Shown: positions 1 to 64,000 of the stretch, one piece after another
How positions within the stretch are numbered: position 1 is the stretch's first letter
Layout: every line of letters starts with the position of its first letter
Origin: Nitrospirota bacterium
GTDB lineage: Bacteria > Nitrospirota > UBA9217
Assembly (NCBI GenBank): GCA_963740085.1
Contig: CAVUCU010000001.1
Location: 512,001-576,000 of the forward strand
Reading direction: 5' to 3'
Length of the DNA: 64,000 bases
Notes under the pieces: generated by a model
What the model was told of the DNA's origin: nothing
Database searches by the model: none
Seen by the model: the letters and a program-made list of their open reading frames with translations, nothing else
Made by a program: the position numbers and the translations under genes

Positions 1-872
1 TGCGGCGGCAGGCGAAAGTGTTTGACCTCGATGCCGGACAACGCTGTTCCAAGCACCCTGATGCGGTCAAGCCGCGTTTCTCCATAACCCGCTGCGACAG
101 CCGCCCTGATAACGGGAAGTTTTTCGGACGCTACGCCCACCACACTGCTGGAAACCACATCCACGGCCACCGGATCCTCACCTGCGATCACGACACCGAT
201 CTGCCGCGGGTCGCCGCTGCCGGGACCGTTCCCTTCCATACCGATGACCGCGTCCATAATAGTCAGGCGCGGCCTGAGCAAGGCACAGAGCTCGATAAGC
301 ATGAGGGCAAAAAGCTCGTGATTCACCCCGGTATTGAAATGCCACTGGACCTTGCGCTTGCCGGGAACGCACCCGAAGAGGTTCTTGACCGCCCCGGTGA
401 GCGTCGTCATGCCGTGGGTCTTGAACTTCGGGAGATTGATGATCGCATCGGCCTCATAGGCCGCCCGGGCGATCTCGAAGCGCTGGAACCTGCCGTGATT
501 CCTGACCTGCACGACCTCGTCCAACTCTACCAGTGTCGCGCCTTCCTCACTCACGACATCAAGGATGCCGGTCTTCTCGCACACCTTCCGGAGATCACCC
601 ATGCCCGGGCTGTCGCCGACCAGTGCCGCACCATCCGCTTCCCTGACAAGCCTGATGACTGCCCGCACGACCTCGGGATGGGTGGTAACGGCCGCCTCGG
701 GAGAACTCGCCTTCAGAAGATTCGGCTTGATGAGCACCCGCTCGCCGGACTTCACGAATGCCCGTATCCCGCCAAGCAGGTCCACTGCCTGCTGTATCGC
801 GGAGAACGTCCCTTCGCGGCCATAATCGGCACATCGTATGATTGAGACAGCAGATGATATCTTGTCAATCAT
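1..872 (-). CDS. DUF362 domain protein (putative Fe-S protein), 3' end runs off the window
   Basis: Not in the ORF track; manual translation from ATG 872 gives MIDKISSAVSIIRCADY...VLIKPNLLKASSPEAAVTTHPEVV...LTIMDAVIGMEGNGPGSGDPR...GEDPVAVD, matching typical DUF362 motifs. Confidence 0.85.
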   Translation of the reverse strand, partial: MIDKISSAVSIIRCADYGREGTFSAIQQAVDLLGGIRAFVKSGERVLIKPNLLKASSPEAAVTTHPEVVRAVIRLVREADGAALVGDSPGMGDLRKVCEKTGILDVVSEEGATLVELDEVVQVRNHGRFQRFEIARAAYEADAIINLPKFKTHGMTTLTGAVKNLFGCVPGKRKVQWHFNTGVNHELFALMLIELCALLRPRLTIMDAVIGMEGNGPGSGDPRQIGVVIAGEDPVAVDVVSSSVVGVASEKLPVIRAAVAAGYGETRLDRIRVLGTALSGIEVKHFRLPP

Positions 873-1058
873 GTGAATTGTCTCAGGTAGTTAGAATGAA
901 CACTGGAATCGCTTATTCACGAAATATGCACGATGTGAATAAATGCAGGACTGCTCACGACCCTATAGACCTGTCCTGTCGGGCCGATAATTTCTAATGC
1001 AATGAGATCCTCTATTGTTTTCCAGCCATGGACGGCATGCAGGCCATTACGGATATCT

Positions 1059-1832
1059 TCACCTGCATCGCAGTATCTCAACCATGAGTCCGTGAATTTT
1101 GCCGTTACTTGCGAGGACCTCGTCATCGTGGATGCTGAATTTCTCGCCGGAGAAATCCGATACCCTGCCTCCTGCCTCACGAACGATGAGGCTCCCTGCC
1201 GCCACGTCCCAGGGTTTGAGTTTGAGTTCCCAGAAACCATCAAATCTTCCGGATGCCACTGAGCACAGGTCGAGGGCTGCGGAGCCGTCGCGGCGCACCT
1301 CCTGGGATGCCATGAGAAGATCGTGGAAGTGATCCAGGTTGTTCTTTTCACTCAGCTTGCGGTCGTAGGGAAATCCCGTGGCAAGAAGACTTTTTATGAG
1401 CGTATCGATGCCGGAGACCTTGATCGGCTTCCCGTTCAAGAAGGCCCCCTTCTCTTTTTGCGCCGTGAACAGCTCATCTCTCATCGGGTCGTACACGACA
1501 CCGAGGACGATCTCATCCTCCTGTTCAAGAGCAATGGAAACGGAAAAACAGGGATAGCCGTGCGCATAGTTTGTGGTACCGTCAAGAGGGTCGATGATCC
1601 AGGTCAAACCGGAACCGTTGAGTATCCTGGTCCCTTCTTCTGCGATGATACCATGGCCGGGGAAGGATTCGAGCAGCGTCTCGACCACCGCCCGCTCAGA
1701 CCTCATGTCCATCTCGGTTACCAGGTTGATATCGCCCTTCAAGGTGATCTCGCGTATTCCGTGGATATTGTCCCTTAAGATCCCGCCGGCCCTGAGCGCC
1801 GCTTCGCTGGCAACTGATAGAACATCCTTCAT
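1059..1832 (-). CDS. suhB: Inositol monophosphatase family protein
   Basis: WIIDPLDGTTNY, GSAALDLC and LKPWDVAAG motifs. Confidence 0.93.
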   Translation of the reverse strand: MKDVLSVASEAALRAGGILRDNIHGIREITLKGDINLVTEMDMRSERAVVETLLESFPGHGIIAEEGTRILNGSGLTWIIDPLDGTTNYAHGYPCFSVSIALEQEDEIVLGVVYDPMRDELFTAQKEKGAFLNGKPIKVSGIDTLIKSLLATGFPYDRKLSEKNNLDHFHDLLMASQEVRRDGSAALDLCSVASGRFDGFWELKLKPWDVAAGSLIVREAGGRVSDFSGEKFSIHDDEVLASNGKIHGLMVEILRCR

Positions 1833-1886
1833 CCGTCCTCCGGAACCATATTAAAAAATGAATGATATGCTTATTGTAACTTTATA

Positions 1887-1917
1887 TTGACAAGAGAATG
1901 AAAGCGAGTTATATACT
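1887..1917 (+). promoter_or_regulatory. Putative sigma70 promoter of the XRE gene
   Basis: TTGACA at 1887-1892 and TATACT at 1912-1917 (long 19-nt spacer), 7 nt before ATG 1925. Confidence 0.45.
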
Positions 1918-1924
1918 TTTTACC

Positions 1925-2182
1925 ATGGCTATGACCCTTGCGGATAAACTCAAAAAGCTGCGGAAGAAAACGAAACTCTCGATGAGCCAGGTGGCGCGTA
2001 TCTCGGAACTCGCGCCGGACCATCGCGGCGGGATCACACAGGGCTATCTCTCCCGTCTGGAATCCGGCAAAGAGAACAACCCGAGCCTTATGAAGCTCAT
2101 GACCTTGTGCAGCATTTACATGGTTAAGCCCAACGACTTATTCGTAAAAAGCAGCTTGAAAAAACCCCGTAAAACCCGATAG
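1925..2182 (+). CDS. XRE-family helix-turn-helix regulator
   Basis: LADKLKKLRKKTKLSMSQVA...ITQGYLSRLESGKENNPSL pattern; start likely 1925 or 1931 rather than 1898. Confidence 0.85.
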   Translation: MAMTLADKLKKLRKKTKLSMSQVARISELAPDHRGGITQGYLSRLESGKENNPSLMKLMTLCSIYMVKPNDLFVKSSLKKPRKTR

Positions 2183-2203
2183 TCACCCCACTCGCGAACA
2201 TTC

Positions 2204-3040
2204 CTATCGTACGCTCCATTTATGCGGCTTATGACAGCTTGTGCAGCCCTTGCTTGTATGGTGAACCTGCTTGAGCAGCAGTACCTCTGAGGTATGGCAT
2301 CGCAGGCAATCCGAGTCGCTCGGTTTAATGCGGGCATGCGGTTTGTGGCACTCATAGCAGTTCAGGCGCGCCATAGGTACCCGGTCAGGGAAGGTCGTCT
2401 TTGATGATTTTCGATGACAGGACAGGCACCGGTCCCGGTCCGGAATGAAGGCTTCCCGTTGCTTCGGTGAGAAGGGATGGCATCTGAGACAGGAGATTTT
2501 CTCCATTCCCACCCCATGAACTTCCCAATTCTTGTGACAGCGAAGACAGGCGGACGTATCGGGCCTGAAGGAATGCACTGTCCGGCTGTGACAATCCTTG
2601 CATGCGAGCTTTTCCATAAAGACGTGCCGCGCATGACCCGTTGACTTATTCACAGCCAGAGATCCCTGGGCAGCCTCATCCCAGTGGCACTTCGTGCAAG
2701 TCCTCCACGGGGTCTCATTCCCGTGCGGTTCAGGCGTTTTCCGGCTCGTCGTAAAAACAAATCTGATCAGCAACGCGTTTTGCTCCAGCATGCCGAGATG
2801 GTGGCATTCCTGACACACGATATTCCGGTGACCCGAGAGCTTCCATGCCTTGTACGCCTCTTCCATGAGATGGCAGCTGCTGCAAAATCCCGGGTCCTTC
2901 TGAATATAGTTGTAGTACCGAACCGCAAGCACGATACCGAGAACCGAAATGGTAAGCATAAGGGAAACAACGATGACCTTTTCCCGCGGGCTGAGGCCCT
3001 TTTCAAGTTTGTCGAATATTTTTGAAATTAGTTTATACAT
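2204..3040 (-). CDS. Membrane-anchored decaheme cytochrome c (NapC/NirT-like N-terminus)
   Basis: One N-terminal hydrophobic helix, then 10 CxxCH motifs; FCSSCHLMEEAYKAWKLSGH resembles the first heme region of NapC/NirT. Confidence 0.9.
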   Translation of the reverse strand: MYKLISKIFDKLEKGLSPREKVIVVSLMLTISVLGIVLAVRYYNYIQKDPGFCSSCHLMEEAYKAWKLSGHRNIVCQECHHLGMLEQNALLIRFVFTTSRKTPEPHGNETPWRTCTKCHWDEAAQGSLAVNKSTGHARHVFMEKLACKDCHSRTVHSFRPDTSACLRCHKNWEVHGVGMEKISCLRCHPFSPKQREAFIPDRDRCLSCHRKSSKTTFPDRVPMARLNCYECHKPHARIKPSDSDCLRCHTSEVLLLKQVHHTSKGCTSCHKPHKWSVR

Positions 3041-3136
3041 AGTAAGATCAGGGGTCAGGATACAGGGTCAGCATCCGGAAGAACTCCATGAATCAGCTCA
3101 GTGTCATCCTCCCGGCTCCTGAATTCCGGCTTCTGA

Positions 3137-4150
3137 CTACGTTATCAAATGTTCCGCGATCTGCACTGCATTCAGCGCCGCACCCTTGCGCAGATTATCC
3201 GATACGATCCACATATTGATGCCGTTCGGGATCGACTCATCAACCCTGATCCTCCCCACATAAACCTCATCCTTGCCGGTCACATCGATCGCCAATGGAT
3301 AGAGGCTCCTCTTCGGGTCGTCGTACACGATAACGCCCGGAGCACCCGAAAGGACGGCCCTAGCTTCGTCGGCCGAGATGGCCTTCACCGTCTCGATGTT
3401 CACCGATTCGGAGTGGCATCGGAACACGGGCACCCGCACGGTCGTGGCCGTCACACGAATGGAATCGTCCTCCATGATCTTCTTCGTCTCGTTCAGCAAC
3501 TTCATCTCTTCTGTGGAATAACCGTTATCGAGAAAAGAACCGATATGCGGAAGGCAGTTGAATGCGATCTGATGGGGATAGACCTTCGTCTCGACATCCC
3601 TGAAGTTCAGGAGTGCCACCGTCTGACCCGCCAGTTCGGCTATGGCATCCTTGCCTGTTCCCGAAACAGCCTGGAACGTTGTAACCACGATGCGCTTGAT
3701 CTTCACGGCGTCATGGATCGGCTTGATAGCCACAACCATGCCGATCGTGGAACAGTTCGGGTTCGCGATGATTCCCGCGTGCCTGGCAATCGTGTGGGCG
3801 TTCACTTCGGGAACCACAAGCGGCACCGTCGGGTCCATGCGAAAAGCGCTCGAGTTATCGATCACTACGGCTCCGGACTTTACGGCCGCCGGAGCGAACT
3901 CCAGGCTTCGCTCGGCGCCTGCCGCGAAGAGCGCGATATCCACGCCCGAGAACGCATCCCTGGTCAATCTCCCGACCACCAGCTTTTTGCCGTTAAACTC
4001 GACCCTTTCGCCTTCGGAACGCTCCGAAGCGAGGGGAATGAGCTCGGAAACGGGGAACGAGCGTTCCTCGAGAATCTCGATCATTTCCCGGCCGACGGCG
4101 CCGGTAGCGCCGGCAACGGCAACAACGTATTTAGCTTTTTTCTTGAGCAT
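3137..4150 (-). CDS. asd: Aspartate-semialdehyde dehydrogenase, short type
   Basis: GATGAVG, DNSSAFRM, ANPNCST and SDNLRKGAALNAVQIAE motifs. Confidence 0.93.
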   Translation of the reverse strand: MLKKKAKYVVAVAGATGAVGREMIEILEERSFPVSELIPLASERSEGERVEFNGKKLVVGRLTRDAFSGVDIALFAAGAERSLEFAPAAVKSGAVVIDNSSAFRMDPTVPLVVPEVNAHTIARHAGIIANPNCSTIGMVVAIKPIHDAVKIKRIVVTTFQAVSGTGKDAIAELAGQTVALLNFRDVETKVYPHQIAFNCLPHIGSFLDNGYSTEEMKLLNETKKIMEDDSIRVTATTVRVPVFRCHSESVNIETVKAISADEARAVLSGAPGVIVYDDPKRSLYPLAIDVTGKDEVYVGRIRVDESIPNGINMWIVSDNLRKGAALNAVQIAEHLIT

Positions 4151-4178
4151 GATTCATTTAACAATAGGAACAAAATTC

Positions 4179-4262
4179 ACCGCGAAGGCGCAAAGGACGC
4201 AAAGGAAAGCTTTACTTTTGTTTAGATCTTTAAAACCTTCGCGCTCTTGGCGCCTTTGCGGT
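4179..4262. repeat. Intergenic palindromic element with 9-bp-period arms
   Basis: ACCGCGAAGGCGCAAAGGACGCAAAGG ... CCTTCGCGCTCTTGGCGCCTTTGCGGT. Confidence 0.8.
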
Positions 4263-4284
4263 TCAAGAACTTAATTTCTTGGTA

Positions 4285-5397
4285 TTATTTTTCCACCACG
4301 ATGCGCAGCATGCGCCTCAGCGGTTCCGCCGCGCCCCAGAGAAGTTGGTCGCCGCAGGTAAAGGCGTTCAGGAACGTCGGGCCCATATTCATCTTGCGTA
4401 ACCGTCCGACCGGCACGGTAAGCGTGCCGGTGATCGCTGCCGGCGTCAGCTCCCGTATGGTTATCTCACGATTATTGGGGACCACCTTGACCCACTTGTT
4501 GTGTTTGGCGATCATGTCCGTGATCTCCGCAAGCGGAACATCCCTGGTCATCTTTATCGTCAATGCCTGGCTGTGACAGCGCATCGCGCCCACGCGCACG
4601 CAGGTGCCGTCGATCAGGATCGGATTGCTTTCTCGGCCCAGGATCTTGTTCGTCTCCGCCTGGCCTTTCCATTCTTCCCTGCTCTGGCCGTTGTCAAGCT
4701 GCTTGTCGATCCAGGGAATGACAGAGCCGGCAAGCGGCACGCCGAAGAACTCTTTCGGATAAGCATCGGAGCGAATGTGGTCGGAGACCGTGCGGTCGAT
4801 CTCGAGGATGGCGCCGGACGGATCGTCAAGCAGGGACTTCACGGTGCCATGGATAGAGCCCATCTGTTTCAGCAACTCGCGCATATTGTTCGCGCCGGCG
4901 CCCGAGGCAGCCTGGTAGGTCATGGCGCTCATCCATTCAACCAATCCTCGCTCAAACAGACCACCCAAAGCCATGAGCATGAGCGACACCGTGCAGTTTC
5001 CGCCGATGTAGTTCTTGATCCCCTTTGCCATGCCGTTCTTGATCACGTTCAGGTTGACCGGATCGAGGATGATAATGGAGTCCTTCTCCATCCGCAGCGC
5101 TGATGCGGCGTCGATCCAGTAACCCTTCCAGCCTCCGCCCCGCAGTTTTGGATAGATCTCATTGGTGTAATCTCCGCCCTGGCACGAGACAATGACATCC
5201 ATCGCCTTCAATTCATCGTCGCTCTTCGCATCCTTGAGCGTTGGAACGTCCCTGCCGATGTTCGGCCCCTTGCCTCCAACGTTCGACGTGGTGAAGAAAA
5301 CCGGATCGATAAGATTGAAATCCTTTTCCTCGTTCATGCGGCCCATGAGCACGGAGCCCACCATCCCGCGCCAACCAATAAAACCTACTTTTATCAT
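4285..5397 (-). CDS. asd: Aspartate-semialdehyde dehydrogenase, long E. coli-like type
   Basis: [32 protein letters not shown] and [16 protein letters not shown] motifs. Confidence 0.95.
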
Positions 5398-5459
5398 TGC
5401 TTTGCTCCTGCTTTATGTTATTCTAATTTGTACTCTGAACTCCGTACTCTGAACTATTA

Positions 5460-6536
5460 TTACACCATCCCCGCTACCATATCCCCCACTTCCGTGGTCG
5501 AGTATCCCATCTTCCCGGCGGCCTGGCTCTTCATCTTTTTCATGACCGCGATCATGGCCGCCTCGATCGTCTGCGATGACTTCGTTTCCCCGAGCGAATC
5601 AAGCATCATCATCGCTGCGCCGATGGCCGCCATGGGATTGATCGCATTTTGTCCCGCATACTTCGGCGCGCTGCCGCCCATGGGCTCGAACATCGAAACG
5701 CCTTCCGGGTTGATGTTGCCGCCCGATGCCACGCCGAGACCTCCCTGGATCATTGCGCCCAGATCGGTGATAATGTCGCCGAACAGGTTCTCCGTGACAG
5801 CCACGTCGAACCATTCGGGGTTCTTCACGAACCACATGTTCGCAGCATCGACGTGGTTATAGTCGCGTTTAAGTTCGGGGTAGTGTTTTGCGCCCATCTC
5901 CTCGAACGCACGATACCAGAGATCCCCGCAATGGGTCAAAACGTTCCGTTTATGGATCAGCGTGATCGGCTTTGCCGCGTATCTCGGATTCTGTGCGTTC
6001 CGCTTCTTCTTCAGCTCAAAGGCATACTTCAGACAACGATCCACGGTGCGGCGATCGTATATCATCAGCTGTGTGGCGATCTCCTCGGATGTGCCCACGC
6101 GCGTTGCTCCACCATGGCCCGTATAGATGCCGCCGGTGTTCTCACGGATTACGACGAAATCGATGTCCTCGGGGCCCTTGTCCTTGAGCGGGGTCTCCAC
6201 GTTGGGATAGAGCTTCACCGGCCTGAGATTGATGTACTGGTCCAGGGCAAAGCGTATCTTGAGCAGGATCCCCGCCTCGAGGATGCCGGGTTTTACATCG
6301 GGATGCCCGATAGCTCCCAGGAACATCGAATCGAATTTTTTGAACTCAGTGATCGCGCTGTCAGGAAGCGTTTCTCCGGTCTTCAGATACCGCGCTGCGC
6401 CGAAATCGAACGAGGTGAAATCGATCTTGAATCCGCCCTTTGCAGCGGCGGCATTGACGACCTTTATCGCTTCCTGAACGACCTCGGGCCCGGTTCCGTC
6501 GCCGGGGATCAATGCGATCTTGTAGGTCTTTGCCAT
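5460..6536 (-). CDS. leuB: 3-isopropylmalate dehydrogenase
   Basis: [25 protein letters not shown] and FEPMGGSAP motifs; lies in the leu cluster. Confidence 0.92.
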
Positions 6537-6640
6537 GAGTAATGATTCCTCTCGATAAAATGCGAATCAACACATTGAGGACGAAATCGGGAAATCGAAC
6601 GATGAGATGGGGAAATAATGTATGAAAATAATTGTTCAAC

Positions 6641-6883
6641 TCATCGTTTCTCGCCTTTTGAACATGCCCTTATCTCCGAATTTAGGAATTGATCTTTATG
6701 CTTTTTTCTCGCGCTGCAGTTATTCGTCCGCATCTCGGTACACTTGTCGTCACCAGGAGTAAAATCCAGTCCGCAAGAATGCCATGAAGGTCCGCTTGAG
6801 GAGGAATAGGATGGATCGAGGTTCCCGTTGAAATATACGCATTGCGCACAGAGTGAATTCGAATGCGCCTGAAGTGCTTTCAT
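6641..6883 (-). CDS. Small Cys-rich hypothetical protein
   Basis: ORF between leuD and leuB with CxxC plus further Cys; start uncertain (6883 or 6904). Confidence 0.45.
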   Translation of the reverse strand: MKALQAHSNSLCAQCVYFNGNLDPSYSSSSGPSWHSCGLDFTPGDDKCTEMRTNNCSARKKHKDQFLNSEIRACSKGEKR

Positions 6884-6904
6884 CAGTTTAAAACACGCTG
6901 TCAT

Positions 6905-7402
6905 CTACAGCCCTGCCTTCTTCTTCGTATATGCCATCAGTCCGCCGGCCGCAATGAGTTCTTGCATAAAGGGCGGCACCGGCGCGACCGTGAATGTTTT
7001 ATTCGACGTAAGATTGCGGATCACACCCGCATCCGCATCCACCTCGACCATATCTCCCTCTTTGATGCCGTCAACGGCCTGGGCGCTCTCGAAGATCGGC
7101 AGCCCCATATTGAAGCAGTTCCGGTAAAAGATCCGCGCGAAGCTCTTTGCGACAACGCAGGACACGCCGGCAGCCTTGATGGCGATCGGCGCATGCTCGC
7201 GGGACGACCCGCACCCGAAGTTCTTCTCCGCAACGATGATATCGCCGCGCTTCATCTTCTTCATGAAGTCGGGGTTCATCGAATCCTCCATGCAATGCTT
7301 CGCCAGTTCATCGGGATCGGACGTATTCAAATACCGGGCCGGGACGATCGCATCTGTGTCAATATCCGCGCCGAATTTCCATGCTGTGCCTTTGAATTTC
7401 AT
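6905..7402 (-). CDS. leuD: 3-isopropylmalate dehydratase small subunit
   Basis: DIDTDAIVP, NFGCGSSREHAP and SFARIFYRN motifs; GGGAG SD before ATG 7402. Confidence 0.95.
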   Translation of the reverse strand: MKFKGTAWKFGADIDTDAIVPARYLNTSDPDELAKHCMEDSMNPDFMKKMKRGDIIVAEKNFGCGSSREHAPIAIKAAGVSCVVAKSFARIFYRNCFNMGLPIFESAQAVDGIKEGDMVEVDADAGVIRNLTSNKTFTVAPVPPFMQELIAAGGLMAYTKKKAGL

Positions 7403-7419
7403 CTCACTCCCCATGCTTT

Positions 7420-7501
7420 GACACTGATGTACACTGATTTATTATGAAGGTTCATGATTTATCAGCGCCTATCATAGCCTTTATCCGTGTCCATCCGTGT
7501 C
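7420..7501. repeat. Intergenic palindromic element
   Basis: GACACTGATGTACACTGAT ... ATCCGTGTCCATCCGTGTC imperfect inverted arms. Confidence 0.65.
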
Positions 7502-7540
7502 TAAAAAAGGTTTTTCCGTGTCACCATGGTAAAAAAGCTT

Positions 7541-8803
7541 TTACTTCAGCTCTTCCGGTCTTCCGATCCTTCCGAGCACCGCGGATGCAGCCGCGATCGC
7601 GGGGTTGGAGAGATAGACCTCGCTCTTGGGATGCCCCATCCTGCCGACGAAGTTCCGGTTCGTCGTGGAAATGGCGCGTTCTCCCGAGGCAAGGATACCC
7701 ATGTGACCGCCGAGGCAGGGACCGCAGGTCGGCGTGCTGAATGCGGCTCCCGCGTCGATGAAAACGTCCACGAGTCCTTCCTTGATGGACTGTTTGTATA
7801 CAGCCTGGGTCGCGGGGATCACGATCATCCTGACATAGGGGTGCACTTTATGCCCTTTGATGACCCTGGCTGCCTCCCGGATGTCCTCGATCCGACCATT
7901 CGTGCAGGAACCGACCACGGACTGGTCGATGTTGATTGCTGCAAGCTGGCTCACCGGTTTCACGTTCTCGGGAAGGTGCGGGCAGGCGACCTGCGGCTCC
8001 ATTCCGGTCAGGTCGTATTCGCGAACTTCCATATAGTTCGCCTTCCTGTCGCTCTTGAAGAACTTATACTTCCTCCGGGCGCGCTTCGCCACATACTTCT
8101 CGGTAATTTCATCCGGTTCGATGATGCCGTTCTTGCCTCCAGCCTCGATGGCCATGTTGCAGATCGTCAAACGGCCGCTCATCGGGAGCTTCTTGATCAC
8201 TTCGCCGGTAAACTCCATGGCGCGGTAAAGAGCGCCGTCCACACCGATATCGCCGATGGTGCGGAGAATGATGTCCTTGCCGCCCACCCACCTGCCAAGC
8301 CTGCCCGTATAGACGAACTTCATGCTCTCCGGCACTTTGAACCAGGCCTCGCCGGTGATCATGGCCGCTGCCACGTCGGTGCTGCCGACGCCGGTCGAAA
8401 ACGCGCCCAGTCCGCCGTAGGTACAGGTGTGGCTGTCGGCGCCGATGATCACGTCGCCGGGAACCACGATGCCCTGCTCCGGAAGGAGCGCATGCTCGAT
8501 GCCCATCCTGCCAACCTCGAAATAGAGAGAGAGGTCATGCTCGCGCGAGAATTGCCGGAGCATGCTGCATTGTTCAGCGGATGCAATGTCCTTGTTCGGC
8601 GCAAAGTGGTCGGGTATGAGCGCGATGCGATCAGGATCGAAGACCTTCTTCGCTCCTGCTGCGCGGAACTCCTTGATCGCGATCGGTGCAGTGATGTCGT
8701 TCGCGAGCACCAGATCCAGCTTCGCATTGATCAGTTCGCCGGGCTTCACTTCTTTTTTGCCGCAGTGCGCGGCCAGTATCTTTTCTGTAATTGTCATCGG
8801 CAT
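7541..8803 (-). CDS. leuC: 3-isopropylmalate dehydratase large subunit
   Basis: [23 protein letters not shown] and [11 protein letters not shown] motifs. Confidence 0.95.
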
Positions 8804-8811
8804 AGTGTGTG

Positions 8812-8840
8812 AATATACAATATCTTAGAATTCGTTGCAA
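8812..8840 (-). promoter_or_regulatory. Sigma70-like promoter of leuC (probably leaderless)
   Basis: TTGCAA-17nt-TATATT ending 8 nt before the ATG; no SD. Confidence 0.55.
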
Positions 8841-8999
8841 CTTTTTTTTCTGAGGTTTTTCAGGGAGGAAAGCGTGAAAGATCGCAGGATTTTGGAGCGC
8901 AAGGGGATTCGAGGGATTCGCCTGTCATCCATGAAATAAGAAATGAAAAAATGCTTTGTCGAACCCAAAATGTAACCCTATCGCGAACCAAAAGGCGTC

Positions 9000-9103
9000 T
9001 CTCGCAGAGCACGCGGAGCACGCAGAATGTAATCAAAATCTTTAGTCTTGGATTTAACCCGAACTTTCAAGCTTTTCTCTGCGATCTCTGCGCCTCTGCG
9101 AGA
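9000..9103. repeat. MITE/REP-like palindromic element, copy 1 (copy 2 at 23699-23807)
   Basis: TCTCGCAGAGCACGCGGAGCACGCAGA ... TCTGCGATCTCTGCGCCTCTGCGAGA; internal spacer also similar to copy 2. Confidence 0.85.
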
Positions 9104-9284
9104 AATAAAACTTGCCGTTTTGAGTAGAATTTGATTCTTAACATATTATCTTATGCCTCTCCGGTTTAGACACCCCGATGTTTTTTAAATGACCAGACTG
9201 CTTGATTTGGTGATATACTCGTCCATCGTAAATTTATCGGAGAAGAGATATGTTTGATTCAGCTAGAGATGGGATGTAAAGAAG

Positions 9285-9626
9285 ATGACACCAATAGAAG
9301 AAAGAGATAAGGCTTTATCAGTAATTGACCCATTTATGCTCGAAATTTCCCTGGTCTACAGAGAATGCTATTTATCAGAAGGGAAAGGTGCGCTTCTTGT
9401 TTATGCGGATTCTGTAATAAATGGCAACCTTCCCGCTGAGGGCGATTACACAACTAAAAACGATGTTCTTGAAATAATTGATGGCAGTGACTCTAAAGCC
9501 AGCCTCGCTGCGCTTTTAAGCACATACGACCCCCATACTGAAGGGATATTGGTTTTAGTTCCGAGCATTAATAATGCGCCATTTCTTATTACCGTCAAGT
9601 TGAAATCGCGGAGCACGGCAGACTGA
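9285..9626 (+). CDS. Hypothetical protein
   Basis: 113-aa ORF in an AT-rich patch with protein-like composition; no motif recognised. Confidence 0.6.
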   Translation: MTPIEERDKALSVIDPFMLEISLVYRECYLSEGKGALLVYADSVINGNLPAEGDYTTKNDVLEIIDGSDSKASLAALLSTYDPHTEGILVLVPSINNAPFLITVKLKSRSTAD

Positions 9627-9721
9627 GCGCAAGAGGAATAGTCACAACGTGGATGAATGAGCTGAACCTGCCGCCCAATCAAGCTATGCACCGTAAGAAC
9701 CAGCGTCCCCTAAGTTGTTCT

Positions 9722-10021
9722 CTAAGAGGCTCCCAACTGCAGTACCACCGGCCCCTTCGTGCGTCCTTTCTTACTTGGTACTTTTTTTAACTTACCGGCG
9801 GTAATAATTGCCAAATCTTCGATAGTCGATTCTCGTCTGGCAACAATAGCAGCTTGATCGCTCGTTGATATCTGTTTCAGCTTCTGGATCAACTCACGCG
9901 CCTGTTGTATCTGCTCCATGGATTCAGACATAGATTTATTTTGAATCGACAATTTCGTCCCATCAATTAAAGAATCTATGGCAACCCTCGTCCGTAAGAA
10001 ATTTTGCATAGTAATACCCAT
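9722..10021 (-). CDS. Hypothetical helical protein with basic C-terminus
   Basis: Strong AAGGAGG SD before ATG 10021 (MGITMQNFL...). Confidence 0.6.
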   Translation of the reverse strand: MGITMQNFLRTRVAIDSLIDGTKLSIQNKSMSESMEQIQQARELIQKLKQISTSDQAAIVARRESTIEDLAIITAGKLKKVPSKKGRTKGPVVLQLGAS

Positions 10022-10149
10022 GCCTCCTTTTAAAAGTGTAGCGCTCTTTATTGTAAGGCATCTTCCTGATAAAAGCGCTAAAAAAGAACGAAGACTAGGA
10101 TTTAAAACCCTCAGAGGTTCCCAATTCGACGATTTCTGCCGCATCAGGG

Positions 10150-10221
10150 AAAAGCAGAATTGTTGTACAGCTTGACCGGGAGAGTCGTGGCGACAAATCT
10201 ATCACGGTTATAGAGGTTCTT
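10150..10221 (+). pseudogene. Possible remnant of a SUI1/YciH translation-factor gene
   Basis: Translates KSRIVVQLDRESRGDKSITVIEVL, resembling the YciH motif VRLxRKGRGGKxVTVIEGL; no start or C-terminus. Confidence 0.4.
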
Positions 10222-10251
10222 CGGCTTTGGTTGAAGAGAGTGAGGCTCAGA

Positions 10252-10317
10252 GGGACGTTGTTGTTGAAAGTGCACTACGAAAAGCGTACATCAACGCAAC
10301 GGGTGCAACAACGTCCC
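10252..10317. repeat. REP-like inverted repeat
   Basis: GGGACGTTGTTG ... CAACAACGTCCC, perfect 12-bp arms. Confidence 0.7.
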
Positions 10318-10334
10318 CTAGATGCCTCCTGCTT

Positions 10335-10398
10335 TCATTGCTTCAAACAAAAAGGCCCCACAAAGGGGGCCTTTCATAATTATTCAACTTTTCGATAG
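10335..10398. repeat. 64-bp direct repeat, copy A (duplicate of the leuA terminator region)
   Basis: 58 of 64 nt identical to 12224-12287 by manual alignment. Confidence 0.9.
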
Positions 10399-10419
10399 AG
10401 AATAATTGGAGGAATAATT

Positions 10420-10468
10420 GGGGTCAGGTCTTGGAAAGTCAGTTTCTTATATTTCAAGACCTGTCCCC
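10420..10468. repeat. REP-like palindrome (GGGGTCAGGTCTTG type)
   Basis: GGGGTCAGGTCTTG ... CAAGACCTGTCCCC, flanked by short tandem duplications GAATAATTG and CCCATATCTG. Confidence 0.75.
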
Positions 10469-10546
10469 ATATCTGCTCCCATATCTGTTCCTAAGCTTGG
10501 ACTCTCTCTGGCAAAGGGATTTGGGCGTGATCCCCAGCGCACACCG

Positions 10547-11014
10547 CTAGCCGACTTTGCCTGGATGTTCGCGCCGAACCATCTGGATCACCTGGTCCAG
10601 TTTCTGCAAAAAGCTTGACCTGTCGCGTTTGGAGAAGGGGGCCGGCCCCCCGGTGATCTCGCCGTTCCCACGCAGTTCTGCAAGCAGGTTACGGGTTGCG
10701 ACCGCATCTCCGATGTTTTCCTCGGTAAAGGCCTTCCCCGTTGGGCCGATCGCGTAGGCACCAGCCTTGATGCATCGGCTCGCGAGAAGGACATCAGCCG
10801 TGATCACGATGTCGTGGGGAGTGACATTGGCAACGATCCAGTTGTCGGCCTCATCTACCCCATCGCCGACAACGTGAAGTACAATTCCATCCTCTGTGGG
10901 CACTCGCATCCAGGAGTTGGCCACCAGGGTGACACCTATATGATACCTGGCTGCAACCCGGTAGACCTCTTGCTTCACCGGGCATGCGTCAGCATCTACG
11001 AAAATATTCAGCAA
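10547..11014 (-). CDS. YaiI/YqxD (UPF0178) family protein
   Basis: IFVDADACPVK, DEADNWI and DIVITADVLLA motifs. Confidence 0.92.
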   Translation of the reverse strand: MLNIFVDADACPVKQEVYRVAARYHIGVTLVANSWMRVPTEDGIVLHVVGDGVDEADNWIVANVTPHDIVITADVLLASRCIKAGAYAIGPTGKAFTEENIGDAVATRNLLAELRGNGEITGGPAPFSKRDRSSFLQKLDQVIQMVRREHPGKVG

Positions 11015-11092
11015 TCGATATCCTTGTTTGACAAGCTCAAAAGGAATCCAGTGAGGTTGTCTCTAGCCGATCCATCGTTCAATTGTTTTGAT

Positions 11093-11962
11093 CTAGTCAA
11101 GCGCCCCATGTTCTTTTGCAGTCTTGATCCAGTGTTCGGCCAGTTCGGCAGGATTTGCGCCCAGACCACGGCCAAGGTGCAGCGCCAGTCCCATCATTAA
11201 TTCCGATGCTTTGCGGAAATCGGTGATATTGTCCAGTGTGCCAAATGATTCTTGCGCTTTCAAGAAGAGCAGATCGTGATGCTGGCGAGAAAAAGCTATG
11301 GGATCAGGTAAGCCATCCGCTAACTCAGGGATCATCAGCAGGTCTATCCACTCGGTACCAAGCCGGTCATGCAATTGTTCGGGCTCTTCTCTACCCATCT
11401 CTCGCCAAAGACCCAATGTCTGCCGGTCACCCGATTCGGCCAAACCACTTTCCAGCAGGAGGGCGAAAGCGCTATCAGCTAAATTTTGCATCACTTCGAG
11501 ATACTCATCCTGAGCAACTTCGAAGCGCTTCGTGGCCTGTCCTTCAATGTAGGCGGCGACACTCAATTGAGGCAAACCTAAGACTTCCGGACACCCTTCC
11601 ATACAGGGTAAATCACTCCCTTGGTACAGGTAGTACAGTTCCTCGCCCTGCCGTTGGCGGCCAAGAGGATATAACCGGCAGGCCAATGGGCGCCCCAAAT
11701 ACACGCTGCATCCAAAATCAGGTACATATTGGCTGCACGCCGGCTGCTGTTTCCAGCCGGGTGCACCATCAAAACGCAAATGGATGCCGCCAAAATCGCA
11801 GTAACGATCACGAAAGGCCCTCGGGGTCAGTCCTTTTGCTTCAGCCAGACACACCAGTTCCCACGGGTTCAGCCTGACAGTTTTGCCATGACAGCAGGTG
11901 CCTGAACGTGAACAGGTAAGTGGCAGATTATCAGTAAGGGTGAGTTTTGTCGTGACTGACAT
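11093..11962 (-). CDS. YkgJ-family (CxxCxxCC-like) cysteine-cluster protein
   Basis: CSRSGTCC, CSVYLGRPLACRLYP and CMEGCP motifs. Confidence 0.85.
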   Translation of the reverse strand: MSVTTKLTLTDNLPLTCSRSGTCCHGKTVRLNPWELVCLAEAKGLTPRAFRDRYCDFGGIHLRFDGAPGWKQQPACSQYVPDFGCSVYLGRPLACRLYPLGRQRQGEELYYLYQGSDLPCMEGCPEVLGLPQLSVAAYIEGQATKRFEVAQDEYLEVMQNLADSAFALLLESGLAESGDRQTLGLWREMGREEPEQLHDRLGTEWIDLLMIPELADGLPDPIAFSRQHHDLLFLKAQESFGTLDNITDFRKASELMMGLALHLGRGLGANPAELAEHWIKTAKEHGALD

Positions 11963-12223
11963 CGTGAGTTTTCTTTCTGGAACCTACGTCCAAAGAGTGT
12001 CAGGTCTTTCCGATCGGCTGATTATCACGCCCTGTCCCCGGTGGGGCGAAGGAAACGGCTTAGAAACGACTCAGTTGATGCTATTGATGCTCTCCGCTGT
12101 TACTCATAGCCACATGCTCATGAGCAACATGCAGGCAACGAGGACAATAAACTGATTGAAAACTCTACTACAAGTAGTTGCAAAGGGCAAGCAAAGAATC
12201 CTCTATGAGTTGCGCTCATATGC

Positions 12224-12287
12224 TCATCGCTTCAAATAAAAAGGCCCCACAAAGGGGGCCTTTGATAATTCTTCATCTATTCGATAG
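12224..12287 (-). terminator. leuA intrinsic terminator within direct repeat copy B
   Basis: On the minus strand, AAAGGCCCCC-TTTGT-GGGGCCTTT followed by T-rich sequence, just after the leuA stop. Confidence 0.8.
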
Positions 12288-12308
12288 CGACGATCCGCGA
12301 AAACCGGA

Positions 12309-13838
12309 TTAACTGTTTTTTGGCCTTCCCTTTTTCCAATATTCCAGTTTGTTCAGCGCGTTCACGTAGGCCTTGGCGCTTGCGATAATGATGTCCGTGT
12401 CAGCGCCGTGGCCCGCGATCTTCTTTCCCTCTTCCTCTATCTTCACGGTCACCTCACCGAGAGCGTCCGTGCCGCCGGTAATTCCCTTCACCAGATAGGC
12501 GTCGAGCTTGCTCTTCGTTCCCGTCATAAGAGCGATCGTCCGGTACACTGCGTCCACGGGACCGTCGCCGGTGCCGTTCTGTTTCACCGTCTTGCCATTG
12601 ACCTCCATCTCAACCGTTGCCGCGGGCATGATACCGGTACCGCTCTCGGCGCGAAGGTTCTTCAGCACATACACTTCCCGGATCTGCTGCATCTCGTCGG
12701 AGACAATGGCCTCAAGGTCCTCATCAAACACTTCCTTTTTCTGGTCCGCAACGTGTTTGAACCGCTCGAAGGCCTTATTCAGGTCATCGTCGGAAAGATC
12801 ATATCCCATCTGCTTCAGCCGGTCGCGGAAGGCATGCCTGCCTGAGTGCTTGCCGAGCACCAGGTTGGTCTTGACCAGACCGATCGATTCCGGGCTCATG
12901 ATCTCGTAGGTGGTACGCTCTTTCAAAAGCCCGTCCTGGTGGATACCGGACTCGTGCGCAAAGGCATTTGCCCCCACGATCGCCTTATTCGGCTGCACCG
13001 GAATTCCGGTGATCTTGGTCACGAGCCTGCTCGTCCGCGTGATCTCTTCCGAATTCACCCGGGAATCGGCGTTAAAAAAGTCCTTTCTCGTGCGGAGCGC
13101 CATGACAACCTCTTCCATGGAGCAGTTGCCTGCCCGCTCGCCGATCCCGTTCACCGTGCACTCGACCTGCTCCGCGCCGTTTCGGATCGCGGACAGTACG
13201 TTCGCAACCGCAAGACCCAGGTCGTTGTGACAATGAACGGAGATCACCACCCTGTCGATGTTCGGGACACTGTCCCTGATGCCCTTGATCAGTGCGCCGA
13301 ACTCCTCGGGAGTCGCATAGCCTACCGTATCGGGGATGTTTACCGTATTTGCCCCCGCCTCGATCACTGCCTGAACGACCTCATGAAGGTAGGAAATATC
13401 CGTCCGGGTGGCGTCCATGGGAGAGAACTCAACGTCGTCCACGTACGAGCGCGCGAGTTTGACCATCTCGACGGAACGTTTCAACGCCTCTTCGCGCGAG
13501 ATCCGGTACTGATGCTTCAGGTGGATATCGGAGGTCGAGTGAAAGGTATGGATACGCCGCTTCGGGGCATCTTTCAGGGCCTCCCAGGCGCGGTCGATGT
13601 CCTCCTTCCGCGCCCGCGCCAGGCTGCAGATCACCGGGCCTTCGACCTCGGCGCTGATCCTCCTGATGGCCTCGAAATCACCGGGGGAGCTGATGGCGAA
13701 CCCCGCCTCGATGATATCCACCCCGAGCCGGGCAAGCTGCTTCGCAAGGGTGATCTTTTCCTCCACGTTCATGCTCGCACCCGGGGACTGCTCCCCGTCG
13801 CGGAGCGTGGTATCGAATATTCTGATGATCTTGTTCAT
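12309..13838 (-). CDS. leuA: 2-isopropylmalate synthase
   Basis: DTTLRDGEQSPG, HCHNDLGLA, GERAGN and HESGIHQDG motifs plus C-terminal regulatory domain. Confidence 0.96.
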   Translation of the reverse strand: MNKIIRIFDTTLRDGEQSPGASMNVEEKITLAKQLARLGVDIIEAGFAISSPGDFEAIRRISAEVEGPVICSLARARKEDIDRAWEALKDAPKRRIHTFHSTSDIHLKHQYRISREEALKRSVEMVKLARSYVDDVEFSPMDATRTDISYLHEVVQAVIEAGANTVNIPDTVGYATPEEFGALIKGIRDSVPNIDRVVISVHCHNDLGLAVANVLSAIRNGAEQVECTVNGIGERAGNCSMEEVVMALRTRKDFFNADSRVNSEEITRTSRLVTKITGIPVQPNKAIVGANAFAHESGIHQDGLLKERTTYEIMSPESIGLVKTNLVLGKHSGRHAFRDRLKQMGYDLSDDDLNKAFERFKHVADQKKEVFDEDLEAIVSDEMQQIREVYVLKNLRAESGTGIMPAATVEMEVNGKTVKQNGTGDGPVDAVYRTIALMTGTKSKLDAYLVKGITGGTDALGEVTVKIEEEGKKIAGHGADTDIIIASAKAYVNALNKLEYWKKGRPKNS

Positions 13839-13938
13839 AATCAGTTCCTCACCATCATGCGGACCGCAAATCCCGCATGAGCGGACAGAATAATATAAAA
13901 AAGGTGTATCTACTCAGGTCAAATCAGGTCAAAATCTG

Positions 13939-14036
13939 TTAGCCGCGAAAGAACGCAAGGATCGCAGAGAGAATTAAAACTGAAATACATGGTTTCAGGT
14001 TTTTTCTTTGAGTTCTTTGCGTTCTATTGCGGCTAA
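13939..14036. repeat. Intergenic palindromic element with 9-bp-period arms
   Basis: TTAGCCGCGAAAGAACGCAAGGATCGCAGAG ... CTTTGAGTTCTTTGCGTTCTATTGCGGCTAA. Confidence 0.8.
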
Positions 14037-14089
14037 TCTGAGTAGTCACGAAAAGGTAACTGCTCAGGTCGGTTTCGGAACGCAGTCGC

Positions 14090-14122
14090 AAAAAAAGAGA
14101 TTAAGGCCGCCTTCTTAATCTC
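14090..14122 (-). terminator. Intrinsic terminator between pssA and leuA
   Basis: GAGATTAAG-loop-CTTAATCTC followed by T7 on the minus strand. Confidence 0.7.
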
Positions 14123-14154
14123 CTGCATCCTCACTCTTGAGGTTTCTGAATGGA

Positions 14155-14904
14155 CTAAGAAGTGACCGTTTTCCGTTTTCTGAGAGATCGGTACAGGGCC
14201 TCGGCCAAACCGATCAATACATAAGTCAGTGAAACAAAAAACAGGACGAGCGCGGGATGATATGCCACCAGCGCTACAAATGCCGCAATGATGACCAGTA
14301 TCCCGAAGGGTCGTCGCTCCTTCAGATTGGCTTCCTTCAGGCCATGGTAGGTGATATTGCTGACCATGAGGCCGGCGAGCAGGAACGTCATCGCCAACAC
14401 CCAGTAATCCTTGCCTACCACATCGGCCAGCCGCACCAGTTTCCATTGCTCAAGGTTTTCGATGACATCTTCGTACGCAAGCACGGTGGTGGCGATCATC
14501 AGGGCGGCGGCAGGCGTCGGTAGCCCGGTAAAGTGTTTTTTCTCCGCGCCGCTCATCTGCACATTGAACCTCGCAAGCCGGAGTGCCGCGCAGGCCACCA
14601 GGAAGAACGCGCCCAGCCAGCCGAGCTTGCCGAAGGACGAGAGCGTCCAGGTATACACCAGGACGCCCGGCGCAACACCAAAGGAGATAACGTCCGAAAG
14701 CGAATCTATCTCAATGCCGAAGCGTGTTGCCGTATGCGTAATCCTCGCGACCCACCCGTCCAATACATCAAAGACCGACGCGATCATGATGGCCCATGCG
14801 GCCCGCTCATAATCGGAATTGAGCGAAGCCACGATGGAATAGAAGCCCCCGAACATGCTCAGCAGCGTTATAAGATTGGGAAGGATGTAAATTCCTTTTC
14901 TCAA
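14155..14904 (-). CDS. pssA: CDP-diacylglycerol--serine O-phosphatidyltransferase
   Basis: DVLDGWVAR...GIEIDSLSDVISFGVAP and LRLARFN motifs; adjacent to psd. Confidence 0.93.
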   Translation of the reverse strand: MRKGIYILPNLITLLSMFGGFYSIVASLNSDYERAAWAIMIASVFDVLDGWVARITHTATRFGIEIDSLSDVISFGVAPGVLVYTWTLSSFGKLGWLGAFFLVACAALRLARFNVQMSGAEKKHFTGLPTPAAALMIATTVLAYEDVIENLEQWKLVRLADVVGKDYWVLAMTFLLAGLMVSNITYHGLKEANLKERRPFGILVIIAAFVALVAYHPALVLFFVSLTYVLIGLAEALYRSLRKRKTVTS

Positions 14905-15545
14905 TGAAGCACCCCGATGACGTCCTGCGCGCCCTTGACACGGTCACCCAGCCTGACCCTGATCTCCGCAGTCTTGGGCAAAAAGATGTCCACCCGCGAG
15001 CCGAAACGGATCAGGCCGTACCGTTCGCCCGTTTTGATGGTATCTCCCGGCGTTGCATAGCATACAATCCGCCTCGCGATGAGTCCGGCGATCTGCTTCA
15101 CCAGAATTTTGTCCTTTCCGGCAGCAATGACCATCGAGGTCTGTTCGTTATCAAGCGAAGCTTTGTCCACGGATGCGACATGAAATTTGCCCGGGTTATA
15201 CTTGACGACCTCGATCGTGCCGCCGATCGGCGCTCGATTCACATGCACGTTGAACACCGACAGAAAAATGCTGATCTGCTTCACTTCCTGCTTCAGGTAT
15301 GCGGGCTCGTAGATGTCCTTGATCACGATCACTTTCCCGTCGGCAGGCGAGACCACCATGCCTTTGCCCCCGGGAACGGTGCGTTCCGGGTCACGGAAGA
15401 AGAACAGGACAAAAAGCGTGAGCACCAGTGAAACGGTAGCAGTACTCTTCCAGCCAAGTGCGAACAGCAACACCGTGACGATTGCAAGGGGGATGATGAA
15501 CGGCCAGCCTTCCGAGGCAACGGGTATTCCGTAGTTTTTCATCAT
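14901..15545 (-). CDS. psd: Phosphatidylserine decarboxylase proenzyme
   Basis: FFRDPER, SPADG, IFLSVFNVHVNR and RFGSRVD (cleavage site) motifs. Confidence 0.94.
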   Translation of the reverse strand: MMKNYGIPVASEGWPFIIPLAIVTVLLFALGWKSTATVSLVLTLFVLFFFRDPERTVPGGKGMVVSPADGKVIVIKDIYEPAYLKQEVKQISIFLSVFNVHVNRAPIGGTIEVVKYNPGKFHVASVDKASLDNEQTSMVIAAGKDKILVKQIAGLIARRIVCYATPGDTIKTGERYGLIRFGSRVDIFLPKTAEIRVRLGDRVKGAQDVIGVLH

Positions 15546-15599
15546 GGTGTTGAAGGTTTCTCCTGACTCCCGACTCCCGACTTCTGGCTCCCTCTGTTC

Positions 15600-16628
<1,029 letters not shown>

Positions 16629-16708
16629 TCAACAATGAATAATAATCTGGGTAACAATAAAGATGCCTGATGTGCCGCCCGTGCATCACGACCGGTCACG
16701 ACACGAAT

Positions 16709-17365
16709 CTACAGGAGCCGCTTTTTCACTTCGGCATCCTGGAATATCTGGTCCACGGCCGATGAGAGCGCCTCGGCAAGCGCAGCTTCCAGTCTTTCCT
16801 GTGAATAGAGGATCTCCTGGTCAACCGTGCTGTTCACATCGATCGTTCTGATAATCTTTTTTTCAACCGGGTCGCCGATCGTTATCTTGATTTGAACAGA
16901 GGCCTTCAAATGCGTTTGCATCGAAGTGGCCTTGGATTCCAGCCAAAGCGTCTTGATCTCGCCTCCGAGGAGAAGATCTACCCCTGCGGCGTTCATGCCT
17001 TCGGCCGTCAGATCCCAGCTGGCAATGTCCTTCACGGCAATTCCGCGCGCGATAAAGGCCTCCTTCATGATAGCCGTTACAGTCTCCGCCACCGTGCCCC
17101 GCACCACGAAATCATTTTGCATGCCGCTCGGGATAGTCCGTTTGCCCAGAACCGACGCAGGCACTCCCCGGTCATCCCGGAAGGGACTCACCCCAACGGA
17201 GATCTTTGTTCCTGCTGCCGCTTTTTCTGCCGGCGCCTGATAGCCGATCGTGAGAAGGACCGGCCCTTTCTCAGCACACGCGGACAGGATCATTGAAAGA
17301 ACGAACACCGGCACGATCAGACGCGCGCAAAACCCCATAGAATTCACCCGTTCCATACTCATCAC
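16709..17365 (-). CDS. Putative lipoprotein (YajG-like)
   Basis: Hydrophobic segment with LSAC lipobox and VSPFRDDRG motif; true start may be 17338. Confidence 0.7.
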   Translation of the reverse strand: MMSMERVNSMGFCARLIVPVFVLSMILSACAEKGPVLLTIGYQAPAEKAAAGTKISVGVSPFRDDRGVPASVLGKRTIPSGMQNDFVVRGTVAETVTAIMKEAFIARGIAVKDIASWDLTAEGMNAAGVDLLLGGEIKTLWLESKATSMQTHLKASVQIKITIGDPVEKKIIRTIDVNSTVDQEILYSQERLEAALAEALSSAVDQIFQDAEVKKRLL

Positions 17366-17378
17366 TCGTCACTCCTGA

Positions 17379-17852
17379 TTATTCCCTCGTTATCGCCACT
17401 TTGCCCGTACGCACGATCTCTTTGATGCCGATGGGTCTCAAGAGCTCAATGATCGCCGCGATCTTCTTTTCATCTCCTGTTATCTGGAACGTGTAGCTCT
17501 TCTGCGAAGAATCAACAACACGCGCGCGGAAAATATCTGCGATCCGGAGGGCCTCTGCCCGGTGCTCGGCAGGAGCATTGACCTTGATGAGGCACATCTC
17601 CCGTTCAACGAACTCCTTTTCCGCGAGGTCTGTAACCTTGATGACATCGATGAGCTTGTTGAGCTGCTTGATGATCTGCTCGAGGATGCGTTCATCCCCC
17701 GCGGTCACGATCGTCATCTGCGAGATCGTCGGATCGAGCGTGGGGCCGATCGAGATGGTCTCAATGTTGAACCCCCTGCCGCTGAAGAGTCCCGACACCC
17801 GCGACAGTACACCGAATTTGTTTTCCACCAGCACGGATATGATATGTTTCAT
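17379..17852 (-). CDS. ilvN: Acetolactate synthase small subunit
   Basis: [29 protein letters not shown] domain. Confidence 0.96.
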
Positions 17853-17891
17853 AGGCTATTTTTCACTCCGAAATTCCGACTCCGAACCAAG

Positions 17892-19631
17892 TCATTTCAC
17901 CGCTCTCAGCTTTTTCTCTTCCTTCTTCTTCTCTTCCCCGAAGATCATCTCGTTGATGGACGCACCTGCGGGCACCATGGGAAATACCTTTTCGTACCTC
18001 GCCGTCACGAAGTCCATGAATACCGTCCGTTTGGACTTGAGCGCCTCCTTGAGCACCGGTACCACGTCCGCGGGCTTCACCGCGCGCAGGCCGACGGCGC
18101 CATAGGCCTCGGCCACCTTCACGAAGTCAGGCGTGCTGCCGAGGTCCACCGAGGAGTACCGTTCCTGGTAGAACAATTCCTGCCACTGTCTCACCATGCC
18201 GAGGAACCGGTTGTTCAGGATCACCACCTTGACGGGGATGTGGTTCTCCACCGACGTTGCAAGTTCCTGGATGTTCATCTGGATGCCGCCATCGCCGGAG
18301 ATGCAGAACACTTCTCGACTGGGATTGGCCACCTTGGCGCCGATTGCCGCCGGGAACCCGTACCCCATGGTCCCGAGTCCTCCGGAAGAGAGCCAGTTCC
18401 GGGGTTTGTCGAATTTGTAATACTGCGCGGCCCACATCTGGTGCTGGCCCACGTCGGTCACGATGATCGCATCTCCCTTCGTGACCTCGTAAAGCTTCTC
18501 GACCACGAATTGCGGTTTGATCACGTCATCGGCATATTCGTACGTGAGCGGCCTTTCGTCGCGCCAGCCGTCGATCTGCCTGAGCCAGCTCTTGCGGATC
18601 TGATCCCAGGGCTCTTTGATGCGGTGGAGTTCCTTGTTGAGGTCCACCATCACATGTTTCACATCACCTACGATCGGTATATCTACACGCACGTTCTTCC
18701 GGATCGAGGTTGGATCGACATCAATGTGGATGATCTTGGCATCCGGCGCAAAACCCTCCACCTTGCCGGTCACCCGGTCATCGAAGCGAGCGCCGATGGC
18801 GACAATGAGGTCGGAATTATGGATCGCCATGTTGGCATAGTACGTGCCGTGCATGCCGAGCATGCCGAGCGAGAGCGGATGCGTGCCGGGGAACCCGCCG
18901 ATGCCCATCAGGGTATGGGTCACCGGGATCTTCGTGATCTCGGCAAACTCGAGGATCTCCGCAGCGGCATCCGAAAGAATGACACCGCCGCCGATATAGG
19001 CCACAGGCTTCTTTGCTTTGGCGATCGCCTCGGCCGCCTGTTTGATCTGCCACTTATTTCCCGTAACGGTCGGATTGTAGCTCCTGATCTCGACCTTGTC
19101 GGGATAAATAAAATCAGCTTTGTTCGTCACCACATCACGCGGGAGGTCAACGAGCACCGGGCCCGGCCGTCCCGTTGAGGCTATATAGAAAGCCTCCTTG
19201 ATCGTCCGGGCGATATCCTTCACGTCCTTTATGAGAAAGTTGTACTTCGTGCAGGGTCGCGTGATGCCGACAATATCGGCCTCCTGGAACGCATCGTTGC
19301 CGATGAGCGCCGTCGGTACCTGGCCGGTGAACACCACGATCGGGATGGAATCCATGAATGCCGTGGTGAGGCCGGTGACCACGTTCGTGGCTCCGGGACC
19401 GGAGGTCACCAGGGCGACGCCGACTTTGCCCGTAGAGCGGGCATAACCATCGGCCATATGGACGCCGCCCTGCTCATGCCTCGGCAGGATCAATCGCACA
19501 TCCTTCTGATCGTAGAGGACGTCGAATATTTTGAGCACGACGCCGCCCGGATAGCAGAAGAGCGTGTCGACCTTCTCCTTCTTCAGACATTCGAGAAATA
19601 TTTCCGCACCGGTAATCTGTTTGTTGGACAT
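17892..19631 (-). CDS. ilvB: Acetolactate synthase large subunit
   Basis: RHEQGG, TSGPGATN, GGLGTMGYG and GDGG...NN TPP-binding motifs. Confidence 0.96.
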   Translation of the reverse strand: MSNKQITGAEIFLECLKKEKVDTLFCYPGGVVLKIFDVLYDQKDVRLILPRHEQGGVHMADGYARSTGKVGVALVTSGPGATNVVTGLTTAFMDSIPIVVFTGQVPTALIGNDAFQEADIVGITRPCTKYNFLIKDVKDIARTIKEAFYIASTGRPGPVLVDLPRDVVTNKADFIYPDKVEIRSYNPTVTGNKWQIKQAAEAIAKAKKPVAYIGGGVILSDAAAEILEFAEITKIPVTHTLMGIGGFPGTHPLSLGMLGMHGTYYANMAIHNSDLIVAIGARFDDRVTGKVEGFAPDAKIIHIDVDPTSIRKNVRVDIPIVGDVKHVMVDLNKELHRIKEPWDQIRKSWLRQIDGWRDERPLTYEYADDVIKPQFVVEKLYEVTKGDAIIVTDVGQHQMWAAQYYKFDKPRNWLSSGGLGTMGYGFPAAIGAKVANPSREVFCISGDGGIQMNIQELATSVENHIPVKVVILNNRFLGMVRQWQELFYQERYSSVDLGSTPDFVKVAEAYGAVGLRAVKPADVVPVLKEALKSKRTVFMDFVTARYEKVFPMVPAGASINEMIFGEEKKKEEKKLRAVK

Positions 19632-19737
19632 GGTTTGTACCCTATCTTAATAATCGAAGTTGGGATGTTGGGCGGTTGAGAAGGGATGCAGCCTTTTTGC
19701 TGTTTCTCACCTTCTCACCTTCTCAACCTCCTGATTT

Positions 19738-21390
19738 CTACGCTTTCACGATCGCGCCGGTATTCGCCGACGTTACAACCCGGGCATACCGCGCGAGCCA
19801 GCCGGTCGTGATCCTGGGCTCCCTTGGTCTCCATTTCGCAAGCCGTTTTTTGATCTCGGCCTTGGACAACCTTACCTCAAGCTTTCGGTTCGGGATGTCG
19901 AGGATGATCCGGTCTCCGTTCCGCACCACCGCGATCGGTCCGCCCTCGGCGGCCTCGGGAGAAATGTGTCCGATGCAGGGACCGCGCGTACCGCCCGAGA
20001 ACCTGCCGTCGGTCAGGAGCACAACGGATTCTCCAAGCCCCATACCGGAGATGGCCGAGGTGGGAGAGAGCATCTCGCGCATACCTGGACCGCCTTTGGG
20101 CCCCTCGTAGCGGATCACGAGCACATGGCCTGCCTTGATCTTGTTGTCCAGGATGGCCTTCATGGCCTCTTCCTCGGAATCGAACACGATGGCCGAGCCT
20201 TCGAACTTTTTCATCTTGTCGCTTACCGCAGTCTGCTTTACCACCGAACCGTTCGGCGCAAGATTGCCGGAGAGTACCGCAATGCCGCCCTCTTTGTGAT
20301 ATGCCTTATCAAGCGTTCGGATCACCTCATCATTCCCGACACGTCCGGCCTTTGCATTATCGATGATCGATCTGCCGCTCACGGTAGGTGATTTTTTGAG
20401 CACGTCCTTGAACCGCGAGAGTACACCGGGTATGCCGCCTGCAGCATCGAGGTCCTCCATATACGTAGGACCGCCGGGCAGCATGTTGCACAGATGCGGT
20501 GTCGTGCGGCTGATCTTGTCAAACATCCCGATCGAGAGCTCGATGCCGGCCTCATGCGCGATGGCAGGGATATGGAGCGTCGTATTCGTCGAGCCGCCGA
20601 GGGCCATATCAATGCGAATGGCATTCTCGAAGGCGTTCTTCGTCATGATCTTCCGCGGTGTGAGCTTCTCCGCTACCAGTCCAACTATCCTCTTGCCGCT
20701 CTCGAACGCGATCCTGCGCTTCTCGCCCGAGACAGCCAGCGCCGTGGCGCATCCCGGCAGGCTCATACCAAGCGATTCGGTTACGCAGGCCATAGTGTTC
20801 GCCGTGTACATCCCCTGGCACGAGCCTGGACCCGGGCAGGCACAGGTCTCGAGTTCGGCAAGATCAGCCGCGGACATCTCGCCCTTCCGCACCTTGCCGA
20901 CGGCCTCGAATGCTGAAATGAGATTCACCCGTTTGCCGTGAAAGATCCCTGAATGCATGGCGCCGGCAGTCACCACGATAGTCGGAATATTGAGCCGCGC
21001 AGAAGCCATGAGCATGCCCGGCGTGATCTTGTCGCAATTCGTGAGCAGCACCAGCCCGTCGAAGGCGTGGGCCATGGCAACAGACTCCACCATGTCAGCG
21101 ATCAATTCCCGGGACGGGAGCGAATAATTCATGCCCATGTGGCCCATGGCAATGCCGTCACAGATGCCGGGTATGCCGAAGAAGAGCGGCCACCCGCCGC
21201 CGGCGTGAACACCCTTCTCGATGAACCGCTCCAGATCCCGCATGCCGATGTGCCCGGGGATCAGGTCCGTAAAGCTCGTAGCAACACCGATCATGGGCTT
21301 CGCAAGCTCATCCCGGGTTATGCCCGTAGCGAATAAAAGAGACCTGTGCGCCGCGCGCTCCAGGCCCTTCTTGATACGATCACTCCTCAT
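19738..21390 (-). CDS. ilvD: Dihydroxy-acid dehydratase
   Basis: [35 protein letters not shown] and TDGRFSGG motifs. Confidence 0.96.
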
Positions 21391-21452
21391 TAGTATTCTC
21401 CAAGATCGGAAATGATTGTAATTTTTAACATATAGTGAGGGAAAGAGTCAAT

Positions 21453-21490
21453 AAAAAAATCCCTCTTTACGCTCTCTTGTAAAGAGGGAT
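21453..21490 (-). terminator. Intrinsic terminator upstream of ilvD
   Basis: ATCCCTCTTTAC-loop-GTAAAGAGGGAT followed by a T run on the minus strand. Confidence 0.75.
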
Positions 21491-21554
21491 CCTCATGTTC
21501 ATTCAGCATTAATAAACACAAAAGGCAAGGTCTCTTTTCCTTGCCTTCACGATG

Positions 21555-21794
21555 TCAAGCTTGTCCTACCCTGGTACGCCTGATTATTTCCATCATCTTA
21601 TCTTTTGCCACCAGTTTCAGCTTTTGGATTCGCTTTCTTTCCACCTCTTCCTCAGGAGTAAGGTACCGGTGGGTCTCGAACGTCACCAAGGTGTCCTCGA
21701 GTTTTCTATGCTCCTGCTCCCACTTCTGGTATTCCGAATCCTCTATCCTGAGTCTTGTGACAAGTGCTTCTTCATTTACCTCCACATCCATCAT
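21555..21794 (-). CDS. DUF465/YdcH-family small coiled-coil protein
   Basis: EHRKLE...YLTPEEEVERKRIQKLKLVAKDKM pattern; AAGGAGG SD. Confidence 0.8.
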   Translation of the reverse strand: MMDVEVNEEALVTRLRIEDSEYQKWEQEHRKLEDTLVTFETHRYLTPEEEVERKRIQKLKLVAKDKMMEIIRRTRVGQA

Positions 21795-21930
21795 ATTTTG
21801 TCCCTCCTTTAGGGTTTAATATCTGTGAGAAGGTCCTAGGAAAGAGCAGATGAATATTTAATACTTGGTAAAAAAATAACACATATCCTGAGAAAAGGCA
21901 AGAAGGAATAATCAGTTTAAAAACAAAATG

Positions 21931-22419
21931 TTAGCCGATTTCATCACGTATCATAAGGTTTTCGAACGCTGCCTGCTCCAGGGTCATCAGCACAGCATCT
22001 TCAACCGGGGAATCGTAGTATCCCCGCCGCACCGACGTTCCCGTGAACCCGAGGCGTGAATAAAGCTTCTGAGCCGCAGCATTCGATGCCCTGACCTCAA
22101 GAAAGGACCTCGTTGCACCCTTTTGAAACGCTCGCTTCAGTGCTGCAAGGACCAGCTTTTTCGCAACACCCTGCCGTCTCTGCTCCGACGCCACGGCCAG
22201 GTTCAGGATGTGCACCTCACCGGCGACCAGCCAAAACACGACATAGCCGATCACCCTCCGCGAGGACAGGTCATCCGCAAGCGCAACCATGAGTGTGGAG
22301 ACAAGAGGACTGTGAAATTCGGAAAGAAAGAGGTTTCTGGACCAGGGCATGCTGAAAGAGGCCTGCTCGATTTCGAGGACCCGGTCGATATCCTCTTTTT
22401 TCATGAAATCTATCATCAT
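21931..22419 (-). CDS. rimI: Ribosomal protein S18 alanine N-acetyltransferase
   Basis: IEQASFSMPWS, HILNLAV, LEVRASNAAAQKLY and RRGYY...EDA motifs; downstream of tsaB. Confidence 0.9.
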   Translation of the reverse strand: MMIDFMKKEDIDRVLEIEQASFSMPWSRNLFLSEFHSPLVSTLMVALADDLSSRRVIGYVVFWLVAGEVHILNLAVASEQRRQGVAKKLVLAALKRAFQKGATRSFLEVRASNAAAQKLYSRLGFTGTSVRRGYYDSPVEDAVLMTLEQAAFENLMIRDEIG

Positions 22420-22447
22420 TCGCGTTTTCGTTGAAAAAGCTTTTCTC

Positions 22448-22614
22448 ACCACAGAGACACGGAGACACAGAGGACTGAATTCCTTTTTATAACGAATTAC
22501 AGCAGATGAGCCTTTTTGTTATCTTGATTATTCCGGATAAATGAAAGGGTTTCAGAGATTTTAAAAATCCTCAAGGTCCTTTTGTCTTTCTCCGTGCCTC
22601 TGTGTCTCCGTGGT
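22448..22614. repeat. Intergenic palindromic element with 9-bp-period arms
   Basis: ACCACAGAGACACGGAGACACAGAG ... CTCCGTGCCTCTGTGTCTCCGTGGT. Confidence 0.85.
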
Positions 22615-22636
22615 TACACATTGTGTTTTAACTTTT

Positions 22637-23332
22637 TTACGAATGCGCTTTCTTTTCCCACATCACCTCTGCCTCGGGCCTTCGGATATACATCGGCGTC
22701 ACAGCGTCCACGTCGGCCTGTTTACCGCTCCTGATCATGTCGAGGCCGATTTCCGCAACGGTGGCAGCCGAGGGGAGCATGGCCGAGAGCGGCGCGAACA
22801 ATGCCCGGTCTCCGAACATGGTCACCATTTCCTTCCGGAAGATATGGGACGCCTCGCCGGTAAAAAGCGTCTTCCCGGATATCCTCTCGGAGAGTCGAGA
22901 GAGAGAGAGGACTGCCTCGGCCATGACATGCACCAGAACGGTCCCCTCGAACCGGTACATCGCCGCATACACCTCGTTCTTGCGCGCGTCGAGCATCGGG
23001 CAGACCGTGTACGCTGAATAGGGCAGGTTCCACGCCAGGGCCTGTAGCGTCGGCACTGCCGCGACCGGCTTTCCGGTGACGAGCGCGAGTCCCTTGACCG
23101 CCGCAAGACCGATCCTGAGGCCGGTGAATGATCCGGGGCCGATCGCAACGGCATAGCCATCCATGTCGGCTATCGTGAGGCCCGTGTCCCTGAGCACCCG
23201 GTCCACCGTGGACATGAGGCGCTCTGAGTGCGTCACCTCGATGTTCAGGCTGTACTGGGCGATGACTCCGTCTTCGGAAACCACGGCGACGCTGCCGGTC
23301 ATGGTCGATGTCTCGATGCCGAGGATGTACAT
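22637..23332 (-). CDS. tsaB: tRNA threonylcarbamoyladenosine biosynthesis protein TsaB
   Basis: ILGIETST, HSERL, GPGSFTGLRIG and DARKNEVY motifs. Confidence 0.95.
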   Translation of the reverse strand: MYILGIETSTMTGSVAVVSEDGVIAQYSLNIEVTHSERLMSTVDRVLRDTGLTIADMDGYAVAIGPGSFTGLRIGLAAVKGLALVTGKPVAAVPTLQALAWNLPYSAYTVCPMLDARKNEVYAAMYRFEGTVLVHVMAEAVLSLSRLSERISGKTLFTGEASHIFRKEMVTMFGDRALFAPLSAMLPSAATVAEIGLDMIRSGKQADVDAVTPMYIRRPEAEVMWEKKAHS

Positions 23333-23368
23333 AATCAGTACCTTAACATAAAAAGAGGAGCATGCAAG

Positions 23369-23659
23369 CTAACTTTCATATCCATACCGGATGTCAAAAT
23401 GCTTATACTCTCCTTTGTACGGTTCCCAGAAAATATCCACCTTGTTTACTTGCGCTGCCAACGGTCCTCGATGGCACCAGCCGATGATCTCCTCGACCTT
23501 CTTCTTCTCCCCCTCGAACAATGCCTGAACTGTGCCGTCAGGAAGGTTCATGACCCATCCCGCCACGCCGATCCGGATTGCCTCATCCTTCGTGCTTCCG
23601 CGGAACCAGACTCCCTGTACGTAACCGTGAACGATCACCCGTGCGCGAAGATGCTCCAT
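23369..23659 (-). CDS. acyP: Acylphosphatase
   Basis: GYVQGVWFR, GWVMNLPDGTV and WCHRGP motifs. Confidence 0.92.
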   Translation of the reverse strand: MEHLRARVIVHGYVQGVWFRGSTKDEAIRIGVAGWVMNLPDGTVQALFEGEKKKVEEIIGWCHRGPLAAQVNKVDIFWEPYKGEYKHFDIRYGYES

Positions 23660-23698
23660 ACAATCAAGCTCCAATCGGAATCAACAGACCAAAGCGTC

Positions 23699-23807
23699 TC
23701 TCGCGGAGCACGCTGAGAACGCAGAGTTAAATCATAATCTTTAAGTAGGAATTTTAACCCGGAATATTTTTTAAGCCTTTCTCTGCGAGCTCTGCGTCTC
23801 TGCGAGA
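23699..23807. repeat. MITE/REP-like palindromic element, copy 2
   Basis: TCTCGCGGAGCACGCTGAGAACGCAGAG ... CTCTGCGAGCTCTGCGTCTCTGCGAGA; similar to 9000-9103 along its whole length. Confidence 0.85.
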
Positions 23808-23834
23808 AAAATTCTCTTATAACTAATTGCTTCG

Positions 23835-25475
23835 CTAGCGTCTTGGTCCCCTCTTGCCGGCCCCCTGCCCGGGACCCCGGGACCCCGCCGGTCTGTTTGC
23901 ACGTCTCGGTCCTTTGCCAGTATGGGTACTCTTGTTCGGACGGGGCCCGGAAACCGGCCGTTGTCCCCCATGCCATGCCCCTTTGCTTCGCGAATCACTT
24001 CTACCGCTGCCGCTGTCGGGCCAGGACCGCGCGGCCGGTTTTCGCCTGGTTTCCGGCCTTTCCGAGACTGCTCCTGCGGCGGGTCTGCCAATGCCTGTTC
24101 TCATTGTTGGGCGGCCCATGGTAGCTCTCGTTGAAGGGCGGGCACTGCTGTCACTTCGCGGCCCATAACCCGGGACCGCACCCGGCGCCTTACTGCCTGG
24201 ACCACTCTTTCTCGTACTGGGCCAAGGCCGCTGGTCCGGCTTTCGTCTGATATCAGGTTTCTCCATGGCTGCCCCTGGTGCGGGCCTGCCCATGCCTGTT
24301 CTTCTTGTCTGGCGGTTCGCGGCCGGACGTGATGTTGGACTGTACGTGCTGTCCCCTCGCGGTTTGCGTGCATCTACCTTCGGTCCATCGAAGGAAGTCT
24401 TTTGCTGCGGGGCCGACGCCTTGACCACCTGATTTCTTCTTAGCCCTTCCCTCGTATCCTGCATAGCAGGGGTCCGGGCCCGGCCAACGCCCGCCTTCTG
24501 ACTGCTCGCACCAATTGCCGGTCTCCCGTAGCCCTTCATTACACCTCGACCCTTGACCCCGGATCCCGGGTCCTCTTTCTTACCGGCCTCCGCCCGCCAC
24601 GGTCTTGCATCCGGTTGAGCGCCCCGGTGAGCCGGCTTCTTCGTGCCTCTCGCGTTCATCAGCCGCGGTTCGTCTCTGCCCGAATTCACCACCCTTTGCG
24701 GTCTGACCACCGCCTTCTGTCTTCCGGCCCCTGGCTCCGGACGGCTGACCTCTGTCTTTAGAGCAAGTTCCTTCAGACCCGTGACCTCATCATTCGTTAA
24801 ATAACGGAAGCTCCCCTCCTGAAGATCGCCAAGTGTCTGGTTGCCGGTTCTGACCCGCTTCAGTCTGATCACCGAGTGGCCCACGCGGTCGAACATGCGC
24901 CGTACCTGGCGTTTCCGTCCTTCGTGGATCGTGATCTCGAGCCAGGAATTGGCCTCTTCTTTTCTGATCTTTTTGATCCTTGCCGGAGCGGTCTTGCCGT
25001 CATCGAGATAGATGCCTTTCTCGAGATTGTCTATCTGGCCGTCTTCGAGCACACCCTTGACCTTGGCCAGATAGGTCTTGGGAAACTCGTGCTTTGGATG
25101 CGTGATCAAATGGGCGAAGTCTCCGTCATTCGTCAGGAGAAGAAGTCCCTCGGTGTTGTAGTCCAGCCTGCCCACGGGATATACGCGGACCTTGACCCCC
25201 TTCAGCAGATCCTGCACCGTGGGCCGCCCTTCAGGGTCGGACATGGTCGTGACAAAACCCGCGGGTTTGTTCAGCATGATGTAGGTCTGCGGCTGTTGGG
25301 GGTTGATGAGCTTGCCGTCAACCTTGATATGGTCCTTGGAGGGGTCGGCCTTGGTGCCGAGCTCGGTCACCACCTGGCCGTTCACGCGTACCCTGCCCTC
25401 GGTGATAAGCTCTTCCGCAGCTCGACGGGAGGTAACGCCCGCGGCGGATATGATCTTCTGGATACGTTCTAACAT
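23835..25475 (-). CDS. rluB: 23S rRNA pseudouridine synthase (RluB/RsuA family) with long basic low-complexity tail
   Basis: S4 domain (RIQKIISAAGVTSRRAAE), VGRLDYNTEGLLLLTNDG and EGRKRQVRRM motifs. Confidence 0.9.
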   Translation of the reverse strand: MLERIQKIISAAGVTSRRAAEELITEGRVRVNGQVVTELGTKADPSKDHIKVDGKLINPQQPQTYIMLNKPAGFVTTMSDPEGRPTVQDLLKGVKVRVYPVGRLDYNTEGLLLLTNDGDFAHLITHPKHEFPKTYLAKVKGVLEDGQIDNLEKGIYLDDGKTAPARIKKIRKEEANSWLEITIHEGRKRQVRRMFDRVGHSVIRLKRVRTGNQTLGDLQEGSFRYLTNDEVTGLKELALKTEVSRPEPGAGRQKAVVRPQRVVNSGRDEPRLMNARGTKKPAHRGAQPDARPWRAEAGKKEDPGSGVKGRGVMKGYGRPAIGASSQKAGVGRARTPAMQDTREGLRRNQVVKASAPQQKTSFDGPKVDARKPRGDSTYSPTSRPAANRQTRRTGMGRPAPGAAMEKPDIRRKPDQRPWPSTRKSGPGSKAPGAVPGYGPRSDSSARPSTRATMGRPTMRTGIGRPAAGAVSERPETRRKPAARSWPDSGSGRSDSRSKGAWHGGQRPVSGPRPNKSTHTGKGPRRANRPAGSRGPGQGAGKRGPRR

Positions 25476-25519
25476 TTAAACCCTTTCAGATAACTCCTTT
25501 ATTTTTCTTCCTGAAAAGC

Positions 25520-25548
25520 ATTATACTGTTTATCTGCTTGAAAAGCAA
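25520..25548 (-). promoter_or_regulatory. Sigma70-like promoter of rluB
   Basis: TTGCTT-17nt-TATAAT. Confidence 0.6.
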
Positions 25549-25703
25549 TTTACGTGCACGTGCATTTTCACTGACAAAATGAAGGTCCCTCTCTGATTGG
25601 CATTTGACCAGTTCAAGAGCAGCGCTTAAAATAAAATCGCCCCAGGTTACCTCTATACCTAGGGCGTTCATGCATAGTGCACGCGGAGATCAGGTCTATT
25701 AAC

Positions 25704-25889
25704 TTATTCGCGCCGACTCGCCAGCCATTCCTTGAGCCGCGGACACTTCTTCTTCGAACGGTTGTCGGCACAGTCGCCGCAGATCGTCATATCCTGGCTG
25801 CACGGTACAAAACCGGCAGGGCTGTGGGTGTCCAATGCCTTCTTCCTCTTTGCGCTGCGCGCTTTTTCAATGCTTGTTACTTCCGACAT
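25704..25889 (-). CDS. Small 4-Cys hypothetical protein
   Basis: 61-aa ORF co-oriented after guaB with C-x6-CxxC-x8-C. Confidence 0.5.
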   Translation of the reverse strand: MSEVTSIEKARSAKRKKALDTHSPAGFVPCSQDMTICGDCADNRSKKKCPRLKEWLASRRE

Positions 25890-25948
25890 GATAACCCGAT
25901 AAAAATATTTTTCCGACTTCTGGCTCCTGACCCCTGTCTTCTGCGTTG

Positions 25949-27442
<1,494 letters not shown>

Positions 27443-27590
27443 TTACGCGAATATTCACGAATCAAGAACGGTCAGGGGAAAGGGAAAGGCGGGTGAACAA
27501 AATAAAGAAAATGTTTTTCTCCATTTTCCCCTAATCAAATTTAGTCTGGTACTTTACCACACCAGCTCCAAAACCTCAAGAAAAACCGGA

Positions 27591-28229
27591 TTACTGAAAC
27601 CCCGATTCCTTATTCAAGAAGGGGTTCTCCTCCCGCTCTTCGCCGATGGTGGAAGCGGGGCCGTGGCCGCAATAGACCTTGGTATTGTCCGGCAGGGTCA
27701 TGAGGTTCGTCGTGATCGAGCGGAGCAGGGTCTTCAGGTCTCCGCCCGGAAGGTCAGTCCTGCCGATGGAGCCTGCAAAGAGCGCATCCCCGGTGAATAC
27801 CATCCCTTGTTCCAGCAGGCTGATGCCGCCCGGAGAATGTCCGGGTGTGTGCAGTACCTTGAGAGACACTTCGCCCGCATTGATCATATCCCCGTGCTTC
27901 ACATACCGATCCGCCTGGGGAGAGGATGTGGTATTCATACCGAATGCGCGGGACTGCATCGTCGCTGAGGCCATCATCGGCGCGTCACTTTCGTGAATGA
28001 GCAGCTCTGCACCTGTGGCCTCCTTGAGCGCCTTATTCGCGCCCAGATGATCGAAGTGGCCATGGGTATTTACGATGTATTTGACTTTCAGACCCTTGTC
28101 CTTGATGATCTTCAGGATCTCTTGGGCATCATCACCCGGATCGATGACCACCGCTTCTTTGGTCTTCTCGTCCGCAAGGATAAAGCAGTTCACCTGGAGC
28201 GGGCCTACTACGAGACGAATGAGCACCAT
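27591..28229 (-). CDS. MBL-fold metallo-hydrolase (glyoxalase II-like)
   Basis: THGHFDHLG, HTPGHSPG, FTGDALF and GHG motifs; start 28229 (the longer track ORF runs through a repeat). Confidence 0.92.
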   Translation of the reverse strand: MVLIRLVVGPLQVNCFILADEKTKEAVVIDPGDDAQEILKIIKDKGLKVKYIVNTHGHFDHLGANKALKEATGAELLIHESDAPMMASATMQSRAFGMNTTSSPQADRYVKHGDMINAGEVSLKVLHTPGHSPGGISLLEQGMVFTGDALFAGSIGRTDLPGGDLKTLLRSITTNLMTLPDNTKVYCGHGPASTIGEEREENPFLNKESGFQ

Positions 28230-28274
28230 ATTGTTCTTCTTTCCTGTATCCGGTTGTGAGAGAAACCCGATCAT

Positions 28275-28343
28275 ACACAAAGACAGAGAGATCACACAGA
28301 GAACAATAACGACCTTTACTTTGTGTCTTTGTGCCTCAGTGGC
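28275..28343. repeat. Degenerate 9-bp-period palindromic element overlapping the ogt 3' end
   Basis: ACACAAAGACAGAGAG ... CTTTGTGTCTTTGTGCCTCAGTGGC. Confidence 0.55.
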
Positions 28344-28875
28344 GACCATGTGCTTTTGCTTCCAGCTCCAGGAGTCTCTTCTTCATCCCGATCCCTCCGG
28401 AGAACCCGCCCAGCGTACCTGCTGAGCTGATGACGCGATGTCAGGGAATAATGATCGGCATTGGATTGGCGCCGAGCGCCCCGCCCACCGCCCTTGCTGC
28501 CTTCGCATTCTTTATCCTCTTCGCGATCCAGGCATAGGACCTCGTCTCGCCAAACGGGATCTCCGCTGCCGCCTTCCAGACCGCCTGCTGGAAGGCCGTA
28601 TAATAACGCATATCAAGAGGCAGGTCAAATAAAACGCGTTTGCCCGAGAAGTATTGCTCGAGCAGTTTAACCGTCTTTTCCATTATCTTCGCTCTCCCTC
28701 TCCCCCCGCGGGAGAGGGCCGGGGTGAGGGGGGACGCCGGACTTTTCATTTCCTTTTCAACTGCCTTCTTCTCTTTCTTCGGCAGAACAATCCTGGATAT
28801 CCCCTTTTCTGACACAGCCACTCCCGCCCAGCCAAAAGGGGTCTTAAAATAAATCAGATCCTGATCGAATGGCAT
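28336..28875 (-). CDS. ogt: Methylated-DNA--protein-cysteine methyltransferase, probable selenoprotein (in-frame TGA at the catalytic residue)
   Basis: FQQAVW, IPFGETRSY and ARAVGGALGANPMPIIIP, then TGA (28441-28443), then in-frame HRVISSAGTLGGFSGGIGMKKRLLELE; 179 aa if read through. Confidence 0.85.
28408..28427 (-). promoter_or_regulatory. Candidate bacterial SECIS element
   Basis: GCUCAGC-AGGUAC-GCUGGGC 7-bp hairpin; the loop starts after a 20-nt spacer 3' of the UGA and contains GGU. Confidence 0.7.
28694..28731. repeat. REP-like palindrome inserted in-frame in ogt
   Basis: CCCTCTCCC-CCCGC-GGGAGAGGG-CCGGGGTGAGGGG, encoding PLTPALSRGGRG on the minus strand. Confidence 0.75.
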
Positions 28876-28885
28876 ACCCTGCCCC

Positions 28886-30475
28886 TTAACCCTGGTTCCT
28901 GGACCCTTTTTTTCGCCTCATCATCCCCCATATGAAACTCAGCTCCTCGCTTCTCAAAATCCACATGACGATGACATAGAACAGCACGCTTACTGCCACG
29001 CTGCCGCCGAGCAGTTCGGCTTTATAGAGCGTGTTTCCCGTCGCGCCCCAGACCGGTTGCTTGCTGACCCACCAGCCGATCACGCCCATAACAACGGACG
29101 CGGGAACGATCTTGAGGAGAGAGAGTGCGATCCTTCTGCCGTCCATGCGGCCTATCTTTTTTCTGAGCAGCACGATGAGGATGCTGATATTGAGCGTAGC
29201 CGCGAGCGACGTCGCAAGTGCGAGGCCGCCGTGTTCCATCCTGGTCCAGGAGACGAATGCCGTGCTCAGCACGATGTTCGTGAGCACCGCCAGCACCGCG
29301 ATCTTAACCGGCGTTTTCGTGTCCTGAAGGGCATAGAATGCCTGTGAAACGATCCTGACGCCGGCAAAGGCCCAGAGTCCCACAGCGTAGTACAGGAGTG
29401 CGGCAGAAACGCCAAGCGTGGACACATGATCAAACTGGCCGTGCTCCAGAAGAAGGTTGACGATCGGCACCCGGAGCGTGATGAGGCCGGCCATGGCCGG
29501 AAACATGATGAAGAACACAAGCCTCAGCCCGAACGACAACGTCTCGCGGAACTCCGTGGTCTCGCCCCGCGCTGCCTGGGCCGACATGGTCGGGAGCACT
29601 GCCGTGGCAATGGCGACGCCGAAGATGCCGAGCGGGAAATGGATGAACCGCATGCCGTAGAACAGATAGGTGATGCTTCCCGTTGCGAGGAAGGACGCGA
29701 AGATAGTGCCGATAAAAATGTTGAGCTGGTTCGCAGACGAGCTGAAAAGCACCTGGGCGGCCAGCCGCGCGATCCTGAGTACGCCGGGATGGCTCGGGGA
29801 AAACTGGGGCTTCAGCATCATCCCCTGGCGTTTGAGCCCCGGCAACTGGATCAGGAACTGGCAGAGCCCGCCGAGAACAACACCGACAGCCACACCGAAG
29901 ATCGGCTCTGACATGAACCGCGTGCTCAGCACCACGGCGCTGATGACCATCACGTTCAGCATGACAGGTGATAGCGCGGGAGTAAGAAACGCCCGGAGAG
30001 AATTCAACATGCCCATGGCAAGCGCGGCAAGCCCGATGAACAAGAGATAGGGGAACATGATGCGCGTGAGCATCACCCCGAGGACATACTTGTCATGCTC
30101 CGCCCGATACGCCCAGCCCCAGGCAATGGCTTTTACCACGTAAGGAGCAAGTATGATTCCGAGCCCTGTCAGGATGATCAGGATCACCAGGAGACGGGCA
30201 AAAACCGCGTTCGCCAGGTGGCGGGCGCTTTCCCGGGATTCTTTGGTGAGCGTCTCGGTAAAGACCGGGATGAATGCCGCGGACATCGAACCTTCGGCCA
30301 AAAGCTCTCGCAGAAGGTTCGGAATGCGGTACGCCACGTAGAAGGCATCTGCCGCCAGGCCCGTGCCAAAGGCCCAGGACATGACCATGTCGCGAATATA
30401 CCCCATGACGCGGCTGGCAAGCGTGGCAGCGCCGACAACGCCGGCGGCCTTTGCGACCTTTACCTGCTCAGACAT
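28886..30475 (-). CDS. murJ: Lipid II flippase MurJ/MviN
   Basis: SRVMGYIRD, RIPNLLRELLAEG, PLGIFGVAIAT and FYALQDTKTP motifs; multiple TM helices. Confidence 0.95.
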   Translation of the reverse strand: MSEQVKVAKAAGVVGAATLASRVMGYIRDMVMSWAFGTGLAADAFYVAYRIPNLLRELLAEGSMSAAFIPVFTETLTKESRESARHLANAVFARLLVILIILTGLGIILAPYVVKAIAWGWAYRAEHDKYVLGVMLTRIMFPYLLFIGLAALAMGMLNSLRAFLTPALSPVMLNVMVISAVVLSTRFMSEPIFGVAVGVVLGGLCQFLIQLPGLKRQGMMLKPQFSPSHPGVLRIARLAAQVLFSSSANQLNIFIGTIFASFLATGSITYLFYGMRFIHFPLGIFGVAIATAVLPTMSAQAARGETTEFRETLSFGLRLVFFIMFPAMAGLITLRVPIVNLLLEHGQFDHVSTLGVSAALLYYAVGLWAFAGVRIVSQAFYALQDTKTPVKIAVLAVLTNIVLSTAFVSWTRMEHGGLALATSLAATLNISILIVLLRKKIGRMDGRRIALSLLKIVPASVVMGVIGWWVSKQPVWGATGNTLYKAELLGGSVAVSVLFYVIVMWILRSEELSFIWGMMRRKKGSRNQG

Positions 30476-30553
30476 GCGGACTCACCTCGAAAGAAATACG
30501 GAAATAAGTGGTAACTTTATCAGAAAACAGCTGGTAAGAAAAGGATTTTTTTC

Positions 30554-30583
30554 TTGACACCAAACGTCCCTTTGTGTTACAAG
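30554..30583 (+). promoter_or_regulatory. Putative promoter of rpsT
   Basis: TTGACA-18nt-TACAAG with an extended -10 TG. Confidence 0.45.
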
Positions 30584-30619
30584 ATGGTTCTGGTTTTAAC
30601 CCTATTAAGGAGGCAAGAA

Positions 30620-30889
30620 GTGGCAATTCATAAATCAGTCATCAAAAGGCAGAGGCAAGCCGACAAGCAGCACCTCATCAACAACTCCGCAAAATCCCTT
30701 CTCAAGACCCTTTCAAAGAAGGTGGAGCAGGCCGTTGAGTCCAAGAACGCCGAAATAGCCAAGACAGCCATGGTAAATGCTATGAAAGCCTATGACAAGG
30801 CCGCATCAAAGGGAATCCTGCACAAGAACACTGCTTCCCGGAAGATCTCCCGTTTATCGAAAAAGGTGGGCAAGGTCACCGCCGCATAA
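30620..30889 (+). CDS. rpsT: 30S ribosomal protein S20
   Basis: AAGGAGG SD and GTG start; HKSVIKRQRQ...DKAASKGILHKNTASRKISRL. Confidence 0.95.
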   Translation: MAIHKSVIKRQRQADKQHLINNSAKSLLKTLSKKVEQAVESKNAEIAKTAMVNAMKAYDKAASKGILHKNTASRKISRLSKKVGKVTAA

Positions 30890-30988
30890 GCACCACCGGC
30901 GAATCGATTCTGTCGGTGAATTGACAAGACGAGCGAAGAGGCTTTCCGGCAGTCTCGATTGATGTTCCCATTTCACCGATTCTCCCCT

Positions 30989-31999
30989 TCACCCCTTTAT
31001 TGACGAACCGCACAACCTCAGGATCATCCGCTCCAGGATCAGTCTGCCGTTCAAGCCGCTCGACTTGAGCGCCTTATCCGTTGAGAGCATAACAGCAAAG
31101 ACCTCGCGCAGTTCATCCAGGGTATAACATCGCATCTGTTCCTTGAACAGGCCTGCCTGATGAAAAATGATCCGGAGCTTTTTCGTAATATCATCCGGCC
31201 TCACGCCCGCCGCCTCCATGGTCTTTGCCTGCATGAGCCTGCGGAAGTTCCAGGCGATCGAGCCGAGCAGGCCAACCGGTGCCTCGCCCTCCTGGATCAG
31301 CCGCGAAAGGATAAGGAAGGCCTTTTCACTGTTCTTCTGCCCGATCGCGGCGGCAAGATCGAAGGAGGAGTACTCCCGGAAGTCCCCCACCACGGTCTTT
31401 ACGTCATCAAGGGTGAGGATCTTTTTTTCTTTTAATGAAATCCGGACCTTCTCAAGCTCGTTAATGATCTTCTGAAGATCGTTCCCGAGGGTTTGCCACA
31501 GGAATTGGGCCGCGTCGCGTCGTATGGATAGACCGCGCGTCCTCGCCCACTCCTCGATCCAGGCAACGATCTCACGGTCCAGCAGCGCATAGAACCGAGT
31601 CACCGCGCCGTGGGCCTCCACAGCGGAGGTGACGGCTTTTTTTTCAAACCGTGGCTGGTTCGAGAGCATGAGCAGGCAGGTGCTGGGTGAAGGGTCGTTG
31701 AGATAGGGGATAAGTTCCTCAAGATCTGCGGCCTTGAAGACATCGATCTCCTTCGCGATCACGAGCCGCTTTTCGGACAGGAAAGGGAGTGTCTGGCAAA
31801 GGTTCACCAACTCGGAGGAGGACGTGTCCTTGCAGTAAAGCGTATTGAAGTTAAAGTCCCTGGCCCCTGGATCAACAACCTTACTGATGATCAGGTCGAC
31901 CGCCTCCTGGATCAGGAATTCCTCTTCTCCGAAGAACAGGTAGAGTGGGAGGATCTTCCCTTGCTTGAGACCGGACATGAGGTCGTGATATTTGAGCAT
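30989..31999 (-). CDS. holA: DNA polymerase III delta subunit
   Basis: YLFFGEEEFL, TLPFLSEKRLVI and ELEK motifs; leuS-lptE-holA synteny. Confidence 0.92.
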   Translation of the reverse strand: MLKYHDLMSGLKQGKILPLYLFFGEEEFLIQEAVDLIISKVVDPGARDFNFNTLYCKDTSSSELVNLCQTLPFLSEKRLVIAKEIDVFKAADLEELIPYLNDPSPSTCLLMLSNQPRFEKKAVTSAVEAHGAVTRFYALLDREIVAWIEEWARTRGLSIRRDAAQFLWQTLGNDLQKIINELEKVRISLKEKKILTLDDVKTVVGDFREYSSFDLAAAIGQKNSEKAFLILSRLIQEGEAPVGLLGSIAWNFRRLMQAKTMEAAGVRPDDITKKLRIIFHQAGLFKEQMRCYTLDELREVFAVMLSTDKALKSSGLNGRLILERMILRLCGSSIKG

Positions 32000-32094
32000 A
32001 AGAATTTAAAAATCAAAACGAAAAATGCAAACTACAAAACGAAAATAGCGGCCGGACCCATTTTACACTTTGCGCTCTGCATCCTCCCTTGTCC

Positions 32095-32631
32095 TCAAAA
32101 GCCGTCCAGCAACCTGCTGCGAAGCGTCGAAGCCACGTCCCGGCTTGCACTCTTAAGGGCCGCTTCTTTCGCGATCTTCGTGGCAGTGATGTTGCCGACT
32201 GATACACTATAGCCCGCGTTGAAGACCGAGCCTATACCTTTTTCCTGCCAGATGATTTTGTGGGTCTTGACGTCCTCTACGCTCACGTTCACACCAAGAC
32301 TAACGGTATAGGACTGAATATAATTATCCGTCGTATATGCAGACGGAGTAATGTCAAATTTCGTAACCTTCCCCCTGAGAACCAGATCAGCCGTCTCCGC
32401 GCTGACTACCTTCAACCTGCCGTCGGTAAGGAACTCGTTCACGACAGCCTTGGTCACCTCGACATCCGCATAGGGCTCCATGGTGCTGTTGATGAACGCA
32501 GGAATGGCGATGGTCTTGGCGTCTTCGGGCACGATCCCTCCCACCGAAGTGAACCGGTATCCGCAGGAGGTTGCCAGCACAAGGAACAATAAAATGACCA
32601 GTTTCGTTATGGTTATTAATGCTCGCTGCAT
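32095..32631 (-). CDS. lptE: LPS-assembly lipoprotein LptE-like
   Basis: ATSCGY lipobox and IAIPAFIN motif; between leuS and holA. Confidence 0.8.
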   Translation of the reverse strand: MQRALITITKLVILLFLVLATSCGYRFTSVGGIVPEDAKTIAIPAFINSTMEPYADVEVTKAVVNEFLTDGRLKVVSAETADLVLRGKVTKFDITPSAYTTDNYIQSYTVSLGVNVSVEDVKTHKIIWQEKGIGSVFNAGYSVSVGNITATKIAKEAALKSASRDVASTLRSRLLDGF

Positions 32632-32644
32632 ATTTTACCTCCGT

Positions 32645-32779
32645 AAATCACAAATCCGAAACACAAAATCCTGAACAATATCGAAATTCGAATATCCAAT
32701 CCAAATAGGCCGAACTGTTTTGGAGTTTGGTTGAATTCATGGATATTATTTAGGATTTCGATATTAGAATTTAGAATCT
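32645..32779. repeat. Heptamer-based intergenic palindromic repeat
   Basis: AAATCAC/AAATCCG/AAATTCG units on the left, mirrored by GATTTCG/ATATTAG/AATTTAG units on the right. Confidence 0.6.
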
Positions 32780-32788
32780 GTCGTGTTC

Positions 32789-35278
32789 TTAAACGACGAC
32801 ATTCACCAACTTACCTTGCACCACAATTACCTTCTTTAGAGATTTGCCGGCGATGAACTCCCTGACTTTGGAGTCCGCAAGGGCCGCTGTTTCTATATCC
32901 TTATCGGAGATCCCCGCGGGCAGTGTCAGCTTACTCCTGACCTTGCCGTTAACCTGCACCACAACGATGATCTCCATTGCCACGATCGCATCGGGATCAT
33001 GCTGCGGCCAGGCTGCGTTTGCAAGAGCACCCTTTCCGCCGAGCGAATCCCAGAGTTCCTCGGCAAAATGCGGGGCAAAGGGCGCGAGGAGCAGCGTGAG
33101 GGTGTCGATCGAGGCGCGGACAATAGGCAGCTTGTCATTACCCACGCCGTTTGACGTATAATCGTACATCTCGTTCACCAGTTCCATGAGAGCTGATATC
33201 GCCGTGTTGAAGTGGAACTCCCTCTCGATGTCTTCGGTCACCTTCTTGATCGCGAGATGGGTCTTGCGATACAGTTTGTCCCCACGGGCATCAGGCCCCG
33301 CGGGTTTGACCTGCCTTACCGCTTCGCACTGCTTGTACACGATCGCCCAGACCCGGTGAAGGAACCGGGATGCCCCCTCCACACCCTGATCGCTCCATTC
33401 GAGGTCGCGCTCCGGCGGCGCGGCAAAGAGCGAGAAGAGCCGGGCCGTGTCGGCACCATATCTCGTGAGGATGAAATCCGGGTCCACCACGTTGCCTTTG
33501 GATTTGCTCATCTTGGCGCCGTCCTTGATCACCATGCCCTGGGTCAGCAGGTTCGTGAACGGCTCGTCGCCATCGAAGAGACCGAGGTCGCGGATCACTT
33601 TTGTGAAGAACCGCGCATAAAGCAGATGGAGCACTGCGTGCTCGATGCCACCGATGTACTGGTCCACGCTCATCCAGTACCCGGCGGCCTTTTTGTCAAA
33701 GGGCGCCTTGTCCTCTCTCGGGGAGCAGTAGCGCAGAAAGTACCAGGACGAGTCTACGAACGTGTCCATGGTGTCCGTCTCGCGGCGTGCCGACCCCCCG
33801 CATTTCGGGCACGTGGTTTCACGAAATGACCTCGATTCAACAAGAGGAGAAAGTCCCCTGCCGGTGAATTCAACGTCCATCGGCAGTCTGACGGGGAGCT
33901 GGTCAAGAGGAACAGGGACCGTTCCGCATCCGTCGCAATAGGTGATCGGGATCGGCGTTCCCCAGTAACGTTGCCGCGAGATGCCCCAATCGCGGAGCCG
34001 CCAGTTCACGGTGCGCTTTCCGAGCTTCTTCGATTCCACGTGATCGGCGATCTTCTCTTTCGCCGTGGTGTTCGCGATCCCGTCAAACTGGTCCGAGTTC
34101 GCCATGATCCCGTCCTCGGTGTATGCCTGTTTCATCGTATCGGCAACAAGATTTTTTTCCGGGTTCTGAATTACGACCCGCATGGGCAAACCGTATTTTT
34201 TCGCAAACTCGAAGTCGCGCTGGTCATGGGCAGGCACCGACATGATCGCGCCGGTACCGTACTCCATAAGCACGAAGTTACCCACCCATACTGGCACCTT
34301 CTCGTTGTTCAATGGATTGATCGCCGTGGCGCCGGTAAAAACGCCCTCTTTCTCCTGTTTCTCGTCGGTGCGGCTGGCCTTATCCTCGCTCATAACGCGC
34401 TGGCAAAAAGCGCGGACCTCGTCAGCCTGTTTTCTGCCTTTGATGAGTGATTCGAGCATTGGGTGCTCAGGCGCTATGCTCATAAAGGTGACGCCGAACA
34501 GCGTGTCCTGGCGCGTGGTGAAGATCGCTAATTTCTCTCCAGTGCCCTCGACGGTGAAGTCCACTTCCACGCCAGTGGACTTGCCGATCCAGTTCCGCTG
34601 CATCGTAAGCACGCGCTCGGGCCAGCCGGTCAGCTTATCAAGAGAGGACAAAAGCTCTTCGGCATAGGCCGTGATCTTGAAGAACCACTGCTCCAACTCC
34701 TTGTGCGTCACCACCGAGCTGCAGCGCCAGCAACGTCCGTCCTCCACCTGCTCGTTCGCGAGCACCGTGTTGCACGACGGGCACCAGTTCACATACGAAA
34801 GCTTCTTGTACGCAAATCCTCGCTCGTACATCTTGATGAAAAACCACTGGTTCCAGCGGTAGTAATCTTCGAGGCACGTAGCTATCTCCCGATCCCAGTC
34901 ATAGGAAAGGCCAAGGCGTTTGAGCTGTTTGTCCCGCATGAAGGCGATGTTCTCAAGGGTCCATTTCTGGGGATGGATGCCGTGCTTGATGGCCGCGTTC
35001 TCCGCGGGAAGGCCAAAGGAGTCCCATCCCATGGGATGAAGGACATTGAATCCCCGCATACGTTTATAGCGCGAAATCACATCGCCGATGGAGTAGTTAC
35101 GAACATGGCCCATGTGGATCCTGCCGGAGGGGTATGGAAACATTTCAAGGCAATAGTACTTAGGCTTCGAGTCGTCTTCCGTTACCGTGAAGATTTTGTT
35201 CTCCTGCCAGAAGCGCTGCCATCGCTCTTCGACTTCTTTAAAATCGTACCGTTCTTCCAACAGGTCCTCCTGCGACAT
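32789..35278 (-). CDS. leuS: Leucine--tRNA ligase
   Basis: MFPYPSG-HMGH, KMSKS and editing-domain [15 protein letters not shown] motifs. Confidence 0.97.
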
Positions 35279-35323
35279 TCCGGGATAGTGCTCGAACAGG
35301 GGAAAGACACACTTTTTTCTCTC

Positions 35324-36007
35324 TCAATTATTATTAATGCTCTGCGGAGCCCTGACAAAGTTCTCAATGATAATCAGAGTCTTTGTATCGCAGTTCATGA
35401 ATCTGACTCCATACCGGTTTCTTTTCGATGCGGTTGTTTCTACCCGCTCGACCGAGCATGTCAGAGTGATTTCACTATGGGCGATATTAAATGCGCACGT
35501 CAACCGGTCCCCCGGTTTCAGCACGCGTTCAGTTTCCAGCAGCATTCCTGAGATGCTGATGTTATGAGACTGCGCGAAAAATGGGCTGTCCCCCTCCATG
35601 CCTTTTATGGAAGCGCGCAGCAAAACCCGCATATCCTTGCGCGTAGGGATAACAAGAAGTTTGGATGCTTGCCACAAAAGCGTGCCGCTGTCCAGCGGCT
35701 TCCGGATGATGACATTGGCGCCCGATTCCGGGCATTGAGACAGGGGGAGTTCGATTTCGTCACAGATGACAATGATGGAGACATACTTCAGCTCTGCGTC
35801 GCTTCGTATTCTGGAGCAAAGCTTGGCTCCGCCCATCAGCGGCAAAGCGTCGTCAGTGATAATGAGGTCCGCTCTTTCGGCACCGTGAAGATTGAGTATT
35901 TCCTCGGAAGACCGCGCGGGGAAGAACGTTATGCCGCTCCTTTTGAAGATCGTGTTGCCTTCCTCGAGGTCATTCAAGAGGTCCTGATCGATGATGATCT
36001 TTTTCAT
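35324..36007 (-). CDS. Receiver (CheY-like) plus PilZ domain protein
   Basis: DLIITD...KP receiver domain; RKDMR and NISISG PilZ motifs. Confidence 0.85.
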   Translation of the reverse strand: MKKIIIDQDLLNDLEEGNTIFKRSGITFFPARSSEEILNLHGAERADLIITDDALPLMGGAKLCSRIRSDAELKYVSIIVICDEIELPLSQCPESGANVIIRKPLDSGTLLWQASKLLVIPTRKDMRVLLRASIKGMEGDSPFFAQSHNISISGMLLETERVLKPGDRLTCAFNIAHSEITLTCSVERVETTASKRNRYGVRFMNCDTKTLIIIENFVRAPQSINNN

Positions 36008-36115
36008 ATTATGAAAAGCCTGAGTGACGAGAGTGCGGAGCTGCCAGGTATCATGCCTATTCCATCGGCAGTTGCGGAGAACAGAGGGAGCATATCAAGT
36101 TCATCCAATTCCGCG

Positions 36116-36652
36116 CTATTCCCGTAACCACCCCGGGTACGCGTCGGCCTTTCGTGCCTGTTCGGGCAGCTCAACCTCAAGTTCATGTTTTTTCCGGGCA
36201 AGGTCATTCTCAAGCGAAGATTTCCTCTTATCAAGGCTGTTTTGAGATTTCTTTTTTTTACCGCTGCTTATGGAGGCCAACTTCTTCGGTTTGTTTTCAT
36301 TCTCCTTTTCCTGTTTCAGAACCTGGTCGTACTTATACTGTAAAGCGGCAAGCTCTTTTCTGAGTTTCTCCGCCCGTTTATGCCAGTATACCTGTCCCTT
36401 TCCATCCTTGTCTTTGTGGTCTTTCAAAGAAGTTGATGTTCTCCCGTTCGCGACCGCCTTCTCTCCCACGCTGACCCGGTTTTCGTCCGGATGCACTGCC
36501 GTTGCGGTACCCTGATATTCCTTCGGCACGTGCTCCTGCTCATTCGTAAAGAATTCCTTCCCGTCCTTATCAACCCAACGATAAAATTCTGCCCGCGCAA
36601 GGGAAGTGGACAAAAGAAGCAGACAGCCTGTCAGAACAATACCTCGTCGCAT
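36116..36652 (-). CDS. Exported DUF4124-domain coiled-coil protein
   Basis: Signal peptide; FYRWVDKDGKEFFTN and C-terminal ARKADAYPGWLR. Confidence 0.8.
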   Translation of the reverse strand: MRRGIVLTGCLLLLSTSLARAEFYRWVDKDGKEFFTNEQEHVPKEYQGTATAVHPDENRVSVGEKAVANGRTSTSLKDHKDKDGKGQVYWHKRAEKLRKELAALQYKYDQVLKQEKENENKPKKLASISSGKKKKSQNSLDKRKSSLENDLARKKHELEVELPEQARKADAYPGWLRE

Positions 36653-36883
36653 GGAGGCCTCCTCATGAGTGATTTAGAAAAATAACATAAATAACAAGGC
36701 TTCGCAAGGTTTTTTCTTGTGCTGCTGAGAATAAAAGTGCTATAGTGCGTGACGACAAATCCAAAAGTTGAGATCCTCAGCTCGACAGAATGCCGTTATG
36801 GTCAAAAAATGTATGGCGCTTGGATAAGAGAACATTGAGTCTGCTTAGAGTTTCAATACGATTTTTTTACTTAAATTAAAACC

Positions 36884-38245
36884 ATGCCTAAGCCAATTGT
36901 CGCCATAGTCGGCCGTCCGAACGTCGGCAAATCCACCCTCTTTAATAGGATCGTTGGCAGGAACTTCGCTGTCGTCGATGATAAACCTGGGGTAACGCGG
37001 GACAGGAACTATGCCGAAGCAGAGTGGATGAAAAAACGCTTCCTCCTCGTGGATACCGGCGGGTTCGAGCCTAAGACCGAAGATGTCATGTATACGAAGA
37101 TGCGCGAGCAGACCACACTCGCCGTGGAGGAGGCCGACTTCATCATCTTCTTGATGGACGGCAAAGAGGGTCTGCTCCCGGCCGACATAGAGGTATCGCA
37201 TCGGCTCCGGGCCTCGGGTAAACCCGTTCTCTACGCCTTGAATAAAGTGGATGGTGAGCGGCACGAAGGATTCATCCCGGACTTTTACCGCCTCGGCATC
37301 GATACCCTCTACCCCATATCGGCTCAGCACGGTCAGGGGTTTTCCGACCTCTTGGACGCGCTCAGCAACCTCCTGCCGGAAACGGCTCAGGAGTCGGATG
37401 AAAAACAGGTCATGGAAATTCCCAGGGTAGCTATCATCGGACGGCCAAATGTGGGCAAATCGTCTTTTGTGAATGCGCTCATGGGCGAAGACCGGATGAT
37501 CGTGAGCCCCGTCGCAGGTACGACCAGGGATGCGGTGGACAGCGTCTATACGTATTACGGGAAGCAGTATGTCCTCGTGGATACGGCGGGCATACGGAGC
37601 CGCGGAAAGATCAGCCACGGAGTGGAAAAGTACAGCGTAATGCGCGCCATGAAGGGCATTGAACGGGCGGACGTGGCGCTCGTGCTGATCGACGCCTCCG
37701 AAGGCATCACCGAGCAGGATGAACGTATTGTGGGACTTGCACACGAGGCCGGCAAGGGGATCATCCTCGTCCTGAACAAGTGGGACCTGGTGACCGACAA
37801 GGAAGAGGGTTACAAACGATTCATCGCGGATGTCCGGCAGCGGCTCAAGTTCGCTGATTACGCATCGGTTATCACCATCTCGGCCGCCACCCGACAGCGC
37901 ATCACCAAGGTCTTTGAAGAGATCGACAAGGTGATGGAGGAGACCCGTCGACGCGTGTCGACCGCCGAGCTGAACAGGGTCTTTTCTCAGCTTGTTGCAC
38001 GGCATGAACCGCCGCTCTACCGGGCAAAACGCGTTAAATATTACTACGCTACACAGGTGGGAATCAAACCACCAACATTCGTCGTGTTCGTCAATTATCC
38101 GGCGGGCGTCCATTTCTCATACCTGCGCTATATTGAGAACAACCTGCGCCAGGCTTTCGGGTTCCACGGTACACCCGTGAGGATATTCGCAAAAAGTCGA
38201 AGAGAGGAGCAACCACGGGGCAGGAGCAAAAACTTGAAAAAATAA
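36884..38245 (+). CDS. der: Ribosome biogenesis GTPase Der
   Basis: Two GRPNVGKS G domains plus KH-like C-terminus. Confidence 0.97.
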
Positions 38246-38246
38246 G

Positions 38247-38276
38247 TTGACTTTCCCGGTCAATACAGAGTATTAT
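38247..38276 (+). promoter_or_regulatory. Putative promoter upstream of the cold-shock gene
   Basis: TTGACT-18nt-TATTAT. Confidence 0.5.
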
Positions 38277-38321
38277 CATGCAATAAAGAAATTAGAGAGA
38301 TGTGAGTTTTTGTTAATTGTC

Positions 38322-38361
38322 GGCTGCAAAAACTTCCTATTAAGTTTGCAGTCTTTTTTTT
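38322..38361 (+). terminator. Terminator-like hairpin between der and the cold-shock gene
   Basis: GGCTGCAAA..CTT / AAGTTTGCAGTC followed by a T run. Confidence 0.65.
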
Positions 38362-38401
38362 GTTCAAAAGAGTCAGCCATTGATCACACAAGGAGGATTA
38401 G

Positions 38402-38602
38402 ATGTCAAACGGTCTGGTAAAATGGTTTAACGATGCAAAGGGTTTCGGCTTCATCACCACCGACGAGGGGAACGATGTTTTCGTCCACTTCTCGGCAATA
38501 CAAGGGGACGGTTTCAGGTCCTTGTCAGAAGGTGATGCGGTCAGTTTCGACGTTGAAAAAGGCACCAAAGGACTCCAGGCAGTCAATGTCGTAAAACAAT
38601 AA
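38402..38602 (+). CDS. Cold-shock protein (CspA family)
   Basis: [12 protein letters not shown] and DVFVHFSAI motifs. Confidence 0.97.
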
Positions 38603-38688
38603 TGACCCTCGCAGACCCTCGCTAGGGATCAGTTTCTATCTGTTATTGCTGCAATTTTTAAGATTCACCCAAAATACTGGAGGGTAAC

Positions 38689-39042
38689 ATGGCGAAGAAG
38701 CTTTATGTAGGCAATCTGTCGTACAATATTTCTGAAGAAGAGCTCAAGAATGTCTTTACTCCCATCGGAGAGGTGCAGTCTTGCAAGATCATTACCGATG
38801 CCGGGACCGGCAGGTCAAAGGGATTCGGCTTCGTTGAAATGACCAATGATGAGGATGCGGACAAGGCCATTGCCACCCTGAACGGAACAACCGTCATGGA
38901 TCGGGCACTGAATGTGAGCGAGGCACGTCCGCAGACTGAACGTGCTGGAGGACGTGGAGGAAGACCCGGTGGCGGCGGCAGACCGGGCGGAAGGGGCGGC
39001 TTCGACCGTGGTGGCTCCGGCGGGCGGCGGAAGGAATATTAA
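38689..39042 (+). CDS. RRM RNA-binding protein with Gly/Arg-rich tail
   Basis: LYVGNL (RNP2) and KGFGFVEM (RNP1). Confidence 0.95.
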   Translation: MAKKLYVGNLSYNISEEELKNVFTPIGEVQSCKIITDAGTGRSKGFGFVEMTNDEDADKAIATLNGTTVMDRALNVSEARPQTERAGGRGGRPGGGGRPGGRGGFDRGGSGGRRKEY

Positions 39043-39045
39043 ATC

Positions 39046-39246
39046 TTGGAAATACGAGTTGATGATAAAAATATAGAGAAAGCAATCAGGCTTCTCAAAC
39101 GGAAGATGCAGAACGACGGCCTTTTCAGAGAACTGAAAAATAGACGTTTCTATGAGAAGCCGTCTTTAAAAAAGAAACGGAAGCGGATCGAAGCACAGAA
39201 GAGAAAGCAGAAGAGCCTGAGGAACAGCAGACAGAACAGGGCGTAG
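39046..39246 (+). CDS. rpsU: 30S ribosomal protein S21
   Basis: IEKAIRLLKRK...RRFYEKPS; TTG start. Confidence 0.92.
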   Translation: MEIRVDDKNIEKAIRLLKRKMQNDGLFRELKNRRFYEKPSLKKKRKRIEAQKRKQKSLRNSRQNRA

Positions 39247-39278
39247 AGATTCGATGTCGTAGTTTCGCATATTTAATT

Positions 39279-39331
39279 ACCGGAGATTGGAAACGTGCCA
39301 GTGAGCTATGGGACGCTGAATCTCCGGTTTT
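39279..39331 (+). terminator. Terminator after rpsU
   Basis: ACCGGAGATT ... AATCTCCGGT followed by T-rich sequence. Confidence 0.55.
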
Positions 39332-39519
39332 CTGTTTTCTTCCCGGCTCCGCGAAAATGTGCCCCCGTACTAACGTGAGGCGGGCAACCGGGCATGTGGT
39401 AATCCCGCAAAAGAGTGGATTCATTTTTTCACGGGAATGACAAATAAATCCCCGAACTTGCGACGACACCGTCGTACCTATCTCTCCCTTTAATCATTTT
39501 CCATCCCTGATCTGGATAC

Positions 39520-39581
39520 AAAAAGGACGCCGTGAAAGTGCGCATCTCATGAATCCGCGAGAGCGGACTTTCAGGCGTCCT
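39520..39581 (-). terminator. Terminator after the Ig-like protein gene
   Basis: AGGACGCC(G)TGAAAGT ... ACTTTCAGGCGTCCT with an adjacent A run on the plus strand. Confidence 0.6.
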
Positions 39582-39612
39582 GAGGTTGAAAACAGTCGTG
39601 TATTGTTCCCTG

Positions 39613-42000
39613 TTATGGCGCCAGCGTGATCGTGCCTGGATACGTAAGGATCGTCTCAGCCGGAATATTGCAAGGTGACGATCCTGTCCAGGTAATCGTC
39701 GCGGTCAGATTAGCCGGAATAGGAACAGTCCCGGTATTATTACTCGTCAATTCCAACTGGAAAACAGCCGGTCCCCCCATCCCAATTGAATCGCCCAACC
39801 TTCCTGAGCCTAATACCTTTACAGTGCCATTCGTTGTTTCTGCAGTAATCGTTGTACTGGCTGCTGTCGGATTCATGTTTATATCGCTGACATAAACATT
39901 AAATGTCTCAGTCCCGTTGCTCGGGATGATAATTGGCGGCGTACCGCCAGCGCTGTCTTCAATTCTCGAAGTGTATGCACCCGCATGTGGCGGTCCGGTC
40001 AAGACAATATACATGGTCGTAAAGATCGGCAGCTTTGCGTCCCATACACTGTTGTCTGCATCATATATTCCATTCGGATTGGCGCCATTTCCCGCATGAG
40101 GAGCTACGTAGGACGGCCAGTCAAAGAAAAGATCCGCCGGAGTATAGGAAAATGTCCTGTCGTTATCAACGAACGGTTCGCCTTCATCTGTATAAGGCTC
40201 TCCTGTATCATACTGCCCATTCGCGTTCGTATCGAAAAACGATTCTTCGCCAGTGGTAATCGCGGTAATCGCCACCCAACCGTCACGCGGGTTGTGAGTA
40301 ATTCCAGAACCATCCGTCCACGATGGCTCTCCCAGCAACGGGGCAACATCCGTCGGCCATGGAGCCTGGGACCTCCAGAGAACCCCTGTTTCTCCCGTAG
40401 CACCTGTTATATTCATGGTGTCTATTGCCCCTGCCGAGGAGAAGAACGAGACTGCAGTGCCTTCCAGGATATTAAAGTTGAAGAACCTGTCCGCCATTGC
40501 AACCGAAATAGCGTCTGTGGTGCCCAGGCACCCAACGGCCGGAACATTGAGTGTCGCCGCGGCGATATCGAAATGTGCTGCCGACGGCAGGCCGCCGCCG
40601 ATCGAAATTGGGCCTGACGAAGCGGTAACAAGGACCGACCCCACCAACGTTGACGCGACAATCCGCGCGGGACCGGCAACCGGACCCGCGTGAAGAGTCG
40701 TTGCAGCTTCTCCAGTAGCACCGCTGCTTTGTTGATCCGTAGTGCCGCCTCCTGATCCGAGTGTGGCGCCTGTCGGGCCAAAGAGCTGGAAACTGACCGG
40801 AACATTCGGTTTATAAACGCCGTTCGAATCAACGACCTTGAATGTTACCACGGAAGTTCCCGAAGCGACCGGGATTATTTGCGGGACCGCGGACACGTAC
40901 GATATACTGCTCGTCGTCGCCGCGTTCACCGTGATTGACGCGGTCCCGGCGGTGGTCCCGGCGGTGGCCTGAAGAACGATCGTACCGGTAACCGTGGGGC
41001 TTGCGGTGAAGGTCATCTGAGCCTGGCCGTTCACCGTTGTTGCAGTGGCCGGGTAGGTGCCGGCCGTGCAGTTACCTGCCAGACAGGTAAAGGTTACCAC
41101 CGTGCCATCGGGCACTGCATTGTTCAGTACGTTTCTGACATCGGCCGTTATATTTGATGTGGCTGAATTTGAGACCGTGGTCGGAACTGCCGTAACGCTG
41201 ATGGAGCTCGGCTCGCTCGAAATGCTCACGGACGAGGTCTTGGTGATATTGGGAGTTACGCTTGTTATGGTGGCCTGTATAGTCGCCGTTCCCGAAGTGC
41301 CTCCTGCATAGAAGGTAGTCGTCGCCTTGCCTGTCGCATCGGTGGTAAGATCGATCGTCGTGACTGACGAAGACGCGCTGAAGCTACCAAGCGGATTTGT
41401 CGTGGGGGATGTCGTCACCGTTACGATCGTGTTGTACGCAGCATTGCCGCCGCTATCCAGCACTGTAACCGTTATCGTGGACTGACCGAGAATGTTGACT
41501 GAAAGTGGGGAAACGGAAAGAACAAGTCCTGACGGCACAGGTGGCAGTGGTGTGCCGATCGTCAAGCTGGCTCCTGAATTGATCGTCGCCCCGGTCGCCG
41601 TCGTGCCTGTCGCAGTAATGGTAACCACAAGATTAACGGCATTCGCATTAAATCGCACCGTCGCAACGCCGGCAGCATTAGTGACTGCCGAACCCGCCGT
41701 AACCGAGCCGGCCGTGCTGTTACTGACGGCAAACGATACGGTGACGCCGGAAATAACGCCACTTTGTGAATCCGTTACGATAGCATTGACGTTGACCGAT
41801 CCGGAAGAAGGTATGGAAGTCAACAGAGCGGAAGTCGTGACATCGGTTAAAGTGACCGTTATTTTAGCTGGCGTACCTGCCCCTCCCACAATTGGCGTGC
41901 CAGCGCTGCTACTGTCGATATTTGAGGGTTTTGTACAGCCGTTTGCCAGCACGAGCAGGACAAGCAGCACGGCAATTATGATTCCGTTGAACTGCCTCAT
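39613..42000 (-). CDS. Large Thr/Ser-rich lipoprotein with tandem bacterial Ig-like (Big_1/invasin-type) domains
   Basis: LANGC lipobox; repeated VTDxxG..V.F..T.xxG.A units; acidic DTNANGQYDTGEPYTD motif; GGAGG SD before ATG 42000. Confidence 0.8.
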   Translation of the reverse strand: MRQFNGIIIAVLLVLLVLANGCTKPSNIDSSSAGTPIVGGAGTPAKITVTLTDVTTSALLTSIPSSGSVNVNAIVTDSQSGVISGVTVSFAVSNSTAGSVTAGSAVTNAAGVATVRFNANAVNLVVTITATGTTATGATINSGASLTIGTPLPPVPSGLVLSVSPLSVNILGQSTITVTVLDSGGNAAYNTIVTVTTSPTTNPLGSFSASSSVTTIDLTTDATGKATTTFYAGGTSGTATIQATITSVTPNITKTSSVSISSEPSSISVTAVPTTVSNSATSNITADVRNVLNNAVPDGTVVTFTCLAGNCTAGTYPATATTVNGQAQMTFTASPTVTGTIVLQATAGTTAGTASITVNAATTSSISYVSAVPQIIPVASGTSVVTFKVVDSNGVYKPNVPVSFQLFGPTGATLGSGGGTTDQQSSGATGEAATTLHAGPVAGPARIVASTLVGSVLVTASSGPISIGGGLPSAAHFDIAAATLNVPAVGCLGTTDAISVAMADRFFNFNILEGTAVSFFSSAGAIDTMNITGATGETGVLWRSQAPWPTDVAPLLGEPSWTDGSGITHNPRDGWVAITAITTGEESFFDTNANGQYDTGEPYTDEGEPFVDNDRTFSYTPADLFFDWPSYVAPHAGNGANPNGIYDADNSVWDAKLPIFTTMYIVLTGPPHAGAYTSRIEDSAGGTPPIIIPSNGTETFNVYVSDINMNPTAASTTITAETTNGTVKVLGSGRLGDSIGMGGPAVFQLELTSNNTGTVPIPANLTATITWTGSSPCNIPAETILTYPGTITLAP

Positions 42001-42036
42001 ATAAAAACCTCCAAAGCGTATTTGTTTATTCACTGC

Positions 42037-42513
42037 CTACTGTGCAGCTCCAGTAGTCGCTACGGCATTTACTGCACCTGAAGCCACTTCTACAAAATGC
42101 GTATCTCCCGTCGGTGTCGGTCCCGACAAAAGCTCAAGCGATACCACCCCGTAATCATCCGTTCTCGTAATGATCGAAGTTTGAGGATTGGCACTTGCAT
42201 TGCTGCAATTCGGAAGACCTGAATGGAGCGCAATATTTGCATCACTGTATATTTCGACACAAATGCCGTTTAATGGGTTGCCATCTTTATCTTTAACAAT
42301 GAAGCTCAACGCAGGAAAACAGCTGCTACTGGTAACAGAAGGGGAACCAAGACCCGATGGAGCTGTAATCGTGGACCCATCCGGCGCCACGTTGTCCGGG
42401 CATCCGCCACTGGATTTAGATTTCCCGCAGCCCTTCACGAGGGTCAGGGACGATGCTAAAAGGAGAAACAGCATAACAGAAATAAGCTTTGTGGTTCGTT
42501 TGTTTAGCCTCAT
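42037..42513 (-). CDS. Putative lipoprotein, single Ig-like domain
   Basis: VKGC lipobox; VKDKDGNPLNG and RTDDYGV motifs. Confidence 0.7.
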   Translation of the reverse strand: MRLNKRTTKLISVMLFLLLASSLTLVKGCGKSKSSGGCPDNVAPDGSTITAPSGLGSPSVTSSSCFPALSFIVKDKDGNPLNGICVEIYSDANIALHSGLPNCSNASANPQTSIITRTDDYGVVSLELLSGPTPTGDTHFVEVASGAVNAVATTGAAQ

Positions 42514-42618
42514 TGTGCGAACCTCTTTTTTAAAAAATTTTGTACCTTAAATGCCAATGCACTGGTTGCGTGCAATCTTCCGCTTTATTTAGTTTTATCT
42601 CCATCGCTCTCTGAGTTT

Positions 42619-42689
42619 GTCACACTGAGCGCGGCGAAGAATCTGGTATTCCCAGACAGATGAAGGATCCTCGCCTCGCTCGGGATGAC
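42619..42689. repeat. REP-like palindrome (GTCA..CTGAGCG..GCGAAGAATCT type)
   Basis: GTCACACTGAGCGCGGCGAAGAATCT ... GGATCCTCGCCTCGCTCGGGATGAC. Confidence 0.7.
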
Positions 42690-42712
42690 GGGACAATATT
42701 TTCAACAGTATG

Positions 42713-45016
42713 CTAAATCACTTCCTGCCTTACCACTCTCGGCGTTATGAAAATGATCAATTCCGTCTTATTCTCAGTGTTTGTCTTAGACTTGAACAAC
42801 CATCCAATCAGAGGAAGATCCCCGAAAAACGGCACCTTCGTATAACTCACTCCGCGATCCAGGACAAGGATGCCGCCGATAACTGCGGTCTCTCCATCGG
42901 CGAGGAGTATCTCCGTCGTTGCCTCGTTTTTCCGTATTGACGGTTGTCCGGAAGCGCCCAGAAGAGAGGTGTCAGGAGCGTTTTTGGTCGCCTGAATTTT
43001 CATAAATATCTTATTATCTGGTGTCGCATGAGGAGTGACCACGAGGGAGAGCTTGGCGTCAATAAACTGTATTTGCGTTCCCGATGCTGACGTTGTCGAG
43101 AAGGGTATGGATAGACCCTGCTCGATCTTTGCTTCCTTGTTGTCCAGCGCGCTGACCCTCGGGGTTGAGATGATCTTGCCTTCGCCCGTTGATTCGAGCG
43201 CGGAAAGGATGAGATCAAGATTCAAGGATTTGCTGATAGAACCGAACGTTAAGCCAATAGCCCCGCCGCCCGTGCCCGCTCCGGCCGGCGCCGGCATGTT
43301 TACGAAGAAGTTGCCCGATCCTGAAGGCGTGGCCCCCATGGTCGGACCACCCGTAACGCCAACAGAATTCGGGAATGAAATGCCAATCGGATTGCCGTGC
43401 GCAGAGTCGAACTTTTGTGACCCACCCCATTGCACACCGAGGCTCCGGCTGAAATTCAAAGAGGCCTCAACAATCCTTGCTTCTATCATGATTTGAGCGA
43501 TCGGTTTATCCAGCAGCTTAATAAGAGATACCACCTCATCAACGTTCCGTGCGATGTCCTTGATGATAAGAGTATTGGTCCTGGTATCCGTAACGGTCTC
43601 ACCCCGCGGAGAGAGTGATTTTTTTATGGTGGGCTCGATTTCACCCGCCTTGGCATAATTCACCGGGATGATCCGCGTTATCAGGTCTTCAGCCTTCTTT
43701 TTCGCCTCCTTAGATCGCATTTCGTCTTCGGCTTCTTTGGTAAGCGCACCCACTGAGGCAATGCGAAGAATATTGTCCTCAAGAACGTATCCGAGGCCAT
43801 TCATCTTGAGAATAATATCCATAGCCTGATCCCAGGGGATGTTGACCATGCGGACGGTAACCCTGCCTTTTACCTCGGGCGAAAGGATGATATTCAAGTT
43901 GGCAACCTCGGCAAAAAGGCGCATGACATTGATCAGGTCCGCATCCTGAAGGTCAAGAGATATCTTCCTGCCGGTATATTTACTGCTACCGCCGACAAGC
44001 AGGGTGTTCTCCGATGTCCGCAATGTTTGTTTTCCGGTTTCTGCTCCGTTTTGCTGGGCCGGGGGCGGCGAAACAATCGCCGCAGCTTCTGGAGACGGGG
44101 GGGTCTCTTTTTCAACAGGTATTGATTTTTCCTGCTCCAGCGAAGCAGTACGCTCCTCAGGGAGCTTCTCTACAGGCTTCACTGCGGAAACCGGCCCCAT
44201 GGCAATGATCAACGTATTGTCTTCGGGAGTGATCGTATACTCGAGCGGATGTGTAAGATCCAAAACTACGCGGACCTTGTCCGCGTGCTGGGCGACACGG
44301 ACTCTTGCCAGCCCACCCTTTCGTACGGGGATGACGCTCGGTTTTACCCTGCTCTTTGCCCCGGGGATATCGACGACCAGTCTATTGTCTTTGAGCATAA
44401 ACACCTTCGGCAACATGGTTCCATCGCCGGTAATGACCACCTTAACACCCTCTTTACCTGCGGAAGCCTGGACAGAAGACACGACCGTTGCCGTGCCCTT
44501 CTCTTTCTCAGGTACTTGCTCTTGCTTGAGTGCCTCCGGCTGTGCTGCAGGTGCAACGGCCTCCGGCGGCGTCGCCTTTGCCTCCTCAACAGGCTTAGCC
44601 ACTTCTACCATAAGCTTACCGTCTGACGGGTATACCTTGGTGTCGACAGCTTGTGAAAGGGCGATCTCCAGGCGGGCAATCCTTCCCATCTGGCTGGGTG
44701 TGATATCAACAATGGCTCCGCTGTTCACCGTCATCTTTGTCGAAAAATTACTAATGTCGGCATCCGAAATATCAACTACCAACCTGAGGGGTTCGGTAAG
44801 TTGAAAGGACGTATATTGCAGTATAGGCCCTGTCCCCTCAATAACAATCTCGTTCTTCCCGTCCACTTCGCGGGGTTCAATTTTATTGAGAATCACCTGC
44901 GTCCCCTCTAGCTGCGCTGACGCCGGCGCCTTAGCACTGCACCCGATGAAGAGCACGGTTACGAGAGCGGTTAGGAAAATCAACCAAAATACCTTCGGCG
45001 GTTGTGCGTACTTCAT
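42713..45016 (-). CDS. pilQ: Type IV pilus secretin with AMIN domains
   Basis: YTGRKISLD, QIMIEARIVEA, KVPFFGDLPLIGWLF and ELIIFITP motifs; operon context. Confidence 0.95.
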   Translation of the reverse strand: MKYAQPPKVFWLIFLTALVTVLFIGCSAKAPASAQLEGTQVILNKIEPREVDGKNEIVIEGTGPILQYTSFQLTEPLRLVVDISDADISNFSTKMTVNSGAIVDITPSQMGRIARLEIALSQAVDTKVYPSDGKLMVEVAKPVEEAKATPPEAVAPAAQPEALKQEQVPEKEKGTATVVSSVQASAGKEGVKVVITGDGTMLPKVFMLKDNRLVVDIPGAKSRVKPSVIPVRKGGLARVRVAQHADKVRVVLDLTHPLEYTITPEDNTLIIAMGPVSAVKPVEKLPEERTASLEQEKSIPVEKETPPSPEAAAIVSPPPAQQNGAETGKQTLRTSENTLLVGGSSKYTGRKISLDLQDADLINVMRLFAEVANLNIILSPEVKGRVTVRMVNIPWDQAMDIILKMNGLGYVLEDNILRIASVGALTKEAEDEMRSKEAKKKAEDLITRIIPVNYAKAGEIEPTIKKSLSPRGETVTDTRTNTLIIKDIARNVDEVVSLIKLLDKPIAQIMIEARIVEASLNFSRSLGVQWGGSQKFDSAHGNPIGISFPNSVGVTGGPTMGATPSGSGNFFVNMPAPAGAGTGGGAIGLTFGSISKSLNLDLILSALESTGEGKIISTPRVSALDNKEAKIEQGLSIPFSTTSASGTQIQFIDAKLSLVVTPHATPDNKIFMKIQATKNAPDTSLLGASGQPSIRKNEATTEILLADGETAVIGGILVLDRGVSYTKVPFFGDLPLIGWLFKSKTNTENKTELIIFITPRVVRQEVI

Positions 45017-45567
45017 TGCATCCCCTCCTGTTTTTTCCGGAGCTCAATGACAATCTCTTTCCGATTCGTTTCGCCCGAAATGTTTTTGAATTTTTCTTCG
45101 ATTACCATGGTATGCTGCGTTATTTTTTTTACAATGCCTTTGTTTTGGCCTAAAATAGTTCCCACATGCACAAAATACCCCTTCCCGTCGGGGCCCTCAA
45201 GCATTGCATTATATCCAAAGCCGCCCCACACAATGCCGGACAGCTTAAAATCACTGATATTATACCGTTCTAACGGTGGGCGCTCTCCCATTAATGCTTT
45301 GCGGTCTTCCTTGACGATGAGCGGAGAGAAGGGATCCCGTTTTCCCGCTGACCTATAAGAATAAGCAGCCTGCGGCTTTTGCTCCATTACCGTGGTTGTT
45401 GCCTGAGTAATCACCTGCTGTTTCGGTTTTACAGAAACGGGAGCTTTCGCCTCAGGCGGTTTCCCCGAATCGGAACAGCCCATGATTCCCGCCCCGGCAA
45501 TCAGGAACAGAAGCAACGTGAAACCGGTGATCGCTGTTTTAACGTGATTTTTTCTCTGTCGCTGCAT
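45013..45567 (-). CDS. pilP: Type IV pilus lipoprotein PilP
   Basis: MGC lipobox; GKRDPF and PLERY motifs. Confidence 0.92.
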   Translation of the reverse strand: MQRQRKNHVKTAITGFTLLLFLIAGAGIMGCSDSGKPPEAKAPVSVKPKQQVITQATTTVMEQKPQAAYSYRSAGKRDPFSPLIVKEDRKALMGERPPLERYNISDFKLSGIVWGGFGYNAMLEGPDGKGYFVHVGTILGQNKGIVKKITQHTMVIEEKFKNISGETNRKEIVIELRKKQEGMQ

Positions 45568-46153
45568 TAACTTTTTTCTCCAGTGCCGAGAACGTCATTG
45601 CTATACAGCTAATGGTTATTTCAGGATTGCCATCATAGCTCATTTTCATACCACTCATTTTTATATTCAGGATATTCACAATACGCGTCAGCTTCCCGAT
45701 GCTTTCGAAAAGCAAAGCAGTATTATGATACCCTCCGGTCAGAGTGATGGCAATGGGAATTTCCTCGTACAGGCCGCTTGCATGCGTCTTGCGTCCGGAC
45801 GGCTTCCAGGATTTGAGGGTAAGTCCCGACTGATTCACCAGACTCTGTATTTGCCTAAGCAGGTCGGAGACCTCAGACTCAGGAGGGAGTTGTTCGGTAA
45901 GGATTACAAGCTTTCCCTGCAGTGACCTCACCTCTGCCCTGAGGTCGTCGAGCTTTTTTATCTTACTGTCATTCTCGCGTATTTTCTGCTGCAGTCCCGC
46001 AAGAGAGGTGTCAAGCTGCTTGATCTTGGTCTTCATGGGGATTTGATATTGGAAAATATAAGCAATCAAAAGTATAACGATAAAGACGCCAAAGCCGATC
46101 GCCCTCGTCTTGGTGGGAATTTTCTGTATTTTATCGATAAGAGATGCCATCAC
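45539..46153 (-). CDS. pilO: Type IV pilus assembly protein PilO
   Basis: QLPPESEVSDLL, YEEIPI and LTRIVNI motifs. Confidence 0.92.
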   Translation of the reverse strand: MMASLIDKIQKIPTKTRAIGFGVFIVILLIAYIFQYQIPMKTKIKQLDTSLAGLQQKIRENDSKIKKLDDLRAEVRSLQGKLVILTEQLPPESEVSDLLRQIQSLVNQSGLTLKSWKPSGRKTHASGLYEEIPIAITLTGGYHNTALLFESIGKLTRIVNILNIKMSGMKMSYDGNPEITISCIAMTFSALEKKVNAATEKKSR

Positions 46154-46698
46154 AACCCTTTATAGACAAACTGGAGTTTATATTTGTAAATATCGATTTT
46201 TTCCCTTGTTATCTGGCTTGTTTCAAGTAACGCGACATCCTTCAATAAGGGAGAGGCCTTCAAGTTATCAATAAACCGGACCACATCCTCGTTTGTGAAA
46301 GCTTCTCCCTCGATATTTACTCTGTCGGCGTTTTCTGAAAGCAATGAAATATTAACACCTGTTGGAAGTGCGGTACTTACGGCATCAAGAAGCTGTACCG
46401 GTCCCGCCTGGTTCTTTTTCAGTTTTTCGATAATTTCAATCTTCTCGAAGACCTTTTTTCGTTCTTCTTCGACATTGTTCACTTCTTTGAGCATATTGTC
46501 CTGGCTGGCAATCTGCTTTTGCGCGATCGCCTTTTCGTTCTCAAGCATCGCAATCCGATCATTTTGCGTCTTCCAATAATATCCCAAGGCCATCAGAAAC
46601 AGAACGAGGACCAGGACCGCAAGAATTACTTGCTGCTGGAGGTCGATGACCTTCTTCGGAGGCTTCTTTTTAGTAGGCAGAAGATTTATTTTGATCAT
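46150..46698 (-). CDS. pilN: Type IV pilus assembly protein PilN
   Basis: MIKINLLP N-terminus, TM helix and coiled coil. Confidence 0.93.
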   Translation of the reverse strand: MIKINLLPTKKKPPKKVIDLQQQVILAVLVLVLFLMALGYYWKTQNDRIAMLENEKAIAQKQIASQDNMLKEVNNVEEERKKVFEKIEIIEKLKKNQAGPVQLLDAVSTALPTGVNISLLSENADRVNIEGEAFTNEDVVRFIDNLKASPLLKDVALLETSQITREKIDIYKYKLQFVYKGL

Positions 46699-47747
46699 CT
46701 GTCGCCTGGCCTCCTAATCGCAAGCCCCACCGCCACCGCACACAGAGGGGACGACTCCGCTATCACCGTGGATTCAAAGCGCTTCGGGTCGATTTTGATC
46801 TTCTTAAACGGATCGACGACCTCTACCGGTATCTCAAGCCGTTCGGAAAGAACAGTGGTAAAATTCCCTATCCGTGCACACCCTCCGGAGACCAGCACCC
46901 GCGACACTTTGTCACTGCCGGTCGTGGAACGGAAAAATTCGAAGGACCGCTGAGTCTCTGCTACAATATCATCCGTTACCGAAGACATCACCCCGGCAAT
47001 CTGCTCCTTATCAGCGCCTTCCACCTCTTCGCCCCTCTTCACCTTTTCCGCGTCTTCATAGGTAAGACCGAAATCCCGCTGGAGCGCCTCGGTATAACGG
47101 TTGCCACCCACTGTAATATCTCGGGTAAAGATCGATATCCCGTCCTTCAGGATATTGATATTCATCACTGAGGCCCCGATATTGAGAAGGGCCGTTGTTC
47201 CTTCTTCAAAGTCATAGTTGAGCTCGTACATGTTCGCCAGCGCGAAAGCGTCGACGTCCATGACCACCGGCTCCAGTCCCGCCTCTTTGACAAGATTGAC
47301 ATAATCGTTTATCTTGTCCTTTTTTACAGCCACCAGCAGAACGTCTGCCTGCCCCGCGGCAGTGCCCGCTCCGAGCTTTTGAAAGTCGACATTCACGTCA
47401 TCAATGGAAAAGGGGATGTACTGCTCTGCCTCCCATTTGATGGATTCCGCCAACTCTTCATCGGTCATATCGGCAACGGAGACGCGCTTGATAATGACCG
47501 AACTGCCGGAGACCGAGATCACGACCTCCTTGGTCTTTATCTTCTGAGAGGCGAGAAGTTCCTTGATAGCCTCAACAACACGGCCGGCATCCATCACTGC
47601 GCCCTCCACAATCACCTCGGGCGGCAACGGTACCATGCCGAATTTTATCAACTGATAGTTCTTATTCGAACCCTTCAGCTGGACAAGTTTAATAAAGGTT
47701 GATCCTATGTCCAATGCTATCGGCTCAATTTTTTTGGAAAAAAGCAT
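46695..47747 (-). CDS. pilM: Type IV pilus assembly protein PilM
   Basis: LDIGS, EAEQYIPF, VLLVA and AVGLAIR motifs. Confidence 0.95.
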   Translation of the reverse strand: MLFSKKIEPIALDIGSTFIKLVQLKGSNKNYQLIKFGMVPLPPEVIVEGAVMDAGRVVEAIKELLASQKIKTKEVVISVSGSSVIIKRVSVADMTDEELAESIKWEAEQYIPFSIDDVNVDFQKLGAGTAAGQADVLLVAVKKDKINDYVNLVKEAGLEPVVMDVDAFALANMYELNYDFEEGTTALLNIGASVMNINILKDGISIFTRDITVGGNRYTEALQRDFGLTYEDAEKVKRGEEVEGADKEQIAGVMSSVTDDIVAETQRSFEFFRSTTGSDKVSRVLVSGGCARIGNFTTVLSERLEIPVEVVDPFKKIKIDPKRFESTVIAESSPLCAVAVGLAIRRPGDR

Positions 47748-47777
47748 TCGCTCTCCACAAACAGATGATGCGCCCTA

Positions 47778-47978
47778 TCAGCCGGCGCTCTTGCTCTTCA
47801 TGATCTTTTCGATAGCCCGCAGGTTCGTCTCGTTGTAAACCCTCCAGCCCCGCCAGTCACGACCTACACCTGACAGCAGTCCGTCGCTCTCCCATCGGAA
47901 AAGAGTGGCACGAGAAATATCGAACCTGCTGCAGATCTCGCTTGTCTTATACTTTTTCGAGCTTTTGCGTGCGGCCAT
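47778..47978 (-). CDS. Small MerR-type helix-turn-helix protein
   Basis: FDISRATLFRWESDGLL...RDWRGWRVY; GAGG SD before ATG 47978. Confidence 0.82.
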   Translation of the reverse strand: MAARKSSKKYKTSEICSRFDISRATLFRWESDGLLSGVGRDWRGWRVYNETNLRAIEKIMKSKSAG

Positions 47979-48030
47979 GGTATCCTCGCTGATTAGTTCA
48001 CTACGAATAGTTATATTAAGTATAGTTATG

Positions 48031-48058
48031 ATGATACTCAAAAAAACATGCTTGTCAA
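48031..48058 (-). promoter_or_regulatory. Putative promoter of the merR-pilMNOPQ operon
   Basis: TTGACA-16nt-TATCAT. Confidence 0.55.
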
Positions 48059-48160
48059 GTTTTATTTATACTTTTTTTTATGCTCACGACGAGGCACGAG
48101 ATATTGTATCGGGGATAAGGGGAGGATACAAGGTGTGGGACGCTCGGTGGCTAAGCTTTC

Positions 48161-48778
48161 TTACGCCACATAGAAAAAAATGGTTAAATAGTGGCACACG
48201 CTTCCAGCCAGTACAAAGATATGCCATATCCCGTGGCTGTAAGCAAGTTTTTTGTCAAGAGCGTAGAAGACAATCCCAACGGTATAGAACAGTCCTCCGG
48301 TAATCAGCCAGATCATGCCCGCAACCGGAAGTGCGAGGGAAAGCGGGCGAAAAGCCACCATCGCGACCCAGCCCATCAGCAGGTAAATTGCCACAGAGAG
48401 AATGCCCTTGCGTTTCGCAAACAGGAGGTCTTGAAGAATACCGATCACAGCAAGCGCCCAGACCACACCGAATAGGGACCAACCCCAAACGCCTCGCAGG
48501 GTAACAAGAGTAAACGGCGTATAGCTGCCGGCGATGAGCAGGTAAATTGCACTGTGGTCGAATTTTTGAAAAAGCTTCTTCGATGTTCCCCAAATACTGT
48601 GGTAAAGCGTCGATGAGGCATATAACACAACAAGCATTACGCCGAATATACTGACACTGACAATCTTCCAGGGGTCGCCGTCACGCGCTGCCCGAACAAC
48701 CAGCAAAATGAGGCCCGCAAGCGATAGCACGAATCCCACCATATGCGTGATACTATTCAGTCTCTCGCCGCGATGCAT
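48161..48778 (-). CDS. Hemolysin III / PAQR family membrane protein
   Basis: NSITH, SSTLYH, DHSAIYLLIAGSYTPF and HGIWHIFV motifs. Confidence 0.93.
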   Translation of the reverse strand: MHRGERLNSITHMVGFVLSLAGLILLVVRAARDGDPWKIVSVSIFGVMLVVLYASSTLYHSIWGTSKKLFQKFDHSAIYLLIAGSYTPFTLVTLRGVWGWSLFGVVWALAVIGILQDLLFAKRKGILSVAIYLLMGWVAMVAFRPLSLALPVAGMIWLITGGLFYTVGIVFYALDKKLAYSHGIWHIFVLAGSVCHYLTIFFYVA

Positions 48779-48939
48779 GGGTGATCCTCTTGTCCTGATT
48801 GAGCACTACTTTCACCGGCAGATAAACCGGGTTAGAGAACAAGTTCTCTTACGATGAGAGATAGAATGTGCCTTGTTCCGCCGTTTTGGCATATATTAAC
48901 CGCCGATACAGGTCGGCGGATTTCTCCTCTAATGAGGGA

Positions 48940-48968
48940 AAAAAAAGGAGAGGCACCAGGCCTCTCCT
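48940..48968 (-). terminator. Intrinsic terminator after cooS
   Basis: AGGAGAGGC-loop-GCCTCTCCT followed by a T run on the minus strand. Confidence 0.8.
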
Positions 48969-48992
48969 CAAAAAGCGTCCTGATTGTTAACC

Positions 48993-50972
48993 TTATACGT
49001 CCACACCGTGCGGTGTGGCGAAGGTACCGCGCCGTGCCGCCATATCCATAAGTATGCGCTCGGTGCCGAATCTGCCGGATTCATACTTGCGGATTTTGAG
49101 TTTCTCTCTGGCGGTATCGATGAGACTGAGCGCCAGTTCCAGCATCTTGCCCGGATCTTCTTCAAAATAGAAACCTGCAGTCACCATGTCCCACCACTTG
49201 TTTTCCATAATATCCGTGAGCGTCTTGCTTGCCTTGATCGGAGAACCCGCGCCAAAGATGATCGGCACGCCGGAAGCAACGAAGTAAGTCCCGATGGCGA
49301 TGGCCTTCTCGCTCATCCACTCAGGTCCGATGCCGACCGCCGGCAGGCCGCCGATGTCATCGCCAAGACCTCCCTCTTCTGCGATTTTCGACGCAATAGT
49401 CAAAATACGGGAGTTGTCCACACAGGAACCCAAATGCAGCACCGGGGGGATACCAATGGCCTCGCAAACCTCGCGAAGACCAAGGCCTGCATTCTCAAGC
49501 GCCATCTCCGGCGTCATGTAGCCTGCCTTTGCCGAGGCATGCGCCGAGCACCCCGTCTGAACAACGAGTACGTCATTCTTGATTAATTCGCGTGTGAGAA
49601 AATTATGGATACTGTCCTGGCAGATTCTCGGATTATTACATCCCGCAAGACCGACGATACCGCGGATGCGGCCGGCAATAATGGCGTCATTCAGAGGTCG
49701 ATAAGAGCCACGGTACAGTCCGCCCTGCATATACTCAATGTACTCGTCGGAGAACCCGGCTATCATGTCGGCTGATTTGACATTGGCCGGTGAAACGTCT
49801 TCCTTTTTTCGGTTCTGAAAGTTATCGATCGCGAGTCGGGCAACCTTTTTCGCGAGATCCAGTGCGTGATGCTCATCGTATTCAATATGAATGGCATCCT
49901 TCATTTTACCTTTGTTCGTCGTCGTGATGATCTTGGTATGGAACTTTTTTGAAAGTTCGCCGATAGCCGGCATGATACACTGTACATCCACGACCATAGC
50001 CTCAACCATGCCGGTCAGGAGACCAAGCTCCTGCTGAAGAAATCCGCCTGCAGTGGAGATGCCGTGGCGGATCAGGATCTCATTCGCTGTACAGCACATG
50101 CCCACAAGGTTCACGCCTTTGGCGCCCTTGGACTTGGCATAAGCCGAGATCTCGGGATCTTCAACGGCAACAACCAGCATCTCGGCAAACGACGGCTCGT
50201 GGCCGTGGACAACGAGATTCACATAGTCTTCCCTGAATACATTAAGACTCGCCTTGGCCTTGACCGGCCTGGGAGTGCCGAACAGGATGTCGGAGATATC
50301 AGTGCCCATCATTGAACCGCCCCAGCCGTCTGCGAGCGCTGTTCGCATGGCCCCGAGCATGATATTGTTCACTTCCTGATCAACTCCCATGGTAGTCCGG
50401 TGCATCATTTCCACGACTTCACGGTCAATAGCACGAGGAGCGATGCCGAGCTTTTTCCAGATTTCCTGCCTCTTCTTGGGAGCACGCGACAGATAGGCGA
50501 TTTCTCCACGCTGCTGGCCGAACTGATCCAGAAACTTGAGAGCAACCTTCTCGGCCACTTCGTTCACCGACTTGCCTTCCACGTTGATCCCGAGATAACC
50601 GGCAACACGGTTCAGTTTGCGCACGTCCTTGATCTGAAAATCCTTTGCCTCACCCCGCCCAACCGCCAGCAGGGTGTTTGCCAGGTCTCTCGCATGATCC
50701 GAATGCGCCGCAGTGCCTCCGGCCACCATGCGCGCAAAGTTTCTCGCCGTTACTACCGGCAGGGACGCCCCGCAAATACCCATGGCCTCATCTTCCTTGC
50801 CGACCAAACGACAAGGCCCCATATGACACATCTTGCAACAGGCGCCTTGATGTCCGATGGGGCACGGCTTAAGCTTTTCCGCACGCTCGAACGAGGTTTC
50901 TAATTTTTTCAATCCCGCGACCTTCAGCAGGACTTGGGCACCCGGGTCAACTGATTTCTGATCTTCTCTCAT
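48993..50972 (-). CDS. cooS: Anaerobic Ni,Fe carbon-monoxide dehydrogenase catalytic subunit
   Basis: D/B-cluster C-x7-CCxxCxxxxC..C; C-cluster ligands in GHEP, GMCC, DVQC, GCNN, TGC and GSCVD; AHSDH and SEKA catalytic motifs. Confidence 0.96.
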   Translation of the reverse strand: MREDQKSVDPGAQVLLKVAGLKKLETSFERAEKLKPCPIGHQGACCKMCHMGPCRLVGKEDEAMGICGASLPVVTARNFARMVAGGTAAHSDHARDLANTLLAVGRGEAKDFQIKDVRKLNRVAGYLGINVEGKSVNEVAEKVALKFLDQFGQQRGEIAYLSRAPKKRQEIWKKLGIAPRAIDREVVEMMHRTTMGVDQEVNNIMLGAMRTALADGWGGSMMGTDISDILFGTPRPVKAKASLNVFREDYVNLVVHGHEPSFAEMLVVAVEDPEISAYAKSKGAKGVNLVGMCCTANEILIRHGISTAGGFLQQELGLLTGMVEAMVVDVQCIMPAIGELSKKFHTKIITTTNKGKMKDAIHIEYDEHHALDLAKKVARLAIDNFQNRKKEDVSPANVKSADMIAGFSDEYIEYMQGGLYRGSYRPLNDAIIAGRIRGIVGLAGCNNPRICQDSIHNFLTRELIKNDVLVVQTGCSAHASAKAGYMTPEMALENAGLGLREVCEAIGIPPVLHLGSCVDNSRILTIASKIAEEGGLGDDIGGLPAVGIGPEWMSEKAIAIGTYFVASGVPIIFGAGSPIKASKTLTDIMENKWWDMVTAGFYFEEDPGKMLELALSLIDTAREKLKIRKYESGRFGTERILMDMAARRGTFATPHGVDV

Positions 50973-51115
50973 GATGTTTTAAAACTCCTTTCCTAAAGGA
51001 GACTAAGCATCCCCTGTTTAAGCCTGTGCATTATACAAAACACCGAATAATAAAACTATAACAAGTTGCAACCGTAACTTAATAGAGGCAGATCGTCCTA
51101 GGACCAAACCGCTGC

Positions 51116-53278
51116 CTATCCCCGGAGTACCGGTTGCTTGACCGCTATCACCTTGGACACGCCGGAACCTGTAAGCAAGCCCTGGTTCATGGCCATGATA
51201 AGCACGGAAGCGTACAGGGCGTTCGGTTTCGAGGCCTTTGCAGCCACCGGTCTGAAAGACCCGGTTCCGATCTTCGCTGCCTTCACCTTTTTGACTGCAG
51301 CAGTGATATCTTTTCCCTTAAAGGCCTTTGTCTTGCTCATTGCCGCCGAGATATCGGCCGCGATCTCCAAGCCATCCTTTGCCTCTCCGGCAGGATGCTG
51401 CACCGGAGCAACGGTCTTAACCGCGCCGTAGGTATTCATAACGGTCCCCTGCCTCTCATAGAGGGCAGCCATGGGAAGCACCAGGTCCGCCTTTTCTGCA
51501 AACGGCGTCATATGACTTGCCTGCACGATTATCATGTTGGATTTGAAATCAGCATCTCCCACGTTGCCGGCAACGAACAGCGCTTTCATGCCGGACCTCA
51601 TTTCAGCATAGCCCTTGCCCGCCTTTTTCACCTTGACAGCGCCTGGACCAAGATCAGGTACGCAACCCATCTGCATCGCTCCCAGGGCGTTCGCCTCAAG
51701 CATGAGCGGCAGCACCCCCGCATTGGTCATGAGCGCAAGGTTCAAGGCCTGGAACGAAGCGTCTTCATTCGTCGAAATGCCGGTACCGATAATGACGAGC
51801 GCCTGTTTTGCCGCGGCAAGCGCCTTTCCGGCGTTTGCAAGCTGCTCAGCCGAAACGCCTGACGTGGATGCGGCGGTGTCAATGCTTACGAGCGATTTTT
51901 TCAGGGCATCAAACCCCTTTGCAGAAGAAGTTGCACCCTCAGCGATCGCAGCACTCATGAGGCCCGCGAGAAGGACCGTGTCGGTCCCTTCTTTGAGCTG
52001 TAGATGAATGGCATTCTGATGGCCCGCGAGCTCGATCTTCTCCGGGTTCACCACTATGACCTTTGCGCCAGCCTGGGCCCTTCTCCTGATCATAACCTCC
52101 ACTTCCTGGAGGGATTGTTTCTTCTGCGACGGGTCGGCGCCGATCACCACGATCACGTCGGCGGATCTGAGATCGGCCCGTGATGCGATGGTGATACCCG
52201 CATCGCCATAGACCGAACGGAGAGCAGAGATCAGGCCGCCCGCATACGCGGACGCCGGCGTATCGACATTCGGGCTTCCCGCCACATCTCGGGCAAGCTT
52301 CTGAACAGCATATGCCTCCTCGTTCGTGAGCGAACCGGCGGCGATGAACCCCGCATTGACTCCTGCCTTCTTGAAGGCGTCAGCCGCGAGCTTTGCTGCA
52401 TCTTCCCAGGTGGTGGGCACGAGTTTTCCGCCCTGTTTCTTCATGGGTGTCATGATACGATTAGCCGTTTTTAACGAATCAAACCCGAAACGGCCGATCA
52501 CACAAATGTAGCCGTTGTCCTCTTTCGCGTTCACCTTCACAATCTTACCGTCCTTGCTGCTCGTGACAACGCTGCAACCCGAGCCGCAGGCGGTGCAGAC
52601 CGTTTCCTGTTTTTTAAGGTCCCATTCCCTGCCGTGCTGCCAACGGTCGCGTTCCATGATCGCATTGACCGGGCATGCGTCAACGCAAGACCCGCAGAAC
52701 GTGCAGCCCGAATCCTGGAGCGGTTTGTCCATCGCCGTGGTTACTTTGGTGGCGATGCCGCGGCCCATAAAGTCGAGCACGTTCGTGTTCTGCTCCTTGC
52801 AGACCCGTACACACCGGCCGCACAGGATGCAGTAGTTGTTGTCAATGGTGATGAAAGGGCTCCGGTCGTTGAGCTCGTAGTTGAAGCTCTTCCTGCCGAA
52901 AGACGATTCCTGAATTTTCAGGTCCGCGGCATACCGCTGCAGATCGCAGGCGCCGGCCTTGGGGCAGGTCATGCAATCCAAGGGGTGGAAGGACAGGACC
53001 AGGTCGGTCACAAATTTTCTGATCTCCTCGACCTTGGGGGTGCTGGTCTGGACCTTCATCCCTTCCTTGGTCCGGGTGGTGCAACCGGTAACCGGCGTCT
53101 TCATGCCCTCGATCTCCACCATGCACATGCGGCATGCGCCCACCCCTCTGAGTTCCTTGATATGGCACAGGTTCGGGATGTGGATCCCAACGGTCGCCGC
53201 TGCGTCCACAAGGGTCATGCCCTCGGGAACAGAAACGGCCTTGCCGTCAAATTCCATGTTCAACATCTTGGTCGTCAT
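51116..53278 (-). CDS. NuoG/FdhA-like multi-Fe-S subunit (HydA/BfuA-like, probably cofactor-less molybdopterin fold)
   Basis: 2Fe-2S, HxxxCxxCxxxxxC, two CxxCxxCxxxC and CxxCxxGC..C motifs, then a molybdopterin-oxidoreductase-like body with no Cys/Sec at the usual Mo-ligand position. Confidence 0.85.
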   Translation of the reverse strand: MTTKMLNMEFDGKAVSVPEGMTLVDAAATVGIHIPNLCHIKELRGVGACRMCMVEIEGMKTPVTGCTTRTKEGMKVQTSTPKVEEIRKFVTDLVLSFHPLDCMTCPKAGACDLQRYAADLKIQESSFGRKSFNYELNDRSPFITIDNNYCILCGRCVRVCKEQNTNVLDFMGRGIATKVTTAMDKPLQDSGCTFCGSCVDACPVNAIMERDRWQHGREWDLKKQETVCTACGSGCSVVTSSKDGKIVKVNAKEDNGYICVIGRFGFDSLKTANRIMTPMKKQGGKLVPTTWEDAAKLAADAFKKAGVNAGFIAAGSLTNEEAYAVQKLARDVAGSPNVDTPASAYAGGLISALRSVYGDAGITIASRADLRSADVIVVIGADPSQKKQSLQEVEVMIRRRAQAGAKVIVVNPEKIELAGHQNAIHLQLKEGTDTVLLAGLMSAAIAEGATSSAKGFDALKKSLVSIDTAASTSGVSAEQLANAGKALAAAKQALVIIGTGISTNEDASFQALNLALMTNAGVLPLMLEANALGAMQMGCVPDLGPGAVKVKKAGKGYAEMRSGMKALFVAGNVGDADFKSNMIIVQASHMTPFAEKADLVLPMAALYERQGTVMNTYGAVKTVAPVQHPAGEAKDGLEIAADISAAMSKTKAFKGKDITAAVKKVKAAKIGTGSFRPVAAKASKPNALYASVLIMAMNQGLLTGSGVSKVIAVKQPVLRG

Positions 53279-53436
53279 AGCATCCTCCAGAATATCGCTT
53301 CGTAAAATTTTCAGAAAAAGATCCAGAATGGGGCAGCTGAATTATGTTCTCTCTCAATCACTGTCTAAGTGATTCCTGGTTACACAGGGGTACGCATGAT
53401 GATGCTCACCAGACGTTACGCTCTATCTTACAATCC

Positions 53437-54132
53437 TTATTTCCTGCCCGCGATGGACTCTTCGGCGGGCATGGTCTTGTGGATCACGCAGGACGGGTCG
53501 CCACCGAGGGCGTTTGCTCGGACGTCGCAGGTGCAGACCAGCGTCCGAACCGGAGGCTTAGTGACCGCCTCGCGGTTAATCGTCTCGCGATCTTGTTCGA
53601 TGATCACAACTGCCTTCTCGGGACAGACCTTGATACATTCGCCGCAGTGGGTGCACCGCTGTTGCCGGATGCGGAAAGGGGTGAACCCTCCCTTATACGG
53701 CTGCAGCTTCTGACCCTCGATCGCGTTGTCCTTGCAGACCTCGCGGCATTTGTCACACATGGTGCACAGCGCAGCATTGATCTCATACCGGACGAGCGGT
53801 TTGCACTCATGATAGGTGCAGACACCTTTGATATGCCTATCGAGGTCGCCGGCGCTGTTGGCAAGAAAAGCCGCCAGGATATCGGCATGGTCCTTGCCTT
53901 TCTTGCACATGCCGCCGTCCTTCACCTCAATGGCAATACGTTTGAGCAGGGCAGCGTCCTTTTCCCTGCCTTTTCCGGCCTGGATCGCTTCGAGGATCTT
54001 GATAGCATCGAAGATGCCAAGCTTGCAGGGATGGCACTTGGAGCACATGCCGTCCTTGGAGTCGTCATTATAGAAGAACGTCAGTTTCCGCCGCGTGGCA
54101 TTGACCGGACACTTATTTTCTTGTTGCGACAT
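53437..54132 (-). CDS. Fe-S protein resembling a stand-alone NuoF/HydB C-terminal module
   Basis: CSKCHPC..C, H..C..C and two 4Fe-4S ferredoxin motifs; GGAGG SD before ATG 54132; overlaps the end of the NuoF-like gene. Confidence 0.82.
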   Translation of the reverse strand: MSQQENKCPVNATRRKLTFFYNDDSKDGMCSKCHPCKLGIFDAIKILEAIQAGKGREKDAALLKRIAIEVKDGGMCKKGKDHADILAAFLANSAGDLDRHIKGVCTYHECKPLVRYEINAALCTMCDKCREVCKDNAIEGQKLQPYKGGFTPFRIRQQRCTHCGECIKVCPEKAVVIIEQDRETINREAVTKPPVRTLVCTCDVRANALGGDPSCVIHKTMPAEESIAGRK

Positions 54133-56011
54133 GGTCCCTCCTCTTCTCGATCGTGATGGCCTGAGTGGGACAGACACTGTAGCAGGCCTTGCACCGGGTG
54201 CAGTAGTCCTGATCGATAAAGAACTTGTCCCGAAGCTCCACTACCGCATCAAAGGCGCAGGCCTGTTTGCAGAGACCACAGAGAATGCAATGCTCGGGCA
54301 ATATCCTGTATGCCCCCAATCCCTGGCAACGTCTGGCCCGGCAGTACTTGTCGTGCACATGCTCTTCGTATTCTTCGCGGAAATACTTGATCGTCGAGAG
54401 CACCGGGTTCGGAGCGCTGTTCCCGAGACCGCAGAGCGACCCGGCAACGACCATCTTGCCCATCTTCTCAAGCCGCTCGATGTCGCCTTGCTCCCCGTAT
54501 CCCGTGGTGATTTTGTCCAGGAGTTCATACATCTGCCAGGTTCCGACACGGCAGGGCGGACACTTGCCGCAGGATTCGCTCTTGGTAAAGGACAGGAAAA
54601 ACTTGGCCACGTCCACCATACAGTCGTCATCGTCCAGCACCACCATCCCGCCGGAGCCCATGATGGAGCCCACCGTCGCAAGGGTGTCGAAGTCCACCTG
54701 CATGTCAAGGAATTTGGCCGGGATGCAGCCGCCCGAGGGTCCGCCGGTCTGGACCGCCTTGAATTGTCTTTCCGGGTTCAGCATGCCGCCGCCGATATCG
54801 AAGATAATCTCCCGGAGTGTGATGCCCATGGGAACTTCGATAAGGCCCGTGTTCTTGATCTTACCGGTAAGGGCGAAAACCTTGGTCCCTTTTGATTTCT
54901 CGGTCCCGATCTTTGTATAGTAATCGAGTCCCTTGGTAATGATCGTGGGAACATTTGCAAAGGTCTCAACGTTGTTCAGATTCGTAGGCATGTTCCAGAG
55001 GCCGCCGGCGGATTCGGAGAGACGTGGAGGACGGGGACGCGGCATGCCGCGCTCGCCCTCAAGGGACGCGACCAGCGCAGTGGACTCACCGCAGACAAAT
55101 GCTCCCGCGCCTTCTTTGATCTCAATGTCAAACTCGAGTCCGGAGCCAAGGATGTTCTTGCCCAGGAGGCCCATACCCCTGGCCTGGGTAATGGCAACGC
55201 CGAGGTTTTTCACCGCAAGAGGATATTCATGCCGCACGTAGATAAAGCCGTGTTGCGCACCGATCGCATACGCGTTGATAAGCATGCCCTCAAGAACGGA
55301 ATGAGGGTCACCTTCCATGAGGGAGCGGTCCATGAACGCGCCGGGGTCGCCTTCGTCGCCGTTACATACCACTGCCTTGATCCTCGCGCCGGATTTTTTC
55401 GTATGCTCCCACTTGAGGCCTGCCGGGAAACCTGCTCCCCCGCGGCCGCGAAGACCGGACTTCTTCACGATGTCGATGACGTCATCGGGCTTCATCTCGG
55501 TCAGCGCCTTGGCGAGGCCGGTATACCCGTCCTCTCGGATGGCGTCATAAATATTGCAGGGATCGACAACCCCGTTCCGATGGAGCGCCACGCGCTTCTG
55601 CTTCTTGTAAAAGGGAATATCACTCACCTTCTCGTTCGGATCGGACAAGGGGAACTCGCGGTAGAGCTTCTTGCGATAGGATACACCGTGGAGCACGGAA
55701 TCAGAGAAGAGCGTCGGGACGTCAGCTACCTTCACCTTCTGGTAAAAGATCTCCTGTGGGTCCTGGATCACCACCGGACCGCGCTGGCAGAACCCCTGGC
55801 ACCCTGTCTTGACAATCTCGAGCTTTTCCCCCTTCTGGGCCGCCTCCTTCTCGAATTGATCAATAAGTTTCAAGGATCCCGTGGCCTGGCACGCGGTACC
55901 GCAACAGATACGCACCCGGTGGGCATCACTCTCCGCGTGCTCCTTTTGGAGCTTCAGGCGCAAGGCATCGAGGTCTTTAACATTTTCCAGCCGCTTAAAC
56001 GTGAGTTCCAT
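54113..56011 (-). CDS. NuoF/HydB-like NAD(H)/FMN-binding subunit (long, bifurcating type)
   Basis: N-terminal 2Fe-2S domain; GLRGRGGAGF, DEGDPGAFMD, GAGAFVCGE, GGPSGGC and ESCGKCPPCR motifs; C-terminal 2x4Fe-4S. Confidence 0.92.
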   Translation of the reverse strand: MELTFKRLENVKDLDALRLKLQKEHAESDAHRVRICCGTACQATGSLKLIDQFEKEAAQKGEKLEIVKTGCQGFCQRGPVVIQDPQEIFYQKVKVADVPTLFSDSVLHGVSYRKKLYREFPLSDPNEKVSDIPFYKKQKRVALHRNGVVDPCNIYDAIREDGYTGLAKALTEMKPDDVIDIVKKSGLRGRGGAGFPAGLKWEHTKKSGARIKAVVCNGDEGDPGAFMDRSLMEGDPHSVLEGMLINAYAIGAQHGFIYVRHEYPLAVKNLGVAITQARGMGLLGKNILGSGLEFDIEIKEGAGAFVCGESTALVASLEGERGMPRPRPPRLSESAGGLWNMPTNLNNVETFANVPTIITKGLDYYTKIGTEKSKGTKVFALTGKIKNTGLIEVPMGITLREIIFDIGGGMLNPERQFKAVQTGGPSGGCIPAKFLDMQVDFDTLATVGSIMGSGGMVVLDDDDCMVDVAKFFLSFTKSESCGKCPPCRVGTWQMYELLDKITTGYGEQGDIERLEKMGKMVVAGSLCGLGNSAPNPVLSTIKYFREEYEEHVHDKYCRARRCQGLGAYRILPEHCILCGLCKQACAFDAVVELRDKFFIDQDYCTRCKACYSVCPTQAITIEKRRDHVATRK

Positions 56012-56483
56012 GTTCGCTCCTCACCGTATTGATTATTTCTTCTACCATCCTGGGCGTCAGTTCGCCGAACAGGTCCTTGTCGTTGATCGTGGTAACGGGC
56101 GCCAGTGCGCAACACCCCACGCACCCCACGGTCTCGAGCGTAACGGACAGGTCCTTGGTTGTCTCGCCTTCCTTGATCCCGAGCTTATGCTCCATTTCCG
56201 TGAGCACGGCCTTTGCGCCACGCACGTGGCAGGCAGTACCCATGCAGACCTTGACGATGTTCTTACCGCGGGGCTTGAAATGGAAATGCTTGTAGAACGA
56301 TGCAACGCCGTAAACATTGTTCAGTGACAGGGACATCCGCTCGGCGATCATGGCCATAGCCTCTTCCGGCAGATAACCGATCTTCTCCTGGACACGCTGG
56401 AATACGGCGATAAGAATGCCCCGCTGACCAGCGGTATCATTAAGGACGGCATCAACCTTATTTATGTCTTCTTGTTGGAGCAC
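55995..56483 (-). CDS. NuoE/HydC-like 2Fe-2S subunit
   Basis: GVASFY, CMGTACHVRG and GCVGCCALAP motifs; GTG start after GGAGG. Confidence 0.92.
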   Translation of the reverse strand: MLQQEDINKVDAVLNDTAGQRGILIAVFQRVQEKIGYLPEEAMAMIAERMSLSLNNVYGVASFYKHFHFKPRGKNIVKVCMGTACHVRGAKAVLTEMEHKLGIKEGETTKDLSVTLETVGCVGCCALAPVTTINDKDLFGELTPRMVEEIINTVRSEHGTHV

Positions 56484-56636
56484 GATAAGAACCTCCCTCG
56501 TGAAATTGCGAACAGAACAACCGGAGCAGCAGGTTTGCCTGCTGATTTTTCAAGGTCTTGCTGATTAATATAGCACCGCGGTTGTTTTTCGTGATCATGA
56601 ATCGAAAGGTAAAAAAGGATTATGTATAAGGTTTGT

Positions 56637-56665
56637 ATATTAGCAAGCGCGGGGTAAAAAATCAA
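56637..56665 (-). promoter_or_regulatory. Putative promoter of the NuoEFG-like operon
   Basis: TTGATT-17nt-TAATAT with an extended -10 TG. Confidence 0.5.
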
Positions 56666-56812
56666 GAGAAAACATTATAAAATAAAGATCATTAACGTCT
56701 ATAATGCAAAGTTCGAATCCGTTTAACCGGGAATTTTCGAAATAATGAGGGTGCGGTAATCCCTTCAAAACGCACAAGGCATTTTCATCTTCAACATCAA
56801 TAGGTTCCCAAT

Positions 56813-56841
56813 TTGACACGTATGCAATGACCTGCTATCAT
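56813..56841 (+). promoter_or_regulatory. Putative promoter of glgC
   Basis: TTGACA-17nt-TATCAT. Confidence 0.6.
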
Positions 56842-56881
56842 ATTAATTATTAAACGATTGCGTAGAGAATGGTAGCAAATT

Positions 56882-58135
56882 ATGAGCATTCTGGCAATGA
56901 TCCTTGCCGGCGGCAAGGGAGAACGGCTCCATCCCCTCACCATCCACCGAGCGAAGCCTGCGGTCCCCTTTGGCGGCATTTACCGTATCATCGACTTCTC
57001 CCTCTCGAACTGCATCAATTCCAGCATCCGAAAGATCGCTGTGCTGCCCCAATATAAGTCCCTGTCTTTGGACAAACACCTGCGGCTCGCCTGGAACCTT
57101 TTTTCCGGGGAATTGAACGAATACATCATCTCCGTACCACCCCAGCAGCGCGTAGGAGACAAGTGGTATCAGGGAACCGCCGATGCCATCTACCAGAACA
57201 TCTATATGATCGAAAAAGACGCGCCGGACCATGTTCTCGTGCTTGCAGGAGACCACATCTATAAAATGGACTACGCCGAAATGTTCCGGTTCCATAAAGA
57301 GAACACGGCCGATGCAACCGTGGCGGCCATCGAAACGCCACGGACAAATGCCACCGCCTTTGGCATCGTCGAGGTGGACCGTAGAAGCAGGATCGTCGGA
57401 TTCGAGGAAAAACCCAAAGAACCCAGACCCATCCCTGGCCGGCCCGGCATAGCCTTCGCGTCCATGGGCATCTACCTGTTCAACACTAAAACCTTGCTGG
57501 AATATCTGAAGTCCGACGCGCTCCAAGACACTGCCCACGACTTCGGCAAGAACATCATTCCCCAGATGATGAAGACCGCACGTGTCTGCGCCTATAATTT
57601 CAAGGATGAGAATAAAAAAGAAGCAAAGTACTGGCGCGATGTAGGAACGATCGACGCCTACTGGGAGGCCAACATGGACCTGGTACGCGTTGACCCGCTC
57701 CTCAACCTCTACGACAAGGCATGGCCCATCCGAACCTATCAGGCGCAGAATCCGCCGGCCAAGTTCGTGTTCGCCCAGGAGAAAAAAGGAGGCCGGCTCG
57801 GCATCGCACTTGACTCTATCGTGGCTCACGGCTGTATCGTGAGCGGCGGCCGGGTGCAGAATTCCGTGCTATCGCCGAACGTCCGTGTGAACAGTTACAG
57901 TGAAGTGCGTGACTCAATTCTCATGGAGAACGTCGATATCGGACGGCACAGTCGCATCCGGCGCGCCATCATTGACAAGGACGTCGTGATACCTCCGAAG
58001 ACCGAGATCGGGTATAACCTTGAGAATGACAAGAAGCGCTACCACGTAACGCCTTCGGGTATAGTAGTGATCGCGAAAGGAACAGAAGTGTCGGAGAAAA
58101 AAAGGGCAGCGGCTATAACGGAAGAGAGGGCATAA
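56882..58135 (+). CDS. glgC: Glucose-1-phosphate adenylyltransferase
   Basis: LAGGKGERL, RAKPAVPFGG, WYQGTADA, FEEKP and YWRDVGT motifs. Confidence 0.97.
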   Translation: MSILAMILAGGKGERLHPLTIHRAKPAVPFGGIYRIIDFSLSNCINSSIRKIAVLPQYKSLSLDKHLRLAWNLFSGELNEYIISVPPQQRVGDKWYQGTADAIYQNIYMIEKDAPDHVLVLAGDHIYKMDYAEMFRFHKENTADATVAAIETPRTNATAFGIVEVDRRSRIVGFEEKPKEPRPIPGRPGIAFASMGIYLFNTKTLLEYLKSDALQDTAHDFGKNIIPQMMKTARVCAYNFKDENKKEAKYWRDVGTIDAYWEANMDLVRVDPLLNLYDKAWPIRTYQAQNPPAKFVFAQEKKGGRLGIALDSIVAHGCIVSGGRVQNSVLSPNVRVNSYSEVRDSILMENVDIGRHSRIRRAIIDKDVVIPPKTEIGYNLENDKKRYHVTPSGIVVIAKGTEVSEKKRAAAITEERA

Positions 58136-58247
58136 GCCATGCTGCGCCGATTTCTTTTTTGATCCTCATCATTCCTGAGAAAACAGAACCCGGCCTTTTC
58201 ATAAAGCTCCAGGTCCCAATCAATTCCGGCTTCAACGCGGAACAGGT

Positions 58248-58880
58248 CTATTTATCATCCCACTTCGTCGGCATGAAAATATTTCGCAGCTTGAGCCACC
58301 GGCGCTCGCTGTCCGTCAACAGCTCGGGTCCGAAGATTTTCTTCATTTTAATGAGCGACAGGCGATCGGCGAGCCCAAGCAGCCCGGTGAAGAATCGACC
58401 GATCAGGGGGATGCTTCCCGAATGAAGAGCCGAGGCCAGGTCCACCACGAATATGTTCCCGTCGACGAACAGAATATTCGTCCTGCGATGCAGATCAAGA
58501 TGCACCCAGCCGCGCTTATGCAGCTCATCAACGATACGCTCGAATTGGCGTATGACCTCAGGCCCGAACTCGCCCCGCTGAAAACAACCGAGGTCCTTAC
58601 CCTCGAGATACTCGACGGCAAGGGAATAGCGCGAGAGCCGCTTGAACTGCTGCGGCAGCCCCTCGACGCCGCTCAGCGCTTCGTAGGCCCTGGCCTCCCT
58701 TCCGATAACGATGAGACCGACGAGATTCCGTTCCCAGAACCCTTTTTGCGAATAATCCTTCACCACGAACCGGCGCCCTTCGGAGCGCGTGATGAAAATA
58801 TCTGCCTTGGTGAACCGGCCCCTGATCAGGACCTTCTCGAGATTCGCGATCGCTTCGTCGTATGTCAGGCCGGGCTGCAT
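58248..58880 (-). CDS. RIO/Kdo-like kinase-fold protein
   Basis: VVKDY, REARAY, HLDLHRRTNIL and VDL motifs. Confidence 0.75.
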   Translation of the reverse strand: MQPGLTYDEAIANLEKVLIRGRFTKADIFITRSEGRRFVVKDYSQKGFWERNLVGLIVIGREARAYEALSGVEGLPQQFKRLSRYSLAVEYLEGKDLGCFQRGEFGPEVIRQFERIVDELHKRGWVHLDLHRRTNILFVDGNIFVVDLASALHSGSIPLIGRFFTGLLGLADRLSLIKMKKIFGPELLTDSERRWLKLRNIFMPTKWDDK

Positions 58881-58965
58881 CGTTTGTGTGCACCTCAAAA
58901 AGTTTCATCATTTTAGAAGCACCGCGGGAAAGAGTCAAGGGATTAATAGGCAGGCAGAACCAAAG

Positions 58966-58997
58966 AAAAAGCCTCCTGTTCGGCTTGACAGGAGGCT
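58966..58997 (-). terminator. Intrinsic terminator
   Basis: AGCCTCCTGT-loop-ACAGGAGGCT with an adjacent A run on the plus strand. Confidence 0.75.
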
Positions 58998-59013
58998 CGG
59001 TGACCTTCTCTTT

Positions 59014-59484
59014 CTAAACACCCGGTCGGCTTTCACCGCACCACGACCCTGCCCATGCCGGAACCCCGCTTGCATCGCGAAGTTTCAGGACATCGCTGCC
59101 TCTTTTTACCTCGGCTGCAATGAAGACGTCTTCTCTCCGGCGGAATACCTTCGATCCTTTGATCTCCACCATATCGCCCGAAGTGAGCTTCATCGTCTGC
59201 TTATCGAGGTACCACTGCGGCCCAAGATGCACTACGATATTAGACTCTCCCATGTTGAGCGTAAGCCCGATGCCCTGACAATTTCCGCGCCGGGAAGTTA
59301 TCGGCTCAAGTGAAACCACCTGTCCCGTCACTGTCTCCACTGTGGCAGGGTCATATATCCGGCCGGAAACGCCTCCCCGGGCACAATTGCCAACACCTTT
59401 ACAACCCCATCCCGGGCCAGCTATTGCTGCCACGGCAACACCAACCACCAGGACCACTACCGCAAGAATGATATATTTTTTCAC
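59014..59484 (-). CDS. Exported OB-fold-like hypothetical protein
   Basis: Signal peptide; YDPATVETVTG, VHLGPQWYL, GDMVEIKGS and LRDASGVPAW pattern. Confidence 0.75.
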   Translation of the reverse strand: MKKYIILAVVVLVVGVAVAAIAGPGWGCKGVGNCARGGVSGRIYDPATVETVTGQVVSLEPITSRRGNCQGIGLTLNMGESNIVVHLGPQWYLDKQTMKLTSGDMVEIKGSKVFRRREDVFIAAEVKRGSDVLKLRDASGVPAWAGSWCGESRPGV

Positions 59485-59674
59485 GTTAACCTCCTCGAGT
59501 AATTTTTGTTACCTGATGGATGGGACACGGGATCGGAATTTAGGTTAAACGGAGAAAGATATTTTCCATCAGTTCACGGAGGAGTGCCAAAGCAGGAACG
59601 GTACGAGGACAGGAAGTTACGAAGATCGTTGTACATTCCGGAACCATGCCCCTCAGCTTCCCGCCTTTTCAAAC

Positions 59675-61168
59675 TCATTTTTCTTCATAATCTCGCAGGA
59701 ACTGCGTCAGGAGCCGCACCCCGATGCCCGTCGCACCTTTGGGTGTGTAAGGCTGTTCCTTTTCGGTCCATGCTGTTGCGGCAATGTCAAGGTGCACCCA
59801 GGGATATTTCTGAATGAACTTCGAGAGAAGCGCTGCCGCCGTGATCACGCCGCCTCTCCTTCCCCCCGTGTTCTTCATGTCGGCGATGTCGCTCTTGATC
59901 TGCTCGTAGTACTCTTCCCAAAGCGGCATTTCCCATACACGTTCGCCGGTCTTTTCGCCTGCCGCGCGAATCTTCTGCTTGAACCGGTCATTGGTGCCGA
60001 GCATGCCGGTCGCCTCGGTGCCCAGGGCAACGCCGCACGCACCCGTGAGTGTGGCAATATCCACGATGACCGCGGGTTTATAGGTGCAGGCGTAGGTGAG
60101 TGCATCGGCAAGAATGAGCCTGCCTTCTGCGTCGGTACTCAGTATCTCGATTGTCTGGCCGGACATGGTGCGAAGCACGTCGCCGGGTTTGAACGCGCTG
60201 CCGCTTGGCATATTCTCCGTTACCGGTAAAAGGCCGACGATATTGAGCGGCAACCTGAGGGCCGCGGCTGTCCGGATCGCTCCGAGCACCGCTGCGCCTC
60301 CGGACATGTCGTCCTTCATCCTGTCCATATTCTCGGCGGGCTTGATCGAAATGCCGCCGGAGTCGAAGGTAATCGTTTTCCCGACAAGCGCTATGAATGG
60401 TTTCGCCCCGCCCTTCCGGTACTCGACAATGACGAACTTCGGCGGCTGCATGCTGCCTGAGGCAACGCCGAGCAGGGCACCCATGCCGAGCTTTTGCATC
60501 CGGTCCTTGTCAAGGACCCGGAGCTTGAGCCCGAACTGCCGCGCGATCTCTTTCGCCTTGATCGCGATGATGACCGGAGTCATGTCGGCAGGTGGCGAAT
60601 TCACCATGTCACGCGCCATGACCGTGGACCCGGCAATGATCTCACCGACCTTCACGCCCTTCCGCATGGCGTTGACCGCACCAACAGATTCCGTCAGGAG
60701 GGAGATCATCCGAACGTCCTTCTTGCGGTCGTTCTCTTCATTGGTCTTGTATTTTAAGAACCGGTAGAGTCCGAGCACGCTCCCCTCGGCCAGCGCCTGG
60801 CCAAGTTCTTCAGCATCAAGACCGATCCCGTCAACGATGACCGTTATAGCCTGCGCGCCTGCGTTTCTCAGCGCAGGCGCGGCCTTACCCACGGCCAGCC
60901 GCATGTGGTTAGGTGTGAACTCACTCCGTTTCCCCAGGCCCACGAGGAGCAGCCGTTCCGCAGGGATCCTGCCTTCGGGATAGAGAAGATGGACCGAGCC
61001 CCTTTTGGGCTTGAAGTCGCCCTTTCTGATCAAGCGCGAGATCATTCCACCGAGCGCCTTGTCTACCCGTTCTGCAACCTTGCGCGGCTTCTCATTTTCG
61101 AAAAGGAGGATTACCGCTGCATCCGTCTTATGCCTCTCTATTTTGCCCGCAAGAACATTGATCTTCAT
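59675..61168 (-). CDS. pepA: Leucyl aminopeptidase (M17)
   Basis: GKTITFDSGG, MKDDMSG, TDAEGRL, ATLTGA and HLDIA motifs. Confidence 0.95.
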   Translation of the reverse strand: MKINVLAGKIERHKTDAAVILLFENEKPRKVAERVDKALGGMISRLIRKGDFKPKRGSVHLLYPEGRIPAERLLLVGLGKRSEFTPNHMRLAVGKAAPALRNAGAQAITVIVDGIGLDAEELGQALAEGSVLGLYRFLKYKTNEENDRKKDVRMISLLTESVGAVNAMRKGVKVGEIIAGSTVMARDMVNSPPADMTPVIIAIKAKEIARQFGLKLRVLDKDRMQKLGMGALLGVASGSMQPPKFVIVEYRKGGAKPFIALVGKTITFDSGGISIKPAENMDRMKDDMSGGAAVLGAIRTAAALRLPLNIVGLLPVTENMPSGSAFKPGDVLRTMSGQTIEILSTDAEGRLILADALTYACTYKPAVIVDIATLTGACGVALGTEATGMLGTNDRFKQKIRAAGEKTGERVWEMPLWEEYYEQIKSDIADMKNTGGRRGGVITAAALLSKFIQKYPWVHLDIAATAWTEKEQPYTPKGATGIGVRLLTQFLRDYEEK

Positions 61169-61238
61169 CGTTCCTTACCATACGAAAACTTTCGCCCCGG
61201 AACTTAGCTTTTCGAAATTTCACCTGGGGCGAGCGATC

Positions 61239-61967
61239 TCAATCTTTTCTCACGACAATTGGCTCCAGGCCCTCGAGCATCAGTTTGCCCGCCACCTGCT
61301 CGGCACGATCCTCTGACGCATAAGAGCCCACCCGCACGCGATAGAACCTGGCAATGTTCGTTTCAAAAGGCATGATCGAGACCGCCTCGAACTTCGCATC
61401 CAGTCGCTCCTTCAGCATCCGCGCGTTCTCTTCTTCAGTGAAGACGGCCGCTTGTACCGTGTACTGCACCGTACCGCGCACTTCATCAAGGGTCTCGATC
61501 CTTACCCGCGCGACCCCCTGGGCCACAAAACCCAGCGCGCTGGCTGCTCCATAGGAGAGATCGAGAAACCTGCCCTTGAGGAACGGTCCCCGGTCGTTTA
61601 TTCTCACGTTGACGCTCTTGAAATTGTCGAGGTTGGTAACGCGTACAACAGTGCCGAGCGGCAGGGTCCGGTGCGCGGCCGAGAGGCCATACATATCGAA
61701 AATCTCACCGCTTGCCGTCTTCTTTCCGTGCAGATCCTTGCCGTACCACGTAGCCATCCCCGTCTCACGGTAGATTTCTTTCGATTCCGGCTCCGGTACA
61801 GGTACCGAAACCGGGACTGCAACCGGAGCCGCAGCGGGAGTCGGCGCAGTGGCTGCAGGTGAGGCCAACGGCACCTCCCTGCCAGCGCAGGCAGCGATCA
61901 ATGCAAACGCCAGCAGGAGACCGATTCCGATCACCCGCACACCAATTAAAGAAGAACTGAACCGCAT
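61239..61967 (-). CDS. rlpA: Septal lytic transglycosylase RlpA with SPOR domain
   Basis: Lipobox; GMATWYG, AAHRTLPLG and RINDRGPF motifs; C-terminal SPOR domain. Confidence 0.93.
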   Translation of the reverse strand: MRFSSSLIGVRVIGIGLLLAFALIAACAGREVPLASPAATAPTPAAAPVAVPVSVPVPEPESKEIYRETGMATWYGKDLHGKKTASGEIFDMYGLSAAHRTLPLGTVVRVTNLDNFKSVNVRINDRGPFLKGRFLDLSYGAASALGFVAQGVARVRIETLDEVRGTVQYTVQAAVFTEEENARMLKERLDAKFEAVSIMPFETNIARFYRVRVGSYASEDRAEQVAGKLMLEGLEPIVVRKD

Positions 61968-61980
61968 GCTGCGATCCGGC

Positions 61981-62196
61981 TTACGCGGAAGCGGCGGGCG
62001 CCGCTTCGCCGGCTTTCTTTCCTGATGACTTGTATGCCTTGGCCGTACGGAGCTTCCGCTGGGCCCGCTTCACCTTTTTGCGCGCCTCGCGTACCTCCGG
62101 AGCGGACTTACTAGCTGCTTTCGTTTTCTTCTCCGCGGCCGTTTGTTTCAGCTTTTTGATATTCTCCTGCAACTTTTCCATATTAACCTTTATCAC
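61981..62196 (-). CDS. Small basic hypothetical protein
   Basis: Lys/Ala-rich helical ORF with GAGGAG SD. Confidence 0.65.
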   Translation of the reverse strand: MIKVNMEKLQENIKKLKQTAAEKKTKAASKSAPEVREARKKVKRAQRKLRTAKAYKSSGKKAGEAAPAASA

Positions 62197-62377
62197 GTGT
62201 GCTCCTCCTCAAAAAATTGGATACTCCTGAACCGATATCGAACACTAATAATAGACAAAAGTCCTCGAGAAATCAAGCTATTTCGTAGACTTTGCAGGTT
62301 TTGTTCTGTCCGATCTTTTGACTTGATCTCTGCAGGAAACGGTGAAGGGCCGCGGGACTGTGGAATGTTAAAACAAT

Positions 62378-62413
62378 AAAAAAGGGAGTCGACCTTTTTC
62401 AAGGTGACTCCCT
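62378..62413 (-). terminator. Intrinsic terminator
   Basis: AGGGAGTC(G)ACCTT ... AAGGTGACTCCCT with an adjacent A run on the plus strand. Confidence 0.75.
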
Positions 62414-62429
62414 GTGATCGGTCCTTCCG

Positions 62430-62714
62430 TTAGCAACCTACGGCTGCCCTTTTCTTTTCCGCTTTCAAGCTCATTACGGTGTCCTTGTCTACAGTGATCT
62501 CTACCTTCTCGCCGGCCTTTACCTTGCCGAGGTCGACAGCTTTGTCGGCCTTCAGGGTCATGTCGGTGGTGGTGCCTTCCGCACAGAATACGGCCGTGCC
62601 TGCCTTCGCGTCCACGCTCTTGATGGTGCCCTTCATTGCCTCTGCTGCAACCGCCAGAGAAACCAGAGAAACAACCATAACCACTACTGCGAGAATTGCC
62701 GCTGCTTTTTTCAT
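62430..62714 (-). CDS. Small exported beta-rich protein ending in Gly-Cys
   Basis: Signal peptide; KGTIKSVD..GEKVEI OB-like pattern; AGGAGG SD. Confidence 0.75.
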   Translation of the reverse strand: MKKAAAILAVVVMVVSLVSLAVAAEAMKGTIKSVDAKAGTAVFCAEGTTTDMTLKADKAVDLGKVKAGEKVEITVDKDTVMSLKAEKKRAAVGC

Positions 62715-63020
62715 TGGTTTTACCCCTCCTAGAGTGGATTTAAAAAATGTGAGTTGTACATTACCACAAGTTCAGGAATTCTTCAATTAAAATTATAAAT
62801 ACTCTTATTTGAAAATTTTGCAGCCATAAGGGTATGTTCTCGCCCGCTTAACCCGATATTGGAAGGAAACCGACAAGAGGATCGTATGCGGGCGGTGAGT
62901 AACAGACGTTCTTCTTTGATTTGAAAGGAGAGACCGTAACGATCTTCTTTTTTGTCCTGTATCAACCGCGTAAACGCTTCTTGAGGCTAACGACATTCAA
63001 GGCGTTCATGATAACCTGGA

Positions 63021-63554
63021 CTATTCCCCCTCGAACTCCGTAAGGGCGAAAACGTTATATCCCTTTTCCAGAAGTCTCTTTTTCCCACCGACATCGGGCA
63101 GGTCCACGATGAACGAAATCTCAACGACTGTCGCGCCCAGTTTTTCGATCAGCGCGGCAGCGGCCAGTGCCGTTCCGCCAGTGGCGAGAAGGTCATCTAC
63201 AAGAAGCACCCGCTCCCCTTTTTCGAGCGCATCCTTGTGAATCTCGATCTTGTCCGTGCCATACTCAAGATCATATTCCTGAGAAACGACTTCAGCCGGG
63301 AGTTTGCCCTTCTTGCGGATGGGAATAAAACCTTTGCCAAGCGTATACGCCAGGGCCGAGCCGATAATGAAGCCGCGCGATTCAATGCCCACGATAGTAT
63401 CAAATTTAAAATCCCCCTGCATGTACCGCTGGGTCAGGGTATCGATGACGAGCCTGAAACCCACGGGGTCCTTGATCAGCGTGGTGATGTCGCGGAACAT
63501 GATGCCTTTTTTGGGATAATCGGGAACAGTCCTGATCTTAGACTTGATTGGCAT
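63021..63554 (-). CDS. apt: Adenine phosphoribosyltransferase
   Basis: PDYPKKGIMFRDIT, RKKGKLP, LEYG and VDDLLATGGT motifs. Confidence 0.96.
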   Translation of the reverse strand: MPIKSKIRTVPDYPKKGIMFRDITTLIKDPVGFRLVIDTLTQRYMQGDFKFDTIVGIESRGFIIGSALAYTLGKGFIPIRKKGKLPAEVVSQEYDLEYGTDKIEIHKDALEKGERVLLVDDLLATGGTALAAAALIEKLGATVVEISFIVDLPDVGGKKRLLEKGYNVFALTEFEGE

Positions 63555-63571
63555 TGATAAAACTCCTTTTG

Positions 63572-63642
63572 GACGGGATTAACAGGATGGACAGGATAAA
63601 AAGAAATGGGCGACTGGTCCTCGTAAATCCTGTTGTCCTGTC
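63572..63642. repeat. Intergenic palindromic element with ACAGGAT units
   Basis: GACGGGATTAACAGGATGGACAGGAT ... AATCCTGTTGTCCTGTC. Confidence 0.7.
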
Positions 63643-63652
63643 AAATGATTAT

Positions 63653-64000
63653 TCAGCACGACTCGTCATCGAAATCTCCCAGATCTTTGTACTCCTCTAC
63701 CCCCATCATATACAAATCCCCACCGTAAACATCGTTCACCACGACAGCGGGAAAGTCCTCAACCTCCAGCCGCATCACGGCCTCGGTCCCGAGATCGGGA
63801 TAAGCGATCAGTTCAGCTTTACGTATTGTCTTTGAGATAAGCGCGCCGGCGCCGCCGATGGCCGCGAAATAAATCGCCTTGTGTTTCTTGACCGCATCCT
63901 TCACTTCCTGACCGCGCGGCCCCTTTCCGATCATGCCTTTGAGACCCAGTTCAAGCAGGTAGGGAGTGTACCTGTCCATGCGGTAGCTCGTAGTCGGCCC
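63653..64000 (-). CDS. Class I fumarate hydratase / tartrate dehydratase beta subunit, 5' part outside the window
   Basis: GPTTSYRMD, MIGKG, GGAGAL, DLGTEA and FPAVVVND..GGDLY motifs. Confidence 0.92.
   Translation of the reverse strand, partial: GPTTSYRMDRYTPYLLELGLKGMIGKGPRGQEVKDAVKKHKAIYFAAIGGAGALISKTIRKAELIAYPDLGTEAVMRLEVEDFPAVVVNDVYGGDLYMMGVEEYKDLGDFDDESC

What the first reader, a model, noticed from the sequence alone, without database searches (positions are those of the whole stretch)
28336..28875. Probable selenocysteine-containing O6-methylguanine-DNA methyltransferase (PUHR instead of PCHR)
Seen: the ORF appears to stop at NPMPIIIP, but the TGA (28441-28443) sits exactly at the catalytic Cys of the PCHR motif. 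The frame continues as an intact Ogt C-terminus (HRVISSAGTLGGFSGGIGMKKRLLELEAKAHGRH). A hairpin GCUCAGC-AGGUAC-GCUGGGC begins 14 nt downstream; its GCAGGU core matches the apical region of the E. coli fdhF SECIS. Established: bacterial Sec insertion needs UGA plus an adjacent 3' SECIS, and Ogt/MGMT is a single-turnover alkyl acceptor, whereas most characterised selenoproteins are redox catalysts. Inference: this organism spends one selenium per repaired base and forms Se-methylselenocysteine. That could mean faster repair, a recyclable enzyme or selenium-gated repair. I recall only sporadic in-silico predictions of Sec in this family, so novelty needs a literature check.
Basis: partly seen in the sequence, partly recalled or inferred. 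Interest (0 to 1): 0.88.

Follow-up and report, generated by a model that had tools for sequence, protein, structure and literature searches.

The report
Selenocysteine-containing DNA alkyl-repair protein Ogt
This soil Nitrospirota bacterium encodes its only O6-alkylguanine DNA repair protein with selenocysteine instead of the usual active-site cysteine, a real but already catalogued kind of selenoprotein that is unusually common in this bacterial family.

Summary
A minus-strand gene (28875..28336) is a complete Ogt/AGT. Its catalytic codon is TGA (28443..28441, P-U-H-R), and a 7-bp hairpin follows from the 14th base.

The genome has selA, selB, tRNA-Sec and a Sec-type selD, and at least three further TGA-containing molybdoenzyme genes.

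In the same Nitrospirota family, 29 genomes carry TGA at this codon, 18 carry TGT/TGC, and 2 are unreadable. Codons after the TGA stay under protein-level selection. The hairpin is paired in 97.7% of cells in Sec forms and 65.9% in Cys forms. Synonymous change in its codons is suppressed only in Sec forms (0.21 vs 0.58; background 0.49 in both). Independent metagenome contigs keep the TGA. A nonsense mutation or sequencing error is therefore excluded.

It is not new as a kind. A Sec-containing methylated-DNA-protein-cysteine methyltransferase was reported in Carboxydothermus hydrogenoformans in 2005 and has been listed in selenoprotein catalogues since. An engineered human AGT C145U is active in E. 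coli.

What is added here:
- The Sec form is the majority state across 11 genera of one family.
- It is the sole AGT gene in this genome.
- It has switched back to Cys repeatedly.

The recyclable-enzyme and selenium-gating ideas remain untested.

The parts
28336..28875 (-). ogt gene read through: 179 codons plus the terminal TGA stop. The start ATG at 28875 lies 11 nt after the murJ ORF.
   Evidence: Pfam PF01035 1.9e-33 (114.6 bits, cut-off 27) and PF02870 1.2e-06 (29.4 bits, cut-off 21). TIGR00589 1e-32.
28441..28443 (-). In-frame TGA at the catalytic position (P-U-H-R), read as selenocysteine.
   Evidence: It aligns with the Cys of PCHRV in solved methylated-DNA--protein-cysteine methyltransferases. 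The same codon is TGA in 29 and TGT/TGC in 18 family genomes. No other letter at this place in the contigs of 3 runs that cover it.
28408..28427 (-). Proposed SECIS upper stem-loop: 7-bp stem GCUCAGC/GCUGGGC with apical loop AGGUAC.
   Evidence: fold; 97.7% of cells paired in 25 distinct Sec-form rows; 65.9% in 18 Cys-form rows; synonymous differences 0.21 in these codons against 0.49 elsewhere in Sec forms; 0.58 against 0.49 in Cys forms.
28404..28431 (-). Possible lower extension of the SECIS: 3 further pairs (A1 columns 16-18 with 41-43) around a 2x2 internal loop.
   Evidence: RNAalifold consensus. These pairs are kept in 27 of 27 rows, with only one-sided changes. Weak evidence.
28336..28338 (-). 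True stop codon, also TGA. The organism therefore uses TGA as a stop.
   Evidence: Homology ends here.
28357..28596 (-). C-terminal DNA-binding/alkyl-acceptor domain (residues 94-173).
   Evidence: PF01035 match to residues 94-173. Alignment to PDB chains 4wxc and 4bhb.
28612..28851 (-). N-terminal ribonuclease-like domain (residues 9-88), interrupted by a variable linker.
   Evidence: PF02870 match to residues 9-88. Linker variability.
28696..28731 (-). 36-nt G+C-rich palindromic stretch lying in frame in the linker (encodes ..PLTPALSRGGRG..). It matches many unrelated metagenome contigs.
   Evidence: Depth spike and loose ends on both sides at 28694-28732 in 4 of 4 runs. Present in G000, G003, G020 and G006 but not in G041 or G016. 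3 copies at up to 5 mismatches in the own genome.
28886..30475 (-). Upstream neighbour on the same strand: murJ.
   Evidence: PF03023 1.9e-122.
27591..28229 (-). Downstream neighbour on the same strand: metallo-beta-lactamase-fold hydrolase. A longer ORF reaching 28349 would overlap the ogt stop.
   Evidence: PF00753 9.9e-35. ORF list.

Best explanation
The gene encodes a genuine selenoprotein form of the suicide DNA-repair protein O6-alkylguanine-DNA alkyltransferase (Ogt/AGT).

Shown here:
- The UGA sits at the codon that is the alkyl-acceptor Cys in all characterised relatives.
- The frame downstream of it is under protein-level selection.
- A hairpin 13 nt after the UGA is under RNA-level selection only where the codon is UGA.
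- The genome has the complete bacterial Sec system and other UGA-Sec genes.

Inferred:
- SelB.GTP.Sec-tRNA(Sec) binds the hairpin's apical AGGUAC loop on the translating mRNA and inserts Sec at the UGA.
- The selenolate is deprotonated at neutral pH. It attacks the O6-alkyl group of a flipped-out guanine and becomes Se-alkyl-selenocysteine.
- One protein molecule and one selenium atom are therefore spent per lesion.
- Without selenium, ribosomes would stop at the UGA and make an inactive 144-residue fragment.

Within this Nitrospirota family the Sec form is the majority state. It has been replaced by Cys several times; some Cys genes still carry the hairpin.
For: Protein family:
- Pfam PF01035 and PF02870 and TIGR00589 all score above their cut-offs.
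- U145 aligns with the Cys of PCHRV in solved OGT/AGT chains at E = 6e-30.

Sec machinery in the same genome:
- selA 5e-157 and selB 376.5 bits, above its 242 cut-off and next to selA on contig 3.
- tRNA-SeC(tca) at C3:198420.
- selD with an in-frame TGA at ..SSCAGUAAKF...
- Two fdhA genes and one further molybdopterin enzyme each carry one in-frame TGA followed by a hairpin.

Catalytic codon in family f1 (64 genomes, 49 with an ogt match), read:
- TGA in 29, TGT/TGC in 18, unreadable in 2.
- Sec forms occur in 11 genera, and 5 genera hold both forms.
- Sec forms differ from the window's protein by up to about 47% of residues (53-58% identity for G072 and G008).

Translation past the UGA in Sec forms: codons +1 to +3 (H, R, V) show no amino-acid differences, with synonymous difference fractions of 0.21, 0.54 and 0.61.

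SECIS:
- Stem cells are paired in 97.7% of Sec forms against 65.9% of Cys forms.
- Synonymous difference in hairpin codons is 0.21 (Sec) against 0.58 (Cys). The rest of the 82-codon block gives 0.49 in both groups.
- The remaining variation is A-U to G-U (10 distinct rows) or G-C (1 row), or lies in the loop.
- The loop holds GGU, as do the own fdhA1 hairpin and E. coli fdhF.

Not an assembly error: contigs of runs X2, X5 and X6, from 3 studies, cover 28441-28443 and show no other letter there.

Sole copy: the only PF01035 match in the genome is this gene.

Chemistry is plausible: human AGT with Sec at position 145 protects ada/ogt-deleted E. coli from MNNG (passages of PMC4150793).
Against: - No selenium incorporation, protein or activity has been shown for this gene or, in the literature I searched, for any natural Sec-Ogt.
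- True covariation in the stem is weak. There is one double change among 25 distinct rows, and 220 of 500 shuffles reach the observed covariation score. The RNA evidence is therefore conservation contrast, not compensatory change.
- The amino-acid motif SSAGTLGG itself constrains the sequence.
- The single-sequence fold is no better than shuffles, and no Rfam SECIS family matches.
- 4 of the 29 Sec-form genomes gave no SelA match. These are G002 (68% complete), G001 (86%), G042 (86%) and G015 (96%). MAG gaps are the likely cause, but this is not shown.
- Some rows look broken or misassembled. G001 and G043 have a frameshift in the N-terminal part, and G004 is frameshifted near the active site.
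- No RNA run holding the stretch was listed, so there is no expression evidence.
Confidence: 0.92

Rival explanations
1. A recent nonsense mutation or pseudogene: the TGA simply ends a dead ogt gene, and the downstream frame is decaying.
For: Table 11 gives a 144-aa ORF that lacks the active site. A few relatives do look damaged: frameshifts in G004, G001 and G043.
Against: The TGA is at the same codon in 29 genomes of 11 genera, with up to about 47% protein divergence. The codons after it keep their amino acids while synonymous sites vary. The gene is the only AGT homologue in a 98.5%-complete genome. The alternative codon in relatives is always TGT/TGC.
Confidence: 0.02
2. Sequencing or assembly error: the true codon is TGC/TGT.
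For: The window comes from a metagenome-assembled genome. Only contigs could be laid, not raw reads.
Against: Contigs from 3 runs of 3 studies cover the codon and show no difference there. 28 other genomes assembled independently have TGA at the same codon.
Confidence: 0.01
3. The UGA is read as Sec, but the protein's main role is not suicide alkyl transfer. Instead it is a redox, thiol-oxidoreductase-like function. Alternatively, selenium supply switches between full-length Ogt and a truncated 144-residue DNA-binding fragment that acts as a damage sensor.
For: A structure-based screen and a Cys/Sec-pair method both flagged 6-O-methylguanine-DNA methylase as a candidate thiol oxidoreductase (passage of PMC2673044). 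Most known selenoproteins are redox enzymes (passage of PMC2398784). UGA decoding by SelB is never complete, so a truncated product is expected (established knowledge, recalled).
Against: The Ogt motif segments that align with solved chains are kept: RAVG, G-x-NP, P-U-HRV and LE. Engineered Sec-AGT repairs MNNG damage. No redox partner or second Cys/Sec motif such as UxxC is present around the site. A fragment that lacks the last 35 residues of the fold is unlikely to be stable; this is inference.
Confidence: 0.05

Closest known systems
Sec-containing methylated-DNA-protein-cysteine methyltransferase of Carboxydothermus hydrogenoformans Z-2901 (CHY0809; ABB14497.1). Reported by Wu et al. 2005 and listed in later selenoprotein catalogues (Zhang & Gladyshev 2007, 2008; reviews of 2022 and 2026).
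   Same: Same protein family (PF01035). Sec replaces the active-site alkyl-acceptor Cys, a stem-loop lies immediately after the UGA, and the call was made by Sec/Cys homology. Sources are passages of PMC1287953 and table rows in PMC1976440, PMC2398784, PMC13188914 and PMC9312934.
   Different: The phylum differs: Nitrospirota here, by the record titles of relatives. The 2005 paper said only the C. hydrogenoformans protein had Sec and that it most likely evolved very recently. Here the Sec form is the majority in a whole family, at 29 of 47 readable genomes in 11 genera, with deep divergence. I could not fetch CHY0809 itself, so no direct alignment or SECIS comparison with it was made.
Sec-form Ogt genes in Desulfobacterota, found here
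   Same: PUHR with TGA at the catalytic codon and a G+C-rich hairpin starting about 12-16 nt after it, in 3 genomes (G497, G541, G474).
   Different: These are sporadic: 3 TGA rows among 136 genomes with a match, out of 151 sampled, with 6 rows not listed. The flanking protein sequences and the hairpin sequences differ, which suggests separate Cys-to-Sec events or old divergence.
Canonical Cys Ogt/Ada-C/human AGT (MGMT). Solved structures include 4wxc, 4bhb, 1eh6 and 1sfe.
   Same: Two-domain architecture and the segments RAVG, G-x-NP, P-x-HRV and LE aligned over residues 69-173 at E = 6e-30. The single-turnover alkyl-acceptor mechanism is presumed.
   Different: The nucleophile is Sec, encoded by UGA plus a SECIS. 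The linker holds an in-frame 36-nt repeat-like insertion.
Engineered human AGT C145U (Haruna et al. 2014, PMC4150793)
   Same: Sec at the acceptor position gives a protein that protects ada/ogt-deleted E. coli from MNNG (passages).
   Different: It is artificial: Sec is inserted at UAG through EF-Tu, without a SECIS. That study found N137A kills the Cys form but not the Sec form. The natural Sec forms here still keep that Asn (G-A-N-P).
E. coli fdhF SECIS
   Same: UGA is followed by a stem-loop whose apical part reads GCAGGU. A GGU in the loop is also found in the own genome's fdhA1 hairpin.
   Different: GGU lies at +22..+24 after the UGA here, against +19..+21 in fdhF and in the own fdhA1. 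I did not identify a bulged U in the upper stem; that feature of fdhF is recalled, not tested.

Membership tests
O6-alkylguanine-DNA alkyltransferase (Ogt/AGT/MGMT; PF01035 + PF02870; TIGR00589) | C-terminal DNA_binding_1 domain above the curated cut-off | tested here: met
   PF01035 114.6 bits against a cut-off of 27. TIGR00589 112 bits against 46.4.
O6-alkylguanine-DNA alkyltransferase (Ogt/AGT/MGMT; PF01035 + PF02870; TIGR00589) | N-terminal ribonuclease-like domain | tested here: met
   PF02870 29.4 bits against a cut-off of 21, residues 9-88.
O6-alkylguanine-DNA alkyltransferase (Ogt/AGT/MGMT; PF01035 + PF02870; TIGR00589) | P-C-H-R-V active-site motif with a nucleophile at the Cys position | tested here: met
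   P-U-H-R-V. U145 aligns with the Cys of PCHRV in 4wxc and 4bhb. The chalcogen differs: Se for S.
O6-alkylguanine-DNA alkyltransferase (Ogt/AGT/MGMT; PF01035 + PF02870; TIGR00589) | Supporting residues: the Arg of RAVG, the Asn of G-x-N-P, and the Glu of the C-terminal L-E. Their roles and the human numbering are recalled. | tested here: met
   All are present in the window's protein and in the 26 Sec-form rows with an intact frame (G043 has a frameshift in the first part of the block). They align to the solved chains.
O6-alkylguanine-DNA alkyltransferase (Ogt/AGT/MGMT; PF01035 + PF02870; TIGR00589) | Stoichiometric alkyl transfer from O6-alkylguanine DNA | not testable with these tools
   Needs purified protein. 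The only indirect support is engineered hAGT U145.
Bacterial selenoprotein (UGA-Sec decoded by SelB/SECIS) | In-frame UGA aligned with Cys in homologues | tested here: met
   29 TGA against 18 TGT/TGC at the same codon in family f1. Cys in all listed rows of other Nitrospirota families.
Bacterial selenoprotein (UGA-Sec decoded by SelB/SECIS) | Stem-loop immediately 3' of the UGA, conserved where the codon is UGA | tested here: met
   97.7% against 65.9% paired cells. Synonymous differences 0.21 against 0.58, with equal background. Compensatory covariation itself is weak, with 1 double change.
Bacterial selenoprotein (UGA-Sec decoded by SelB/SECIS) | selA, selB, selC and selD in the genome | tested here: met
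   and 11/43.
Bacterial selenoprotein (UGA-Sec decoded by SelB/SECIS) | Purifying selection on the codons after the UGA | tested here: met
   Codons +1..+3, +12, +13, +16 and +20 have an amino-acid difference of 0.0 with synonymous differences of 0.15-0.61.
Bacterial selenoprotein (UGA-Sec decoded by SelB/SECIS) | Selenium actually incorporated | not testable with these tools
   Needs 75Se labelling or mass spectrometry.
Rfam bacterial SECIS families | Match to a curated covariance model | tested here: not met
   No SECIS family at E up to 10 in 28300-28500. The only hit was a chance lncRNA match at E = 0.81. Bacterial SECIS elements are gene- and lineage-specific, so this does not bear on function.

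The most novel reading that the evidence does not exclude
The Sec form has been kept as the sole Ogt across many genera of a Nitrospirota family, despite costing one selenium atom per repaired base. The boldest reading not excluded is that Sec changes the economics of the enzyme. The Se-alkyl adduct might be removed again, for example by transfer to a thiol or corrinoid acceptor or through selenoxide or selenonium chemistry. That would turn a classic suicide protein into a regenerable, multi-turnover repair enzyme. Alternatively, Sec might make the hyper-reactive acceptor site resistant to irreversible oxidation or nitrosation in these organisms' habitat.
Probability: 0.05. Interest if true: 0.85.

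Novelty: new member of a known kind. Interest (0 to 1): 0.35.

Why it matters
Ogt/MGMT is the textbook suicide repair protein. A natural selenium version is one of the few selenoproteins whose Sec is a stoichiometric alkyl acceptor rather than a redox catalyst. It has been known from sequence since 2005. In the literature I could search, no natural Sec-Ogt has been expressed or assayed.

This window and its relatives give a good comparative set for that work:
- 29 Sec and 18 Cys orthologues in one family.
- Some Cys genes still carry the relic hairpin, so they are natural U-to-C swaps.

The data also correct the early view that the Sec form is a one-off, very recent invention. In this lineage it is old, dominant and repeatedly reverted. 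That makes it a clean case for asking what Sec buys a non-redox nucleophile. In practical terms, gene callers truncate this gene at 144 residues, so these genomes would wrongly appear to lack a functional Ogt.

Tried and rejected
- Rfam scan of 28300-28500 at E up to 10 gave no SECIS family.
- The single-sequence fold z-score was not significant.
- Covariation statistics on the 7-bp stem were not significant: 1 double change, and 220 of 500 shuffles were as high. I therefore rely on the Sec-versus-Cys contrast and the synonymous-site test instead.
- A gene tree was built from a 219-column DNA block with the catalytic and hairpin codons removed, using 44 rows. G043, G049, G079, G022 and G004 were left out as truncated, masked or frameshifted. 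The tree is poorly resolved (6 of 41 inner branches starred). It needs 10 Sec/Cys changes on the best tree, but well-supported branches force only 2. I use it only to say that the states are interleaved and that G051 (Cys) sits inside a supported Sec clade.
- Expression: no RNA holder was listed for the stretch, so nothing can be said.
- Read laying used Logan contigs only, not raw reads. X1 does not cover the TGA.
- Phylum scan: one search listed about 150 of its rows and left 258 unlisted. 'TGA only in family f1' holds for the listed rows only.
- The genome-contig scan gave organism names. Its loci L033-L112 were otherwise not analysed.
- I could not fetch the C. hydrogenoformans gene for direct comparison.
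- No structure prediction, complex prediction, the search for homologous proteins, the search of protein representatives or protein-atlas call was made. Family assignment was already unambiguous.
- Literature searches. Papers were seen only as search listings and 'find' passages, never as whole texts. Table 3 of PMC1287953 and all supplements were not seen, and they may list further Sec-Ogt occurrences. My statement that no natural Sec-Ogt has been assayed and that none is described for Nitrospirota rests on those five searches of the held library only.
Full report
**1. The observation**

On the minus strand an ORF starts at 28875 and, under table 11, stops at a TGA at 28443..28441 after ...GANPMPIIIP. 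Reading that TGA through gives ...PIIIP-U-HRVISSAGTLGGFSGGIGMKKRLLELEAKAHGRH, followed by a second TGA at 28338..28336.

The read-through protein is a complete two-domain O6-alkylguanine-DNA alkyltransferase:
- PF01035 at 1.9e-33 (114.6 bits, cut-off 27) over residues 94-173.
- PF02870 at 29.4 bits (cut-off 21) over residues 9-88.
- TIGR00589 at 1e-32.

Against solved structures, residues 69-173 align at E = 6e-30 with methylated-DNA--protein-cysteine methyltransferase chains. Residue 145 lies on the Cys of PCHRV.

The hairpin GCUCAGC-AGGUAC-GCUGGGC lies at 28427..28408 and starts at the 14th base after the UGA. Taken alone, the region folds no better than shuffled sequence (z = -0.68).

The annotated fdhF reads TGA CAC GGC CCA TCG GTT GCA GGT CTG CAC C, so GCAGGU is shared. 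It lies one codon further from the UGA here.

**2. The organism can make selenoproteins**

The window is C1:512001-576000 of a 3.46-Mb, 7-contig genome that is 98.5% complete. The nearest named relatives are Nitrospirota metagenome-assembled genomes.

The genome has:
- selA (5e-157).
- selB next to it (376.5 bits, above the cut-off).
- A tRNA-SeC(tca) gene 5 kb further on.
- selD with an in-frame TGA at ..SSCAGUAAKF...

Two formate dehydrogenase alpha genes and a third molybdopterin enzyme each carry one in-frame TGA at ..AR[LI]UHS.., followed by a hairpin. TGA is also a normal stop in this organism, since the ogt gene itself ends with one. This is therefore Sec recoding and not a changed genetic code.

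The ogt gene is the only PF01035 match in the genome (one search also found a single match).

**3. Relatives: TGA alternates with TGY at this codon**

In the GTDB family that holds the genome, 49 of 64 genomes have an ogt match at E <= 1e-25. I read the catalytic codon in all 49 (with extra regions).
- It is TGA in 29 genomes.
- It is TGT or TGC in 18.
- It is unreadable in 2: G022 ends at a contig end, and G004 is frameshifted.

Sec forms occur in 11 genera. Five genera, including the window's own, hold both forms. Four genera have Cys only. Sec forms are as little as 53-58% identical to the window's protein, so the state is old.

SelA is found in 55 of the 64 genomes. That covers 25 of the 29 Sec-form genomes and 15 of the 18 Cys-form genomes. 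The Cys forms are therefore not simply in lineages that lost Sec. The four Sec-form genomes without a SelA match are 68-96% complete.

A tree of the gene, built with the trait's own columns removed, is poorly resolved. It interleaves the two states, with 10 changes on the best tree and at least 2 forced by supported branches. G051 (TGT) sits inside a supported Sec clade. G051 and G005 both still carry the hairpin sequence. The simplest reading is recent Sec-to-Cys reversion.

Outside the family:
- 15 genomes of 10 other Nitrospirota families had matches without TGA.
- In a 401-genome phylum sample, TGA appeared only in family-f1 rows among those listed, with 258 rows not listed.
- In a 151-genome sample of the phylum of a Desulfobulbales MAG, 3 of 136 genomes with a PF01035 match had a TGA. 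All three read P-U-H-R with a downstream hairpin of different sequence.

**4. The gene is translated past the UGA, and the hairpin is selected as RNA**

I took an 82-codon block without indels from 26 Sec and 18 Cys genes. For each codon I measured how often two genes with the same amino acid use different codons.

| Codons | Sec forms | Cys forms |
|---|---|---|
| Outside the hairpin | 0.49 | 0.49 |
| Seven hairpin codons (+5 to +11) | 0.21 | 0.58 |

The two sets are thus equally diverged, and synonymous change is suppressed in the hairpin only where the codon is UGA. Codons just after the UGA (H, R, V) never change their amino acid in Sec forms, although their synonymous differences are 0.21-0.61. 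That is the signature of translation through the UGA.

Counted as base pairs, the 7-bp stem is formed in 97.7% of cells in Sec forms (25 distinct rows). In Cys forms the figure is 65.9% (18 rows). Variation in Sec forms is A-U to G-U (10 rows) or G-C (1 row), or it lies in the loop.

Strict covariation is weak: one double change, not above shuffles. The evidence for a SECIS is therefore the conservation contrast, not compensatory change. RNAalifold adds three possible lower pairs. No Rfam family matches, which is expected for lineage-specific bacterial SECIS elements.

**5. Not an error**

Logan contigs from runs X2, X5 and X6, which belong to three studies, cover 28441-28443. They show differences elsewhere but none at the TGA. 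The best holder may be the source sample. The other two are 90-99% alike and look like related strains.

**6. Mechanism**

Shown: a UGA at the acceptor codon, a SECIS-like hairpin under RNA-level selection, a full Sec system, and selection on the downstream frame.

Inferred from established knowledge of SelB/SECIS decoding and of AGT chemistry:
- SelB delivers Sec-tRNA(Sec) to the UGA.
- The selenolate attacks the O6-alkyl group of a flipped-out guanine.
- Se-alkyl-Sec is formed, and the protein is spent.

That a Sec-AGT can work is supported by an engineered human AGT C145U. It protects ada/ogt-deleted E. coli from MNNG, and unlike the Cys form it tolerates loss of Asn137 (passages of PMC4150793). 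The natural Sec forms here keep that Asn. Whether Sec gives faster repair, oxidation resistance, selenium-dependent control or regeneration is open.

**7. What is known**

[quoted passage not shown] It was described with a stem-loop after the UGA and with the comment that it was the only one known and probably very recent (passage of PMC1287953).

The family then appears in several places:
- The Olavius symbiont metagenome: 2 sequences (PMC1976440).
- The GOS survey: 1 sequence against 2,879 Cys homologues (PMC2398784).
- Reviews of 2022 and 2026.

A Cys/Sec-pair screen even flagged the enzyme as a candidate thiol oxidoreductase (PMC2673044).

My searches found no biochemical study of a natural Sec-Ogt and no description of it in Nitrospirota. 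I saw passages only, and supplements were closed.

**8. Verdict**

This is a real selenoprotein gene and a new member of a known kind. The increment over the literature has four parts:
- In one Nitrospirota family the Sec form is the majority.
- It is long-lived there.
- It is the sole Ogt of the genome.
- It has repeatedly reverted to Cys.

Interest is moderate to low for novelty. It is higher as a ready-made natural U/C series for testing what selenium does for a non-redox nucleophile.

Noticed in passing
window 28696-28731 (minus strand, inside the ogt linker): A 36-nt G+C-rich palindromic stretch lies in frame in the interdomain linker and encodes ..PLTPALSRGGRG... In all 4 metagenome runs laid, depth spikes 10- to 100-fold exactly here. 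Many unrelated contigs match only this piece and run on unlike on both sides. It looks like a small repeat element shared by many soil and sediment organisms. It is present in the ogt of G000, G003, G020 and G006 but not of G041 or G016. Only 3 copies at up to 5 mismatches occur in the own genome.
   Followed up: partly
own genome C3:190328-198518 (outside the window): selA, selB and tRNA-SeC lie together within about 8 kb. selD (C1:750805-751725) is itself a selenoprotein gene, with a hairpin GUUCAGC-CCU-GCUGAAC 8 nt after its UGA. That loop has no GGU, unlike the ogt and fdhA hairpins.
   Followed up: partly
own genome C5:408614-416733 and C1:182345-185185 (outside the window): Two tandem-region formate dehydrogenase alpha genes and one further roughly 1059-aa molybdopterin oxidoreductase each have one in-frame TGA at ..AR[LI]UHS.., with downstream hairpins. 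The selenoproteome of this genome was not surveyed further.
   Followed up: partly
window 28336-28349: The longest ORF of the downstream metallo-beta-lactamase-fold gene starts at an ATG at 28349 and overlaps the ogt stop by 14 nt. The Pfam domain begins only after the internal Met at 28229, so the true start is uncertain. murJ, ogt, the MBL-fold gene and guaB all lie head to tail on the minus strand.
   Followed up: no
loci L149 (G004), L030/L141 (G001), L147 (G043): Three relatives have frameshifts inside ogt. G004 is shifted near the active site, and G001 and G043 in the N-terminal half. These may be assembly errors, since two of the genomes have few, long contigs, or real decay of the gene. 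This was not resolved.
   Followed up: no
G015 (96% complete, family f1): This genome carries a Sec-form ogt (TGA plus intact hairpin), but no SelA match at E <= 1e-30 was found in it. It is either a gap in the MAG or a Sec gene stranded without its machinery.
   Followed up: no

Follow-up and report, generated by a model that had tools for sequence, protein, structure and literature searches.

A CO dehydrogenase encoded with a bifurcating-type redox module in an uncultured Nitrospirota bacterium is probably the AcsA partner of acetyl-CoA synthase

Does a CO dehydrogenase (CODH) that is encoded with NuoE-, NuoF-, and NuoG-like proteins, and apart from acetyl-CoA synthase (ACS), act on its own or belong to the Wood-Ljungdahl pathway? 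The question is raised by an operon in a 64-kb stretch of DNA (the window; G000:C1:512001-576000) from the genome (98.5% complete) of an uncultured Nitrospirota bacterium that carries dsrAB. On the minus strand, five co-oriented ORFs lie at exactly the coordinates first assigned to them (48993-56483) and encode, from 5′ to 3′, NuoE-like BfuC, NuoF/HydB-like BfuB, an Fe-S protein that we call X, NuoG-like BfuA, and CooS. An intrinsic-terminator-like hairpin with 10 pairs (6 G-C) and a T-run, located 24 nt past the cooS stop (48969-48945, minus strand), closes the operon and bears out the layout given in the initial annotation; its report that acsB, cooC, and cooF are absent from the locus also held, as no acsB, cooC-like, or cooF-like match was found anywhere in the window. 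The upstream intergenic region (56484-56842, minus strand) contains two σ70-like hexamer pairs (TAGACG/TATAAT at 56701-56674 and TTGCTA/CATAAT at 56646-56619) and, ahead of the GTG start codon of bfuC, a GGGAGG ribosome-binding site, all of them identified solely by consensus matching. Rfam gave no family for this region at E ≤ 1, and a search for an inverted repeat there found none.

BfuC (55995-56483, minus strand; 162 aa; PF01257, 166 bits) retains the ligands of [2Fe-2S] cluster C1 (C80, C85, C121, and C125) in all 53 aligned rows, and its gene overlaps bfuB by 17 nt. BfuB (54113-56011, minus strand) is a flavoprotein of 632 aa that matches PF01512 (156 bits) and PF10589 (112.6 bits), with a piece of PF01257 at its N terminus (residues 29-101) and Fer4 domains at its C terminus (570-620). 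A thioredoxin-like [2Fe-2S] domain (B5) at the N terminus is accompanied by an FMN/NAD(H) domain and an SLBB domain; the further metal sites are a [4Fe-4S] cluster (B1), a Cys3His site (B2), and, at the C terminus, a 2×[4Fe-4S] domain (B3/B4). We located all of the motifs and extra terminal Fe-S domains previously attributed to the NuoF-like protein: AFM (225-227), GAGAF (301-305), GGPSGGC (423-429), CMV (464-466), and H551/C557/C562. Every metal ligand is present in all 47 rows apart from C464 (46 of 47). The closest solved relative of BfuB is 7T2R_B, HydB of the bifurcating NiFe-HydABCSL (726 bits, aligned across 32-619).

These sites bear on the possibility, which we consider unlikely, that the enzyme is a nonbifurcating NAD+-reducing CODH, in which electrons pass from CooS through X and BfuA to FMN and NAD+, as in the NAD-dependent formate dehydrogenase FdsABG, and the extra clusters amount to no more than a relic or a side path. 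CO is more strongly reducing than either NADH or ferredoxin, so that coupling is not thermodynamically required, and BfuA is about equally near FdsA (6TG9_A, 265 bits) and HydA of NiFe-HydABCSL (225 bits). However, the B2, B3, B4, and B5 ligands are kept in 46 to 47 of 47 orthologues across ∼40% sequence divergence, and nonbifurcating homologues lack the B2-B5 sites (Li et al. 2025, PMC11829005); this conservation counts for a bifurcating-type module. FdsB (398 bits) and NuoF (∼350 bits) are also far more distant from BfuB than bifurcating HydB/StnB/NfnB chains are (633 to 726 bits). The earlier assignment of the NuoE/F/G-like proteins to the HydABC/Bfu type is thus upheld by conservation of the B1-B5, C1, and A1-A5 ligands across orthologues and by the best match, 7T2R_B.

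X has no flavin or NAD domain and shares its ancestry with the last, C-terminal third of BfuB. Its ORF was called at 53437-54177 (246 aa), but orthologues share a start at the ATG at 54132, which yields a protein of 231 aa (53437-54132, minus strand). It comprises a four-helix bundle with a B1-like [4Fe-4S] site (PF10589-like, 42 bits), a B2-like Cys3His site, and a 2×[4Fe-4S] domain (Fer4_7), and among solved structures it is best matched by the C-terminal portions of StnB/HydB chains (8OH5_B, 415-582; 7Q4V_B, 429-593). In an alignment of 50 sequences with a mean column identity of 36%, none of the 16 ligand columns varies.

BfuA (51116-53278, minus strand; 720 aa) combines clusters A1-A5 with a formate-dehydrogenase-like domain devoid of an active site. 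Family searches identified Fer2_4, NADH-G_4Fe-4S_3, 2×Fer4, Molybdop_Fe4S4, and Molybdopterin domains but no PF01568 domain. Tyr345-Ala346 occupies the position of Sec347-His348 in the genome's own FdhA, and the Tyr replacing Sec/Cys is kept in 50 of 50 orthologues. 7T2R_A spans the full length of BfuA (5-635 to 3-650), and a Foldseek search with the AF2 model (pLDDT 82) found FdsA, NuoG, and 7T30_A/7T2R_A (TMt 0.60 to 0.63). Judged from this substitution and the missing domain, BfuA cannot be the catalytic subunit; the cluster encodes no catalytic protein other than CooS.

CooS (48993-50972, minus strand; 659 aa), the Ni,Fe-CODH catalytic subunit, scores 594.2 bits against TIGR01702 (cutoff, 478). 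Mapped via the genome's CODH-II-like paralogue, its ligands correspond one-to-one to three groups of residues of Carboxydothermus hydrogenoformans CODH-II: C39 and C47; C48, C51, C56, and C70; and H261, C295, C333, C446, C476, C526, and K563. By this mapping, the ligand set originally reported for the B-, C-, and D-clusters is complete. Among solved structures, CooS is closest to ACS-associated CODHs (6YTT_B, 595 bits; 9FZY_B, 594 bits). We built the CooS and HydB phylogenies that had been proposed as checks; these were quick searches with long outgroup branches and SH-aLRT support only, in which the window's CooS clade (35 rows, SH-aLRT 100) is joined to an acs-linked clade (35 rows, SH-aLRT 100) and lies well away from the second CooS of this genome, and CODH-linked BfuB forms a separate clade (SH-aLRT 98) that excludes the genome's Fdh-linked and Nuo-linked BfuB paralogues.

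Conservation of the five-gene order was borne out in part: linkage of CooS to the redox genes is kept, but the order itself changes, from E-F-X-G-CooS here to CooS-E-F-X-G in distant relatives. Among 39 loci of the close clade, all four redox genes lie upstream of cooS in 28 and some of them at contig ends in 8; 1 locus is untestable, and 2 (L027 and L037) lack them. In the distant clade (41 loci; CooS identity, 58 to 66%), all four lie downstream in 23, some at contig ends in 8, and none in 10, of which 4 (L065, L067, L070, and L083) have at least 8 kb of flank and 6 have <4 kb of downstream sequence. The redox module is thus not obligatory for CooS, which has no such module nearby in two close and four long-flank distant loci. 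Metagenome loci seeded with X contained CooS in 39 of 80, and the remaining 41 end before its expected place. A single phylum accounts for most of the loci, so they do not count as independent cases. Adjacent genes are not always partners, and the top NCBIfam names of the redox proteins are NuoE, NuoF, and NuoG, so we considered whether CooS uses free ferredoxin while E-F-X-G belong to a different partner, perhaps respiratory complex I, for which they would be a spare NADH input. That reading is very improbable: the NuoF and NuoG scores fall under their equivalog cutoffs (470.1 versus 558.65 and 351.5 versus 470.05), both nuo operons of the genome have their own E, F, and G genes, the E-F-X-G module itself lacks a catalytic site, and its genes remain linked to CooS in both gene orders and wherever an X-seeded locus could be tested. 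A failure of CooS to associate with the NuoEFG-like proteins is not indicated.

The distant loci also tie CooS to ACS. Their acs-type order is (cooC)-acsE-acsD-acsC-acsB-cooS-nuoE-nuoF-X-nuoG, confirmed by Pfam from acsE onward in L064 and L077; acsB lies directly upstream of cooS on the same strand in 36 of 41 (median gap, 101 nt), and of the other five, four are truncated by contig ends, with ≤191 nt of upstream sequence, and one (L086) truly lacks acsB. A genome search for acs genes and cooC, suggested with the initial annotation, found a thyX-cooC-like-acsE-acsD-acsC-acsB cluster on another contig (C5), within which there is no CODH gene; its AcsB retains the N-terminal CODH-contact domain PF18537 (86.8 bits). 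Only two other Prismane-family genes occur in the genome, a CODH-II-like CooS (1029 bits) in a CooS-CooF-FNOR set and Hcp (815 bits). In all five related genomes searched, acsB lies away from cooS, and in three of these acsB-bearing genomes (G001, G003, and G005) no CODH other than the nuo-linked CooS was found.

Because its orthologues adjoin acsB, the genome's acs cluster lacks a CODH, and this CooS is the sole CODH in three of five related genomes, it does not appear to be independent of ACS. The statement that the operon is encoded apart from ACS stands for location, here and in 39 of 39 close-relative loci (in this lineage the two are hundreds of kilobases apart or on different contigs), but not for the independence that it implied; the comparative evidence points to partnership with an AcsB encoded elsewhere. 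We therefore favor, with a probability of roughly two in three, the reading that CooS is the AcsA subunit of a Wood-Ljungdahl CODH/ACS equipped with an NAD(H)/ferredoxin module of the Bfu type dedicated to it. An improbable alternative is a stand-alone soluble bifurcating CODH (Codh-Bfu) that oxidizes environmental CO for energy or detoxification. The operon's separation from the acs genes and its own terminator and promoter-like sites fit this alternative, and the same features would allow the operon a role in free CO oxidation; given dsrAB, CO might in principle supply sulfate/sulfite reduction, and enzymes of exactly this type were proposed in the cited account of Schut et al. 2022 (PMC9304861). 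Against it stand the acs-operon orthologues, the acs cluster and related genomes with no other CODH, and the separate monofunctional-type CooS-CooF-FNOR set already in the genome. Free CO oxidation and ACS partnership are not mutually exclusive roles.

As far as the cited accounts describe it, Codh-Bfu ("CodhABCSF") is a predicted, never purified complex proposed to couple CO/CO2 to NAD(H) and ferredoxin, described from four sequences, all from Firmicutes, with CODH genes between bfuB and bfuA, CooF (a WorS homologue) as the wire, and a "Type 2" BfuA without A3 and A5 (Schut et al. 2022, PMC9304861; Feng et al. 2025, PMC12318220). The window's system shares with it a CooS encoded with a BfuABC core but differs in its Nitrospirota host, in having X in place of CooF, a BfuA with A1-A5, and cooS outside the bfu genes, and in that its CooS is an ACS-operon orthologue. 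In architecture it resembles NiFe-HydABCSL (Acetomicrobium mobile, PDB 7T2R/7T30; "Type 3" Bfu in the cited account of Schut et al. 2022), whose BfuA (∼690 aa) contains a molybdopterin-like domain devoid of cofactor and can be aligned from one end to the other with ours, which contains the A1-A5 ligand sets. Both hand catalysis to separate subunits, but these are a [NiFe]-hydrogenase large and small subunit there and a Ni-CODH here; no counterpart of X is named in that account, and only the window's system is tied to ACS. FdsABG likewise joins a NuoE/F/G-like module to a CO2-reducing/C1-oxidizing site, and BfuA finds its best match in both sequence and fold in FdsA (6TG9); however, FdsA carries the Mo site that BfuA has lost, and FdsB lacks the B2-B5 sites that BfuB keeps (Li et al. 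2025, PMC11829005). The CODH chains of bifunctional CODH/ACS (Clostridium autoethanogenum 6YTT; 9FZY) are the best solved CooS matches, and the genome encodes AcsB, AcsC, AcsD, AcsE, and a CooC-like ATPase, but the solved complexes have no flavin module, and acsA is here unlinked from acsB.

The five genes probably tie CO2/CO conversion to NADH and ferredoxin. In the physical complex that we infer from the gene set, electrons would pass from the C-cluster through the B- and D-clusters of CooS to X, the putative wire with three [4Fe-4S] clusters, and then through the A-clusters of catalytically dead BfuA to the B1-FMN-C1 site of BfuB/BfuC, exchanging with NAD(H) at FMN and with ferredoxin at the B3/B4 clusters. 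The predicted bifurcation or confurcation, in whichever direction it would run in vivo, is 2 CO + NAD+ + 2 Fd(ox) ↔ 2 CO2 + NADH + 2 Fd(red). AcsB would be expected to dock on this CooS, with AcsB, AcsCD, AcsE, and CooC supplied from the other contig. Bacterial bifunctional CODH/ACS is taken to use ferredoxin as its redox partner. The standard potentials given in Table 1 of Schut 2022 (PMC9304861) are −520 mV for CO2/CO, about −280 mV for NAD, and −500 mV for ferredoxin; CO oxidation therefore requires no bifurcation, and CO2 reduction by NADH and ferredoxin is uphill unless CO is very low. In the CO2-fixing direction, NADH would cover part of the reductant that CODH/ACS otherwise draws wholly from ferredoxin.

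The five genes at window positions 48993-56483 lie on the minus strand of a 3.46-Mb genome assembly (7 contigs; 98.5% complete), which the labels of its relatives' records place with uncultured Nitrospirota. In order of transcription they encode a NuoE-like protein (bfuC, 55995-56483; 162 amino acids [aa]; PF01257, 166 bits); a NuoF-like protein (bfuB, 54113-56011; 632 aa) with an extra N-terminal thioredoxin-like [2Fe-2S] domain and a C-terminal 2x[4Fe-4S] domain; a protein we call X (ORF 53437-54177; 231 aa from the ATG at 54132, the start common to its orthologues); a NuoG-like protein (bfuA, 51116-53278; 720 aa); and CooS (48993-50972; 659 aa). Overlaps of 17 nt (bfuC/bfuB) and 20 nt (bfuB/X) join the first three genes, the two remaining gaps are 158 and 143 nt, and a hairpin with a T-run follows cooS (48969-48945, minus strand). 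ORF and family matches bear out the initial annotation of five co-oriented genes followed by a terminator, and, as it also stated, no CooF-like (Fer4_11) gene lies within the cluster. An Rfam scan of window 47500-58500 (E ≤ 1) gave no match, and we found no inverted repeats in three intergenic stretches. The flanks are housekeeping genes: a glgC-like gene upstream on the opposite strand, HlyIII and pilMNOPQ downstream, and ilv/leu genes and leuS further off. The HlyIII-family membrane protein gene (48161-48778), beyond the terminator, occupies the same place after cooS in many close relatives (e.g., loci L008-L016) and has no obvious link to the operon. Kyte-Doolittle hydropathy over 19 residues peaks at 1.77 in the five operon proteins versus 2.41 in the HlyIII protein, a rough sign that all five are soluble.

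We considered whether the first four genes (E-F-X-G) supply the N-module of complex I (NuoEFG). The NuoE-like protein passes its profile marginally (NF005722, 144.7 versus a cutoff of 141), and the NuoF- and NuoG-like proteins both score under theirs (470.1 versus an equivalog cutoff of 558.65, and 351.5 versus 470.05). The genes are not within a nuoA-N operon, and we rejected the complex I reading because both nuo operons elsewhere in the genome hold their own E, F, and G genes. The second complex I operon (locus L089, positions 974000-988000 of the same contig, G000:C1) encodes a 597-aa NuoF that ends in a 2x[4Fe-4S] domain and shares 53% identity with window BfuB, and adjoining it are a 726-aa NuoG-like gene and nuoH; this operon is of the "Nuo-Bfu" kind, which Schut et al. 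(2022, PMC9304861) list for Nitrospirae and Planctomycetes. The canonical complex I operon (L088, G000:C1:757000-776500) has a PD-(D/E)XK nuclease-family gene (126 aa) between nuoF and nuoG.

BfuB matches PF01512 (156.1 bits), PF10589 (112.6 bits), and Fer4 (39.6 bits), with an SLBB match narrowly below the cutoff (26.9 versus 27 bits; E = 4.4e-6), and BfuA matches Fer2_4 (71.7 bits) and Fer4_7. These Pfam entries we take to be the counterparts of the InterPro accessions that define the Bfu (HydABC-type bifurcating) family. Schut et al. (2022, PMC9304861) define the family by a BfuB with Nuo51 FMN, SLBB, NuoF 4Fe-4S, and ferredoxin-type 4Fe-4S domains, a BfuC with a NuoE-type domain, and a BfuA that has ferredoxin-type domains of both the 2Fe-2S and the 4Fe-4S kind as a minimum; its members bifurcate electrons in a tightly coupled reaction of three substrates, namely NAD, ferredoxin, and a third one. 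The predicted window proteins fit this domain definition of BfuABC. The minimal bifurcation site is described as B1-FMN-C1, and sites B2-B5 as missing from the non-bifurcating homologues NuoF, FdsB, and HoxF (Li et al. 2025, PMC11829005). Window BfuB has the ligands of B1 and those of B2-B5 (C36/C41/C71/C75, C464/H551/C557/C562, C575-C585, and C604-C614), which are kept in 46-47 of 47 orthologues, as are the BfuC ligands in 53 of 53 sequences. Compared with solved structures, BfuB scores 726 bits to NiFe-HydABCSL (7T2R_B), 697 and 694 to the HydB proteins of T. kivui and A. woodii, 693 to 9MQX_B, 675 to Stn (8OH5_B), 661 to NfnB (9N5U_B), and 633 to T. maritima HydB, versus 398 for FdsB and ~350 for NuoF. 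The nearest of these, 7T2R_B, is stated to fall in clade 49 of a 1558-sequence BfuB tree (Schut et al. 2022, PMC9304861). Domains, B2-B5 ligands, and closest structural relatives alike uphold the HydABC/Bfu-type features first ascribed to the NuoF-like subunit.

BfuA carries the ligand sets of all five clusters, A1-A5, as do 49-50 of 50 orthologues. The A subunit of NiFe-HydABCSL (692 residues) aligns with it over the full length, and the fold neighbours of the BfuA AF2 model (pLDDT 82) are FdsA, NuoG, and 7T30_A/7T2R_A. Tyr345-Ala346 of BfuA align opposite Sec347-His348 of the genome's selenocysteine formate dehydrogenase (Tyr345 occurs in 50 of 50 orthologues), PF01568 was absent in a Pfam search, and the protein stops short of the C-terminal domain of FdhA; the redox module thus lacks an active site. 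Protein X is a homologue of the last third of BfuB, comprising the four-helix bundle, the Cys3His site, and the 2x[4Fe-4S] domain; all 50 sequences compared keep its 16 metal ligands, with a mean column identity of 36% otherwise.

Window CooS exceeds the curated TIGR01702 cutoff (594.2 versus 478 bits). As a residue ruler we used the genome's second CooS, which aligns without net indels to Carboxydothermus hydrogenoformans CODH-II (1029 bits; residues 29-657 versus 6-634). In CODH-II numbering, window CooS holds equivalents of C39, C47, C48, C51, C56, C70, H261, C295, C333, C446, C476, C526, and K563, none of which varies among the 57 CooS sequences aligned; the allocation of each residue to the B-, C-, or D-cluster is as we presume it. 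The ligand map and this invariance agree with the complete B-, C-, and D-cluster ligands reported at the outset. The closest solved structures are the CODH chains of CODH/ACS complexes (6YTT_B and 9FZY_B). Prediction of a complex of CooS with X scored 0.00 against a mark of 0.32, a result that neither supports nor opposes it.

A CooS-seeded scan of one genome per species yielded 80 loci, classified by tblastn, which are largely from one phylum and do not represent independent events. In the close clade (39 loci; CooS identity, 76-96%), E-F-X-G lies directly upstream of cooS in 28 loci and is partial to the contig end in 8; one further locus has only 200 nt of upstream sequence, and two (L027 and L037) lack the module. 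No acsB was detected by tblastn near cooS in any of the 39. The distant clade (41 loci; 58-66%) bears mostly Thermodesulfovibrionia or Nitrospirota labels and also Desulfonatronospira, Ignavibacteriales, Rokubacteria, and Chloroflexi ones. Here acsB is directly upstream of cooS in 36 loci; four of the others have ≤191 nt of upstream sequence, which leaves L086 as the sole true exception. E-F-X-G is downstream of cooS in 23 distant loci, partial at contig ends in 8 more, and absent from 4 with at least 8 kb of flank. All acsB and E-F-X-G matches are on the same strand as CooS; the order acsE-acsD-acsC-acsB-cooS-nuoE-nuoF-X-nuoG was confirmed by Pfam in L064 and L077, and in L053 a CbiA-family (CooC-like) gene precedes acsE. 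An X-seeded scan of metagenome contigs found CooS in 39 of 80 loci, the other 41 ending before its expected position. The five-gene order is thus conserved among close relatives, whereas distant loci place CooS first and the module downstream; the association of E-F-X-G with CooS in two gene orders points to a shared function and is hard to explain otherwise.

NfnAB-like genes (Fer4_20 plus Pyr_redox_2; DHODB_Fe-S_bind) recur beside window-type CooS (L063, L064, L069, L056, L081, L027, L037, L013, L028, L029, and L036): in some distant loci as a pair between cooS and nuoE on the opposite strand, and in several close loci upstream, including the two without E-F-X-G. In L077 a tandem pair of BfuB genes (631 and 693 aa; L077:11727-15782) separates nuoE from X, and the second of the pair is basal within the clade of CODH-linked BfuB proteins. 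A contig labelled Betaproteobacteria (L018) carries a full E-F-X-G-CooS cluster whose CooS is 88% identical to that of the window; this probably reflects a binning or labelling issue rather than transfer.

In the source genome acsB is on another contig, C5, and the window cooS on C1. The acsB-E genes and a cooC-like gene, all missing from the operon, were found on C5 (G000:C5:404000-431000; L007 and L090), in the order thyX, CooC-like ATPase, one unrelated gene, acsE, acsD, acsC, acsB, followed by two tandem NuoE/NuoF/FdhA-type sets and fhs. The best solved match of the ATPase is CooC (3KJE_A, 68 bits); AcsB scores 1030.8 bits to NF040764 and has the N-terminal CODH-contact domain (PF18537, 86.8 bits). 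We found no CODH gene in this acs cluster. Elsewhere in the genome the Prismane family is represented only by a CooS-CooF-FNOR set and Hcp. The latter, on contig C4, was rejected as an ACS partner, being a hydroxylamine reductase/Hcp (815 bits). The former (L005, G000:C1:988000-1006000) contains the second CODH, which shares only 40% identity with window CooS but is a very near relative of CODH-II (1029 bits) and so may have been acquired horizontally. By this inventory, the C5 AcsB appears to have no plausible CODH partner in the genome other than window CooS. In all five related genomes searched acsB is likewise away from cooS, and three of them (G001, G003, and G005) yielded no CODH besides the nuo-linked CooS.

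We built quick IQ-TREE phylogenies with SH-aLRT as the only support. In the CooS tree of 74 rows, the window clade and the acs-linked clade (each supported at 100) group together, far from the second CooS. In the BfuB tree of 52 rows, all CODH-linked proteins form one clade (98) apart from the genome's three other Bfu-type paralogues, in keeping with a dedicated CODH module, and the window type (25 rows; 100) is nested inside acs-linked forms. The initial annotation had implied a locus independent of acetyl-CoA synthase. Its Bfu-type module linked to CooS stands; the independence is not supported, given that orthologues adjoin acsB in most distant loci, that the C5 acs cluster lacks a CODH, that this CooS is the sole CODH of three relatives, and that the CooS tree groups it with acs-linked forms. 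The thyX-cooC-acsE order on C5 is the same as that preceding acsB-cooS in L053, which argues that the two acs clusters are orthologous and that the cooS-plus-module segment has moved. The nesting of window BfuB suggests that the detached arrangement is derived, with the rooting of both trees tentative because of long outgroup branches. The locus is best described as encoding the CODH that most likely serves the acetyl-CoA pathway in a Nitrospirota lineage; its gene has parted from acsB yet keeps its tie to the conserved genes of a Bfu-type NAD(H)/ferredoxin module.

The formate dehydrogenase of the genome also looks Bfu-linked, from the tandem NuoE/NuoF/FdhA-type sets after acsB. FdhA of one set has an in-frame TGA (Sec347), and CBS and cNMP-binding genes lie between the two sets.

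A related enzyme, Codh-Bfu, was predicted from four sequences, given as Firmicutes only, in which bfuB and bfuA flank the CODH genes and A3 and A5 are missing from a BfuA of Type 2 (Schut et al. 2022, PMC9304861); the same predicted enzyme was named CodhABCSF, with CooF (a WorS homologue) as the wire, and is described there as never purified (Feng et al. 2025, PMC12318220). Like Codh-Bfu, the window system unites CooS and BfuABC in one cluster. Unlike it, the cluster is from Nitrospirota, lacks CooF, has X (the homologue of the BfuB C terminus) between bfuB and bfuA, places cooS after bfuA, and encodes a BfuA with A1-A5; its architecture is closer to that of the Type 3 NiFe enzyme. For CODHs of clades A, E, and F, Inoue et al. 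(2019, PMC6344411) count NuoE/F/G-type COGs in the Wood-Ljungdahl context group; Suzuki et al. (2018, PMC6305446) mention one MAG with nuoEF near its CODH/ACS genes. The gene neighbourhood has thus been seen before, in passages that make no functional proposal. We found no description of a Bfu-type module on CODH/ACS in a literature search that took in few subscription journals; further papers on nuoE/nuoF close to Wood-Ljungdahl genes give no account of it, and the main text of a 2026 eLife paper on CODH context (PMC13056359) contains none of the terms "bifurcat," "Nuo," "NADH," "HydB," and "Bfu."

We propose that CooS would act as the AcsA partner of AcsB and carry the E-F-X-G proteins as a soluble module. 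If NiFe-HydABCSL is a guide, the catalytically dead BfuA would serve for docking and as a wire, and X, with three [4Fe-4S] clusters, as a bridge to the CODH D- and B-clusters; in BfuB/BfuC, FMN would be the site of electron exchange with NAD(H), and B3/B4 that of exchange with ferredoxin. At tabulated potentials (CO2/CO, -520 mV; NAD, ~-280 mV; ferredoxin, ~-500 mV [Schut et al. 2022, PMC9304861]), we calculate that CO oxidation to NAD plus ferredoxin is downhill and that CO2 reduction by NADH plus ferredoxin is ~130 mV uphill unless CO is several orders of magnitude below standard. Tunnelling of CO into AcsB might keep CO low enough for CO2 reduction. A bolder version, which we hold only tentatively and think rather unlikely, is that CODH/ACS and a confurcating Bfu module form a single supercomplex: NADH and reduced ferredoxin would drive the CO2-to-CO step, CO would be kept low by such tunnelling, and X, a duplicated BfuB C-terminal module, would be a ferredoxin-like adaptor plugged into the CODH D-cluster.

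Estimates of what the Wood-Ljungdahl pathway costs in energy usually take ferredoxin as the sole electron partner of CODH/ACS. An NAD(H)-linked flavin module on this CODH would alter that accounting for widespread subsurface and soil anaerobes. The Bfu family would gain a CODH/ACS-linked member with an architecture unlike that of the sole CODH member proposed in print, and, together with acsB, the five genes make up a defined set open to co-expression and assay. The value is limited by the published Codh-Bfu idea. The genome has dsrAB. If the supercomplex were real, the ferredoxin cost of the carbonyl branch would be halved in dsrAB-bearing Nitrospirota, and, with Fdh-Bfu genes beside acsB, both CO2-reducing steps of the pathway would run on Bfu-type enzymes.
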